Shown here one piece after another: positions 1 through 41,933 of a stretch of DNA of 41,933 nucleotides. A model generated the notes under the pieces. The model did not search any database. It saw nothing but the letters and a program-made list of their open reading frames with translations, and was not told the origin of the DNA. The stretch comes from Clostridia bacterium (lineage in GTDB: Bacteria; Bacillota; Clostridia; UMGS1883). Positions within the stretch are counted from its first letter, which is position 1. Each line of letters starts with the position of its first letter. A program made the translations under genes and the position numbers. The stretch covers positions 1 to 41,933 of the forward strand of contig JAFYPR010000033.1 of the NCBI GenBank assembly GCA_017547445.1. Reading direction: 5' to 3'.

Positions 1-540
1 GGAATGGATCAGTTAAAAACAGTTTCTCTCCCCCAAGGTTTAATTGAAATCGGCGACAGCTCATTCTTTATCTGTACTTCATTAGAAGAAATTACACTTC
101 CCTCTTCATTGGAGAAAATCGGCGACAGTACCTTCTTCACCTGTAAAAGCTTACAGGATATCTCCTTCCCGGATGGCTTGGACTACATCGGCAACCATGC
201 TTTCTACAACTGCAGTGCCCTTGAAGAGGTCGTACTTCCCGACAGTGTTAAAACCATCGAATACAATGCGTTTTACAACTGCTCCGGCTTAAAGGAAATT
301 AACATTCCCCTAAGCATTGACTATACAGGCTCTCAGATTTTCAAGGGTTGTCCCTTACTCACAACCATGGAAGTGCCCGAAGGCATAACAATTCTTCCCG
401 GCAATATGTTTAACGGAATGGATCAGTTAAAAACAGTTTCTCTCCCCGAGGGCATGGTAGAAATCGGCGACAATGCATTCTTTAACTGTACTTCATTAGA
501 AGAAATTACACTTCCCTCTTCATTGGAGAAAATCGGTGAT
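1..540 (+). repeat. Intragenic duplication within the LRR gene (nt 1-126 and nt 415-540, 414-nt period)
   Basis: Direct comparison gives 113/126 identical nucleotides, in the same reading frame (138-aa period). Confidence 0.9.
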
Positions 541-3474
541 TCCGCTTTTTCAAGGTGTACCAACCTTAAAGAGCTCAACCTTCCCCCTTCTGTTAAAGAG
601 ATTGGTTTTTCTGCATTTAATGAATGCTCCTCTCTTACAAGCTTTACATATCCTGTATCCTTACAGTATGCAGGTCACAGCATGTTTACAGGCTGCAGCT
701 CACTTGAAGAGGTAATAATTCCCGAGGGTATCACAAAAATTGCCGACAATGCCTTCTCTGATCTTCCCTGCTTAAAAACAATTTCCCTTCCCGAAAGCTT
801 AGAGGAAATAGGCAGCTATGCTTTCGGAGGCTGTGACAACCTTCGTTTTGTTATCGTTCCCAATAACGTATCAAAAATCAGGGACTCCGCTTTTGCAAAC
901 TGTGAAAACCTCCGCTATGTAACAATAGGTGCCACAAAGTGTGAACTGGAAGCATCCGTATTCCACGGAAGCGACAAGATGTTCATCTACTGTCAGCCCG
1001 TAAGCGATGCTGCACGTTATGCAATAGTAAACAACATTCCCTTTACACCTATTTCCTCCGAAGGGAACGATTATACGGACTATATCACAGATATGTCATC
1101 TACACGCTTCTACTCTGACAAAACCCTTGCCATGGTTGACAGTTATATTCCTCTGACACTGGAATATACTCTCTTCGAGGATAGGCTCCGTGCAGTTTCC
1201 GATGCAACCATATCCATACTCTTCTCAGAGAATGTTGAAGTAATGGAAAACCGTGTTGAATTAGACGGTGAAGCTATAACTGACTTCACCTATGACACCA
1301 ACGAAGGTGTTTTAACAATACCCGTTGAAAAATCAAGCGGCAAGCTTAAATTCTATGCATCTGTGTGGGACCACGGAACGGTTTCGGCACTTGCCTCATT
1401 AAGCTATTACTCCAAAGGCTGGCAGAATGAAAATATTGCTCTTGCATACCTCGATGCTCCCGCAATCAGGTTTGATGCTCCTGCAACAGTAAGCTCAGGC
1501 AGCCTTACCATCACAGGTGCTACAGGTAAGAGCAAGAAAATTCTCTTCACCATTAACGGAGCTGATGCAGGCAATACAACCGCCAGAAAGGACGGCACAT
1601 TTACTTATAAGCTTGATCTTCCCGCAGCGGAAAAGGAAGGTGAAAAGTTCACCGTCAGAGCAGCTCTTGCAGAGGATACAACAAAGTATTACGAGCAGAG
1701 CGTAGCCTATGAAACACATTCACCTGTTCTCACTAAATTCCTGATGAAATACAGCAAGGATACCACCGTTCCATTTGTAGACCTTCTGGACGATACTCAG
1801 CGGCTTACGCTCCGTGTCGACCCCAGCGACGGCTTCCGTTTTGAAATTAAATTCGACAACCCCGAAAAGCTGGGTACAGTCTTTGTGGGAAGCAGTAAAA
1901 ACGGTAAGCTCTCCAGGCTTTATGCCGTTCCCGTGGGAGAGGGTGGCGAGTATGTTGCCGAGGGCTTCTTCGACAATGACCCCAATTTCCTCCCCGGTGC
2001 CATAAATGTTTACTATAATACATATTCCGATCCCAACGACTATTCAACACCTCTCGCGAAGGAGGATTTGCCCGATGCATGGAAGGATGCGAAAAACGAA
2101 GTTTTAGAGCAAGGTGAAAATGTTTACCGCTCACGCATCACGCTTCAGTCAGGGGACGAGATCGAGTATACAGTTCACGAAAACCTCACCCTGGCGCAAA
2201 TTCGCCACCTTGTTTTAGGCGAGCCTATGAGTGCAGAGGATGACCCCGAGCTGTTTGGCTCCACAGCCTCTGAGCTTATCTTCGGTTTCTTTGATGACAT
2301 TGCAATAAACTTCACAAAGAACGGTGTTTCCACCGCCACAAGTCTGCATACTGCCGAAAACGGAGATCTGGCAATGATGGTTGAGGACGCTCCCGGCGAA
2401 ACCTTCTGGCAGATTGTATGGGACAACGGAAAGCAGGCATTCCAGGCATCAGCGGTGAGCTTTGCGGGAACAGCTGCAATCCAGTACTTCTCTCCCGGCG
2501 TAAGCTGGTCAAACTGCGGTAGCGCATTCGGTTTTATTTCAGATTCCGTAGGTGTTGTTATGCATGCCTACAACGATATGGTTTCCGTTGATGATGCCTT
2601 GAATGAAATCAAATCTTCCACGACCCTTACTGCAGAGCAGAAGAAATATGCAACCGAGCAGGTAGAAAAAATGCGTAGTGCTTACCTTGGCTTAAATGCA
2701 TTCAGGTTTGCAGGTGCAGTAGCAAGCTACGGATTAACACTTGCCTACGGCCCCGTAGTCGGTGCATTGGCAGGCATGGTATTTGACGGCATTGCCAATA
2801 TTATCGAAGGCTATCTTGACGATGCTATGGCATATTATGCGGCAGGCGGTCAGGGCTCTTACCTTAAATGGCTTATTGACCCCTCAGGCTACGTTTACGA
2901 TGTAATAACAAACAAGCGCATAAAGGGTGCCACAACATGGGTGTACTGTATTTTGTTCGAGGAGGACGACGATGCTACCTTCTGGGAGGATATCCCATCC
3001 CCCGATGAATACGGCACCCTGTGGCAGGCAGAGGAATATTCACAGCAGAACCCTCTTACAACAGATGAAGAAGGCAAGTATGCATGGGATGTTCCCGAAG
3101 GCTGGTGGAGAGTAAAATGCGAAATGGAAGGCTACGAAACCCTCTGGAGCGACTGGCTTCCCGTACCTCCCGTACAGACAGAGGTTAACCTTGGAATGTT
3201 CCCCGCAGAAATGCCCGAGGAGTATTATTACTTCGACTCTTTTTCAAAAGCTGTTGTTATTTCAAGCAATCTTGAAACAACCTGTACAGTAGCAGTAGGC
3301 GCATATACAAACGATGCACTTACAAGCATTGAAATTAAAGAAAACGTCACTCTGACAGGCTCTGTAACAAATGTTACAATGGACAAGGTAATAACAGACG
3401 GAGCGGATAGTGTAAAGGTATTTATCTGGAAGGATAAAGCCTCCATGCTGCCTCTTATAAATCAGGCGAAGTAA
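1..3474 (+). CDS. Large leucine-rich-repeat (BspA/LRR_5-like) surface protein, 5'-truncated by the window edge
   Basis: The frame is open from base 1. The N-terminal ~340 aa are repeated ~23-aa units of the type 'L..I.LP.SL..IG..AF..C..L'. A long beta-rich middle region follows, then a Gly/Ala-rich hydrophobic segment and an 'IDPSGYVYD' beta-sandwich-like C-terminus. A hairpin terminator follows the stop codon. Confidence 0.8.
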   Translation, partial: GMDQLKTVSLPQGLIEIGDSSFFICTSLEEITLPSSLEKIGDSTFFTCKSLQDISFPDGLDYIGNHAFYNCSALEEVVLPDSVKTIEYNAFYNCSGLKEINIPLSIDYTGSQIFKGCPLLTTMEVPEGITILPGNMFNGMDQLKTVSLPEGMVEIGDNAFFNCTSLEEITLPSSLEKIGDSAFSRCTNLKELNLPPSVKEIGFSAFNECSSLTSFTYPVSLQYAGHSMFTGCSSLEEVIIPEGITKIADNAFSDLPCLKTISLPESLEEIGSYAFGGCDNLRFVIVPNNVSKIRDSAFANCENLRYVTIGATKCELEASVFHGSDKMFIYCQPVSDAARYAIVNNIPFTPISSEGNDYTDYITDMSSTRFYSDKTLAMVDSYIPLTLEYTLFEDRLRAVSDATISILFSENVEVMENRVELDGEAITDFTYDTNEGVLTIPVEKSSGKLKFYASVWDHGTVSALASLSYYSKGWQNENIALAYLDAPAIRFDAPATVSSGSLTITGATGKSKKILFTINGADAGNTTARKDGTFTYKLDLPAAEKEGEKFTVRAALAEDTTKYYEQSVAYETHSPVLTKFLMKYSKDTTVPFVDLLDDTQRLTLRVDPSDGFRFEIKFDNPEKLGTVFVGSSKNGKLSRLYAVPVGEGGEYVAEGFFDNDPNFLPGAINVYYNTYSDPNDYSTPLAKEDLPDAWKDAKNEVLEQGENVYRSRITLQSGDEIEYTVHENLTLAQIRHLVLGEPMSAEDDPELFGSTASELIFGFFDDIAINFTKNGVSTATSLHTAENGDLAMMVEDAPGETFWQIVWDNGKQAFQASAVSFAGTAAIQYFSPGVSWSNCGSAFGFISDSVGVVMHAYNDMVSVDDALNEIKSSTTLTAEQKKYATEQVEKMRSAYLGLNAFRFAGAVASYGLTLAYGPVVGALAGMVFDGIANIIEGYLDDAMAYYAAGGQGSYLKWLIDPSGYVYDVITNKRIKGATTWVYCILFEEDDDATFWEDIPSPDEYGTLWQAEEYSQQNPLTTDEEGKYAWDVPEGWWRVKCEMEGYETLWSDWLPVPPVQTEVNLGMFPAEMPEEYYYFDSFSKAVVISSNLETTCTVAVGAYTNDALTSIEIKENVTLTGSVTNVTMDKVITDGADSVKVFIWKDKASMLPLINQAK

Positions 3475-3487
3475 CACAAACAAAAAA

Positions 3488-3515
3488 AGCACTCAAACTA
3501 TTTCGTTTGAGTGCT
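3488..3515. terminator. Bidirectional intrinsic terminator between the convergent LRR gene and the hydrogenase operon
   Basis: 11-bp stem agcactcaaac/gtttgagtgct with a 6-nt loop, flanked by an A-run (3482-3488) and a T-run (3515-3519). Confidence 0.8.
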
Positions 3516-3526
3516 TTTTGTTTATA

Positions 3527-4969
3527 TTAAACCATAACTGCATTTACGGCATCCTTAATTGATTTTTCCATAGCTTCCTTGCCGTATTTGTCTACTTCCA
3601 TCTTATTCTTTACTTCACTGTGAGTAAGACAGCCCGCGCCGTTTATACATCCGCCAAGGCATGCCATACCTTCAATAAAGTTATACTCGGGCATCTGACC
3701 TGCTTTAAGCTTCTTTGATGCCACTAAAAGAGCCTTCATGCACTCTTCAATGCCGTTACAAACAAGAGGCTTCGCTTCAAAGTCAATACCCTGCTCCTTC
3801 AGCGCCTGTGCCGCCGCTTCACTTACACCGCCGCTACGGGCAAAAATTCTTCCGTAATAGGAAGCATTGTCAAGGCAGTCCTCGTCGAGCTTTTCAAGCT
3901 CAATTTCACGGCTGTCAAAAAGCGCCTGCAATTCTTCAAAGGTTAAGACCTCGTCAATATGGGGCTTGCTCTTTTCTAATTTTGCTTCGCCCTTCTTTGC
4001 AGTACAGGGTCCTATAAATACAACTCTTGCATCCTTATCTGTTTCCTTTATAAACTTAGCCATCTCAACCATAGGTGAGAAGTTATGTGAAACATACGGA
4101 AGCATATCAGGCACCTGACTCTTGATATATGCCACAAAGGCGGGGCAACAGGATGTTGTCAGAAAGCCTTTTTCTGCTAATTCACGACTTTCCTTAAGTG
4201 CTACCATATCGCCACCCAGCGCCGCTTCAACAACAGTATGGAAGCCTAAAGCCTTAAGACCCGACACCACCTGACCAAGCTTTGCATGCTTGAACTGACT
4301 GTAAATGGCAGGTGCCACAACTGCATATACTCTGCTCTTGCCGTCATTGCTCTTTTTAAGCATGTCAATTACATTAAGGATATAGCTCTTGTCTGTGATT
4401 GCACCGAAGGGGCACTTGTAAACACATGCACCGCACTGTATACACTTACTGTTATCAATGGATGCACTCTTTCCGCCTTCAGCGCTTATTGCCTTTACCT
4501 TACACGCCTTCATGCAGGGACGCTCCCTCTTCACAATAGCGGAGAAGGAGCAATTCTGTGCACACTGACCGCAGTTTTTACACTTATCCTTATCTATATG
4601 TGCTCTGTGGTCGTGGTCAAAATATACTGCGCCGAATTTACATGAGTCTTCACAGCTATGTGCAAGGCAGTTACGGCAGCTGTCTGCCACAACCTCATAG
4701 CCTGATGCGGGACATTTGTCGCACGCCATAGGCAAAACCTCAATATTATTGGGGTTTTCTCTCGTACCGCCCATTGCCATCTTTACTCTTTCAGACAGTA
4801 TCGCCCTTTCCTTGTTTACACAGCAACGCATTGTGGGCTCATCACCGGGCACGATAATTTTGGGAATATCCAAAAAGTTTTCAAGCAAGGTATCATCCCA
4901 TGCTTCTTTTGCAACCTCCCTGAGCACCTGATATTTCAGATGCTGAACCTTTGTATCAAATTTTCTCAT
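3527..4969 (-). CDS. [FeFe]-hydrogenase, catalytic-type (H-cluster domain plus ferredoxin-like 4Fe-4S clusters)
   Basis: H-cluster motifs TSCCPAF, GPCTAKKGE and MACLGGCINGAG are present. So are two CxxCxxCxxxC clusters (CKNCGQCAQNC, CIQCGACVYKC). It is the last gene of the operon. Confidence 0.85.
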   Translation of the reverse strand: MRKFDTKVQHLKYQVLREVAKEAWDDTLLENFLDIPKIIVPGDEPTMRCCVNKERAILSERVKMAMGGTRENPNNIEVLPMACDKCPASGYEVVADSCRNCLAHSCEDSCKFGAVYFDHDHRAHIDKDKCKNCGQCAQNCSFSAIVKRERPCMKACKVKAISAEGGKSASIDNSKCIQCGACVYKCPFGAITDKSYILNVIDMLKKSNDGKSRVYAVVAPAIYSQFKHAKLGQVVSGLKALGFHTVVEAALGGDMVALKESRELAEKGFLTTSCCPAFVAYIKSQVPDMLPYVSHNFSPMVEMAKFIKETDKDARVVFIGPCTAKKGEAKLEKSKPHIDEVLTFEELQALFDSREIELEKLDEDCLDNASYYGRIFARSGGVSEAAAQALKEQGIDFEAKPLVCNGIEECMKALLVASKKLKAGQMPEYNFIEGMACLGGCINGAGCLTHSEVKNKMEVDKYGKEAMEKSIKDAVNAVMV

Positions 4970-4979
4970 ACCTATCTCC

Positions 4980-6155
4980 TTAAAAATAACTTAATTTAAC
5001 CCTCTTGCCCATCTGCTTGAGGCACTTTGTCAATTCCTCCACAAGATTCATCTTAATATTGAAATTAATGGGCAAATCAGGATTCTGATGTGCGGGGTTT
5101 ATTGCTCTGCCTACATAAAAATTAATATCCGTCGCCTCTTCAAACAAAAGCCGGCAGATAAGCGCCGCACCGTCACGCTTGAAGTTCCATTTTTCATAAA
5201 GCGTGTTTTCGCCGATATAGTCCTTTGCGTATTCAACCACCTTGTTAATGGTTATAACGCCCTCGGTTACCAGATCAACACCTTCAATCTCCGCAATAGG
5301 CGGAACATCGGAGGATTCAAAATTCAAGCTTGCCTTCAAGGGTTTTCCTAAATACTTTGCCGCAATGGAGCTTGTTGTACCTCCGCATACAATATGCTTG
5401 CCTTCCTTCGAGAAGAAAAGTGCCATCATTCTGCCCGAATCATCACGGTTAAAGGGCGGTCCGAATAATAAATTCATCGGCTCACGTTTTCTTATACGTA
5501 CCACACAGGCGGTTGTATCGTCACCGGGTTTTTCCCCATAGAGCTTATTGCATTCATCAACTAAAATGGTGGATAAATTCTTTGCGGTATATCCGCAAAC
5601 GCTCATCATTTCCATGAAGTCTATAATTTCTTCTCTCTTCCAGCCGAAATTATATGCCATGCCAATGCCCGCATGGGGGCAACCGTCACTCATTGCGATT
5701 ATATGGTCATTTTCGCAAAGGTTAATCCTTGATTTATATATCTTCTTACCGTCTATTGTCATTTCCGTTCTGGGGTAATCGTAATTTTTTCCGTCGCGAA
5801 GCATGATAACCTGAGGGTTATCGTACTGGATAATCTCTGCAACCGACTGGTCGATAAGATGAATAATCGTAAAGGTTGAATATGCCACACCTCTTACCGA
5901 GCAAACAGGGAGCGTTGCCGCTATTGTCTTTACGCATTCCTCCAGGGGAAGTCCTGCCGCCATCATGGTGGAAATTATCTTCGATGTCAGGGTTGACAAA
6001 ATACTCGCCTTAACACCGCTTCCCAGTCCGTCAGCCAGAACTATAACAGTAGATGTTTCATCCTCCTGCTCAACAATGTCAACGTGGTCACCGCAGAGCT
6101 CTTCACCGTAATGATTTATACTTTTGTATCCGATTTCAGCACACAAATCATTCAT
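4980..6155 (-). CDS. PP2C/SpoIIE-family protein serine/threonine phosphatase with an uncharacterised C-terminal domain
   Basis: Motifs 'VIVLADGLGSGVKASILS' and 'IIAMSDGCPHAG' are typical of the SpoIIE/PP2C fold. The start overlaps the upstream gene's stop by 8 nt. Confidence 0.75.
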   Translation of the reverse strand: MNDLCAEIGYKSINHYGEELCGDHVDIVEQEDETSTVIVLADGLGSGVKASILSTLTSKIISTMMAAGLPLEECVKTIAATLPVCSVRGVAYSTFTIIHLIDQSVAEIIQYDNPQVIMLRDGKNYDYPRTEMTIDGKKIYKSRINLCENDHIIAMSDGCPHAGIGMAYNFGWKREEIIDFMEMMSVCGYTAKNLSTILVDECNKLYGEKPGDDTTACVVRIRKREPMNLLFGPPFNRDDSGRMMALFFSKEGKHIVCGGTTSSIAAKYLGKPLKASLNFESSDVPPIAEIEGVDLVTEGVITINKVVEYAKDYIGENTLYEKWNFKRDGAALICRLLFEEATDINFYVGRAINPAHQNPDLPINFNIKMNLVEELTKCLKQMGKRVKLSYF

Positions 6156-7824
6156 CAGCTATCGACTCCTTCAACTTAGAAAGTGCAATCTTCGTTTCTG
6201 CGGCAGTTTCGCCTAAGAGCGAGGCAATCTCCTGAACAATTCTCATCTGCTTTTCAACAACCTTGTCTGCAACCTCTACTGTCTGGCGGCTTATGGATTC
6301 CTTCTTTTCTCTTTCCTTTTCTTCGTCAGTTACATCTCGCAAGATTGCAACAAGCATTCTTGACTCCTCATCATAAACGATGGTCTGGTCTGTATACTTC
6401 TTGTATTCGGCAAGATATACCCTCTTGTTCCTGATATCACGCTTTGTGTTCAACACCTCAACAAAATCTCTCGGGTCAAGAATTCTTATAACGGGCTCGC
6501 CCACAATATCCGACGCAAACCTTACATTAAGCATCCTTCTCGCCGCTTCGTTAATCTGCTGTACCTCCAGGCTTTCATTAAGTGCAATAAGTCCGTTAGG
6601 TGTATTTTTAATAATAGTATCAGAAAAGCTTTCTGTCTTTTCTTTCAAGAAGGGGAGACACATACTTATCTCTGCCTTGCCCCGGCATACGGCAACAGCC
6701 TTATCACGGCAGGTATTATATCCACAAAGTCCGCAGTTAAGCTCGTCTCCCTTTTTGAACTTGCCCATCTGCCCCAGAATAGCTTCTATCTCAGCATCGG
6801 AAGGATTTTTCACATTCAGCTCAATGCGTTCAAGGGTTTTTCTTATTTCAAATGCGGGAGGCTGCTTCACGTCAAAATCCTCTTCCCCTGCATAATTCTT
6901 CACTGCGATATAGTCCAGAACCGGCGAATACTTTTTATTACCCATGGCAGGCCCGTTAACACAGCCTCCTGCACAGGCAGACATTTCGATAAAGCATTTT
7001 GTAATTTTGCCCTCTTCAATCTCCTTCAATGCTTCCATACAGTTTTCAACACCATCAAGTGCGATATATTCGTAATCGGACGCATCGCAAGCCATAGACT
7101 TCAGAACACCGCCCGTAACGGGAAAAAACCTTGCACGGCTCTTCTCGCAGGAAGGAGCATCCGTCTCAAGCGTTACATATTCGCTCTTAAGCCATTCCTC
7201 CAGCTCTTCAAAGGTAAGAGCAGCATCAACAAATTCGCCGTAAAAGTCAACCTCATCCTTCTTTGCGATACAAGGGCCGATAAATACAACCTTTGCATCA
7301 GGATACCTCTTTTTTATATCCTCACCATGTGCCTGCATGGGACTAAGCACATCCGCAAGGTACATAAGAGCCTTTGGGAAATACTTCTGTATCAGCAAAT
7401 TTATACTGTGGCAGCAGGAAGAAATCACAACCTCTCTGCCCTCTTCACGGAGTATTCTGTCGTATTCGTTTTTCACTATGGTTGCACCTATTGCAGTTTC
7501 CTCAGCACTGTAAAAACCAAGCTCCTTCAGAGCCTTTTCCATTTTTTCAATGCCCACATCCTTGAATTTTGTAATAAAGGACGGCGCAACGCTGGCAATA
7601 ACAGGCGCGCCTGACTGAATAAGCACCTTCACCTTTTCAACCTCGCTGACAACCATCTTTGCATCCTGAGGGCATACTGCATAGCATCTTCCGCAAAGGA
7701 TGCATTCATTGTCAATAATATGCGCCTGATTTCCCGAAAAACGGATTGCCTTCACAGGACAGTTTCGTATGCACTTATAGCAATTCTTACAATTGCTTTT
7801 CTTCGATATCATACAGCTTGACAT
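6148..7824 (-). CDS. Putative sensory [FeFe]-hydrogenase-like protein with C-terminal PAS domain (HydS/HfsB-like, group C type)
   Basis: N-terminal 2x[4Fe-4S] (CKNCYKCIRNC, CILCGRCYAVC). Variant H-cluster motifs SSCCHS, GPCIAKKDE and MSACAGGCVNGP. An extra Cys cluster CGLCGYNTC..C..C. A PAS-like segment 'IIKNTPNGLIALNESLEVQQINEAARRML'. Confidence 0.8.
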   Translation of the reverse strand: MSSCMISKKSNCKNCYKCIRNCPVKAIRFSGNQAHIIDNECILCGRCYAVCPQDAKMVVSEVEKVKVLIQSGAPVIASVAPSFITKFKDVGIEKMEKALKELGFYSAEETAIGATIVKNEYDRILREEGREVVISSCCHSINLLIQKYFPKALMYLADVLSPMQAHGEDIKKRYPDAKVVFIGPCIAKKDEVDFYGEFVDAALTFEELEEWLKSEYVTLETDAPSCEKSRARFFPVTGGVLKSMACDASDYEYIALDGVENCMEALKEIEEGKITKCFIEMSACAGGCVNGPAMGNKKYSPVLDYIAVKNYAGEEDFDVKQPPAFEIRKTLERIELNVKNPSDAEIEAILGQMGKFKKGDELNCGLCGYNTCRDKAVAVCRGKAEISMCLPFLKEKTESFSDTIIKNTPNGLIALNESLEVQQINEAARRMLNVRFASDIVGEPVIRILDPRDFVEVLNTKRDIRNKRVYLAEYKKYTDQTIVYDEESRMLVAILRDVTDEEKEREKKESISRQTVEVADKVVEKQMRIVQEIASLLGETAAETKIALSKLKESIADE

Positions 7825-7843
7825 AATTCCTACTTCCCTTCAC

Positions 7844-8089
7844 TCAGATTTTTGCAAGAACCTTTTCTTTGAAAAAATCCTTAAAGTCCTCAGGAGTAAT
7901 ACCTGTGTAAATTTCATCATCAATCTGCACGGTTACACCCTCACGGTTGCATTTGCCTGTGCAAAAGCTACCCGCCAAGGTAACCTCCGCCTCCAAATCA
8001 TGAGCTTCAATAGCATTCTTGAATTTTTCAACAAGCTCATAAGAGCCTTTCAAATGGCACGAACTGCCTATACAAATCTGAATAATCAT
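7844..8089 (-). CDS. Thioredoxin-like [2Fe-2S] ferredoxin-domain protein (NuoE/HydC-like), copy 2
   Basis: 81 aa with Cys pattern CIGSSCH...C..KC. It has a 4-nt ATGA overlap with the upstream paralog. Confidence 0.75.
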   Translation of the reverse strand: MIIQICIGSSCHLKGSYELVEKFKNAIEAHDLEAEVTLAGSFCTGKCNREGVTVQIDDEIYTGITPEDFKDFFKEKVLAKI

Positions 8090-8328
8090 ATCGCTTTACT
8101 TAAAACCTCACTTATGAAAAACTCTTCCGCGCTCTGGGGTGTAACAGAAAAAATCTTTCCGTCAATATCAAGGCACACACCGTCACGGCAATTTCCCAGG
8201 CAGAATGTTCCGCCCAGCTCAACCTTATCGGCTATATTGTTTTCTTCTATAAGCTTCTTAAATGTGTCAACAACGCTTTTAGAGCCCTTCACATGACAGC
8301 TGCTTCCTATACATACAGTAATTTTCAT
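8086..8328 (-). CDS. Thioredoxin-like [2Fe-2S] ferredoxin-domain protein, copy 1
   Basis: Paralog of the 7844-8089 gene (MKITVCIGSSCHVKGS...CLGNC). I moved the start to ATG 8328, which is preceded by GGAGAGAGGA. The longer track ORF (start 8367) would overlap the kinase gene. Confidence 0.7.
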   Translation of the reverse strand: MKITVCIGSSCHVKGSKSVVDTFKKLIEENNIADKVELGGTFCLGNCRDGVCLDIDGKIFSVTPQSAEEFFISEVLSKAI

Positions 8329-8342
8329 TTTCCTCTCTCCTA

Positions 8343-9089
8343 TCAAAAATCTGATTTTTCTATCCATCCAAGGAGTTTTTTCTTATCCTCTCCCGTTGCA
8401 TCTGTGCTGAGCGCCGCCGCAACAATGGGGAACCAGCGTTTTGCATAATCCCTGTCTGCGCCGTTCTTTTCGCAGTAAAGGTCAAAATACTTTTTTGCCA
8501 TTTCCTCCCGTCCGGAAAGTCTTAAAAGCAGGCATGTTCTTACCACATCGGCAGAAGCATTGCCCTGTGCCGCATGGGACCAGTCAATAATATATACCTT
8601 GCCGTCCTCTGCAACAGTAATGTTGGAAGGGGTAAAATCCCCGTGGCAAATCTTTGTGCGTGTGGGCATTTCCACTATCTTTCTGTGCATATCAAAACGG
8701 GTAATTGCATCAAGATCGCTTTCCATAATCTTGCCCGAGAGCTTGTCGCTTAATCTGTTCATAATTCTGCAGGGCTGATTAAAAATATCAATATGCAGAT
8801 TAACCATCAATTCCACATACTCATCCTCTTTATCGGGATTTTCCTCCAGAAGCTGTTTAAGCGTTTTGCCTGTTATATATTCGGATACAATCGCCCATTT
8901 TCCGTCAACGCATTCAATCCCCACAATTGCAGGCACATTAAGTCCCGTTTCTTCAACACGTGCCTGATTGAGCGCCTCATTCAGAACCTCTGCCTTTGTA
9001 TAGCACTCGTCAAACACTTTGATTTTCAAATCTCCGTCACGGTAAATAGTTTTGTTGTCGCGTTTTACAATCACTTTTTCCAGATTCAT
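8343..9089 (-). CDS. Aminoglycoside-phosphotransferase/choline-kinase-fold (APH family) kinase
   Basis: Brenner-type motif 'ICHGDFTPSNI' followed by 'YIIDWSHA'. It is the first gene of the hydrogenase operon. Confidence 0.8.
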   Translation of the reverse strand: MNLEKVIVKRDNKTIYRDGDLKIKVFDECYTKAEVLNEALNQARVEETGLNVPAIVGIECVDGKWAIVSEYITGKTLKQLLEENPDKEDEYVELMVNLHIDIFNQPCRIMNRLSDKLSGKIMESDLDAITRFDMHRKIVEMPTRTKICHGDFTPSNITVAEDGKVYIIDWSHAAQGNASADVVRTCLLLRLSGREEMAKKYFDLYCEKNGADRDYAKRWFPIVAAALSTDATGEDKKKLLGWIEKSDF

Positions 9090-9136
9090 AAATCCGTCTC
9101 CTTTTCCCGTTTTTCTTCATATATACATATATTCTT

Positions 9137-9165
9137 ATTTTATCATATATATTTCTTCTTTTCAA
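9137..9165 (-). promoter_or_regulatory. Sigma-70-type promoter of the kinase-ferredoxin-HydS-PP2C-hydrogenase operon
   Basis: Minus strand: TTGAAA (9165-9160), 17-nt spacer, TAAAAT (9142-9137). It lies about 50 nt upstream of ATG 9089. Confidence 0.6.
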
Positions 9166-9173
9166 CGGCTTTC

Positions 9174-9208
9174 TTCACAAAAAAACAAGAGGAATATTTT
9201 ACTTCCTC
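9174..9208 (-). terminator. Intrinsic terminator of the ttcA-like gene
   Basis: Stem gaggaa/ttcctc (9189-9194 / 9203-9208) with the stop codon in the loop. On the minus strand it is followed by a T-rich run (9174-9188). Confidence 0.5.
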
Positions 9209-9942
9209 CTGTTTTTCTGCGCAGCCGCACTGGCTACCCTCCAGCCTGAAATCTCCGACGTACAAAGAGCCGTAAAAAGCCTCTGCCTTAATCCGGGGTA
9301 TTTTCCCTCCATTTCAGAAAGAAGCTTCTTAACCTCCTCACGCATGGTATTTCCGTCAGCCGTGCATTTATTTTTCACTATCGGTAAATTTTCTTTTTCG
9401 CTAAAGCTCTTTACAAACCACTCAGGCATATAAATCATAGGCCTTATAACCCATACCTCTTTTCTGTCAAGGTATGTAACGGGCGAAAAGCACCCCAGTC
9501 TCCCTTCAAAAATCTGATTCATCCAGAAGGTCTCAATAACATCGTCATAATGATGCCCCAGTGCCACCTTGTCGCTTCCAATCTCCTTCGCCGCTTCGTT
9601 CAATGCGCCACGGCGCATATTTGCGCAAAGAGAGCAGGGGTTTTTCTCTTTTCGTACATCAAATATAATCTCACGTATATCCGTCTTCTTTATATAATAC
9701 GGCACCTCTAATTTATCGCACAATTCCCTTATAGGCGAAAAATCCATCCCCTCAAAACCCATGTCAATGCTTATTGCCGATAAGGTAAACTTCTCAGGGT
9801 AAAACCTTTTTAATGCCGCCAGGGTAACAAGAAGGGTTAAACTGTCCTTACCGCCCGATACACCGACAGTAATGTGGTCCCCTTCTCTTATCATATTATA
9901 ATCTTCAACAGCTTTTCTCATATAGCTCAATGCTTTTCTCAT
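9199..9942 (-). CDS. ttcA: TtcA-family PP-loop ATPase (tRNA 2-thiocytidine synthetase-like)
   Basis: PP-loop 'GVSGGKDS' and the Cys motif 'NPCSLCANMRRG'. I chose ATG 9942, preceded by AGAGGTG. The track start at 9972 is a GTG with no RBS. Confidence 0.75.
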   Translation of the reverse strand: MRKALSYMRKAVEDYNMIREGDHITVGVSGGKDSLTLLVTLAALKRFYPEKFTLSAISIDMGFEGMDFSPIRELCDKLEVPYYIKKTDIREIIFDVRKEKNPCSLCANMRRGALNEAAKEIGSDKVALGHHYDDVIETFWMNQIFEGRLGCFSPVTYLDRKEVWVIRPMIYMPEWFVKSFSEKENLPIVKNKCTADGNTMREEVKKLLSEMEGKYPGLRQRLFTALCTSEISGWRVASAAAQKNRRK

Positions 9943-10016
9943 CAAAACACCTCTTTTTCTACAATTATACACGTTCTTATGGGTATAATCAATATAAATT
10001 TTTCAATTTGCCCCAT

Positions 10017-10066
10017 GAGAAAACACGAGAAAACACGAGTTTTAACGAGAAAACGGGAGATACAAC
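10017..10066. repeat. Five phased 10-bp units (GAGAAAACAC-like) upstream of the rplM promoter
   Basis: gagaaaacac gagaaaacac gagttttaac gagaaaacgg gagatacaac. The A/T-tracts recur once per helical turn. Confidence 0.8.
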
Positions 10067-10096
10067 TGCATTTTTTATTTTTTTACAAAAAAGGTG

Positions 10097-10125
10097 TTGA
10101 CATTTTGGCTCCTCTATATTAAAAT
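10097..10125 (+). promoter_or_regulatory. Sigma-70-type promoter of rplM-rpsI
   Basis: TTGACA (10097-10102), 17-nt spacer, TAAAAT (10120-10125). Confidence 0.75.
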
Positions 10126-10195
10126 ACATCATGCTGAAAGAAAAAACCAACAAACGAAGGTTTATTTCAAATATATAAAACGGAGGTAATTTTCA

Positions 10196-10633
10196 ATGAA
10201 AAGCTACATGGAAAATGCCGGCACAGTAAAAAGAAGCTGGTATATTATCGACGCTACAGGCAAGAGCTTAGGACGTGTTGCTGCAGAAGCTGCAAGCATC
10301 CTTCGCGGTAAGAACAAGCCCACATTCACACCTCATGCAGACTGCGGTGACCACGTAATCATCGTTAACTGCGATGCAGCTGTACTTACAGGTGATAAGC
10401 TTAACCAGAAGATGTACCGTCACCACACAGGTTGGGTTGGCGGCCTTAAGGAAACATCCGCAAAGGATATGATGGCTAAGCACTCTGACAGAGCTATGTA
10501 CATGGCTGTTAAGGGTATGCTCCCCAAGACAACACTTGGCGCAAAGGCTCTTACTCGTCTCAGAGTATACAAGGGCGCAGAACACGATCACGCAGCTCAG
10601 ATGCCTCAGGCATGGAACGGCGAAATTAAGTAA
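10196..10633 (+). CDS. rplM: 50S ribosomal protein L13
   Basis: The 145-aa sequence 'RSWYIIDATGKSLGRVA...' is typical of L13. RBS is GGAGGT. It is followed by rpsI, as in most bacteria. Confidence 0.95.
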   Translation: MKSYMENAGTVKRSWYIIDATGKSLGRVAAEAASILRGKNKPTFTPHADCGDHVIIVNCDAAVLTGDKLNQKMYRHHTGWVGGLKETSAKDMMAKHSDRAMYMAVKGMLPKTTLGAKALTRLRVYKGAEHDHAAQMPQAWNGEIK

Positions 10634-10648
10634 GGGAGGTAATTAACA

Positions 10649-11044
10649 ATGGCAGTAACACAGTATTTCGGTACAGGTAGAAGAAAGAAGTCCGTTGCAA
10701 GAGTACGTCTTGTACCCGGCACAGGTAACGTTGTTATCAACAAGAGAAGCCTTGATGATTACTTCGGTCTTGAAACACTCAAGGTTATCGTTCGTCAGCC
10801 CCTCACACTTACAGGTACAGTTGAAAAGTTCGACGTAATCTGTAACGTACAGGGCGGCGGTTTCACAGGTCAGGCAGGTGCTATCCGTCACGGTATCGCA
10901 CGTGCACTCCTTAAGGTAGATGAAGCAGCTTACCGTTCTGACCTCAAGAAGGCAGGTTTCTTAACAAGAGATCCCAGAATGAAGGAAAGAAAGAAGTACG
11001 GTTTGAAGGCAGCTCGTCGTGCTCCTCAGTTCTCAAAGAGATAA
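10649..11044 (+). CDS. rpsI: 30S ribosomal protein S9
   Basis: 131 aa ending in '...RRAPQFSKR', with 'GGG.TGQAGA.RHGI'. RBS is GGGAGG. Confidence 0.95.
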
Positions 11045-11066
11045 CAGAATATACTTTGTATTTCTT

Positions 11067-11105
11067 CAGCAGGTATTCGCAAGAGTACCTGCTGTTTGTT
11101 TTTAT
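11067..11105 (+). terminator. Intrinsic terminator of rplM-rpsI
   Basis: 9-bp stem cagcaggta/tacctgctg followed by tttgttttt. Confidence 0.8.
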
Positions 11106-11124
11106 ACACAATATTTGCAACGCA

Positions 11125-11162
11125 AAAACTGATGTTATCCCTCATCGGAAAACATCAGTTTT
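11125..11162 (-). terminator. Intrinsic terminator downstream of the GH35 gene (usable on both strands)
   Basis: 12-bp stem aaaactgatgtt/aacatcagtttt with flanking A and T runs, 16 nt past the GH35 stop. Confidence 0.7.
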
Positions 11163-11178
11163 TTGTCTTTCTGTATTT

Positions 11179-13224
11179 TTAAAATTCTTTGTAGAAATCG
11201 TCCTTCATTTCACTCATGACAAGATACGCCTCTTTCATGAAAACAAGCCTTGCGGGAACACGCCATGGCTTTGAGCAATAAAAATTATCTGCAACAAGCT
11301 CGCCGTTTACATAAAGCTGCGCCACATCATACTTATATCCCACTTCAAAAAAGCCACAGGGCGACGATGCGTAAATTTTCTTCCACTCACGTTTTCTTTC
11401 GCCGCCGAAGTTAAGCTGTTCCCCGTAAGGCGGTAAGAACGGCTCCTCACAGGAAGAAAAATACACCTCCGCCTCGTCGTAATCAACATCAACCATATAA
11501 GACTCAAAGTCCTCCCCTGCCCATTCACGGTAGGAATAATCCCCCTTTTCAATACAGCAAAGCTTTCCGTCCTTAAGGTAAAGATTGCAGTTATCACCCA
11601 CATACACCTTAGAGTCAAGCACCCTTAAATACTTTGCATCCTCATAGCTTAAGGTGACAATTCTTTTTCCCGCATATACAAAGTTTGCTCCCCTGAACAC
11701 TCCGGTGCAATCCTTGAATTTAAACTCTCTTTCCACATCGGGAATTTGTGCAAAAAAGTATGTATCTCCCACATTGCACAAGGGCTGTGCAGTTGCATAT
11801 TCCAGCACGACATCACCCATTTCAAGGTTAAAGGGCAGTATAAAGCTCACATCGCCCACAACATCAACAGAGGGGAATATAACCTCTCCTGTATCAAAAA
11901 CAACGTCGAAAACGTCCTTTACAGGATAAAGCCTTTGATAATGGTTTACAAAGATAAACCCGCTTTTGCCGTCTGTGCGCATACAGTACCGCAAGGAGTC
12001 AAAATCAGTTTCTTTAACGAAATGCTCTGCCCCGACACTTTCCATAGTTGCAAGGCGTTCTCCGAAGCTTTGCACAAACATATGAAGCATATTAAGCATC
12101 CCGTGCTGACCGCCTGCCTCTCCATAGGCAGAAAGTGCAGTATTGTAATCATAATTCAAAATGGGATAATCATTAGGATAGCCTGTTTCCTTACTTTCGT
12201 TAAAGGTTGATTTTTTGCCTATCTTATTAACACCGCCGTGATACATATAATAGCCTATAAGATTATTTCCGCAGCCTAATTTTACAAGGCTCATGGCATA
12301 GGCATCCATATCGGTGACCATGCCCCGTCTGTGATGGGTGGGATGTATGCCTGCACCAAGCTCGCATGTTGCAAAGGGATATCTTTCGTAAGGAAGCACC
12401 CAGCCGTCATTGTCTGTGGGCTTTATAATATCAAGTCCTACCGCCGAGTCGTTTCTCATGGTATCAAAGGCATAGTGAGGCGAGGGAGCAAGCTTTTCCC
12501 TGTGCCCTGCCCAGGGCGCCTCAGCATAGGCAGCAAACACAGGAACAACCTCATCCACGGGAATTTTAGCTCCGTATAAGCTATTCCAGCCTGTAACGGT
12601 GTATACCGGGGCAGCATAACCTATTTCAAGTGCCAGCTTTTTCAATGCCAGAAGGTGTCCGGGATTGTTCACAAGCTCGTTTTCAAACTGTACACCTATG
12701 ATTCTGCCGCCATCCTTATAAAAAAGGCCCTTAACCTCATTAAAGATTTTTTCGTACCATATCCGCACCTTCGCCATATATTCATCATTATTGTCACGTT
12801 TTTTAAAAGGCTTTTCAACAAGCCAGTCAGGGAAACCGCCGTTACGGCATTCTCCGTGGCACCAGGGCCCTATCCTTATAAAAACATCAAGTCCTGCCCT
12901 TTGTGCCTCCAGAACAAATCTGCGTATATCCCTATCCCCCGTAAAATCAAAATCACCTTCATTTTCTTCGTGATAAATCCAAAAAACATACGTTGCAACA
13001 ATGTCAACCCCTCCGGCTTTCATTTTGCAAAGCTCGTCATACCAGTTTTCACACTTATCACGCGAAAAATGATATTCCCCCATAACAGGAATATATGGCT
13101 TGCCTCCCCTTTCAAAGCAAAGGCTTGTAACCTCAAATTTTTCACCATAGGGGTTTTCTCCGCCCATGTTAAGATGGCCGCGCAATACGGGTGATTTTTT
13201 ATACTCCTTAAATTTATATATCAT
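11179..13224 (-). CDS. Glycoside hydrolase family 35 beta-galactosidase
   Basis: 'GEYHFSR...W...L.KMKAGG...V.TYVFW..HE...G.FDF.G..D...F' and 'IRIGPWCHGECRNGGFPDWL' match the GH35 catalytic-domain signature. Confidence 0.85.
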   Translation of the reverse strand: MIYKFKEYKKSPVLRGHLNMGGENPYGEKFEVTSLCFERGGKPYIPVMGEYHFSRDKCENWYDELCKMKAGGVDIVATYVFWIYHEENEGDFDFTGDRDIRRFVLEAQRAGLDVFIRIGPWCHGECRNGGFPDWLVEKPFKKRDNNDEYMAKVRIWYEKIFNEVKGLFYKDGGRIIGVQFENELVNNPGHLLALKKLALEIGYAAPVYTVTGWNSLYGAKIPVDEVVPVFAAYAEAPWAGHREKLAPSPHYAFDTMRNDSAVGLDIIKPTDNDGWVLPYERYPFATCELGAGIHPTHHRRGMVTDMDAYAMSLVKLGCGNNLIGYYMYHGGVNKIGKKSTFNESKETGYPNDYPILNYDYNTALSAYGEAGGQHGMLNMLHMFVQSFGERLATMESVGAEHFVKETDFDSLRYCMRTDGKSGFIFVNHYQRLYPVKDVFDVVFDTGEVIFPSVDVVGDVSFILPFNLEMGDVVLEYATAQPLCNVGDTYFFAQIPDVEREFKFKDCTGVFRGANFVYAGKRIVTLSYEDAKYLRVLDSKVYVGDNCNLYLKDGKLCCIEKGDYSYREWAGEDFESYMVDVDYDEAEVYFSSCEEPFLPPYGEQLNFGGERKREWKKIYASSPCGFFEVGYKYDVAQLYVNGELVADNFYCSKPWRVPARLVFMKEAYLVMSEMKDDFYKEF

Positions 13225-13264
13225 GCTGTGTCACATCCTTTCTTTGAGTATACTATAATACAAT

Positions 13265-13310
13265 AAAAAAGTCCATGAATTACTTCATTGAAGTGATTCA
13301 TGGACTTTTT
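13265..13310 (-). terminator. Intrinsic terminator ending the ylxM-ffh-rpsP-khpA operon
   Basis: 10-bp stem gtccatgaat/attcatggac extended by A/T runs on both sides. Confidence 0.8.
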
Positions 13311-13311
13311 A

Positions 13312-13545
13312 TTATTCAACGATTTCAACAGCAACCTTTTTGCCGTCCTTGTTTGCAGCAGCCTTCATAACTGTTCTGATGGCTTTTGCAATTCTGCCCT
13401 GTCTGCCGATAACCTTACCCATATCGGAGGATGCTACCTTCAAAGAAAGAAGGATTTCGCCGTCTTCCTTTTCAGATTCTGTAATTTCAACATCCATGGG
13501 GTTATCAACCAAGGGAAGAACAATTGCACTTAAAAGTTCTTTCAT
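13312..13545 (-). CDS. khpA: KH-domain RNA-binding protein (YlqC/KhpA-like)
   Basis: 77 aa with 'GKVIGRQGRIAKAIRTV' (the KH GxxG loop). It sits in the conserved position after rpsP. Confidence 0.85.
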   Translation of the reverse strand: MKELLSAIVLPLVDNPMDVEITESEKEDGEILLSLKVASSDMGKVIGRQGRIAKAIRTVMKAAANKDGKKVAVEIVE

Positions 13546-13597
13546 TTTCTTAACCCTTTCGTGTCAGCTTAATTAACTGCGTCAGATTAACGCACAA

Positions 13598-13843
13598 TTA
13601 ACCAATGATACCTTTCTTTTTAAGGAGAACCTTAACTGTATCTGTGGGCTGAGCACCCTTAGCCATCCAGCTCTTAACCTTGTCAGCATCAACTGTGAAT
13701 GTGGAGGGTTCTGTCATAGGATTGTAAGTACCTACTTCTTCGATGAATCTGCCGTCACGGGGGTAACGGGAATCTGCTACTACTACACGGTAGAAGGGAG
13801 CCTTCTTAGCACCCATTCTTCTGAGTCTGATTTTAACTGCCAT
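13598..13843 (-). CDS. rpsP: 30S ribosomal protein S16
   Basis: '[26 protein letters not shown]' is typical of S16. Confidence 0.95.
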
Positions 13844-13899
13844 TTTACTGCACCTCTTAAAATAAAATTTTTATATATTAAATCAGGTTTAACCCAAAT

Positions 13900-15225
13900 T
13901 TAAAACGGTAATCTCATCTTTTTGAGCTTCTTGGGGTCAGAGAACATTTTCATCATTTTCCTCATCTGCTCAAACTGTTTCAAAAGCTGATTAACCTCAG
14001 CAATATCACATCCACTACCCTTTGCAATACGCATTTTACGGCTGTGGTTTAAAATTTCGGGCTTTTCACGCTCTTTATTGGTCATTGACTTTATGATAGC
14101 TTCAATATGCGCCATCCTCTTTTCGTCAATTTTCGCATTTTTAAGCGCCTTTGAATCAACACCGGGCAGAAGCTTAAGCATGTTTTCCAAAGGTCCCATG
14201 TTCTTCATCTGCTCCAGCTGATCAAGGTAATCGTTGAGGTCAAAGGTCTGCTCCTTGATTTTCTTTTCAAGCTCAATAGCCTTCTTTTCGTCGATTGCCT
14301 CCTGTGCCTTGTCTATAAGACTTAACACGTCGCCCATGCCCAGAATTCTCGATGCCATTCTGTCAGGATGGAAAGGTTCAAGGTCTGTGAGCTTTTCGCC
14401 CATACCTGCAAACTTTATGGGTTTGCCCGTTACTGCCTTTACGCTCAGTGCCGCACCGCCACGTGTATCACCGTCAAGCTTTGTAAGAACAATTGCGTCA
14501 ATGCCCAACTGCTCGTTAAAGCTTTCAGCCACGTTAACTGCGTCCTGACCTGCCATTGCATCAATAACCAGAAGTATTTCCGCAGGGTGTGTTTCATTTT
14601 TTATATCAACAAGCTCGCCCATAAGAGCTTCGTCTATATGAAGGCGGCCTGCCGTATCTAAAATAATTGTATCGTACTTGGATAAATCGCATGTCGCTAC
14701 TGCTTTTTTTGCAATATTGACAGGACTCTTTTCCTCGTAATCTGCATATACGTCACAGCCTACCTGACCGCCTACAACCTCAAGTTGCTTTATAGCGGCG
14801 GGACGGTACACATCACAGCCTACCAGAAGCACTCTCTTACCGCCCTTTTTCAGAAGAGCGCCCAGTTTTGCCGAGGTAGTTGTCTTACCTGCACCCTGTA
14901 AACCTACCATCATGTAAACTGTAGGAGGCTTGGGTGAAACCGTAAGCTTTGAAGAACTTCCGCCCATAAGCTCAGTAAGCTCTTCACGTACAATCTTTAT
15001 AATCTGCTGACCGGGAGTAAGACTTTCCAGCACACTGCTGCCTACTGCCTTTTCAAAAACCTTCTTTTCAAAGTCCTTAACGACCTTGAAGCTGACATCG
15101 GCTTCTAAAAGCGCAAGTCTTACTTCACGCATGGCATCCTTTAAATCCTTTTCGGAAACCTTGCCCTTGCCCGTAAGCTTTTTAAACGTATTCTGCAGTT
15201 TTTCTCCAAGGGAATCAAAAGCCAT
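13900..15225 (-). CDS. ffh: Signal recognition particle protein Ffh
   Basis: GTPase motifs GLQGAGKTT, DTAGR and TKLD, plus a Met-rich M domain at the C-terminus. Confidence 0.95.
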   Translation of the reverse strand: MAFDSLGEKLQNTFKKLTGKGKVSEKDLKDAMREVRLALLEADVSFKVVKDFEKKVFEKAVGSSVLESLTPGQQIIKIVREELTELMGGSSSKLTVSPKPPTVYMMVGLQGAGKTTTSAKLGALLKKGGKRVLLVGCDVYRPAAIKQLEVVGGQVGCDVYADYEEKSPVNIAKKAVATCDLSKYDTIILDTAGRLHIDEALMGELVDIKNETHPAEILLVIDAMAGQDAVNVAESFNEQLGIDAIVLTKLDGDTRGGAALSVKAVTGKPIKFAGMGEKLTDLEPFHPDRMASRILGMGDVLSLIDKAQEAIDEKKAIELEKKIKEQTFDLNDYLDQLEQMKNMGPLENMLKLLPGVDSKALKNAKIDEKRMAHIEAIIKSMTNKEREKPEILNHSRKMRIAKGSGCDIAEVNQLLKQFEQMRKMMKMFSDPKKLKKMRLPF

Positions 15226-15241
15226 TTTGTTTCTCCTATCT

Positions 15242-15583
15242 TTATCTGAGTTTCTGCACTATGTCAATTATGTCATTTGTAAGCCTTTCAATGCTTTTAT
15301 TAAGCGAGGCATTCTGCACTTTAATCTTCATCGCATCTTCCTCAATGCGGTCAATAAGCGCCATCTTGGAATAAAGTCCGATTTTTTCCTCGTACAAATC
15401 AAGCATCTCTTCACCGCGCTTGATAAAATCCCTTACCCCCTGACGGCTGATGCCTGTGTTTTCGGCAATCTCACCTAAGGAAAGGTCTTCGTCATAATAA
15501 TATTCCATTGTCGAAAGCTGCTTATCCGTCAGAAGACTTCCGTAAACGGACAAAAGCGCACTGTATCTAAGATTTTTCTCCAT
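15242..15583 (-). CDS. ylxM: YlxM/UPF0122 helix-turn-helix protein
   Basis: 'LLSVYGSLLTDKQ...YYYDEDLSLGEIAE..GISRQGV.D' is the family pattern upstream of ffh. I chose ATG 15583, preceded by AAGAGGTG. Confidence 0.8.
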   Translation of the reverse strand: MEKNLRYSALLSVYGSLLTDKQLSTMEYYYDEDLSLGEIAENTGISRQGVRDFIKRGEEMLDLYEEKIGLYSKMALIDRIEEDAMKIKVQNASLNKSIERLTNDIIDIVQKLR

Positions 15584-15682
15584 AACCGACACCTCTTGTA
15601 AAGTCATTTAACTTTACACCTTTGCTATTTTACACGATTTCCACCCTTATGTCAATAGTTTTTTCACAATTTTTTTCACCTG

Positions 15683-15711
15683 TTGCATATTGCGACAAAA
15701 TTTGATATAAT
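15683..15711 (+). promoter_or_regulatory. Sigma-70-type promoter of ispE
   Basis: TTGCAT (15683-15688), 17-nt spacer, TATAAT (15706-15711). Confidence 0.7.
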
Positions 15712-15742
15712 TAATGTATTAAACTTAGGAAGAAGGCTTATT

Positions 15743-16609
15743 ATGGATACGCTTACAACAAAAGCATTTGCAAAAATCAATCTTTCTTTAGACGTTTTAG
15801 GCACCCTCCCCAACGGCTACCACGAGGTAAAAATGGTAATGCAGACAGTATCCTTATACGATACGGTAGAGCTTACGAAAACCGAAGAGGGCATATCCCT
15901 TGGTTGCTCCCTCCGTTTTCTTCCTACAGGAAGGGAAAACCTTGCATACCGTGCCGCAGAAGAGTTTTTTGCCGAAACAAATATAAAGGGCGGTGTTAAG
16001 ATTTTTCTTAAAAAGCTCATCCCCGTAGGCGCAGGCTTGGCAGGCGGTTCAAGCAATGCCGCGGCGGTTCTTACAGGGCTTAACCGCCTTTACGAAGCAA
16101 ATCTTTCCACCCGTAAGCTGTGCGAAATCGGCGCAAGATTAGGCGCAGACGTACCTTATTGTATTATAGGCGGCACCCGCCTTGCAGAAGGTATAGGCGA
16201 AAAGCTTTCCCCTCTTCCCACACTTCCCGACTGCCATATTGTTCTTGTAAAGCCTTCATTTTCCATATCCACCAAATGGGTATATGACAACATTGATGCC
16301 TGTGAAAACATCACCCATCCTCCTACGGACGAGCTTATCCGTGCCCTTGAGGCGGGCGACCTCAAGGGGGTATGCGCAAATATGGGCAATGTTTTAGAGG
16401 ATGTAAGTATTGCCCACTATCCCATTCTGACTTCCGTTAAGGAAGACCTTATTTCAGCAGGTGCAATTGCTTCCCAGATGTCAGGCAGCGGACCTACAGT
16501 CTTCGGCATTTTTGACAATCACGAAAAAGCGCAGAAGGCCAAGGAGGCTTTGTGGAAAAAATATAAAACGGCGTATGTCTGCCGTGCAGTAAAATCCTTC
16601 AAAAGATAA
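15743..16609 (+). CDS. ispE: 4-diphosphocytidyl-2-C-methyl-D-erythritol kinase
   Basis: 'AFAKINLSLDV' and the GHMP motif 'IPVGAGLAGGSSNAAA'. I chose ATG 15743 after AGGAAGAAGG. The longer TTG-start track ORF covers the promoter. Confidence 0.9.
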   Translation: MDTLTTKAFAKINLSLDVLGTLPNGYHEVKMVMQTVSLYDTVELTKTEEGISLGCSLRFLPTGRENLAYRAAEEFFAETNIKGGVKIFLKKLIPVGAGLAGGSSNAAAVLTGLNRLYEANLSTRKLCEIGARLGADVPYCIIGGTRLAEGIGEKLSPLPTLPDCHIVLVKPSFSISTKWVYDNIDACENITHPPTDELIRALEAGDLKGVCANMGNVLEDVSIAHYPILTSVKEDLISAGAIASQMSGSGPTVFGIFDNHEKAQKAKEALWKKYKTAYVCRAVKSFKR

Positions 16610-16627
16610 CAGGAGTGCATTCTTTCT

Positions 16628-19267
16628 ATGCAGATTTCAGAATTTTTCAAGATTTTCAACCTGTCCCATCCAAATATGGACAAGGTGAATTATTTCGTAT
16701 ACTGTAACGATTACAGCAACGCAAAAAAAGAGCTGCTGCGTTACTTTATCGACCGAAAGGCAAAGTATCTTTCAAGCGCAGAGCCGATAAGCGAAAGGGA
16801 TAAGAACTTTCCCTTAGCGTATATATCACGTCACGGTATACTCTCAGGTCCCAACGAGGCAGACTGCTATCTGTCCTCACTTTTTGTTGCCCACAGTGAA
16901 GACTATACTTCACTTGACGTATTGCCCTTTTTAAAGGACGAATTAGCCTTTATGATAATGAGCAGGCAAAAGGAAAAGGAGGGTGCACTTTTATATTCCC
17001 CCTCCTCCATTTTTCCGCCCTATTTAAACCTTGTATTAACAGACGGAAGCGAGGTTAAAATCCCCCCTTCCAAATATGCTTATATTTCAACAAAAAGTCC
17101 TTCAGAGCCTCTTTGTGACGAGGATATATACGAAATCTGCGAGGAAAGTGACGAACCGCAGGAGCCCTTCGGGCTTAATACAGGCAGGGTCTACATGGCA
17201 TTTGACACGTCGCATATCGACCCCGATACCATCACCTCTGCCCGTTTTACTGCAAAGATTTCTGTTTCCCGCGGTGTAACAAAGGAGCTTTTCTTCTTCC
17301 GTATATGTGACTCCTCCTGGGATAATACCCTTACCTGGGATAAGGTTAAGGGCAACGTATATTCATGGGAAAATTCACCCACGGGACCCGAGTGGATATC
17401 CCCCGAGGGCAGTGACAGTGAATATCTTAACGTTACAGCCCGCTTCTGGTTTGCCCGTCCCATGGCATATCAGTATCTTTCCGATACTGATAAAAATGCC
17501 GTCTACGGTGAAAAGCTGTTGTTTTTAATGGATGCCTTTTCCCAAAAGAAGGAGGGCGGCTTTAACAGAGTGCTGGAAACAGGCGAAAGGCTTTCCAACT
17601 TCACCTCCGTTTTAAATGCCCTTATCGACACCCCCGTTATGACATCCGATTACCTCGTTTCCATCCTTTATATGATGTACCGTGATATGAAGCATCTTAT
17701 AGAAAACCCCGATTTAGGCTGGAGCAACTGGGCAGTTGTCCGCACAAGCGGACTTAGTAAAGCCATAGACTTTCTCCCTGAATTAAAGGAGCACGAAAAG
17801 TGGAAAAATTCCACCCGAAGCCTTATGGATAAGCTCTTCGACAGGATGTATTCACCTGATTTTTCCTTCCGTGAAGCAGGTCTTGCATATTCATTCTGGT
17901 GCAACAGTCTTTTTGCCTCAGCGGTTAAATCGGCACATATGAATAATGACCCCTACAGTGCTTTTATGCGAAACAGGATTGAGAAAGCCTTTGATGCGTC
18001 CCTTGATTTTATTTATCCCAATCTGTATGACACAAATGTGGGCGATTCAAACTATAACTCAAAAGAGGATTATCTCACAACAGCAGGCAGTCTTTTTCCT
18101 ACAAAAAAGCTTAAAGCACTCCTTTCGGGCACGGATGATAAAACCATCCCTCCTTCAGTCTTCTACCCCTATTCGGGCAGTGTTATTATGCGAAACGGCT
18201 TTAACGGGGAAAACGCAATGTATCTTGCAATGCATTCCATCCCCTTTGACGGTCATGCCCATGATGACATAGGCAACATTCTTTTCTATGCCCATAACCG
18301 TCCCCTTATTACGGATACAGGCCGTTACGGCTACTCACAGGGGGAAATTTCGGCACATCTGAAAACCGTCAATGCCCACAATACAGTTGAAATTGAAGGC
18401 TATGATTATCTCCCCCACTCAGAATGTAATGCAAAGATAACCCGATTTGTTTCAAATCCCCGTTTTGACTATGCCGTAAGTGAAGCAAAGCCTTATAAGG
18501 GCATTGCCGCAACACATAAAAGAAGTGTGGTTTTCTTCAAAAAGGAAGGCTTTTCTGTAGTTTCCGATTATATCACTACAGATACCCCTGCGGTTAAATT
18601 CAGTCAGAACTGGCATTTTATGCCCCTCTCTAACCCCGAATGTGATTATAACAATCATATAAGCACAAGCTTCCCCTCGGGCAATATAACCCTTGTTTGC
18701 CCCGATGCAGACACAGCTGAAATCAAGGATGATATTTTCTCCTCAGGCTATGGCATGGCAGAGCGGAGCAATTATGCGTCATTTACAAAATACGGTCAGT
18801 CCGTCTCCATGACAACACTGCTTCTCCCCTATAAGGATGAGAGCAAAAGAGTTTCTTCCTACTCTACCACACCCGAGGATTTATCCTCTTCAAGTGCCGT
18901 GTTTGATATAGAATCCGAAAGATGCGTTTTCTATCAGAAAAATTCAGATTCTTCGGGCAGATTCTTGGACTGCACCTTTGACGGCGACATGGCAGCTCTT
19001 ATAAACGGAAGACTGTTTATATCAAACGGCAGTACACTTTCCATAAATTCAGGCGAAATAATTGCAAGCCATACACCGATTGAGGATATGTATATCCATA
19101 TCGCATCCGGCATAATAGAGATTGACTCTTCTTCTCTTATCCCCTCAACAAAACGTGATGAGGCAATAAAAATCTATGCCCCCAAAACAACCCACGTTCT
19201 TTTAAACGGTGAATCAATCCCCTTTACTTCATATTCGGACTATGTATATGCCGTAAAGACAAAATAA
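16628..19267 (+). CDS. Heparinase II/III-family polysaccharide lyase-like protein
   Basis: The C-terminal half has 'HAHDDIGNILFYAHNRPLITDTGRYGY...AHNTVEIEG', characteristic of the heparinase II/III-like domain. Confidence 0.75.
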   Translation: MQISEFFKIFNLSHPNMDKVNYFVYCNDYSNAKKELLRYFIDRKAKYLSSAEPISERDKNFPLAYISRHGILSGPNEADCYLSSLFVAHSEDYTSLDVLPFLKDELAFMIMSRQKEKEGALLYSPSSIFPPYLNLVLTDGSEVKIPPSKYAYISTKSPSEPLCDEDIYEICEESDEPQEPFGLNTGRVYMAFDTSHIDPDTITSARFTAKISVSRGVTKELFFFRICDSSWDNTLTWDKVKGNVYSWENSPTGPEWISPEGSDSEYLNVTARFWFARPMAYQYLSDTDKNAVYGEKLLFLMDAFSQKKEGGFNRVLETGERLSNFTSVLNALIDTPVMTSDYLVSILYMMYRDMKHLIENPDLGWSNWAVVRTSGLSKAIDFLPELKEHEKWKNSTRSLMDKLFDRMYSPDFSFREAGLAYSFWCNSLFASAVKSAHMNNDPYSAFMRNRIEKAFDASLDFIYPNLYDTNVGDSNYNSKEDYLTTAGSLFPTKKLKALLSGTDDKTIPPSVFYPYSGSVIMRNGFNGENAMYLAMHSIPFDGHAHDDIGNILFYAHNRPLITDTGRYGYSQGEISAHLKTVNAHNTVEIEGYDYLPHSECNAKITRFVSNPRFDYAVSEAKPYKGIAATHKRSVVFFKKEGFSVVSDYITTDTPAVKFSQNWHFMPLSNPECDYNNHISTSFPSGNITLVCPDADTAEIKDDIFSSGYGMAERSNYASFTKYGQSVSMTTLLLPYKDESKRVSSYSTTPEDLSSSSAVFDIESERCVFYQKNSDSSGRFLDCTFDGDMAALINGRLFISNGSTLSINSGEIIASHTPIEDMYIHIASGIIEIDSSSLIPSTKRDEAIKIYAPKTTHVLLNGESIPFTSYSDYVYAVKTK

Positions 19268-19382
19268 AAAAGCATTTTCAATGCTTCAACCCCCTCGTTC
19301 CCCCAATCTTGGGGGACGAAAAGGTAAGCTTTTATTTTATAAGCAAATATGCGCACATTCTGCGCGCAATTTCCTATATAAT

Positions 19383-19556
19383 AAAAAGAGGCAAAGCCTC
19401 AATGTCATAAGTTAGCATCTCGTATTTTTAGTCATTTCGGGACTGTCCCAACAAAACCCGCAAGGTTTCTTTGGTTTGTCGTCTCCCGACGAACCAAAGG
19501 GGGACTGTCCCAAATGGCTTTTCTTACTTTAATGACATCAGGCAAAGCCTCTTTTT
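19383..19556. mobile_element. MITE-like 174-bp element with ~25-bp terminal inverted repeats (non-coding)
   Basis: The left end is aaaaagaggcaaagcctcaatgtcat (19383-19408). The reverse complement of the right end (19532-19556) is aaaaagaggctttgcctgatgtcat. The interior holds two GGGACTGTCCC palindromes and two hairpins. Confidence 0.5.
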
Positions 19557-21108
19557 ATTTTGTCAATTTAAATTTTTCCATACTCTTAAACTTAAACATA
19601 TCCTCTTTCACAAACAGATTAATACTCCAGTTGTAGCCTGTCTCTTTCCATTCAAGGATTTTTCCGCTTCCCGTAATATGCGACCAGCAGGATACACTCT
19701 TTGTAAAATCGCCATCGTTTTCACTGTTATTTCCCGCGCCCACAAGGATATCGCTTTTTTCCTCCACGGTGTATTTTATGTATAAATCAACCCCATCCTT
19801 TACCTCTAAGGGTTCGTCCGGAAATAACATATAATAGCCTTTTTCCGCAAACTTCCAACTGCGTGCCCTTTCACCTGTTTCAATATCCTTCAGAACTATT
19901 CTGTTATTCGCCAGCTGCCCCTTGTTGAATATTTTCAATTTCTCTTCTCTGTCGGTGTCAATTATAACCTCCACCGTCGCATTTGTATCACATACATATA
20001 TACCTATCGCTTCAATCGTGCCTTTCACATTATCGAACCGTTCTGCAAGGCATACCCCATAGCCTACAGAGGGAAATCTTACGCCCCTCATAATGCCCTT
20101 TTGCGCATGGGTTTTAACCTTGTAAGAGGGCAGATACTCAAACTCATATGCCGTGGCATTACGTCCGAAGCAAGGGTCCATGTAGGATATATACTCATAC
20201 CCCCCGTTGCCGAAATTTTCACCCCAGCTGTTTTTCACAATCCACGCACCATCCCTGATTGCAACCTCATCCCCCTTTTTTGACATGGGGATATCTTTAA
20301 AATTCGAGAACGAATAATTATCGTCCCATCCCACAACAGTTACGGTGTGGTTTGCGCTCTCAACAAACGAGTAGCCGTCATCCGTCTTAATAACGCGGTT
20401 CCCGTCAGGTGTTGTGCCTCCGGCAAAATCCTCCCACGGCGCACAGTAGGCTCCCGTTGAAGGGTTATAATAAGTCTTTTGGTCTCTTTCATAAGCACAG
20501 TAGCTTGCTGAAACTGCGCCGTATTTTTTTATGGCATCCTTAATGCGGGTTATAACACCTTCGTTTTTGTCAAATTCTATACCATCCTCACCAAAGCAGA
20601 TATAGCTGCTTCCCTCTTTTTTGTCGGTTATAAAATGTGCACGTGTTAAATAAGCCTCTTTTTTCGGTGGAAACAACAAAAAATAATCCGTCTTTTTTTG
20701 GTTATAAAATCCGTACAAATCCTTTTGGAATTCCCTCATCTTTACAGGGCCCGAAAAAACACCCCTTGCAAAATATGCCGTTGCACTCTCTCGGTTTCCT
20801 CCGTCCGTATGGCTTCTGGTGTAAGCATTAAACGCCTCGTTTTTTGTTATATTCATACACGCCGCCATATGATAGGGCGAAAAACCGCTATTCTCATCTT
20901 TAAAGGATACCTTTTCATTTACCGCCATAGAATGCTCTGCCGCATCAATTGCCGCGAAGCTCCAGCAATCGGGGTTTTTCCCCTGGTCCTTTACACGGGG
21001 CATAAGCTCAGAATAAACCTCATCGCTGTTATAATAATCCTCGGCATGAACGCAAAAAGAGAGCGTAAGGATACAGATTAAAACAGATGCAAATACTTTT
21101 TTAATCAT
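19555..21108 (-). CDS. Secreted papain-like (C1 family) cysteine peptidase with a C-terminal extension
   Basis: Signal peptide MIKKVFASVLICILTLSFCVHA. Catalytic motifs 'QGKNPDCWSFAA', 'HTVTVVGWDD' and 'WIVKNSWG'. Start is ATG 21108, preceded by GGGAG. Confidence 0.85.
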   Translation of the reverse strand: MIKKVFASVLICILTLSFCVHAEDYYNSDEVYSELMPRVKDQGKNPDCWSFAAIDAAEHSMAVNEKVSFKDENSGFSPYHMAACMNITKNEAFNAYTRSHTDGGNRESATAYFARGVFSGPVKMREFQKDLYGFYNQKKTDYFLLFPPKKEAYLTRAHFITDKKEGSSYICFGEDGIEFDKNEGVITRIKDAIKKYGAVSASYCAYERDQKTYYNPSTGAYCAPWEDFAGGTTPDGNRVIKTDDGYSFVESANHTVTVVGWDDNYSFSNFKDIPMSKKGDEVAIRDGAWIVKNSWGENFGNGGYEYISYMDPCFGRNATAYEFEYLPSYKVKTHAQKGIMRGVRFPSVGYGVCLAERFDNVKGTIEAIGIYVCDTNATVEVIIDTDREEKLKIFNKGQLANNRIVLKDIETGERARSWKFAEKGYYMLFPDEPLEVKDGVDLYIKYTVEEKSDILVGAGNNSENDGDFTKSVSCWSHITGSGKILEWKETGYNWSINLFVKEDMFKFKSMEKFKLTK

Positions 21109-21137
21109 ATCCTTACGCTCCCTTTTTATTGTCATTA

Positions 21138-21365
21138 TCAGAATAAGCCTTTTTTAATCTTAATTTCAGTACACTTGAAGCCTGTTCTTTCAACGCAGTC
21201 AGAAAGAGCAGAATCAATGACATTACCCTGAAGCTTTAATGTAGCACACTTCTTTTTAAGGTCAATTTTGCAACTGTCCACGCCCACCATATTCTCAAAG
21301 GCTTCCTTCATACTTTTTGCACAGCCCTCGCACATCATGCCCTCAATATAAACTATCTTCTTCAT
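21138..21365 (-). CDS. Heavy-metal-associated (HMA, CopZ-like) domain protein
   Basis: 75 aa with 'GMMCEGCAKS' (GMxCxxC). Confidence 0.8.
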   Translation of the reverse strand: MKKIVYIEGMMCEGCAKSMKEAFENMVGVDSCKIDLKKKCATLKLQGNVIDSALSDCVERTGFKCTEIKIKKGLF

Positions 21366-21452
21366 AATCTCACCGCCTGCATCAATTTATTCGATTATAT
21401 CATAAAATTCCTCCGATTTCAATAGAATAATAAGAGTTTTGGAGTGAGTTTT

Positions 21453-22004
21453 TTGAAGCATAAAATTTACATACATCCCTTTACCATCCCGCTTTTTGTA
21501 CTTGCGGGCATGACAAATTACGGTTGCAGATTTTATATCCTGTACCTTTTCATTCTTCTGCACGAAATATCCCACATGACTGCAGGGCTTATTTTAAAAG
21601 AAAAGGTTTCAGCAATAAAGCTTATGCCCTGGGGTTGTATTCTTTGCCTTTCATCAATCCCCAAAAGAAAAAGCACAATACTTATAGCCCTTGCAGGTCC
21701 CGTTTTTAATCTTGTAATGTTTTATATGGGCATTTTCCCTCCGGAAAACCTGTCTCTTGCCTTGTTTAATCTTATTCCCGTCCTGCCCCTTGACGGAGGC
21801 GTAATAATAAATGCACTTTTTACAAAAGGCGCATTTTTTATCTCCTCCGCCTTTATTGTGATTATATGTATTTTATGCATTTATTTCCGTCTTCCCCTTT
21901 ATTTGCCCATCATTCTTGCCGTCCTTTTGATAACAGGCGAAAAAAACCGTATGGACAGAAACCTTTCAGCCAAAATTATAGGATATTTTAAGAAAGAATC
22001 ATAA
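21453..22004 (+). CDS. M50 (site-2 protease) family membrane metallopeptidase
   Basis: 'LLHEISHMTAG' (HExxH), 'NLIPVLPLDGG', and multiple hydrophobic helices. The start is uncertain: TTG 21453 lies 8 nt after GGAG, and GTG 21444 is the alternative. Confidence 0.7.
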   Translation: MKHKIYIHPFTIPLFVLAGMTNYGCRFYILYLFILLHEISHMTAGLILKEKVSAIKLMPWGCILCLSSIPKRKSTILIALAGPVFNLVMFYMGIFPPENLSLALFNLIPVLPLDGGVIINALFTKGAFFISSAFIVIICILCIYFRLPLYLPIILAVLLITGEKNRMDRNLSAKIIGYFKKES

Positions 22005-22012
22005 TCTTTTTG

Positions 22013-22041
22013 TTGAAAACAAAGGAAAAAAATTATATAAT
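22013..22041 (+). promoter_or_regulatory. Sigma-70-type promoter of the radical-SAM/ligA gene string
   Basis: TTGAAA (22013-22018), 17-nt spacer, TATAAT (22036-22041). Confidence 0.7.
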
Positions 22042-22076
22042 ATATTCTGTAAGATTATGCGAAAGGAATTACTTGT

Positions 22077-23915
22077 ATGCTTAATATAGACAACATTCTT
22101 AAAAACGTACAGAAGCCCTCTGCCTACACAGGCGGCGAATTGAACAGTGTGGTTAAAAATCCCTGCGATGTCCGCATCCGTTACGGCTTCTGCTTTCCCG
22201 ATACATACGAGGTAGGCATGAGCCATCTTGGCATGAAAATACTCTACCACGTATTAAACCTCCGTCCCGACACATGGTGCGAAAGGGTTTTTGCCCCCTG
22301 GGTTGATATGGAGGAGGAAATGAGAAAAACCTCCACCCCCCTCTTTGCCCTGGAGAGCCGTGAAAGTGTCCGCAATTTTGACTTTTTAGGCTTTACTCTG
22401 CAGTATGAAATGTGCTACACAAATATTTTGAATATGCTCGACTTAGCAGGCGTGCCCCTTCTTTCAAAGGACAGAAAGGAAGGCGACCCCTTTGTAAATG
22501 CAGGCGGTCCCTGTGCCTATAACCCCGAGCCGCTGGCTGAAATCTGCGACTTTTTCACCATGGGCGAAGGCGAAGAGGTTATAAACGAATTGATGGATGC
22601 CTATATCGAATGGCAGAACGAAGGCGGAAAGAGGATTGATTATTTAAAGAAAATTGCAAAAATCGAAGGCATCTATGTCCCCTGTCTTTATGATGTGGAA
22701 TACAATGAGGATAACACCATTAAATCCTTTACTCCCAACTGCCCCGAAGCACCCCAAAAGGTTACAAAGCGTATTATAGGCGAGCTTGACACTGTTACCT
22801 TCCCCGATAAATTTATCGTACCCTATACAAATATCGTTCACGACAGAATTTCCATCGAAGTATTCCGCGGCTGCATACGTGGCTGCAGATTCTGTCAGGC
22901 AGGTATGATTTACCGTCCCGTAAGAGAAAAAAGCTATAAAACCCTCACCGAGGATGCAATAAAATTAATAAACTCCACAGGCTATGAGGAGCTTAGTCTC
23001 TGTTCACTTTCAACAAGCGACTATACAGAATTTCCCCTTCTTGCCGAGGAGCTGTTAAAGGTAACGGAGAAGGAAAAAATCGGTCTTTCCCTTCCCTCCT
23101 TGAGAGTGGACAACTTCTCACTCGATTTAATGGAAAAGGTGCAGAAGGTACGTAAAACAGGTCTCACCTTTGCTCCCGAGGCAGGCACACAGAGAATGCG
23201 CGACGTTATAAACAAGAACGTAACAGAGGAGGATTTGCTCCGCAGTGCCCGTCTTGCCTTCGAAGGCGGATGGACAACTATTAAGCTGTACTTTATGATT
23301 GGTCTCCCCTATGAAACAGACGAGGATATTTTAGGCATTGCCGACCTTGCCCATAAGGTTGTGGAGGAATACTATAAGGTAAGTCCCAACAAAAAGAGAC
23401 CCCCAAGCATCAACTTAGGTGTATCAAGCTTTGTTCCCAAGCCCTTTACCCCCTTTGAATGGGCAAAGCAGAATACGAAGGAAGAATTGCGGCGTAAGCA
23501 GCAGCTTTTAAAAAATGCCATCACAAACCGCCACGTAAAATACAGCTATCACGAAAGTGACGTAAGTGTCCTTGAAGGCATCTTTGCCCGTGGCGACAGA
23601 AGGCTGAACCGTGTTCTTATGGAAGCTCATAAATCAGGCTGTAAATTTGACTCCTGGAACGAAACCTTCAGCGTTGAAAAATGGTACGAAGCCTTTGAAA
23701 AAGCCGGTGTGACCCCCGATTTCTATACCCGTGAAAGGGATTACGACGACCTCTTCCCCTGGGATTTTGTAGATATCGGCGTAACGCGCGACTTTTTAAA
23801 GAGAGAAAACGAAAAGGCAAAGGAAGCGTCCACAACGCCCAACTGCCGTGAAAAGTGCTCCGGCTGTGGTGCCAATAAGCTTTGCAAAGGAGGAATATGC
23901 AGTGTCACAAAATAA
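22077..23915 (+). CDS. B12-binding-domain radical SAM protein (TIGR03960-like)
   Basis: Radical-SAM cluster 'CIRGCRFCQAG'. The N-terminus 'LKNVQKPSAYTGGELN' is typical of this family. Confidence 0.8.
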   Translation: MLNIDNILKNVQKPSAYTGGELNSVVKNPCDVRIRYGFCFPDTYEVGMSHLGMKILYHVLNLRPDTWCERVFAPWVDMEEEMRKTSTPLFALESRESVRNFDFLGFTLQYEMCYTNILNMLDLAGVPLLSKDRKEGDPFVNAGGPCAYNPEPLAEICDFFTMGEGEEVINELMDAYIEWQNEGGKRIDYLKKIAKIEGIYVPCLYDVEYNEDNTIKSFTPNCPEAPQKVTKRIIGELDTVTFPDKFIVPYTNIVHDRISIEVFRGCIRGCRFCQAGMIYRPVREKSYKTLTEDAIKLINSTGYEELSLCSLSTSDYTEFPLLAEELLKVTEKEKIGLSLPSLRVDNFSLDLMEKVQKVRKTGLTFAPEAGTQRMRDVINKNVTEEDLLRSARLAFEGGWTTIKLYFMIGLPYETDEDILGIADLAHKVVEEYYKVSPNKKRPPSINLGVSSFVPKPFTPFEWAKQNTKEELRRKQQLLKNAITNRHVKYSYHESDVSVLEGIFARGDRRLNRVLMEAHKSGCKFDSWNETFSVEKWYEAFEKAGVTPDFYTRERDYDDLFPWDFVDIGVTRDFLKRENEKAKEASTTPNCREKCSGCGANKLCKGGICSVTK

Positions 23916-24540
23916 TAACTTCTATGTCCGCTACAAAAAGTACGGCAGGGCAAAATACATCTCCCATCTTGACATGGTAAGAGTATTCAACCGTGTATTC
24001 CGCCGCGGCAGCATCCCCGTTGCCTATTCCGAAGGCTTTAACCCCCATCCGAAGATTTCATTTGCACTTCCCTTATCCGTTTTCTACGAGAGCGAATGTG
24101 AAATCATGCTTTTTAGTGTAACCGAAGATATTACCTCCGATGAGCTTTTTAAAAGATTTTCGGCAGTTTTTCCCGAAGGTCTGGAGGCAATCGAGGTGAA
24201 AGAGGGCAAGCCCGACATAAAGCATCTTTCCTACTGCCTTTACAATGTATACTGCAGTCTTCCTTCTCAGACAGAGCTTGACGCATTTTTGTCATTAAAG
24301 GAAATGATTGTACCCAAAAAGACAAAAAGCGGTATAAAGGATACGGATATCAGGCGCGATGTTGCAGATATTAAGCTTGAAGAGGACTGTATGAGTATGC
24401 TCCTTAGCGCAGGAAGCAATGCCAACTTAAAGCCCGACGTTGTTATAAAAGCCATGAACAAGTATATCGAAGGCTATTCTTCGGGTGATACGGAATACCT
24501 CAGAAAATCAATCTATACAGACGATATGGTGGAAATTTAA
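23902..24540 (+). CDS. Radical-SAM-associated DUF2344/TIGR03936-like protein
   Basis: 'YVRYKKYGRAKYISHLDMVRVFNRVFRRGSIPVAYSEGFNPHPKISFALPLSV' is the family N-terminus. I chose GTG 23902, 9 nt after AAGGAGG, giving a 14-nt overlap with the upstream gene. Confidence 0.75.
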   Translation: MSQNNNFYVRYKKYGRAKYISHLDMVRVFNRVFRRGSIPVAYSEGFNPHPKISFALPLSVFYESECEIMLFSVTEDITSDELFKRFSAVFPEGLEAIEVKEGKPDIKHLSYCLYNVYCSLPSQTELDAFLSLKEMIVPKKTKSGIKDTDIRRDVADIKLEEDCMSMLLSAGSNANLKPDVVIKAMNKYIEGYSSGDTEYLRKSIYTDDMVEI

Positions 24541-26508
<1,968 letters not shown>

Positions 26509-26559
26509 CTTGCTAAAGTAAACTACGAGCCACGTTTGGTGCAGACCACATAGCACTCA

Positions 26560-26735
26560 TCGATATAAATCTCTTACGAGATTTTCGATATGTTCTATTA
26601 GAACTCGATATGCCTATCGGCTCGATATGTTGCCTTACGGCAACGAGATTTATATCATATCGAAAACGAGTACAGCGAGTTTATATCGAATTTTGCGAAG
26701 CAAAATATATCGAACACGCAAAGCGTGTATATCGA
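26560..26735. repeat. Convergent heptamer array: 4x TCGATAT then 4x ATATCGA, interleaved with variable short hairpins
   Basis: TCGATAT starts at 26560, 26585, 26605 and 26622. ATATCGA starts at 26657, 26683, 26707 and 26729. Six of the seven spacers are perfect 4-7-bp hairpins, each with a different stem. Confidence 0.85.
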
Positions 26736-26751
26736 CTAAGGAGACTTTATT

Positions 26752-27102
26752 ATGGAAAACAACAAAAATATATTAAGAGAAGAAACCATAAATTTTGCAA
26801 TAGAAATATCTGATATTTGCGATAATATTAAAGGTTGTTCGGTATACATTAATCAGCTTTTAAGATGTTCTTCGTCTATTGGTGCAAATCTTCATGAGGC
26901 AAAATATGCTCAAAGTAAAGCAGATTTTATCAATAAGTTAGAAATTGCGTTAAAAGAAAGTTATGAAGCAGAGTATTGGTTGGAATTGTTATTTCGTAAA
27001 AAGAAACTTGACGAAATTACATACAAAACTTTAATAAACAAATGCGGAACAATACGAAGAAAGTTAATTGCATCTGTGACCACAGCAAAAAAGAAGCAAT
27101 GA
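26752..27102 (+). CDS. Four-helix-bundle protein (23S rRNA intervening-sequence protein / Avd-like family)
   Basis: 116 aa with 'SSSIGANLHEAKYAQSKADFINKL.IALKE..E..YWLELL', the family hallmark. RBS is AAGGAG. The coding region is AT-rich. Confidence 0.8.
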   Translation: MENNKNILREETINFAIEISDICDNIKGCSVYINQLLRCSSSIGANLHEAKYAQSKADFINKLEIALKESYEAEYWLELLFRKKKLDEITYKTLINKCGTIRRKLIASVTTAKKKQ

Positions 27103-27146
27103 ACTGTTTTGTGTCGTTGTTTTTTTGGTAGAAAGGACAAAAAAGT

Positions 27147-27788
27147 ATGAAGTGTCAATTTTGCAATAAGTATGCTGGATTTATGAAAGGCTTTCATTCG
27201 GAATGTAAATCTAAAGCAGAAAAGTGTATGAAAGCAATTCAACATATTGTCAATGTATATAATCAAGATGGCATAGATTTTGTTGATGCCAGGCAGGCAA
27301 TTATAGATTTAATAGCTTCTAATGAGTTTTATTATAACTATCTTGGAAATTGTGTACACACTAAAAGTGACATAAGAACTAATGAATTCTTGATACATGT
27401 TGAAACATCACTTTCTGTTTATGAATCCAAAAACAGAAAAACGATGGTGAGAACAGGTCTTTCTTATGCTCGTTATCCCAAATGGAGAATATCTTCGTGC
27501 AAAATCGAGGAAATGGCAACCGTGGCACTTACAGATAGAAGTATTTACATTATAGGAATTAACGGTGTTATGATATATCCATACAATAAAATAGTCAACA
27601 TTGGTTATGAAAATGGACACGCATATTTTGATGTCAAAACCTCTTCTTCATATCCTCACAGATTTAAAATAAAATCAACAGAGAACAAAGATTTATTAAA
27701 ACCTCAAAATATTACTTTGTTTTTAAACTTATTATGTGATTGGAACAATTCACAGTGTATCAGACCCCACCCACTTTGTTTGCATTAA
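27147..27788 (+). CDS. Hypothetical protein with an N-terminal CxxC...HxxC zinc-ribbon-like motif
   Basis: A 213-aa ORF in the low-GC island, beginning 'MKCQFCNKYAGFMKGFHSEC'. I do not recognise a family. The C-terminal half looks beta-rich, possibly PH-like. Confidence 0.55.
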   Translation: MKCQFCNKYAGFMKGFHSECKSKAEKCMKAIQHIVNVYNQDGIDFVDARQAIIDLIASNEFYYNYLGNCVHTKSDIRTNEFLIHVETSLSVYESKNRKTMVRTGLSYARYPKWRISSCKIEEMATVALTDRSIYIIGINGVMIYPYNKIVNIGYENGHAYFDVKTSSSYPHRFKIKSTENKDLLKPQNITLFLNLLCDWNNSQCIRPHPLCLH

Positions 27789-27832
27789 ATTTACTTTAGC
27801 GGAACAGGCGTGTCCCCATACCTTATTAAACC

Positions 27833-27875
27833 GTTGCAATTACCTGATCAAACCTACTAAACCCCACTAAAGGAG
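27833..27875 (+). repeat. 43-nt leader module shared with the hisB upstream region (39818-39860)
   Basis: The first 16 nt (gttgcaattacctgat) are identical. The ctaaa, cccac and aaagga blocks are also shared, giving ~35/44 aligned positions. Confidence 0.8.
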
Positions 27876-27887
27876 TGGTTACCACAA

Positions 27888-29615
27888 ATGAAAACAGCAA
27901 TTAAAATTTTAAAGGCGGCAAAGAAGTATCATATTTATCTTTACATCACCGCCATTGCCACAATATTGAATTCGGTTTTGTCCCTCTACACCCCAAGGCT
28001 TATTTCAAGCCTTGTAAATTTAATTGCAGAGGATGCAACCCGTCTTCCCACCGAGGCACCCCGTCTTGCTCTTATTTTTCTTCTGATAGCCTTCGGCATT
28101 TTTGTAACACAGGCAATAAAGGTTTACGTGAGCCATTATGCCGCATGGAGCTTTGTTGAAGAATTGCGCAACAAGCTCTATGACCACATCCAGCGCCTGT
28201 CCCCGGGCTACTTTTCCGATAAGCAGACAGGTCAGCTGATGAGCCGTGTAATAAACGATACACTTACAATGGAGCTTTTCACCGCCCATTGCGCACCCGA
28301 CATTTTAGCACATTCCGTAATGTTTTTCGGTGTTATCATAATGCTTTTATCTATGAATGTGCGCCTTGCCGTCTATGCAATTTTAACACTTCCCGTAGTG
28401 GGCGTTTGTGTATGGTTTTATGCAAAAAAGGTGCGCCCCTTATTCAATAACCGTCACCAGACGGTTGCCGAAATCAACGGCACACTTCAGGACAACTTCT
28501 CAGGCGTAAAGGAAATACAGATTTTCAACTGTCAGGACAGAGAAAGAGACCGTTTTGCCGAAAAAACTCATCAGTACACACACCTTACCATGAAAGCCTT
28601 TGAAAAAAGCAGTATTGTTCACCCCTTCATAGGCTTTCTCAATCAGCTTGGCACCGTGCTTGTAATAGGCATAGGCGGTATTATGGCAGCAAAAGGCGAA
28701 ATTGATGCAGGTGAGGTTGTGGCATTTCTTCTCTACCTCTCCTCGCTTTATGCACCTATAAATTCCCTTGCCCGTACAAATGAGGATTTGCAGGACTCTC
28801 TGGCAGCAGGCGAGCGTATTTTCAATATGCTTGAAGTCAGAAGCGATGTTTCCGACAAGGAAGGCGCAATAACCATAGGCAGAGCAAAGGGCGAAATCGA
28901 ATTTAAAAACGTGTCCTTCTCCTATAACGATTCCACCGAGGTTTTATCGGGCTTCTCACTTAAAATCAATGAAGGCGAAACTATCGCTCTCGTTGGCTCA
29001 ACAGGTGTAGGCAAAACAACCCTTGCTTCCCTTATAACCCGTTTTTACGACCCCACAGCAGGCTCTGTTACCCTTGATGGCGTAGATTTAAGGGATATGA
29101 CACTTCACTCCCTTCACGAAAACATATCAATGGTATTGCAGGATGTTTTCCTCTTCCACGGCACAGTAAGTGAAAATATCCGCTACGGTGCACCTGATGC
29201 AACCGATGAAGAGGTTAAAAACGCTGCCGCTCTTGCCAATGCAGACGGCTTTATAACAGAGCTCGAGCATGGCTATGACACAATCGTAGGCGAAAGAGGT
29301 GTAAGGCTCTCAGGCGGTCAGAAGCAGAGAATAGCCATTGCCCGTGCAATCCTCAGAAACCGTCCCATACTTATTTTAGACGAGGCAACAAGTGCAGTAG
29401 ATAACCGCACCGAGCGTCTTATCCATAAGGCAATAGATACAGTTATCGAAAACCGCACAACAATTATCATTGCCCACCGTCTTTCCACAATAAAAAATGC
29501 CGATAAGATTGTTGTTATCGAAAACGGCACAGTAAAAGAAATGGGCAGCCATGAAGAATTGCTCGAATTAAACGGCGCATATAAGAAGCTATACGAAACA
29601 GGCTTAAATGCATAA
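27888..29615 (+). CDS. ABC exporter, fused permease/ATPase (MsbA/type I exporter-like)
   Basis: N-terminal six-helix TMD. Walker A 'GSTGVGKTT', signature 'LSGGQKQR', Walker B 'ILILDEATS'. Confidence 0.9.
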   Translation: MKTAIKILKAAKKYHIYLYITAIATILNSVLSLYTPRLISSLVNLIAEDATRLPTEAPRLALIFLLIAFGIFVTQAIKVYVSHYAAWSFVEELRNKLYDHIQRLSPGYFSDKQTGQLMSRVINDTLTMELFTAHCAPDILAHSVMFFGVIIMLLSMNVRLAVYAILTLPVVGVCVWFYAKKVRPLFNNRHQTVAEINGTLQDNFSGVKEIQIFNCQDRERDRFAEKTHQYTHLTMKAFEKSSIVHPFIGFLNQLGTVLVIGIGGIMAAKGEIDAGEVVAFLLYLSSLYAPINSLARTNEDLQDSLAAGERIFNMLEVRSDVSDKEGAITIGRAKGEIEFKNVSFSYNDSTEVLSGFSLKINEGETIALVGSTGVGKTTLASLITRFYDPTAGSVTLDGVDLRDMTLHSLHENISMVLQDVFLFHGTVSENIRYGAPDATDEEVKNAAALANADGFITELEHGYDTIVGERGVRLSGGQKQRIAIARAILRNRPILILDEATSAVDNRTERLIHKAIDTVIENRTTIIIAHRLSTIKNADKIVVIENGTVKEMGSHEELLELNGAYKKLYETGLNA

Positions 29616-29616
29616 T

Positions 29617-29645
29617 AAAAATCCACTGCAGTGCAGTGGATTTTT
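29617..29645. terminator. Bidirectional terminator between the ABC exporter and the convergent SBP gene
   Basis: Palindrome aaaaatccactgc-agt-gcagtggattttt. Confidence 0.85.
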
Positions 29646-29647
29646 AT

Positions 29648-31762
29648 TTATTCTATTACAACTTCAATCTTCTCTTCACTTCTGTTTCCTACAAAGTCTT
29701 CGACGTAAATTGTAACAGGGTATGTACCCTCAATTGTTACGTCAAGCTCACTTACATCAGCCGTTACAAAGTTTCTCAGATCAACTCCCGTAACATCCTC
29801 TGCCTTTTCACAGAAATGGTTAAACCAGTTAACAGTACTTGTGTCAACCTCCTTCTTTAAAGGAGCAAACTCACTCTTTAAAACAAGAGTCGGAGCCGTA
29901 GCACTGTTTTCATCATAAATGTAAACCGAGAATTTTCTCTCAATGGTGTTATCATAAGAGTCTGTCAGCTTTACTGCCAGAGCGTCCGTATATGCCCCCG
30001 TGGCATTAAAGTCAATAAGGGATGCATCAACACTCATTTTTCCCTCTTCAAAGTCGTAAATCTTCGCCTCTTCCTCCTCGCTTTCTTCAAGGGAAGGATT
30101 AGCCTTTACAAGCAGCTTTCCGTTTTCAGTCTTTATATCATATGTACCGTCAACATTGTCGCTTGCGGTGAAATATTCTGCCCAGTCGATACTCTTCTCA
30201 TCTGTTCCCTGAGCAAATACGATGGGCACATTTGCATTTTTAAGTCCCACAGAGGGAGCAACTGCATCAAGAGCCTCCGCCGCTTTAAGGGATTTACCGA
30301 TTGTGTCAATCCTGTCATAAAGTGAAGCCTTCTTCGCCTTGATAGCCGCCGCATACTTGGGTGAGCCTGCCACACCGTAAACACTGTCACCGAATATACC
30401 GCCGTATGAGCCCATAACACCCATGTTTTCAGAAAATTCATTAGCCTTTAATCCGCCAATCATCTCAAAAACCTTAAGATTATCATCACCGATTTCAGGA
30501 TGGAAAATATCTATACCGAACACAATTGCCTCACTGGGAGCCATAGTTTCACGATACTCAGCTATAGTTTCTGTTCTGCCCATATTCTTATAAAGCTCTT
30601 CTGTATAAAGAACATATGCCTGTACCGCAAGACGGCTTTCTTCATAATCAAAGCCACGGAGAAGACCTATAGCATCACAGGCGGGCTTACAGATACGGTA
30701 TTTGCTTGCGCCTTCAACATATTCCTCACCTGTAAAGGGAATATCATCGGGACGGGGCCAGAAAATAATACCCATACTTTCGCCTCTTGCGGCAAGCACA
30801 TTACTTGCACCGCCCATTCTCCATCTTGCCATATGTGTAAATACAGATTCGCCGTTTCTGAAATAGCCGTCAATACCTGTACCGCCGTTCCAGGAACCCT
30901 GACCGAAAACTGCCGCAGAGCAGCTTACAAGACCACGTGTCATCAACGAATCAAGATGCTCTGCCGCCGCAATTGCCTCAGGCGTATCAACATTCAATGC
31001 ATTACCGTCATAAATTGCAGCACCGTTAGAGTGCAGCGCCATCTGTATAGCATAAACGTACTGAGTGTTAAAGGGTACAATTTCGTTACCTGCAACACCT
31101 TTTTTACCCGAATAATATCTTTGGATCTTGGTGAGATAATCTTCAAATACGCTCCATGTCCACTTTCCCTCACGGTACAAATCATAAGGATAAATGGTTC
31201 TGCCGTTTTCATCCTTCAAATCGGGCACTGCCTCAATAAGGTTAATGTTGAAAACCATAGGCCAGTCCGTAACATAAATAAGGTCACGTTCCATAAAGTA
31301 GTGATTACCGAATACGGGAGGCATCACAATCCACTCTGCATCGGGATGCTCAAACACGTCAAGATAAGGGTCTAGAGGCTGCAACACATTCTGTGTAAGA
31401 ACAGTTGCCTGAGCCGAGCCTGACAAAACCGCCATGTGAGCATAGGGGTCACCTGCAAGAACTGTCTGCAGACAGTCACGGGTAGAGCCGTTAACCCATG
31501 CCTTCCACTTTATATCAACACCCAATTCCTCTTTAACCGTATTGAGTGCCTTAACACCCGCCAGCCTCTTGTCGGGTGCTACGGTATATTCACCCGTAAT
31601 GGGGTCTTTGTAATGAGGGTCAATCTCCGGGATATAGTGGTGACCTATGTAGATAGTGTCAGCAACGGCATCGACAGCTTCTTCTGCATGATTTGCGCAG
31701 CCTGATAAAAGAGCAATAACCATTATACTCATTACCGCTGCTGATATAATACGTTTTTTCAT
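29648..31762 (-). CDS. Extracellular solute-binding-protein-like lipoprotein with C-terminal Ig-like domains
   Basis: Lipobox 'ALLSGC' after a signal peptide, then an SBP-like body. The C-terminal ~200 aa include a 'GTYPVTIYVEDFVGN' Ig-like (DUF5011/Big-type) segment. Start is ATG 31762, preceded by AAGGATGGAG. Confidence 0.7.
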   Translation of the reverse strand: MKKRIISAAVMSIMVIALLSGCANHAEEAVDAVADTIYIGHHYIPEIDPHYKDPITGEYTVAPDKRLAGVKALNTVKEELGVDIKWKAWVNGSTRDCLQTVLAGDPYAHMAVLSGSAQATVLTQNVLQPLDPYLDVFEHPDAEWIVMPPVFGNHYFMERDLIYVTDWPMVFNINLIEAVPDLKDENGRTIYPYDLYREGKWTWSVFEDYLTKIQRYYSGKKGVAGNEIVPFNTQYVYAIQMALHSNGAAIYDGNALNVDTPEAIAAAEHLDSLMTRGLVSCSAAVFGQGSWNGGTGIDGYFRNGESVFTHMARWRMGGASNVLAARGESMGIIFWPRPDDIPFTGEEYVEGASKYRICKPACDAIGLLRGFDYEESRLAVQAYVLYTEELYKNMGRTETIAEYRETMAPSEAIVFGIDIFHPEIGDDNLKVFEMIGGLKANEFSENMGVMGSYGGIFGDSVYGVAGSPKYAAAIKAKKASLYDRIDTIGKSLKAAEALDAVAPSVGLKNANVPIVFAQGTDEKSIDWAEYFTASDNVDGTYDIKTENGKLLVKANPSLEESEEEEAKIYDFEEGKMSVDASLIDFNATGAYTDALAVKLTDSYDNTIERKFSVYIYDENSATAPTLVLKSEFAPLKKEVDTSTVNWFNHFCEKAEDVTGVDLRNFVTADVSELDVTIEGTYPVTIYVEDFVGNRSEEKIEVVIE

Positions 31763-31897
31763 TTTCTCCATCCTTTCAGAAATACCACACATTTCTATTT
31801 ATTATATCATACCATTTTTTTATATTTTTGTAAATACAAAATCATTGCGATTTTATATTCAATATATTTCATTTTTGTTAAATTTCACAACAACCTA

Positions 31898-31926
31898 TTG
31901 CATGTCCCCGGAATTAATTGTATAAT
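31898..31926 (+). promoter_or_regulatory. Sigma-70-type promoter of hpf
   Basis: TTGCAT (31898-31903), 17-nt spacer ending in TG, TATAAT (31921-31926). Confidence 0.75.
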
Positions 31927-31974
31927 ATATACAAAGAAGGGTAATCCTTCTTAAAGATACAAGGAGGCTACTGT

Positions 31975-32499
31975 ATGAAGATTACTATCACAACAAGGAA
32001 GACATTCGTTAACGAAATCGACAAAGGCATGATCGAAAAGAAAATCGGCAAGCTTGCAAAATTTTTCAGTGATGATGCAGAGGCAACTGTTACAGTCTCC
32101 TCTCAGAAGAACGATAAAATCGTAGAAGTGACAATCTTTGCAAACGGTCTTGTTTACCGTGCAGAAGAGCGTAATGAAGATATACTTGACGCAGTGGACA
32201 AGGCTGAGGTTGCAATCGACCGTCAGATAAGACGCAACAAAACCCGTCTTGAGAAAAATCTCCGCCGTGAAGCCTTAACCGTTCAGGTTGAAGAAGCGCC
32301 CGTTGAAGAGGAAAAGGAGTTTAACATCATCCGCACAAAGACTCATTCCTTAAAGCCCATGAGCGCAGAGGAAGCAATACTTCAGATGAACCTTATCGGT
32401 CACGAGTTTTTCATATTCCTGAATGCGGAAACAGATTCCACCGATATTGTATATAAGAGAAAGGACGGTAACTACGGTCTTATCGAAACAAAATTATGA
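31975..32499 (+). CDS. hpf: Ribosome hibernation-promoting factor (long HPF/RaiA type)
   Basis: 174 aa with an N-terminal S30AE-like domain and the C-terminal dimerisation domain 'KPMSAEEAILQMNLIGHEFFIFLNAET'. Confidence 0.9.
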   Translation: MKITITTRKTFVNEIDKGMIEKKIGKLAKFFSDDAEATVTVSSQKNDKIVEVTIFANGLVYRAEERNEDILDAVDKAEVAIDRQIRRNKTRLEKNLRREALTVQVEEAPVEEEKEFNIIRTKTHSLKPMSAEEAILQMNLIGHEFFIFLNAETDSTDIVYKRKDGNYGLIETKL

Positions 32500-33077
32500 T
32501 AAACATTAAAGAAGCGATTATTGTTGAAGGGAAATACGATAAAATAAAGCTTCAGAAAATATGCGATGCGTTAATTATCACAACTGACGGCTTCCGCATA
32601 TTCAAGGACCGTGACAAACGTGAATTTTTAAAAGCCCTTGCCCAAAGGCAGGGGCTTTTAATTCTCACGGACTCTGACCGTGCGGGCTTTGTTATAAGAA
32701 GCCATTTAAAAAGCTTTATCCCCTCTGAACAGATAAAAAACATATACATTCCCGACATCCCCGGCAAGGAAAAAAGAAAGGATAAGCCTTCAAAGGAAGG
32801 ACTTTTAGGTGTCGAAGGCATTGACGAAGAAATTCTCACCTCTCTTTTAAGGGATGCAGATGCCGAATTTTTGAAAAAAACTGACCCGATTACAAAATCC
32901 GACTTGTATTCCTTAGGCTTATCGGGACAGGAAGGCAGCAGCATCCTCCGCAAGGCTCTTATAAAGGAGCTTGCCCTCCCCTCCCGTTTAAGTGCCAACT
33001 CACTTTTGGAAATTTTAAATTCAGCATATACCCGTGAAGAGTTTTTCAAATTCTGCGAAAAATTTAATGAAGACTAA
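32496..33077 (+). CDS. rnmV: Toprim-domain ribonuclease M5-like protein
   Basis: 'IKEAIIVEGKYDKIKL' and 'LLILTDSDRAGFVIR' match the RNase M5 Toprim pattern. It has an ATGA overlap with hpf. Confidence 0.65.
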   Translation: MINIKEAIIVEGKYDKIKLQKICDALIITTDGFRIFKDRDKREFLKALAQRQGLLILTDSDRAGFVIRSHLKSFIPSEQIKNIYIPDIPGKEKRKDKPSKEGLLGVEGIDEEILTSLLRDADAEFLKKTDPITKSDLYSLGLSGQEGSSILRKALIKELALPSRLSANSLLEILNSAYTREEFFKFCEKFNED

Positions 33078-33105
33078 AAAAGAGCCTTTCGGCTCTTTTT
33101 TAGTC
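33072..33105. terminator. Bidirectional terminator containing both convergent stop codons
   Basis: Perfect 15-bp palindrome gactaaaaaagagcc-tttc-ggctcttttttagtc. The stops at 33075-33077 (+) and 33100-33102 (-) lie inside the stem. Confidence 0.85.
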
Positions 33106-33399
33106 TTCAAAATTAAATTCGTCCTTATACTTTTCCTTGAACGCTTCAAATACGGCAGTTAAGGTTTCGTCATCCTCAACAGGAGCGTAAACGTCTTCCT
33201 CGTCGTTCAATTCTTCCAAAAGCATGATAACCACTTCATTATCATCGGGAGGAAGCATTACAGCATAGCTGTCGCCCTCATAGTCGATAACATCTAAAAG
33301 CTCAAGCTGAATTTCGTCGCCGTCTTCATCATAGAGGGAAACCATCTCAGGCTCATATTCTTCCATGTTCATATCTTCATTGTTGTTGATATCTGCCAT
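33100..33399 (-). CDS. DUF1292 (UPF0473) family acidic protein
   Basis: 99 aa, highly acidic, with 'DEDGDEIQLELLDVIDYEGDSYAVMLP' typical of DUF1292. Confidence 0.8.
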   Translation of the reverse strand: MADINNNEDMNMEEYEPEMVSLYDEDGDEIQLELLDVIDYEGDSYAVMLPPDDNEVVIMLLEELNDEEDVYAPVEDDETLTAVFEAFKEKYKDEFNFED

Positions 33400-33473
33400 T
33401 TCAAAAACTCCTTTACAAATTGTGATACCACAATTATATATAAAGTTTTTCTAAATGTCAACCCACAACCGGG

Positions 33474-33516
33474 CCTTCCTCCCCGAGGAAGGTGTCAGCG
33501 CAGCTGACGGAAGGAG
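33474..33516. repeat. Two-hairpin repeat unit, copy S (downstream of sleB)
   Basis: ccttcct-ccccg-aggaagg, then t, then gtcagc-gca-gctgac, then ggaaggag. It is collinear with copy T at 34276-34318. Confidence 0.8.
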
Positions 33517-33549
33517 TGAAAGCCCACTGTCCCCAATGGTCGTGGACGT

Positions 33550-34206
33550 CTAACTACAGAACACGTGTTTTCCAATCGTTAATATAATCGGTCTTGATCT
33601 TATCCACTTATTTGTTGCAGTAACAGGGTTATAATAATAAATCGCACCGCCTGTGGGGTCCCATCCGTTCAAGGCATCTCTTGCGGCTCTTTCACAGCTT
33701 GATGTCATTGCCGCATCAATCTGCCCGTCGTCAACTGCGGTAAATGCCCCGGGCTGATATACAACCCCTGCCACGGTATTGGGAAAGGACGGATGCTTAA
33801 CACGGTTTAAAATAACCGCACCTACTGCCACCTGCCCCGAATAAGGCTCACCGCGTGCCTCGCCGTTAATGGCTCTCGCCAGAAGATACACATCGTTATT
33901 CGAGGCAGAAGATGATGAAGAAGATGAAATCCCCATAGCCTTCAAGGTTGCACTTCCCGCAATGCCGTCAGGCGTAAGGTTGTTTTTCCTCTGAAATTCC
34001 TTCACGGCCTTTTGGGTTGCACTGCCGTACTTTCCGTCAACTGCACCTTTGTAGTAGCCCCAGTTTTTTAACTTAGTCTGTATTTTTGTAACCTCACTGC
34101 CCGTGGAGCCTATTCTGGATAAAGCATCCCGGGATTTCAGATTGTAAAAAATACTTCCCGACAAAAGCAATGTACTCAGCAAAACAAAACACAATATTTT
34201 TTTCAT
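33550..34206 (-). CDS. sleB: SleB-type cell-wall hydrolase with a peptidoglycan-binding domain
   Basis: PG_binding_1 'VTKIQTKLKNWGYYKGAVDGKYGSATQKAVKEFQ' plus hydrolase_2 'LLARAINGEARGEPYSGQVAVGAVILNRV'. Start is ATG 34206, 10 nt after AAGGAGG. Confidence 0.85.
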   Translation of the reverse strand: MKKILCFVLLSTLLLSGSIFYNLKSRDALSRIGSTGSEVTKIQTKLKNWGYYKGAVDGKYGSATQKAVKEFQRKNNLTPDGIAGSATLKAMGISSSSSSSASNNDVYLLARAINGEARGEPYSGQVAVGAVILNRVKHPSFPNTVAGVVYQPGAFTAVDDGQIDAAMTSSCERAARDALNGWDPTGGAIYYYNPVTATNKWIRSRPIILTIGKHVFCS

Positions 34207-34213
34207 TACCAAA

Positions 34214-34253
34214 AAACCTCCTTTGCAGGTATTCTTTACTGCAAAGGAGGTTT
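34214..34253 (-). terminator. 15-bp hairpin that is both the thrS terminator and a structure sequestering the sleB Shine-Dalgarno
   Basis: Minus strand: aaacctcctttgcag - 10-nt loop - ctgcaaaggaggttt, followed by ttt. The 3' arm contains the sleB AAGGAGG. Confidence 0.7.
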
Positions 34254-34275
34254 CTATTCAATCTTTTCATTATAG

Positions 34276-34318
34276 GCTCCCTCTCCGAGGGAGCTGTCGC
34301 CAAAGGCGACTGAAGGAG
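34276..34318. repeat. Two-hairpin repeat unit, copy T (abutting the thrS stop codon)
   Basis: gctccct-ctccg-agggagc, then t, then gtcgcc-aaa-ggcgac, then tgaaggag. Confidence 0.8.
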
Positions 34319-36256
34319 TTATCTTGTTCTGTTTGCGATTTCATCCATAAGAGAGATAATGAAGTCATTAACCTTCATACTTCCCTTGTCGCCTTCCTTA
34401 CGGCTTCTCACGGCTACTGCGCCCTCTTCCATTTCCTTATCGCCAACAACAAGCATATACGGCACCTTTTCAAGCTGAGCTTCACGAATCTTGTAACCAA
34501 TCTTTTCGCTTCTGTCATCAACCTCGCTTCTGATACCCATGTTGATAAGGCGGCTGTTCAATTCACGGCAGTATTCCCTGTGACCTTCACCGATGGGTAA
34601 AAGCTTAACCTGTACGGGAGCCATCCATGTGGGGAATGCACCTGCATACTTTTCAATAAGAAGAGCAAGTGTTCTTTCGTAGCAGCCGATGCTTGTACGG
34701 TGGATAATATAAGGATGCTTCTTTGTGCCGTCAGTATCCGTATAAACCATACCGAACTTTTCTGCAAGCATCTGGTCAATCTGGATTGTGATAAGAGTAT
34801 CTTCCTTGCCGTGAACATTCTTAATCTGAATATCAAGCTTAGGACCGTAAAAAGCCGCTTCGCCGATACCTACAGCATAGGGAATTTCAAGATGGTCAAG
34901 GATTTTCTTCATCATGCCCTGAGCTTCATCCCACTGCTCATCAGTACCGATATACTTTTCTCTGTCCTCGGGGTCCCACTGACTGAAGCGGTAAGAAACG
35001 TCCTCATAAAGGCCAAGAGTCTTTAACATGAAAATCGCCAATTCAAGACAGCTCTTGAATTCATCCTCTAACTGCTCGGGTGTACACATAAGGTGACCCT
35101 CAGAAATTGTAAACTGTCTTACTCTGATAAGTCCGTGCATTTCGCCACTTGCTTCGTTACGGAAAAGCGTACTTGTTTCGCCGTAACGGAGGGGCAAATC
35201 ACGGTACGAGCGTGCACGGTTAAGATATGCCTGATACTGGAAGGGGCAAGTCATGGGACGGAGTGCAAACACCTCGTCGTCCTTTTCCTCGTCGCCAAGG
35301 ACGAACATACCGTCCTTATAATGATCCCAGTGACCGGAAATCTTATACAAATCGCTCTTTGCCATAAGAGGAGTCTTCGTTCTCATCCAGCCACGCTTTG
35401 CTTCTTCGTCTTCGACAAATCTCTGAAGTGTCTGCATAATTGCAACACCCTTAGGAAGCATAATGGGAAGACCCTGACCGATATATTCGCTTGTTGTAAA
35501 GAGCTCAAGCTCACGACCCAATTTATTATGGTCTCTCTTTTTAGCTTCTTCAACCTGAGCTAAATACTCTTCCATTTCATCCTTCTTTGTGAAAGCAGTT
35601 GCATAAATACGGGTAAGCATCTTGTTCTTTTCGCTGCCTCTCCAGTAAGCACCTGCAGTGGAAGTAATCTTAAACGCCTTGATAACGCCTGTCTTAGGCA
35701 CATGAGGACCTGCACAAAGGTCAGTAAAATCGCCCTGCTTGTAGAAGGAAATAATGCTGTCCTCGGGCAAATCGTTAATCAATTCAACCTTGTAAGGCTC
35801 ATTTGCTTCTTCCATGAGCTTAACAGCTTCCTCTCTGGGCAGTTCAAAGCGCACGATGGGAAGATTTTCCTTAACAATCTTCTTCATTTCAGCTTCAATC
35901 TTTGCTAAATCCTCGGGAGAAAAGCCCTTGTCCAGATCAAAGTCGTAGTAAAAACCGTTTTCAATAGCGGGGCCTATAGCTAACTTCGCCTCGGGGAAAA
36001 TTCTCTTAACAGCCTGAGCGAGCACATGGCTTGCGCTGTGGCGGAGAGTATTCTTACCCTCGGGAGTGTCAAAACCTTTGAATTCAACGGTTGCATCAGT
36101 GGTAAGGGTTTCAAACAAACCTACCGTTTCTCCGTCTTTGGTTGCACAGAGCACATTCCTTGCTAATCCTTCGGAAATGCTTTTCGCAATGTCCATATAA
36201 GTGATGGGTGCTTCAAATTCACGCACATCATCACGCAATGTAACTTTAATTACCAT
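34319..36256 (-). CDS. thrS: Threonine--tRNA ligase
   Basis: An N-terminal TGS-like domain, a class II core and an anticodon-binding domain. Start is ATG 36256, 9 nt after AAGGAG. The track start at 36265 is a TTG. Confidence 0.95.
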   Translation of the reverse strand: MVIKVTLRDDVREFEAPITYMDIAKSISEGLARNVLCATKDGETVGLFETLTTDATVEFKGFDTPEGKNTLRHSASHVLAQAVKRIFPEAKLAIGPAIENGFYYDFDLDKGFSPEDLAKIEAEMKKIVKENLPIVRFELPREEAVKLMEEANEPYKVELINDLPEDSIISFYKQGDFTDLCAGPHVPKTGVIKAFKITSTAGAYWRGSEKNKMLTRIYATAFTKKDEMEEYLAQVEEAKKRDHNKLGRELELFTTSEYIGQGLPIMLPKGVAIMQTLQRFVEDEEAKRGWMRTKTPLMAKSDLYKISGHWDHYKDGMFVLGDEEKDDEVFALRPMTCPFQYQAYLNRARSYRDLPLRYGETSTLFRNEASGEMHGLIRVRQFTISEGHLMCTPEQLEDEFKSCLELAIFMLKTLGLYEDVSYRFSQWDPEDREKYIGTDEQWDEAQGMMKKILDHLEIPYAVGIGEAAFYGPKLDIQIKNVHGKEDTLITIQIDQMLAEKFGMVYTDTDGTKKHPYIIHRTSIGCYERTLALLIEKYAGAFPTWMAPVQVKLLPIGEGHREYCRELNSRLINMGIRSEVDDRSEKIGYKIREAQLEKVPYMLVVGDKEMEEGAVAVRSRKEGDKGSMKVNDFIISLMDEIANRTR

Positions 36257-36312
36257 ACTGATCAACTCCTTGAAAAAATATTATTTATCCTATTTATTTT
36301 ATCCCTTTACGC

Positions 36313-37278
36313 TTAAATTGTCAACACATATTTTCCGTTAATAAGGACACCCGAAACGCTGTTGTCCTCATAAAGAGAAAACCCTTCAAGATAAGGCATA
36401 TTTTCCTTCTTCTGCCCTGCCACCTTGCTTAAAAACCGTCTGTTATAGCGAATTTCGCCCGACCCTTCCCTTTGGGCATTGCGTCTTATAACCCTTGAAT
36501 ACACCCTTTCTCCCAGAGCCTCGTGGTAAAATCCGCCTGCGGCGTTACAACGAAGCTCCTCCGAATTCTGAAGTCCTATCCGTAAAACCTTCACGTTATT
36601 TTCAAAAAATATACTGTAACAGTCCGCCGCCGTATCAAGCATTTCTTCAAAATCCATGGGCACATACTCCCCTCTTTCATACATATCCGCAAGAAGGGTG
36701 TTTTTTAATATAACAGTGGGATAAATCCTCGTTTCCACGGCGCCCAGTTCTACAAACTGCCTTGCCGTAGCAATGCTCTTTTCGTATGTATCCGAGGGCA
36801 AGCCTATCATCATCTGTAAGCCTAATGCAATTCCTCTTTTTCTTATAGCCTCCGCCGCACGGTATACATCATCCTTCGTGTGCCCTCTCCTTGCCCTTTC
36901 AAGAACCTCTCCGTCAAGGCTCTGCGCCCCTAATTCAATATTTGTAACAGGGTAGGCAGCAAGGATATCCATTATTTCATCATCTATATAGTCAGGTCTT
37001 GTGGAAAGGCGTATTCCTTTAATCCTCTCTCCGTCCACATACTTTTTTGCCGCATCAAGATATCCTTTCATGTTATCTTTACCAATCCCCGTAAAGCTTC
37101 CGCCGAAAAAGGCAATGGTATGTCCGTTTCCCGAAAGGGTTTTAAGGTTTTCTTTTATAAATTCCTCCGCCTCATATTCTGTAGGCGGTACAATTTTACC
37201 CGTGATAGATTTCTGATTACAGAAGGCGCAATCATTTCTGCAGCCTGCATGGGGTATAAAAATCGGTATATTAGCCAT
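36313..37278 (-). CDS. Radical SAM protein (ELP3-like small family)
   Basis: 'PHAGCRNDCAFCNQ' (CxxxCxxC) at the N-terminus. It overlaps the rnc stop by 8 nt. Confidence 0.8.
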   Translation of the reverse strand: MANIPIFIPHAGCRNDCAFCNQKSITGKIVPPTEYEAEEFIKENLKTLSGNGHTIAFFGGSFTGIGKDNMKGYLDAAKKYVDGERIKGIRLSTRPDYIDDEIMDILAAYPVTNIELGAQSLDGEVLERARRGHTKDDVYRAAEAIRKRGIALGLQMMIGLPSDTYEKSIATARQFVELGAVETRIYPTVILKNTLLADMYERGEYVPMDFEEMLDTAADCYSIFFENNVKVLRIGLQNSEELRCNAAGGFYHEALGERVYSRVIRRNAQREGSGEIRYNRRFLSKVAGQKKENMPYLEGFSLYEDNSVSGVLINGKYVLTI

Positions 37279-37951
37279 TGCACTTATCTCCCAAAGCCGC
37301 CTTTGCCGCCATCTGCTGGGCCTCCTGCTTTGTTCTTCCGCTTCCCGTGCCTAAAATTTTGTTATTTAGCGAAACTGCCATAGTGAAAACCTTATTATGT
37401 GCAGGTCCCTCCTCCTTAACAGGCAGATATTCTATCAAAACACTGCCTTCCTTCTGCAATTTTTCCTGAAGCATTGTCTTATAGTCACGGTTCAATCTTC
37501 CCTCTGCGGCATTTTCAATAATATGTCCGTAAGCGTCAAAGATAACCTCTCTCGCCTTATCAATACCGCCGTCAAGGTAAATGGCGGCTAAAATTGCCTC
37601 CACCATGTCCGCAAGGATTGATGCCCTCTCTCTGCCTCCGGTAAGCTCTTCGCCCTTGCCTAAACGGGCATGCTTGCCAACTTCAAGCTTTTCCGCAATC
37701 CTTGAAAGGGTTTCCTCGCACACTATATTCGCCCTCATTCTGCTCATCTTACCCTCAGGAAAGTCGGAATAAGTTTTGTAAATATACATACTTGTAAGCA
37801 TCTGAAGCACCGCATCACCTAAAAACTCCAGCCTTTCATAGCTCTCAACATGCCTTTCATGAGCATATGAGGTATGGGTAAGTGCAGTTATAAGAAGCTC
37901 TTCATTTTTAAAGCTGTATCCCAGACTTTTCTGAAAATCCTTTATATCCAT
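37271..37951 (-). CDS. rnc: Ribonuclease III
   Basis: Signature 'ERLEFLGDAVL' and a C-terminal dsRBD ('GPAHNKVF...GSGRTKQEAQQMAA'). I chose ATG 37951 after GGGAGAG. The longer track ORF covers the gene's own promoter. Confidence 0.9.
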   Translation of the reverse strand: MDIKDFQKSLGYSFKNEELLITALTHTSYAHERHVESYERLEFLGDAVLQMLTSMYIYKTYSDFPEGKMSRMRANIVCEETLSRIAEKLEVGKHARLGKGEELTGGRERASILADMVEAILAAIYLDGGIDKAREVIFDAYGHIIENAAEGRLNRDYKTMLQEKLQKEGSVLIEYLPVKEEGPAHNKVFTMAVSLNNKILGTGSGRTKQEAQQMAAKAALGDKCNG

Positions 37952-37982
37952 AAAAATCTCTCCCAAATTTTCTTCTGAATGT

Positions 37983-38011
37983 ATTGTATACCAAATATTA
38001 TAAAAGGTCAA
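37983..38011 (-). promoter_or_regulatory. Sigma-70-type promoter of rnc
   Basis: Minus strand: TTGACC (38011-38006), 17-nt spacer, TACAAT (37988-37983). Confidence 0.65.
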
Positions 38012-38075
38012 TATCTTTCACAACCGACAAAAACCCCTGTTTTACTACATTTTCCGCAGTTTCCCGGCTGTGTGT

Positions 38076-38272
38076 AATTATGTAAACCTCAAAAAAGTTT
38101 TCCACAATTTCCCCAAAGTGCAAAATAGTAGTTTTCCACAGGTTGCGAATGCTGATTTTGCGGTTTTAAACTGAGTTTTCCACAGCTTCCACATTAAATC
38201 AGTCTTTTTTTTGTGGAAGTTCGACCTTTTTCCAACATAGCCAATCTCCCATGAAATCAGGTTTACATAATT
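38076..38272. promoter_or_regulatory. DnaA-box-like cluster bounded by a perfect 14-bp inverted repeat
   Basis: The inverted repeat is aattatgtaaacct (38076-38089) / aggtttacataatt (38259-38272). TTTTCCACA, which fits TTWTNCACA exactly, occurs at 38098, 38132 and 38176, each time as AGTTTTCCACA. Weaker boxes lie at 38185-38193 and 38212-38220 (reverse). Confidence 0.6.
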
Positions 38273-38332
38273 CTTGTTTTCGTCCTTTTCCGCGCAGAAT
38301 CCGACAAAATTTTTTTCTTATTAAAATAATCA

Positions 38333-38361
38333 TTGCAAAAACGCCCCGGGAGGCTTATAAT
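38333..38361 (+). promoter_or_regulatory. Sigma-70-type promoter of hisD
   Basis: TTGCAA (38333-38338), 17-nt spacer, TATAAT (38356-38361), with an AT-rich tract upstream. Confidence 0.7.
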
Positions 38362-38395
38362 ATAGCTTAATAACAATTTCGGAAGGATGATTTTT

Positions 38396-39688
38396 ATGAA
38401 TATATATACACTCTCTGAGATGACACAGGAAGAAAAAACAAAAATTATGAAGCGTGCGGAATTTGATATTACAGAGCAGATGAAGCTTGCAAAGGAAGTT
38501 TCAGATGACGTGCGTGACAACGGCGATAAGGCAGTATTGAAGTATACGGAAAAGTTTGACCGTGTTACCCTCACTCAGGATAAAATAAAGGTAACAGAAG
38601 AAGAAATTGAAACTGCATATAACCGCCTTGATAAGGAAACACGGGAAGCTATTGAATATGCATATAAGAATATTTACGATTTCCACGAAAAGCAGCTCCC
38701 CGAGGAAATGTGGTTTACAAACGTTGACAAGGGTCTTATGGTAGGTGAAAAGACAACTCCCATCGTTGACGTATGTCTCTACGTTCCCGGCGGCAAGGGC
38801 AGCTTCCCCTCCGTCTTACTTATGCTTGGTGTTCCCGCCACTGTTGCAGGTGTTAGTAAAATTGTTGTTGTAACTCCTCCCAATCAGAAAGGCGAGGTTG
38901 ATGATGCAATTTTAACTGCCGCAAAGATTATCGGCATTAAGGATATTTACAAGGTAGGCGGCATTCAGGCGGTAGCAGCGGTAGCCTACGGCACGGAAAC
39001 TATCCCCAAATGCCATAAAATCATCGGCCCCGGCAACAGCTATGCAACAGCCGCGAAGAGGGTTCTTGCCCAGCAGATTGATGCAGGTCTCCCTGCAGGC
39101 CCCAGCGAGGTTATAATCCTTGCTGACGAAAAGGCAGACCCTGAGAAGGTTGCGCTTGACTGGATGATTGAAGCTGAGCACGGTCCCGACTCCTCCGCTC
39201 TTTTAGTAACACATTCAAGAGAGCTCGTTGAAAAGGTTCTACCCATTATCGAAAGACAGAAGGGAAAGATTTCCGAAAGAAGAAGAAGCTTTATCGAAGC
39301 TGTTGAAAATAATTACGGCGGTGTTATCCTTACTGATTCACTTGCCGAAAGCGTACAGTTTGTAAATGACTATGCTCCCGAGCATATGGAGGTTATGTGT
39401 GATAAGCCCTTCGATGTTCTTCCCGACATTAAAAACGCAGGTGAAATTCTTTTAGGCGAATATACACCCGTAACACTTTGCAACTTCCTTTTAGGTCCCA
39501 ATGCAATTCTTCCCACAGGCGGTTTTGCAAAGACATATTCTTCCGTATCCGTGTTTGACTTCTTAAAGCGCTCTTCTATAGGCTATGCATCACGTGAAGG
39601 CTTTGAAAGAGTCCGTGATTATGCATATAAAATGGCAACAGTCGAAGGCTTTGACACACACGGCTTGGCAGTAAAAGAACGTAAATAA
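38396..39688 (+). CDS. hisD: Histidinol dehydrogenase
   Basis: 'KIIGPGNSYATAAKR', 'EAEHGPDS' and a C-terminus typical of HisD. Start is ATG 38396, 9 nt after GGAAGG. Confidence 0.9.
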   Translation: MNIYTLSEMTQEEKTKIMKRAEFDITEQMKLAKEVSDDVRDNGDKAVLKYTEKFDRVTLTQDKIKVTEEEIETAYNRLDKETREAIEYAYKNIYDFHEKQLPEEMWFTNVDKGLMVGEKTTPIVDVCLYVPGGKGSFPSVLLMLGVPATVAGVSKIVVVTPPNQKGEVDDAILTAAKIIGIKDIYKVGGIQAVAAVAYGTETIPKCHKIIGPGNSYATAAKRVLAQQIDAGLPAGPSEVIILADEKADPEKVALDWMIEAEHGPDSSALLVTHSRELVEKVLPIIERQKGKISERRRSFIEAVENNYGGVILTDSLAESVQFVNDYAPEHMEVMCDKPFDVLPDIKNAGEILLGEYTPVTLCNFLLGPNAILPTGGFAKTYSSVSVFDFLKRSSIGYASREGFERVRDYAYKMATVEGFDTHGLAVKERK

Positions 39689-39817
39689 ATACTTCCACAC
39701 ACCTACTGCAACCCACAACACGGGACACTCCCTACCCATAGCCAACCCACAATTTCGTTTTTTCTGCACACTAAATGGAAAATGAATGAATGGGAGTGTC
39801 GCTGTTCCTTTAAAAAT

Positions 39818-39860
39818 GTTGCAATTACCTGATTAAAGTATGCTAAAACCCACAAAGGAT
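39818..39860 (+). repeat. Second copy of the 43-nt leader module (see 27833-27875)
   Basis: gttgcaattacctgattaaagtatgctaaaacccacaaaggat. It includes the hisB RBS. Confidence 0.8.
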
Positions 39861-39868
39861 TGATTAAA

Positions 39869-40483
39869 ATGATTAAAGTTACACGTAAAACAAGTGAAAG
39901 TACAATGCAGGTAATTCTTTCTGACGGTCCCGTTAAAAAGGATTACAGAAGCCGCATAAAAACTCCTCTTCCCTTTTTAAACCACATGATTGAGCAGACA
40001 GTATGGAGAAGTGGCTTCAATATCGAAGCTGAAGTAAGCCTTACAGATTTTTGTCTTGCTCACCTTGTAACAGAGGACTTGGGGCAGGCAGTAGGTAAAG
40101 CCTTTGCAAAAAGGCTTGAAAATACAGACGGCTCCGTAGGCTTTGGCGACGGCTTTGGTATGATTGACGAGGCTCTTGCCCACACAACAATAAGCTTTGA
40201 GCAAAGAGCATTTTTCGGTTTTTATCCTTCTGTGGCTATTCCCGAAAATGTTGAGGGCATGGCTTCCGAGGAGCTTCTTGTTTTCCTTGACGCATTCTGT
40301 CAGGGTGCAAACTGCACCATGCAGATTGACCTTACAAGAGGTGAAAACACCCACCACATCTGGGAGGCAATTTTCCGTTCCTTCGGTATTGCCCTTAAAA
40401 ATGCTTTTACCGTTGACGAAAGCCGTAAGGGTATGACAAGCGGTGTTGCAGGCAAGGTAGTATTTGAGGTTGAGGAAATCTGA
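39869..40483 (+). CDS. hisB: Imidazoleglycerol-phosphate dehydratase-like protein (divergent)
   Basis: IGPD landmarks are present: 'RKTSES', 'FLNHMI', 'MIDEAL', 'GENTHHIWEA'. The D.HH..ED motif reads 'LAHLVTED'. Start is ATG 39869, 9 nt after AAAGGA. Confidence 0.7.
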   Translation: MIKVTRKTSESTMQVILSDGPVKKDYRSRIKTPLPFLNHMIEQTVWRSGFNIEAEVSLTDFCLAHLVTEDLGQAVGKAFAKRLENTDGSVGFGDGFGMIDEALAHTTISFEQRAFFGFYPSVAIPENVEGMASEELLVFLDAFCQGANCTMQIDLTRGENTHHIWEAIFRSFGIALKNAFTVDESRKGMTSGVAGKVVFEVEEI

Positions 40484-41526
40484 TGGCTAAAGTTGCACCA
40501 TTTTTAGATAAATATGAATACATAATTTTTGACATGGACGGTGTTATCACCAGCGAGCAGAATTACTGGGACATTGCCGCGCTGACCGTTTATGAGCTTT
40601 TAAACGGAGCTCATTATTACGGAAATGAAAAGTTCGATCCCCTTTGGGCCTTAGACCATGTAAAGGAAATAAGGGACGAGGTCTTTGTTTCAGACAAGAC
40701 AATTGCCCTTGTGAAGGACCGCGGTGTAAATTCCAACTGGGATTTGGGATATGTGGTTTTTGCCTATATCCTCTCAGGCAAATGTAAGGATTACAAGGCA
40801 GTTTATGATTATATAAACGAAAGCAGTCTTATGGCATTTGACCTTTATGACGAATGTGCCCGTCTTTTGTCAGAAAAGCTCGGCGTCCCCATTGATATGT
40901 GCAAAAGAAATGAGCCTGTATGGAATATGTGCCGTGACACCTTTCAGGAATGGTATTTCGGAAGTGACGAATTTGAGGTTTTCTATAACACAAAACCCCG
41001 ATGCCCCCATAAGCCTTCCATGGAAATGCGGGAAGTACCCGCAATAGAGCTTGATGATGTTTTAAAAGTTCTCTCCACTCTTAAGGGAAACGGCAAAAAG
41101 CTTATGATTGCCACAGGCAGAAGTGACCGTGACGTTTCAAACCCCATGAGGCTTTGGGATATACGAAAATATTTTGAACCCGATGCAATCGCAACCTATA
41201 CCCATATTATGAACGCAGAGGAAAGCTTCAAAAAAACAGGCAAAAAGGTTATTCTTACAAAGCCGGAGCCTTACATTTTCCTTAAAGCGCTCTACCGCAC
41301 AGATTATCCGGATGAAAAAATCCTCTCGGGGGATTTTGACAAATCATATCTCTCCAAAGCTTTGGTTGTAGGTGATGCAGGCAGTGACCTTTTTGCCGCA
41401 AAGCGTATGGGAAGCGACTTTCTTGCAGTTCTGACAGGCTCAGGCGGTGAAAAGACACGCCCCTTCTTTGAAAAGGAAAAGGCAGAGTACATTCTTCCCT
41501 CAATTAAGGGAATGATTACTCCTTGA
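40483..41526 (+). CDS. HAD-superfamily hydrolase with a large cap insertion
   Basis: HAD motifs '[10 protein letters not shown]' (I), 'ATGRS' (II), 'TKPEP' (III) and '[12 protein letters not shown]' (IV). It has a TGATG overlap with hisB. Confidence 0.8.
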
Positions 41527-41551
41527 CAATTTTGGTTATAATGAATATAAT
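41523..41551 (+). promoter_or_regulatory. Sigma-70-type promoter of the DUF1858 gene
   Basis: TTGACA (41523-41528), 17-nt spacer, TATAAT (41546-41551). Confidence 0.6.
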
Positions 41552-41584
41552 TGTGTAAAGAAATTTTTATACGGAGGTAATATT

Positions 41585-41788
41585 ATGGCACAGGTAACTA
41601 AGGATACAATTATTATGGACGTTTTGAGAATTGATCCCGAAACAGCTCCTATCTTTTTTGAAATCGGTATGCACTGCTTAGGCTGCCCCTCTGCATCAGG
41701 CGAAAGCTTGGAGCAGGCGGCACTTGTTCACGGTGTTGACCCCGATGAGCTTGTTCAGAAAATTAACGACTTTTTGGAAAGCAAGTAA
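41585..41788 (+). CDS. DUF1858 / hybrid-cluster-protein-associated redox disulfide domain protein
   Basis: 67 aa with '[23 protein letters not shown]', typical of the family. RBS is GGAGGT. Confidence 0.8.
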
Positions 41789-41789
41789 T

Positions 41790-41824
41790 AAGAAAGCTCT
41801 ATGCATTATGCATAGAGCTTTCTT
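41790..41824 (+). terminator. Hairpin terminator after the DUF1858 gene
   Basis: 16-bp palindrome aagaaagctctatgca-tta-tgcatagagctttctt. The trailing T-run is weak. Confidence 0.6.
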
Positions 41825-41826
41825 GA

Positions 41827-41895
41827 GCGTGTCGATAAAGTGTTATCGACACGCGACCTCAAAGGCGGGCTAACGCCCTTCGGCACTTTGAGGTC
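41827..41895. repeat. Two further strong hairpins at the window edge
   Basis: gcgtgtcgata-aagtgt-tatcgacacgc (11 bp) and gacctcaaag-21 nt-ctttgaggtc (10 bp). The first contains TCGATA/TATCGA and GCGTGT, as in the 26.6-kb array. Confidence 0.7.
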
Positions 41896-41933
41896 TAAAT
41901 TTTATAAGGAATAAAGTGACGATTTCTCGTGCA

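Follow-up and report, generated by a model that had tools for sequence, protein, structure and literature searches.

What is the array of short repeats and hairpins in front of a small four-helix-bundle gene between ligA and an ABC exporter in a Clostridia bacterium, and do the array and the gene belong together? The original prediction was made from the window itself, the whole 41,933-nucleotide stretch of DNA analysed here. It described four heptamers followed by four reverse complements interleaved with hairpins, and offered two kinds of explanation, an iteron- or centromere-type set of DNA sites or a multi-hairpin RNA that binds protein. The second kind, taken broadly as a protein-binding nucleic acid with many hairpins, is still the best working model.

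Anatomy of the array

The features of the locus are as follows.

26512-26522 and 27790-27800: perfect 11-bp inverted repeat GCTAAAGTAAA bracketing the block
26523..27789, + strand: low-GC inserted block (array, four-helix-bundle gene and 213-aa ORF)
26531..26559, + strand: remnant of an rlmD 3' end, equal to the 3' half of the outer hairpin hp0 of donor-type modules; left end of the translocated module
26560..26644, + strand: left arm, M1-hp1-M2-hp2-M3-hp3-M4-hp4 (motif scan; stems preserved through compensatory changes in an alignment of 16 elements)
26567-26584, 26592-26604, 26612-26621 and 26629-26644, + strand: hairpins hp1, hp2, hp3 and hp4 of the left arm
26562-26573, + strand: 5' strand of the 12-bp long-range helix, GATATaaatctc, a perfect inverted repeat pairing with 26645-26656
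26645..26656, + strand: segment X', gagatttATATC, 3' strand of the long-range helix
26630..26658, + strand: candidate internal promoter TTGCCT-17 nt-TATCAT (consensus scan only)
26657..26735, + strand: right arm, M5-hp5-M6-hp6-M7-hp7-M8
26664-26682, 26690-26706 and 26714-26728, + strand: hairpins hp5, hp6 and hp7 of the right arm
26738-26743, + strand: Shine-Dalgarno AAGGAG of the four-helix-bundle gene
26752..27102, + strand: 116-aa four-helix-bundle gene, PF05635/TIGR02436 ('23S rRNA intervening sequence protein', IVP)
27147-27788, + strand: 213-aa ORF inside the low-GC block

A motif scan of the window found TCGATAT on the + strand at 26560, 26585, 26605 and 26622, and ATATCGA (TCGATAT on the - strand) at 26657, 26683, 26707 and 26729, just as had been described. 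The heptamer occurs 13 times in the whole window against 4.1 +/- 1.8 expected, a count that none of 100 shuffles reached, and 8 of the 13 matches are packed into 176 bp. This clustering is not chance. The hairpins at 26567-26584, 26592-26604, 26629-26644, 26690-26706 and 26714-26728 and the perfect 12-bp pairing of 26562-26573 with 26645-26656 are also as first reported; the long-range helix and hp1 are mutually exclusive. It was further claimed that nearly every spacer is a hairpin, and this holds, except that the stem proposed for the third spacer (cgata/tatcg) overlaps the motif, and comparison with relatives favours a flush hairpin gcc-tatc-ggc at 26612-26621. The spacer at 26664-26682 (aaacGAgtacagcGAgttt), which had been left without a hairpin, is actually a conserved hairpin with tandem G.A/A.G mismatches. 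Nor does the array end 10 nt before the ribosome binding site, since M8 ends at 26735, which leaves only 2 nt to AAGGAG and 16 nt to the ATG at 26752.

Several simpler roles were considered. The array is not a coding sequence, as its unit lengths are not multiples of three. A conserved central promoter and a terminator role for hp0 were both rejected, the signals being inconsistent across loci. The promoter at 26630..26658 overlaps hp4 and its U-rich tail, which the same scan flagged as terminator-like (26628-26645), and it stays putative because it is not conserved across the array family. A gathering scan of the window found no rRNA, no tRNA and no Rfam family of any kind, and a literature search with the heptamer returned only noise.

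Conservation of structure

Are the hairpins kept by selection? The 4+4 element was found in at least 61 Clostridia species genomes, where 61 of the 120 pattern matches listed in species-representative genomes are hairpin-type arrays; the carriers among the listed arrays are mostly Oscillospiraceae, Acutalibacteraceae, Christensenellaceae and other Clostridia. A layout of ++++---- over about 175 nt is common to many of them. In 16 aligned elements, 87.9% of cells are paired against 72.5% in shuffles, double-change cells number 113 against 35, and pairing drops to 30-51% in slid controls. The long-range helix is 98.3% paired across relatives, with 4 covarying pairs, and RNAalifold gives 22 pairs with compensatory changes. 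Even a motif variant, TCGAgAT, is matched by ATcTC (L097, L058, L071, L091). The hairpins are thus selected structures. They are 8-38 nt long, and their stem sequences vary from unit to unit and from copy to copy, so that every unit folds independently, as in multi-site RNA ligands.

Could the array instead be a set of protein-binding sites on duplex DNA, that is, iterons, or a ParR/omega-type centromere or operator set? Like those systems it has short repeats in two opposed blocks, with eight identical sites; in GTGAAAT-type relatives the last site abuts the -35 of the gene's promoter, and the dyad symmetry and the absence of a G.U bias fit DNA. However, iterons and partition centromeres are helix-phased repeats beside rep or par genes on a replicon, whereas the motif spacing here is 15-31 bp and varies both within and between copies, and therefore helical phasing on duplex DNA is ruled out. 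The compensatory hairpin changes and the covarying 12-bp helix would have no role in B-form DNA, the protein has no known RHH- or HTH-type DNA-binding fold, and a neighbour census of 61 loci, in chromosomal housekeeping surroundings, found no cas, rep or par genes near the arrays. This half of the original prediction is not supported, and among the explanations considered we give it the least credence. The statement that the array is not CRISPR, classical REP/BIME or a T-box stands; a CRISPR array would have repeats of about 23-50 nt and unique, non-palindromic spacers of similar length, whereas here the constant unit is only 7 nt, the 'spacers' are hairpins and cas genes are missing.

Is there any sign of the strand on which the structure acts? 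Across the family, right-type arms read on the ATATCGA strand carry GAA/GNRA loops and G.A mismatches. Such loops (GNA/GNRA) and mismatches are always on the ATATCGA-reading strand, and the two arms are 'best' on opposite strands. The bias is mirror-symmetric between the arms and therefore gives no direction. There are few wobble pairs, with G.U at about the frequency of A.C, for which reason strand assignment from wobble pairs was rejected. With this dyad symmetry and so few wobbles, a function at the DNA level or in two directions would fit as well as RNA. RNAalifold also predicted that every 7-mer of the left arm pairs with its mirror counterpart in the right arm, giving a 'rod' of stacked four-way junctions. 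Four observations speak against the rod: M1 pairs with an extra ATATC segment instead, the 7-mer pairs never vary within a linker type, degenerate copies (L024, L037, L097, L245) have no position-by-position compensation, and L042 couples a TCGATAT arm with an AATTCAT arm. We retain the rod only as a possibility.

There are at least 9 linker types, or 'flavours', of the array, and several occur together within one genome (L118, L073, L075, L037). Between types all 8 copies change together, which calls for one common reader.

Pairing of the arrays with a four-helix-bundle gene

What might the reader be? The 116-aa protein matches Pfam PF05635 (5.6e-20), TIGR02436 (2.8e-22) and PDB 2RLD (1.7e-34), its closest solved structure, which was deposited with five chains. 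PF05635/TIGR02436 is a very large family that includes rRNA intervening-sequence proteins and is related to DGR Avd, a nucleic-acid-binding pentamer. PF05635 is not known to bind specific sequences.

In 80 metagenome loci fetched via the protein, a convergent array stands beside essentially every gene that has at least 200 nt upstream. Where the arms do not enclose the gene, as they do in L261 and L271, it always points outward from the M8 end. Judging from these loci, a tight PF05635 clade almost always has an array directly upstream of or around the gene, an association that is both strong and new here. The original prediction asked whether the arrays always neighbour such genes. Nearly every gene of the clade has its array, but for about 90% of the TCGATAT arrays there is no such gene within 3 kb. 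In the census of 61 loci only PF05635 and RlmD recur, and no transposase or integrase family was found. Many of the orphan arrays are intergenic, often between convergent genes (43 vs 25).

Protein clusters and linker types match almost one-to-one for TCGATAT, GCGATAT, GTGATAT, GTGAAAT, ATGAAAT and GCTAAAT. Linker type thus tracks protein clade, and part of the match could come from simple co-inheritance of two linked features. In L075, for example, the gene abuts a GCTAAAT array. It shares 67% identity with a second gene that is linked to GCTAAAT and 53% with the gene of the window, and an orphan TCGATAT array lies about 500 nt away.

The gap from the last motif to the ATG is 12-22 nt in nearly all TCGATAT, GCGATAT and ACGATAT modules (47 nt in one). 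Since this leaves room only for the ribosome binding site, an array of this type would lie in the mRNA leader and is likely to be RNA. A strong promoter, TTGAAA-17 nt-TATAAT, separates array from gene in the GTGAAAT and GTGATAT types, where the array may therefore be absent from the mRNA.

Relation to Gut-1 RNA

Has such an array been seen before? Gut-1 (RF01706) has been an orphan candidate RNA since 2010 and comes from human-gut metagenomes only. As in the array, a variable hairpin follows a conserved 7-nt linker in each of its units, and gut Clostridia carry both. In architecture the units are identical; UCGAUAU agrees with the Gut-1 linker (G/A)UGA(A/U)AU at 5/7 positions, and GCGAUAU, ACGAUAU and GUGAUAU are intermediate types that bridge the two. 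The best Gut-1 score in the window is 17.9 bits (E 2.8, minus strand, 26647-26737), below the gathering cut-off of 50 bits because only the 7-nt linker differs (UCGAUAU vs GUGAWAU). Relatives of the GCGATAT type score 31 bits, and those of the GTGAAAT, GTGATAT and ATGAAAT types 50-66 bits. Neither an E-value scan of the region nor gathering scans of the window and 36 loci placed a curated Rfam family on TCGATAT arrays.

The Rfam model covers about three hairpins of one arm only. In GTGAAAT-, GTGATAT- and ATGAAAT-type elements it matches both arms, on opposite strands. Gut-1 seed sequences taken with their flanks (e.g. BAAZ01000095) have 4+4 units, complementary linkers and the long-range helix, and Rfam-positive Gut-1 arrays sit upstream of the same PF05635 clade. 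The array of the window has this extended anatomy and this neighbour. By these comparisons it would be a divergent, UCGAUAU-linker member of a Gut-1 superfamily of modular hairpin arrays, and the true Gut-1 unit would have two arms, in a 4+4 array, and a long-range helix. The latter is new, as the second arm, the long-range helix and the gene association are absent from the published description of the motif. Our literature search found no functional follow-up on Gut-1 or PF05635. The analysis makes four additions, namely the two-armed Gut-1 unit, the linker flavours, a protein clade for each flavour, and joint movement of the module. The original prediction did not recognise the Gut-1 architecture.

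Gut-1 was filed as a likely ncRNA and not as cis-regulatory (Weinberg et al. 2010, PMC2864571), and it might be that the array is a stand-alone small RNA or a bidirectional 3'-end element, a stabiliser or terminator, for which the neighbouring gene is irrelevant. Most arrays indeed have no gene and lie between convergent genes or after terminator-like hairpins, and the same layout would be read by a transcript from either side. Yet this would leave unexplained the near-obligate array beside the genes of the clade and the match of linker and clade, and no promoter or U-tract terminator was found to delimit the element consistently across loci. We consider it very improbable.

Movement of the module

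How did the array come to lie between ligA and the exporter? The low-GC island noted in the original prediction is real (GC 0.30-0.33 in the block vs about 0.45 in the flanks), and its bracketing repeat GCTAAAGTAAA has only two occurrences in the window. Relatives were compared at this region as had been proposed: where LigA is 73-89% identical, the ABC exporter follows ligA directly, and array, gene and ORF are all absent. The module in the window is thus part of an insertion that close relatives lack. Array and gene together make up a module of 549 bp (window 26547-27095), which is 84-88% identical to modules behind rlmD elsewhere; most relatives have the module immediately after that gene. 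Homology to the rlmD-linked modules in blastn begins at 26531 (L330) or 26547 (L327, L328), inside the last rlmD codons. In the window the module has been copied into the spacer between ligA and the ABC exporter, taking along about 15-30 nt from the 3' end of an rlmD gene. The 213-aa ORF, which had been named as another candidate partner, was rejected: it has no family match, none of the other modules contains a relative, and it falls beyond the conserved 549 bp.

A selfish repeat of the REPIN/RAYT kind, acting on DNA, would also account for movement. The array would then be a non-autonomous repeat of motif and hairpin in inverted pairs, folding as ssDNA, the four-helix-bundle protein a maintenance or mobilisation factor, and the window a moved 'master' copy. 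As in REP, BIME and REPIN-RAYT systems, a short conserved motif with a hairpin is dispersed between genes in inverted pairs, there are many orphan copies, and a cognate, clade-matched protein gene lies next to or between the repeats. Near-identical copies stand in consecutive spacers (L084, L099), the module has carried a piece of rlmD with it, and PF05635 ORFs are known as passengers of rRNA intervening sequences and as small genes dispersed within operons. The elements also have dyad symmetry and a scarcity of G.U, and their GNA triloops, a classic form of stable ssDNA hairpin, and tandem G.A mismatches are typical of stable DNA minihairpins. On the other hand, the 116-aa protein is a four-helix bundle with no HUH/Y1, DDE or recombinase domain, unlike the Y1 IS200/IS605-like transposase of RAYT systems. 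The motif is TCGATAT and not the 5' GTAG-type motif of a conserved REP palindrome, there are four units per arm, and we saw no target-site duplication. Hairpin sequence is not conserved; the stems differ and are yet kept by compensatory change, which suggests that their structure has long been under selection and that they were not copied recently. Copy number also appears low, with one array in the 42-kb window. Viral contigs are not enriched in arrays, only 3-4 of 119 viral pattern matches being real arrays, and for the same reason a phage origin was rejected. On balance such a system seems unlikely.

Is the link with rlmD then a functional one? An rlmD gene stands immediately in front of about 10 of 16 distinct modules with TCGATAT or GCGATAT linkers, its stop codon 7 nt from M1. 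The neighbouring RlmD proteins (TIGR00479 equivalog, 422-447 bits) are only 35-47% identical to one another. The RlmD substrate in 23S rRNA is 1933-GCGAAAU*-1939 followed by a helix GUCGG...CCGAC (PMC6235398). A left-arm unit is likewise a 7-mer ending in U and then a hairpin, and the linker consensus NYGAWAU comes close to GCGAAAU (6/7 for GCGAUAU and GUGAAAU, 5/7 for UCGAUAU). The array might thus mimic the site and titrate, sense or be methylated by RlmD, coupling rlmD with the four-helix-bundle gene, whose family is named after 23S rRNA intervening sequences. But the resemblance is short, with a rough chance estimate of a few percent. It stops short of U1940-C1942, which the enzyme contacts (PMC6235398), and A1937 is U in the rlmD-linked types. 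Gut-1-proper modules sit after tRNA, tmRNA or 6S genes instead, and the window copy and most orphan arrays are away from rlmD; array contexts in general are chromosomal, with ligA, rlmD, tRNA genes and similar neighbours. The synteny could be one old insertion, vertically inherited. A regulatory RNA of this kind is improbable.

A possible mode of recognition

What, then, does the array do? The explanation we prefer, and to which we would give an even chance, is that the array, folded as a single strand and most likely forming the gene's RNA leader, presents the repeated 7-mers as a binding platform for the oligomeric protein. Each opposed arm holds four copies of one 7-nt linker between short hairpins whose sequence drifts while pairing is kept, and the 12-bp helix ties the first unit to the array centre. 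The array would act as a folded single strand, and we infer RNA rather than ssDNA. Local folding of the hairpins would cancel the variable spacer length and set the 7-mers side by side, and the row of identical 7-mers would be the cognate platform on which the oligomeric four-helix-bundle protein binds directly. Bound to its own leader, the protein might cause autoregulation or assemble in cis, orphan arrays elsewhere in the genome might be its targets in trans, and the complementary left arm and the long-range helix might sequester or expose the 7-mers.

There are partial precedents. TRAP-binding leaders, CsrB/RsmZ sponges and type III toxin-antitoxin RNAs also present a short single-stranded motif, repeated in regular units, to a ring or oligomer, as the array would, and in type III loci the array is directly upstream of the partner gene. 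Unlike in these ligands, the motif here stands between hairpins rather than within their loops, its complement is repeated in a second arm, identical direct repeats are absent, and the partner is neither an endoribonuclease nor a known RNA-binding fold. A type III system in particular would have identical tandem direct repeats upstream of a ToxN/AbiE-type endoribonuclease. Here the units differ, the two arms run in opposite orientation and the protein belongs to PF05635; PADLOC gave no match.

More tentatively, and with less confidence than in the platform itself, IVP proteins might be sequence-programmed readers of 7-nt linkers between hairpins, each clade with its own linker type. With Gut-1-type arrays they might form a widespread, unrecognised class of cognate modules in gut Clostridia that spread as units of about 550 bp and perhaps interface with rRNA modification, as suggested by the modules behind rlmD and the linkers resembling the U1939 site. 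As array and gene travel as a unit, two long-standing unknowns, Gut-1 and PF05635, become one pair that can be tested together. If the idea is true, it would give a function to the orphan RNA and to the very large family related to Avd. It would possibly be a new mode of modular, 7-nt-coded recognition, and it may explain the role of intervening-sequence proteins. The recurrent rlmD and tRNA/tmRNA contexts point to a possible link with stable-RNA biology.

The comparison with 23S rRNA intervening sequences is of some use here. Those are likewise small inserted modules that carry a PF05635 ORF. Unlike them, the present modules are not inside an rRNA gene (no rRNA was found in the window or the related loci examined), and their arms are arrays of 7-mers and hairpins and not one long stem. 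In L261 and L271, where the ORF lies between two complementary structured arms, the arrangement is like that of an intervening-sequence stem-loop.

Anatomy of the array and selection on its fold

The original prediction described four TCGATAT heptamers followed by four ATATCGA heptamers within 176 bp, and a motif scan finds them at exactly these positions:

26560, 26585, 26605 and 26622, forward strand: TCGATAT motifs (M1 to M4)
26657, 26683, 26707 and 26729, ATATCGA on the forward strand and hence TCGATAT on the reverse strand: the complementary motifs (M5 to M8)

The 41.9-kb window contains 13 copies of the heptamer against 4.1 expected, a number reached by none of 100 shuffles, and 8 of the 13 are found in these 176 bp. 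The spacers do form hairpins as first described, but the pairing of the third should be revised to gcc-tatc-ggc (26612-26621), which lies flush between the motifs and is the same in relatives, and the spacer 26664-26682, at first read as unpaired, is also a hairpin, with tandem G.A/A.G mismatches, and recurs family-wide. The 12-bp long-range pair between 26562-26573 and 26645-26656 is perfect. The distance of 10 nt given between the array and the ribosome binding site is in fact 2 nt to the Shine-Dalgarno sequence, and the ATG of the downstream 116-aa gene follows the array end by 16 nt. By profile matches this gene belongs to PF05635 / TIGR02436, "four helix bundle protein", the 23S rRNA intervening-sequence (IVP) family.

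Is the array shared with other genomes? An exact-pattern scan with one genome per species gave at least 120 loci, and at least 61 of them carry hairpin-type arrays (61 of 120 among the matches listed, in species-representative genomes). The hosts of the listed arrays are almost all gut or rumen Clostridia (Oscillospiraceae, Acutalibacteraceae, Christensenellaceae and unclassified Clostridia), and many of these arrays have an identical ++++---- layout of about 175 nt. In the family elements the left arm consists of four TCGATAT-hairpin units followed by "gag", and the right arm of "ctc" followed by four hairpin-ATATCGA units; a long outer hairpin, hp0, abuts M1 in most of them. The elements are modular and occur in three arrangements (L numbers denote loci fetched from other genomes and metagenomes):

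Asymmetric "canonical" form: as in the window's array
Symmetric form with a centre of 20-150 nt: L064, L073, L011 and L009
Permuted right-left form: L118, L025 and L098

Stem sequences vary between units and between loci while pairing is retained. For 16 aligned canonical elements, standard pairs fill 87.9% of cells compared with 72.5% in shuffles, double-change cells number 113 compared with 35, and pairing falls to 30-51% when the partner is slid. The long-range helix is 98.3% paired in the same elements and has four covarying pairs; the first-motif variant TCGAgAT is accompanied by a matching ATcTC in the central segment. The array is a real and strongly conserved element. Since unit spacing varies from 15 to 31 bp across the family, the hairpins are compensated and the long-range helix covaries, it is selected as a folded single strand and not as phased sites on duplex DNA. 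The earlier reading of the array as an iteron or centromere on duplex DNA is not supported.

The arrays evolve unit by unit. Among strain variants of a GTGATAT array in one human-gut species (L272-L319, about 34 loci, roughly positions 2250-2490), whole units are lost, and one hairpin is swapped for an unrelated one with the linkers, the 7-mers between hairpins, unchanged. A conserved sequence, gagacaaggggacggttct(g/a)ttgtcttg, without a match in Rfam at the gathering threshold, is found upstream of left arms that stand alone in the unrelated loci L005 (about 3150-3215) and L042 (about 1670-1700), in both preceded by a promoter-like site.

Relation to Gut-1

The sole Rfam signal in the array region is a weak match of 17.9 bits to Gut-1 (RF01706; Weinberg 2010), a candidate ncRNA described from human-gut metagenomes, to which no function has been assigned. 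The Rfam model spans only about three hairpins of one arm, but once flanks are included the full anatomy of the window-type element is also present in the published seed alignment. In the seed BAAZ01000095, GCGAUAU and GUGAUAU units with their hairpins come after UAUAUUCGCC-UGAC-GGCGA; next is GGCGAAUAUA, which base-pairs with the start, and last are four AUAUCAC units. The convergent design is found with other 7-mers in the fetched loci, namely GTGAAGT/ACTTCAC (L073), GCTAAAT/ATTTAGC (L075), GTGATAT (L037, L022), ATGAAAT (L019), AATTCAT (L042, L118) and GCGATAT (L118), giving a left-sense consensus of about NYGAWAT, and single contigs can carry several linker types. Arrays with GTGAAAT, GTGATAT or ATGAAAT linkers reach the Gut-1 cut-off on both arms, on opposite strands, with 50-66 bits, while the GCGATAT type scores 31 bits and the TCGATAT type 18 bits. 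The shared architecture and the scores graded by linker indicate that the window array is probably a divergent linker variant of Gut-1 lying outside the curated model. The Gut-1 kind is already known, though uncharacterised, and the TCGATAT array is a new linker variant of it; within the literature searched, the two-armed anatomy appears to be new.

The four-helix-bundle gene as partner

Do the arrays always adjoin four-helix-bundle genes? The answer depends on the side from which it is asked. Among ORFs within 3 kb of the 61 listed arrays only two neighbours recur, the PF05635 gene (6 loci and one pseudogene, at a median of 19 nt) and a TRAM methyltransferase (4 loci), and there is no recurrent transposase or integrase. 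The array-adjacent PF05635 proteins form one tight clade with 53-73% identity to the protein of the window, and in 80 metagenome loci fetched via this clade a convergent array lies beside essentially every clade gene that has 200 nt or more of sequence upstream, including cases first scored negative. The suggested association is thus near-absolute from the protein side, but most listed arrays have no such gene within 3 kb.

The gene always points outward from the M8 end. In L261 and L271 the two arms enclose it, an arrangement like that of ORFs carried within intervening sequences; in L009 (4818-4976) and L160 (about 5500-5650) the corresponding place is taken by a non-coding, GC-rich insert of roughly 150 nt. 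Protein clusters correspond almost one to one with the linker type of the adjoining array. In L075, for example, the gene abuts a GCTAAAT array and its protein is 67% identical to another GCTAAAT-linked protein versus 53% to the window's, with an orphan TCGATAT array about 500 nt away. Between linker types all eight copies change in concert, which argues for one reader shared by all of them. The array has its cognate partner in the four-helix-bundle gene, whose product would bind it. This near-obligate, clade-matched partnership appears to be new within the literature searched.

The main rival explanation is a DNA system like REPIN/RAYT: there too a cognate protein accompanies inverted pairs of motif-plus-hairpin units, and orphan copies occur along with local spread. 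Near-identical copies lie in consecutive intergenic spacers in L084 (4507-4682 and 6170-6345, with an HD-domain gene between) and in L099 (571-747 and 4988-5162, flanking metK and capsule genes), which suggests local duplication or gene conversion. A four-helix-bundle protein without catalytic domain and hairpins under long-term structural selection speak against such a system.

Close relatives of the 116-aa protein number thousands in the database, and the nearest solved structure is the uncharacterised 2RLD, deposited with five chains. The literature within reach gives no function for PF05635; published accounts place the ORF inside intervening sequences of rRNA and, dispersed, inside cas operons. 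L242 (966-1240, ..DLRAVYEQLKDKYNLVW..) and L248 (2845-3100, ..IIYDQLKDRYDLLL..) have a similar second small ORF immediately behind the gene; the other modules have unrelated downstream genes.

Insertion and movement of the module

The low-GC island noted originally corresponds to the block 26523-27789:

26512-26522 and 27790-27800: perfect 11-bp inverted repeat GCTAAAGTAAA / TTTACTTTAGC, bracketing the block, present in the window at these two places only, against 0.02 copies expected
27147-27788: 213-aa ORF with an N-terminal CxxC...C motif

The proposed comparison with relatives was made. Those with 73-89% identical LigA keep the gene order, the ABC exporter following ligA directly (16-172 nt), and array, four-helix-bundle gene and 213-aa ORF are all absent. 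The block is therefore an insertion. At the left site L322, a relative without the block, has one similar copy of the repeat, attaaagtaaac. For the 213-aa ORF, Pfam, NCBIfam and PADLOC give no match, and no other array or four-helix-bundle locus has a relative of it; the ORF is cargo of the island outside the conserved module.

Where did the module come from? The proteins most similar to the window's (88-92% identical) are encoded at other sites in other genomes, each gene directly behind rlmD (TIGR00479 equivalog, 422-447 bits), whose stop codon is 7 nt from M1. Array and gene (26547-27095) are 84-88% identical to these rlmD-linked modules, with homology starting inside the last rlmD codons and ending at the four-helix-bundle stop codon. 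Positions 26531-26559 show homology to the end of rlmD (final codons and stop codon) in L327, L328 and L330. They are thus a remnant of an rlmD 3' end, forming the 3' half of hp0, and an rlmD locus was evidently the source from which the module was copied. The order rlmD-array-gene holds in about 10 of 16 distinct TCGATAT- or GCGATAT-type modules. Gut-1-proper modules (GTGAAAT, GTGATAT, ATGAAAT and GCTAAAT types) directly follow tRNA, tmRNA or 6S RNA genes and share their orientation, the stable-RNA gene differing each time (L272 2172-2248, L273 531-606, L276 1925-2270, L287 1883-2229, L267, L279, L281). That array and gene move together as a module of 549 bp, in most cases located behind rlmD, appears to be new within the literature searched. 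RlmD acts on 1933-GCGAAAU*-1939, with a hairpin after it (PMC6235398), and a more speculative idea is that the array might mimic this site; agreement with it is 5-6 of 7 positions for the left-sense linkers GCGAUAU, GUGAAAU and UCGAUAU, but the match is short and the 3' contacts are not covered.

Possible mechanism

In nearly all TCGATAT, GCGATAT and ACGATAT types the gap from last motif to ATG is 12-22 nt and holds only the ribosome binding site (one gap is 47 nt), so the array must lie in the gene's mRNA. For this reason action at the RNA level is favoured. Transcription could come from upstream (ligA in the window, rlmD elsewhere) or from a weak internal promoter. Local hairpins would cancel their own variable length and set identical 7-mers side by side, an oligomeric four-helix-bundle protein may bind this row, and the complementary arm and long-range helix could supply alternative pairings. 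The protein may have trans targets in the orphan arrays that lie in 5' leaders and between convergent genes. Three caveats to the RNA-level model should be noticed: the GTGAAAT and GTGATAT types have a textbook promoter between array and gene, wobble pairs are few and unbiased, and GNA/GNRA loops and G.A mismatches are always on the ATATCGA-reading strand of each arm. The last feature is expected of any element with dyad symmetry and is also compatible with hairpins of ssDNA.

A separate small two-hairpin repeat, GGCTCC..GGGAGC-TG-TCNNC..GNNGA-CTGA(A/G)GG, belonging to no Rfam family, occurs in the window at 33474-33508 and 34276-34318. It is also present in L023 (about 2870-2930), L068, L078 (about 2990-3050) and L143 (about 5085-5140), and it adjoins a heptamer array in several loci.

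What the first reader, a model, noticed from the sequence alone, without database searches (positions are those of the whole stretch)
38076..38272. Inverted-repeat-bounded 197-bp module carrying a cluster of DnaA-box-like sites between the divergent rnc and hisD promoters
Three identical 11-mers AGTTTTCCACA occur at 38097-38106, 38131-38140 and 38175-38184, all in the same orientation, with 34- and 44-bp spacing. TTTTCCACA matches the relaxed DnaA-box consensus TTWTNCACA at every position. By calculation the per-position chance is 1/32768 per strand, so about 2-3 matches are expected in the whole window on both strands. Three within 87 bp is therefore strongly non-random. Weaker boxes abut them: gcTTCCACA at 38185-38193 and TGTGGAAgt at 38212-38220. 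These two form an 8-bp inverted repeat (38186-38193 / 38212-38219). There is also a one-mismatch box at 38050-38058. The second perfect box lies in the loop of gcaaaat/attttgc (38120-38126 / 38155-38161). The set is bracketed by a perfect 14-bp inverted repeat, aattatgtaaacct / aggtttacataatt (38076-38089 / 38259-38272), which suggests a discrete and possibly mobile module. No dnaA or dnaN gene is nearby. Genes are uniformly minus-strand to the left (33.1-38.0 kb) and plus-strand to the right (38.4-41.8 kb). Candidate roles are a DnaA-titrating or regulatory box cluster (known in Bacillus subtilis away from oriC), DnaA control of his or rnc expression, or an unconventional or secondary replication-origin element.
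Basis: partly seen in the sequence, partly recalled or inferred. Interest (0 to 1): 0.65.

Follow-up and report, generated by a model that had tools for sequence, protein, structure and literature searches.

The report
Conserved non-origin DnaA-box cluster with arms
The stretch between rnc and hisD is a conserved regulatory DNA element made of binding-site-like boxes for the replication initiator DnaA, bracketed by two inverted copies of a motif identical to one half of the chromosome-resolution site dif; it is not a replication origin and not mobile, and its bracketed architecture has not been described before.

Summary
Three identical AGTTTTCCACA 11-mers, four to five weaker DnaA-type boxes and a perfect 14-bp inverted repeat lie at 38076-38272, between the predicted divergent rnc and hisD promoters.

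The module is single-copy and syntenic. It is strongly footprinted in at least 12 related uncultured Clostridia species, where boxes and arms are invariant but spacers vary. A sister family carries the same arms around TTATCAACA-type boxes. Both families share the small DUF1858 gene as neighbour.

- **Not an origin:** coding-strand and third-position GC skew keep the same polarity on both sides. There is no DnaA-trio and no dnaA or dnaN nearby.
- **Not mobile:** one copy per locus, and no plasmid or phage match.
- **Not an invertible switch:** none of at least 25 assemblies shows it inverted.
- **Not a structured RNA:** no covariation and no Rfam hit.

Best reading: a non-origin DnaA-box cluster that controls the flanking promoters and/or titrates DnaA.

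The arms (ATTATGTAAAC) match the XerD side of Firmicute dif at 11 of 11 positions. They are held at a rigid 182-184 bp spacing. Their binding partner is unknown, and this is the new part.

The parts
38076..38089 (.). Arm A (rnc-proximal), AATTATGTAAACCT. The core ATTATGTAAAC is invariant.
   Evidence: Perfect 14-bp inverted repeat with arm B. The 11-mer is invariant in the 7 sequences aligned and exact in both arms of all 7 family-2 loci measured; L130, L132 and L151 carry one-base variants, so the 10-mer TTATGTAAAC is the invariant part. It matches the XerD side of B. subtilis, S. aureus and Desulfotomaculum dif at 11 of 11 positions.
38259..38272 (.). Arm B (hisD-proximal), AGGTTTACATAATT.
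   Evidence: Start-to-start arm spacing is 182-184 bp in 11 of 11 family-1 loci measured and 195-197 bp in 7 of 7 family-2 loci.
38098..38106 (+). DnaA-type box 1, TTTTCCACA (perfect TTWTNCACA).
   Evidence: Conserved in 5 of 7 close relatives.
38117..38125 (-). Weak inverted box, TTTTGCACT on the minus strand (1 mismatch). It reads TTCCACA in L005-L007.
38132..38140 (+). DnaA-type box 2, TTTTCCACA. GTGGAAA is invariant in the seven aligned close relatives (A3); in A4, L132 reads GTTGAAAAC at this box.
38155..38167 (.). Conserved element ATTTTGCGGTTTT (reverse complement AAAACCGCAAAAT). In L121, L130 and L133 it is the tail of a third tandem box, TGTGGAATACCGC.
   Evidence: Near-invariant in 12 sequences.
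38176..38184 (+). DnaA-type box 3, TTTTCCACA. Identical in eleven of the twelve sequences in A4; L132 reads TGTTGAAAA.
38185..38193 (+). Abutting box 4, GCTTCCACA. The TTCCACA core is invariant.
38212..38220 (-). Inverted box 5, ACTTCCACA on the minus strand (the plus strand reads TGTGGAAGT).
   Evidence: TTTCCAC is conserved.
38229..38237 (+). Degenerate box 6, TTTTCCAAC. It reads TTTTCCAAA in L004, L005 and L006 and TTTCCCACA in L003.
38050..38058 (+). One-mismatch box TTTTCCGCA, outside arm A and between the module and the rnc promoter.
   Evidence: Partly conserved as GCG.AAA.
37983..38011 (-). Predicted rnc-operon sigma-A promoter, TTGACC-17-TACAAT. Its -35 lies 64-66 bp outside arm A.
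   Evidence: TTGAC and TATA..AT are invariant in 12 relatives.
38333..38361 (+). Predicted promoter of the hisD-hisB-HAD-DUF1858 operon, TTGCAA-17-TATAAT. Its -35 lies about 60 bp outside arm B.
   Evidence: In family 2 the equivalent promoter (TTGAAA-17-TATAAT) lies 55-59 bp from the arm and drives DUF1858 in the five loci where the neighbour was checked or visible (L088, L096, L137, L138, L141) and a fumarase gene in L094.
37271..37951 (-). rnc (RNase III, 226 aa), first gene of the rnc, radical-SAM, thrS, sleB-like, DUF1292 run.
38396..39688 (+). hisD (430 aa from the second ATG).
41585..41788 (+). DUF1858 / TIGR03980 redox-disulfide protein. It is the module's conserved deep-synteny partner.
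   Evidence: It lies directly next to the module in L006 and in family-2 loci L137, L138-L140, L141 and L088.

Best explanation
The 197-bp module is a chromosomal, non-origin DnaA-box cluster of the B. subtilis 'DBC' kind, sitting between two divergent sigma-A promoters.

**Shown**
- The boxes comprise a tandem pair or triple plus dispersed boxes in both orientations. Together with both arms they are under strong purifying selection in an uncultured, spore-forming Clostridia lineage.
- The module is single-copy and syntenic.
- It is not at a switch of replication polarity.

**Inferred**
- DnaA, probably as a cooperative ATP-DnaA oligomer, occupies the boxes.
- From about -70 to -250 it modulates the rnc operon promoter and the opposite promoter. 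That promoter drives hisD-hisB-HAD-DUF1858 here and DUF1858 alone in other genomes.
- It may also act as a local sink for DnaA, coupling these genes or initiation frequency to DnaA availability.
- The two inverted ATTATGTAAAC arms are read as binding sites for a second, highly conserved DNA-binding protein. The best sequence match is the XerD half-site of dif.
- The arms are held at 182-184 bp from each other, and in most members about 55-66 bp from each -35 (outliers 31-116 bp). Two arm-bound protomers probably bracket or loop the DnaA-bound segment.
For: **Box cluster**
- Three perfect TTTTCCACA boxes plus 4-5 weaker ones lie within 170 bp.
- The cluster meets the published criterion of at least 3 boxes with mean spacing under 100 bp (PMC7561715).

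**Phylogenetic footprint**
- Boxes, arms and the rnc promoter are invariant while spacers diverge. This holds across relatives with 65-82% RNase III identity.

**Same protein for both box flavours**
- Box flavour drifts from TGTGGAAAA to TGTTGAAAA in L132 and in family 2, with both types mixed in one module.
- TTATCNACA is the DnaA-box consensus of the studied oriC of Thermoanaerobacter tengcongensis, a member of the Clostridia; binding itself was assayed there with TTATCCACA-type boxes (PMC1888806).

**Precedent**
- B. subtilis has six non-oriC clusters in intergenic regions. They regulate neighbouring genes and restrain initiation (PMC3245932; PMC4447404).

**Geometry**
- Arm spacing is 182-184 bp in family 1 and 195-197 bp in family 2. 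The -35 elements lie 55-66 bp outside the arms in most members.

**Arms**
- They match the XerD side of dif at 11 of 11 positions.
- L128 and L131 keep the boxes without the arms, so the boxes are the older core.
Against: - No binding or expression data exist. No RNA runs are available and the DNA runs are held only as contigs.
- The DnaA gene and the oriC of this lineage could not be retrieved. It is therefore not shown that its own oriC uses TTTTCCACA.
- The concerted C-to-A change at box position 6 in L132 and family 2 could instead indicate a lineage-specific regulator rather than DnaA.
- Boxes with up to one mismatch are not denser here than elsewhere in the window.
- The nearest strong box is about 85 bp from the rnc -35, so direct promoter control is only plausible.
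- The arm-binding protein is unknown. XerD, BirA and other half-site readings are all resemblances only.
Confidence: 0.55

Rival explanations
1. The boxes are an operator array for a regulator other than DnaA, for example a lineage-specific HTH protein that recognises TGT(G/T)GAAAA. The arms are a second operator. Together they control DUF1858, his and rnc.
For: - All boxes shift together to TGTTGAAAA / TTATCAACA in L132 and in family 2. A co-evolving regulator would produce this.
- The module is tied to particular neighbouring genes: rnc, and the DUF1858 operon promoter at a fixed distance.
Against: - TTTTCCACA and TTATCNACA are both documented DnaA-box forms, and both occur within one module.
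- No regulator gene travels with the module.
- Other known Firmicute motifs I compared from memory (Spo0A, CcpA, CodY, Rex, PhoP, WalR) do not fit.
Confidence: 0.2
2. The element is mainly a XerD-bound chromosome-organisation site, like the XDS sites where XerD unloads SMC. The DnaA-type boxes are secondary.
For: - The arms match the XerD half of dif at 11 of 11 positions. They are invariant across two gene families. Only a very conserved protein would give this.
- XerD is reported to act at dif-like XDS sites apart from its role in dimer resolution at dif.
Against: - Two relatives (L128, L131) keep the boxes and the promoters but have lost the arms.
- There is no XerC arm or 6-bp central region next to either arm.
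- XDS sites are described in the terminus region. No skew switch lies within 38 kb on one side or 14 kb on the other.
- The arm also matches a BirA half-site at 8 of 9 positions, so the match to XerD is not unique.
Confidence: 0.1
3. It is a chromosomal or secondary replication origin.
For: - A DnaA-box cluster is present.
- Genes immediately flanking it diverge: minus strand to the left, and about 14 kb of mostly plus strand to the right.
- A 93% AT 27-mer lies at 38308-38334.
Against: - Coding-strand skew and GC3 skew have the same polarity on both sides. On the rnc side, minus-strand genes score +0.10 / -0.07 and plus-strand genes +0.05 / -0.27. On the hisD side, minus-strand genes score +0.17 / +0.16 and plus-strand genes +0.006 / -0.22.
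- No DnaA-trio is conserved.
- No dnaA, dnaN or rpmH is nearby.
- In family 2 the left-flank genes point towards the module.
Confidence: 0.03
4. It is an invertible promoter switch, flipped by a tyrosine recombinase acting on the inverted repeats.
For: A perfect inverted repeat flanks about 170 bp between two genes, and the repeat looks like a tyrosine-recombinase half-site.
Against: - Every one of at least 25 assemblies from different samples and species has the same orientation relative to the flanking genes.
- Each arm is only a half-site.
- The predicted promoters lie outside the arms.
- No recombinase gene was seen among the flanking genes annotated.
Confidence: 0.04
5. It encodes a structured non-coding RNA or 5' leader, closed by the 14-bp stem formed by the arms.
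For: - The arms could pair.
- In family 2 the right arm is only 27 nt from the start codon of the downstream gene, so that gene's transcript may begin in or before the module.
Against: - RNAalifold predicts only 27 pairs in about 200 nt. All are in invariant columns, and the covariation term is unfavourable.
- The gcaaaat/attttgc hairpin is not conserved.
- There is no Rfam hit at the gathering threshold or at E<=10.
- The conserved elements are direct repeats that cannot pair with each other.
Confidence: 0.05
6. It is a miniature mobile element (MITE-like) bounded by terminal inverted repeats.
For: It is 197 bp long with perfect 14-bp terminal inverted repeats. Similar arms bound a different box cluster at another locus type.
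Against: - There is one copy per locus, always in the same syntenic position.
- It has no match in plasmids or phages.
- There is no target-site duplication.
- The two locus types share DUF1858 as neighbour. This indicates common descent plus rearrangement, not transposition.
Confidence: 0.02

Closest known systems
Bacillus subtilis non-oriC DnaA-box clusters (DBCs: yqeG-sda, ywlC-ywlB, yydA-yycS, ywcI-vpr, gcp-ydiF, thdF-jag)
   Same: - Dense clusters of DnaA boxes lie in intergenic regions away from the unwinding site.
- Some regulate the adjacent gene, and together they restrain initiation.
- The host is a spore-forming Firmicute.
   Different: - No flanking inverted motif or rigid module length is mentioned for the B. 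subtilis clusters in what I read.
- The neighbouring genes differ (rnc and DUF1858/his here).
- Binding and function are untested here.
- The position relative to oriC is unknown.
E. coli datA and DARS1/DARS2
   Same: A DnaA-box cluster works together with a site for a second, architectural DNA-binding protein (IHF, Fis). The complex changes the nucleotide state or availability of DnaA. This comparison rests on my own knowledge and the review titles seen.
   Different: - Firmicutes lack IHF.
- The second motif here is a pair of inverted dif-half-like 11-mers bracketing the boxes, not an internal IHF site.
- There is no sequence relationship.
dif and XerD-only XDS sites
   Same: ATTATGTAAAC equals the XerD-side 11 bases of Firmicute dif. 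XDS sites are described as dif-like sequences at which XerD acts as an SMC unloader.
   Different: - There is no XerC arm and no 6-bp central region.
- Two copies lie in inverted orientation about 170 bp apart.
- The site is not at a skew switch.
- The XDS consensus itself could not be read, because the paper is not held.
Pseudomonas aeruginosa oriCII DnaA boxes upstream of gidA
   Same: A DnaA-box cluster serves as a transcriptional control region for an adjacent operon rather than as the active origin (abstract of PMC13438810, seen).
   Different: - That cluster lies next to the origin region.
- It has no bracketing repeats.
- It is from a different phylum.
BirA operator (TTGTAAACC-N14/15-GGTTTACAA)
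   Same: Each arm matches a half-site at 8 of 9 positions, and the two arms have the same relative polarity as in bioO.
   Different: - The spacer is 169 bp instead of 14-15 bp.
- No biotin genes are adjacent.
- The invariant ATTAT prefix is not part of the BirA signal.

Membership tests
Non-origin DnaA-box cluster (DBC) | At least 3 DnaA boxes with mean spacing under 100 bp | tested here: met
   Three perfect boxes plus 4-5 near boxes in 170 bp. The criterion is quoted.
Non-origin DnaA-box cluster (DBC) | Lies outside the replication origin | tested here: met
   No switch of skew polarity. No DnaA-trio. No dnaA or dnaN in the flanks.
Non-origin DnaA-box cluster (DBC) | DnaA actually binds it, in vivo or in vitro | not testable with these tools
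   Needs EMSA, footprinting, DAP-seq or ChIP.
Non-origin DnaA-box cluster (DBC) | Affects neighbouring gene expression or initiation frequency | not testable with these tools
   No RNA runs are available. Only promoter geometry is known.
Chromosomal origin oriC | Located at the GC-skew / replication-polarity switch | tested here: not met
   Minus-strand genes are the G-rich class on both sides, in 16 assemblies.
Chromosomal origin oriC | DnaA-trio array with a GC cluster next to the boxes | tested here: not met
   The only 3-trio run in the mixed-base part of the module (AAATAGTAG at 38123) is not conserved; the other three regex hits are A-runs (AAGAAAAAA, AAAAAAAAG).
Chromosomal origin oriC | AT-rich unwinding element | tested here: inconclusive
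   A 93% AT 27-mer lies at 38308-38334, but it is outside the arms and directly upstream of the hisD -35.
Chromosomal origin oriC | Next to dnaA, dnaN or rpmH (the usual case in Firmicutes) | tested here: not met
dif / XDS (Xer sites) | XerD-binding arm | tested here: met
   11 of 11 identity to the XerD side of dif in B. subtilis, S. aureus and D. acetoxidans.
dif / XDS (Xer sites) | XerC arm plus 6-bp central region next to the XerD arm | tested here: not met
   The sequence outside both arms is not conserved and does not look like an arm.
dif / XDS (Xer sites) | Terminus location | tested here: not met
   No polarity switch within 38 kb on one side or 14 kb on the other. The distance to the terminus is unknown.
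BirA operator | Two half-sites separated by 14-15 bp, upstream of biotin genes | tested here: not met
   The half-sites match at 8 of 9, but the spacer is 169 bp and no biotin genes are adjacent.
Invertible DNA switch (inverton) | Both orientations occur in populations | tested here: not met
   None of at least 25 assemblies is inverted. Raw reads were not available, so rare flipping is not excluded.
MITE / IS-derived element | Several copies per genome and a target-site duplication | tested here: not met
   One copy per 20-42 kb locus. The flanks gtgtgt / cttgtt are not duplicated.
Structured RNA | Conserved secondary structure with covariation | tested here: not met

The most novel reading that the evidence does not exclude
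The module would be a previously undescribed composite nucleoprotein element. In it, a DnaA-oligomer platform is clamped between two inverted XerD (dif-half) sites at a fixed distance. XerD, or another arm-binding dimer, would play the architectural role that IHF plays at datA and DARS. Alternatively it would mark a local SMC roadblock or unloading point. Either way the element would link control of the replication initiator to the Xer/SMC chromosome-organisation machinery. It is inherited at the DUF1858 locus in at least two families of uncultured spore-forming Clostridia.
Probability: 0.12. Interest if true: 0.8.

Novelty: new variant of a known kind. Interest (0 to 1): 0.45.

Why it matters
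Outside E. coli and B. subtilis very little is known about DnaA-binding loci other than the origin. For the huge uncultured gut Clostridia nothing is known.

- **What this adds.** This is a sequence-defined, strongly conserved candidate. Its architecture is unusually rigid: boxes bracketed by a dif-half motif, at fixed distances to two promoters. That rigidity makes clear, cheap predictions for in-vitro binding tests.
- **If DnaA binds.** rnc (RNase III) and a small redox protein would join the short list of genes coupled to initiator status in spore-formers.
- **If XerD binds the arms.** That would be a new role for Xer half-sites away from the terminus.
- **A practical caution.** A box cluster with divergent flanking genes can mimic an origin, yet strand-resolved skew shows that it is not one.

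Tried and rejected
- **Origin.** Rejected on strand-resolved coding and GC3 skew, on the absence of a DnaA-trio, and on gene content.
- **Mobile element.** Rejected. There is no second copy in any locus and no plasmid or phage match by blastn.
- **Inverton.** Orientation is constant in all assemblies. The read-level test was not possible because runs are held only as Logan contigs.
- **Structured RNA.** No support from Rfam at the gathering or E<=10 thresholds or from RNAalifold. No RNA runs exist.
- **BirA operator.** The half-sites fit but the spacing does not.
- **HcpR.** Considered because DUF1858 is 'hybrid-cluster-protein associated'. The published HcpR signals do not match the arms.
- **Arms as outward -10 elements.** A weak TGGAAA-16-CATAAT match exists, but no conserved -35 accompanies it in either family.
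- **Metagenome scan for arm pairs.** Most of the 38 hits are unrelated. Several (for example L084, L097, L103, L112, L116) look like chance pairs inside ordinary or coding sequence, by eye only. Others are low-GC, phage-like contigs with many copies of the 11-mer. Only the L088 group is a true sister module.
- **L006 membrane protein versus the family-2 ykvI-like protein.** Tested for homology; none found.
- **XDS consensus.** The paper (PMC7897262) is not held, so I could not read it.
- **dnaA/oriC locus of this lineage.** I could not obtain it.
- **Markov-chain simulation.** It timed out and was replaced by permutations.
Full report
**1. The observation**

- AGTTTTCCACA occurs exactly three times in the 41.9-kb window: at 38096-38106, 38130-38140 and 38174-38184, all on the + strand.
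- The repeat finder recovers the perfect 14-bp inverted repeat at 38076-38089 / 38259-38272. It also recovers the TTCCACA/TGTGGAA repeat at 38186-38198 / 38207-38219, and gcaaaat/attttgc.
- TTWTNCACA matches 12 times in the window, against 4.3 +/- 2.3 in shuffles.
- Three perfect boxes within 90 bp arose in 1 of 1000 permutations, and a scan-Poisson estimate is about 1e-3.
- Boxes with up to one mismatch are not denser here than at the densest place elsewhere, 6 against 6. The statistical case therefore rests on the perfect boxes and, above all, on conservation.

**2. Surroundings**

- To the left, on the minus strand, lie rnc, a radical-SAM gene, thrS, a SleB-like hydrolase and DUF1292.
- To the right, on the plus strand, lie hisD, hisB, a HAD hydrolase and a 67-aa DUF1858 / TIGR03980 redox-disulfide protein.
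- The rest of the window is ordinary chromosome: ffh, ylxM, rplM-rpsI, ligA, hydrogenases and glycosidases.
- The window is essentially a metagenome contig. Its relatives are uncultured Clostridia / Oscillospiraceae MAGs from ruminant and other guts.
- The two best sigma-A-type promoters in the intergenic region lie outside the module. TTGACC-17-TACAAT points to rnc (38011-37983). TTGCAA-17-TATAAT points to hisD (38333-38361).

**3. Conservation**

- Upstream of rnc in six species whose RNase III is 72-82% identical, both arms and the main boxes are invariant while the spacers diverge.
- Sampling the whole RNase III clade (65-82% identity) added more loci.
  - L121-L127: one species, seven samples.
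  - L130, L132, L133-L136.
  - L142-L151, of which L146 and L147 are the same records as L003 and L004.
  - All carry the module.
- Start-to-start arm spacing is 182-184 bp in 11 of 11 loci measured, and 182-184 bp in nine further assemblies.
- The rnc promoter is invariant.
- The upstream neighbour varies: hisD, DUF1858 directly (L006, which lacks the his genes), nadC (L133), or an acyltransferase (L130). The downstream gene is always rnc.
- Two peripheral relatives (L128/L129 and L131) keep the box core and the promoter but lack the arms. The boxes are therefore the older part.
- More distant rnc loci (52% identity or less) have nothing comparable.

**4. A sister family**

- A metagenome scan for ATTATGTAAAC-N160-186-GTTTACATAAT found a second bacterial family: L088, L094, L096, L098, L105 and L119, later joined by L137-L141.
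- There the same arms lie 195-197 bp apart. They bracket two triplets of closely spaced TTATCAACA / TTTTCAACA / TTATTAACA boxes, with TTTTCCACA at one position in L088.
- The downstream gene is a 340-aa ykvI-like membrane protein.
- In L088, L137, L138-L140 and L141 the divergent upstream gene is again DUF1858. Its promoter (TTGAAA-17-TATAAT) lies 55-59 bp outside the arm. That is the same geometry as the hisD/DUF1858-operon promoter in most family-1 loci, 55-61 bp in six of them (other family-1 loci 39-116 bp or no clear promoter).
- The two families therefore share the neighbour DUF1858 and look like one ancestral element whose other flank was rearranged.
- L132 in the rnc family also carries TGTTGAAAA boxes.

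**5. Why DnaA**

- TTTTCCACA fits TTWTNCACA perfectly.
- TTATCNACA is the DnaA-box consensus of the experimentally studied oriC of Thermoanaerobacter tengcongensis, a member of the Clostridia.
- Both flavours occur within single modules. Abutting or 9-12-bp-spaced tandem boxes are what cooperative DnaA binding uses.
- B. subtilis offers direct precedent. It has six non-oriC clusters in intergenic regions that regulate neighbours and restrain initiation.
- This remains an inference, because no binding data exist and the lineage's own oriC could not be retrieved.

**6. Not an origin**

Per-gene coding-strand skew and third-position GC skew were computed by strand on each side of the module.
- *Window plus five relatives:* rnc-sense genes score +0.14 / -0.03 on the rnc side and +0.18 / +0.18 on the other side. 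Antisense genes score -0.02 / -0.30 and +0.006 / -0.23.
- *Ten further assemblies reaching 13.5 kb beyond hisD:*

| Side | Strand | Coding skew | GC3 skew |
|---|---|---|---|
| rnc side | minus | +0.10 | -0.07 |
| rnc side | plus | +0.05 | -0.27 |
| hisD side | minus | +0.17 | +0.16 |
| hisD side | plus | +0.006 | -0.22 |

.
- The same strand is G-rich on both sides, so replication passes through without changing direction.
- The cumulative skew in the window merely flattens where the genes turn to the plus strand.
- No conserved DnaA-trio exists, and dnaA and dnaN are absent.
- In family 2 the left-flank genes even point at the module.

**7. Not mobile, not invertible, not a structured RNA**

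- *Mobile element:* one copy per locus, constant synteny, no plasmid or phage match and no target-site duplication.
- *Invertible switch:* every assembly, at least 25 from many samples, has the same orientation. Read-level testing was impossible because runs are kept only as contigs.
- *Structured RNA:* RNAalifold finds only invariant pairs and an unfavourable covariation term. Rfam finds nothing.

**8. The arms**

- ATTATGTAAAC is identical to the XerD-side 11 bases of dif in three organisms.
  - B. subtilis: ACTTCCTAGAATATATATTATGTAAACT.
  - S. aureus.
  - Desulfotomaculum acetoxidans, by prediction.
- It also matches a BirA half-site (TTGTAAACC) at 8 of 9 positions with the right polarity, but the spacer is 169 bp instead of 14-15 bp.
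- Neither arm has a conserved XerC arm or central region beside it.
- The sequence itself is constant, not merely the complementarity between the arms. It is constant across species and across both families. L132 changes the outermost base in both arms.
- This points to recognition by a very conserved protein, not to RNA pairing or recombinational homogenisation.
- The rigid arm-to-arm and arm-to-promoter distances suggest a phased nucleoprotein complex or loop. Which protein binds is unknown. XerD acting at dif-like sites in a role other than dimer resolution has precedent in the XDS sites, but those lie in the terminus region.

**9. Verdict**

- It is a real, conserved cis-element.
- The best reading is a non-origin DnaA-box cluster in a divergent promoter region, confidence about 0.55.
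- It has a new bracketed architecture whose second protein partner is undetermined.
- The origin and mobile-module readings are rejected.
- Interest is moderate: the kind is known, the variant is new, and the hosts are uncultured.

Noticed in passing
L102 (13.5 kb), L117, L115, L109, L111, L113, L089, L083: Low-GC contigs (L102, L117 and L115 at 28-31% GC) carry 7 to more than 29 copies of ATTATGTAAAC in both orientations. In L102, L115 and L117 these are packed into intergenic regions between runs of small ORFs, and GC-rich hairpins accompany the motif in several of the listed contigs (L085, L089, L092 and others). L102 encodes NT5C, a glucosaminidase and a T5orf172 protein, so it looks like a phage. 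The motif may be a phage promoter or operator. L092 and L089 also carry parS-like TGTTTCACGTGAAAC.
   Followed up: partly
window 38024-38032 and 38301-38309: CCGACAAAA occurs as a direct repeat just outside each arm. On the minus strand it reads TTTTGTCGG, one base from a Spo0A box (TGTCGAA). L006 has a perfect TGTCGAA on the rnc side. Both copies are conserved in the two closest relatives, L003 and L004; the rnc-side copy is also recognisable in L006 and L007.
   Followed up: partly
window 38396-41933 and L142-L151 6.8-20 kb: By skew, the roughly 14-kb plus-strand run hisD-hisB-HAD-DUF1858 ... yabP-yqfD-phoH-pgpH-ybeY-dgkA-era-zur-znuABC is transcribed head-on to replication. This holds in all relatives and is unusual for a Firmicute block that includes era and ybeY.
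   Followed up: partly
window 34319-36313: thrS follows the radical-SAM gene after only about 48 nt. There is no T-box leader, and the whole window has no Rfam hit at all. thrS is apparently co-transcribed with rnc.
   Followed up: no
window 29648-31792 (minus strand): A 714-aa ORF has no Pfam or NCBIfam match. It is conserved next to hpf/rnmV in relatives.
   Followed up: no
window 26000-28000: GC drops to 0.36 around a gene for a 23S-rRNA-intervening-sequence protein (26752-27102) and a 213-aa ORF. This may be a small island.
   Followed up: no
window 41585-41788; P0229: The 67-aa DUF1858 protein is extremely conserved. The identical sequence is on record in 104 blocks of the assembly collection (47 contigs in the protein-search table), and homologues from related MAGs, at least one with RNase III only 73% identical, are 85-99% identical.
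   Followed up: partly
L138-L140, 11.5-21 kb: Downstream of the family-2 ykvI-like gene lies an integrase, an HTH gene, HIRAN, a UvrD helicase and an RHS-repeat gene. This looks like an integrated element.
   Followed up: no
L034 8450-8500: A single ATTATGTAAACC lies about 35 nt upstream of a fabF-like gene, just after a terminator hairpin, in a distant relative. The other exact hits, in L034 and L013, are inside the radical-SAM coding sequence.
   Followed up: partly
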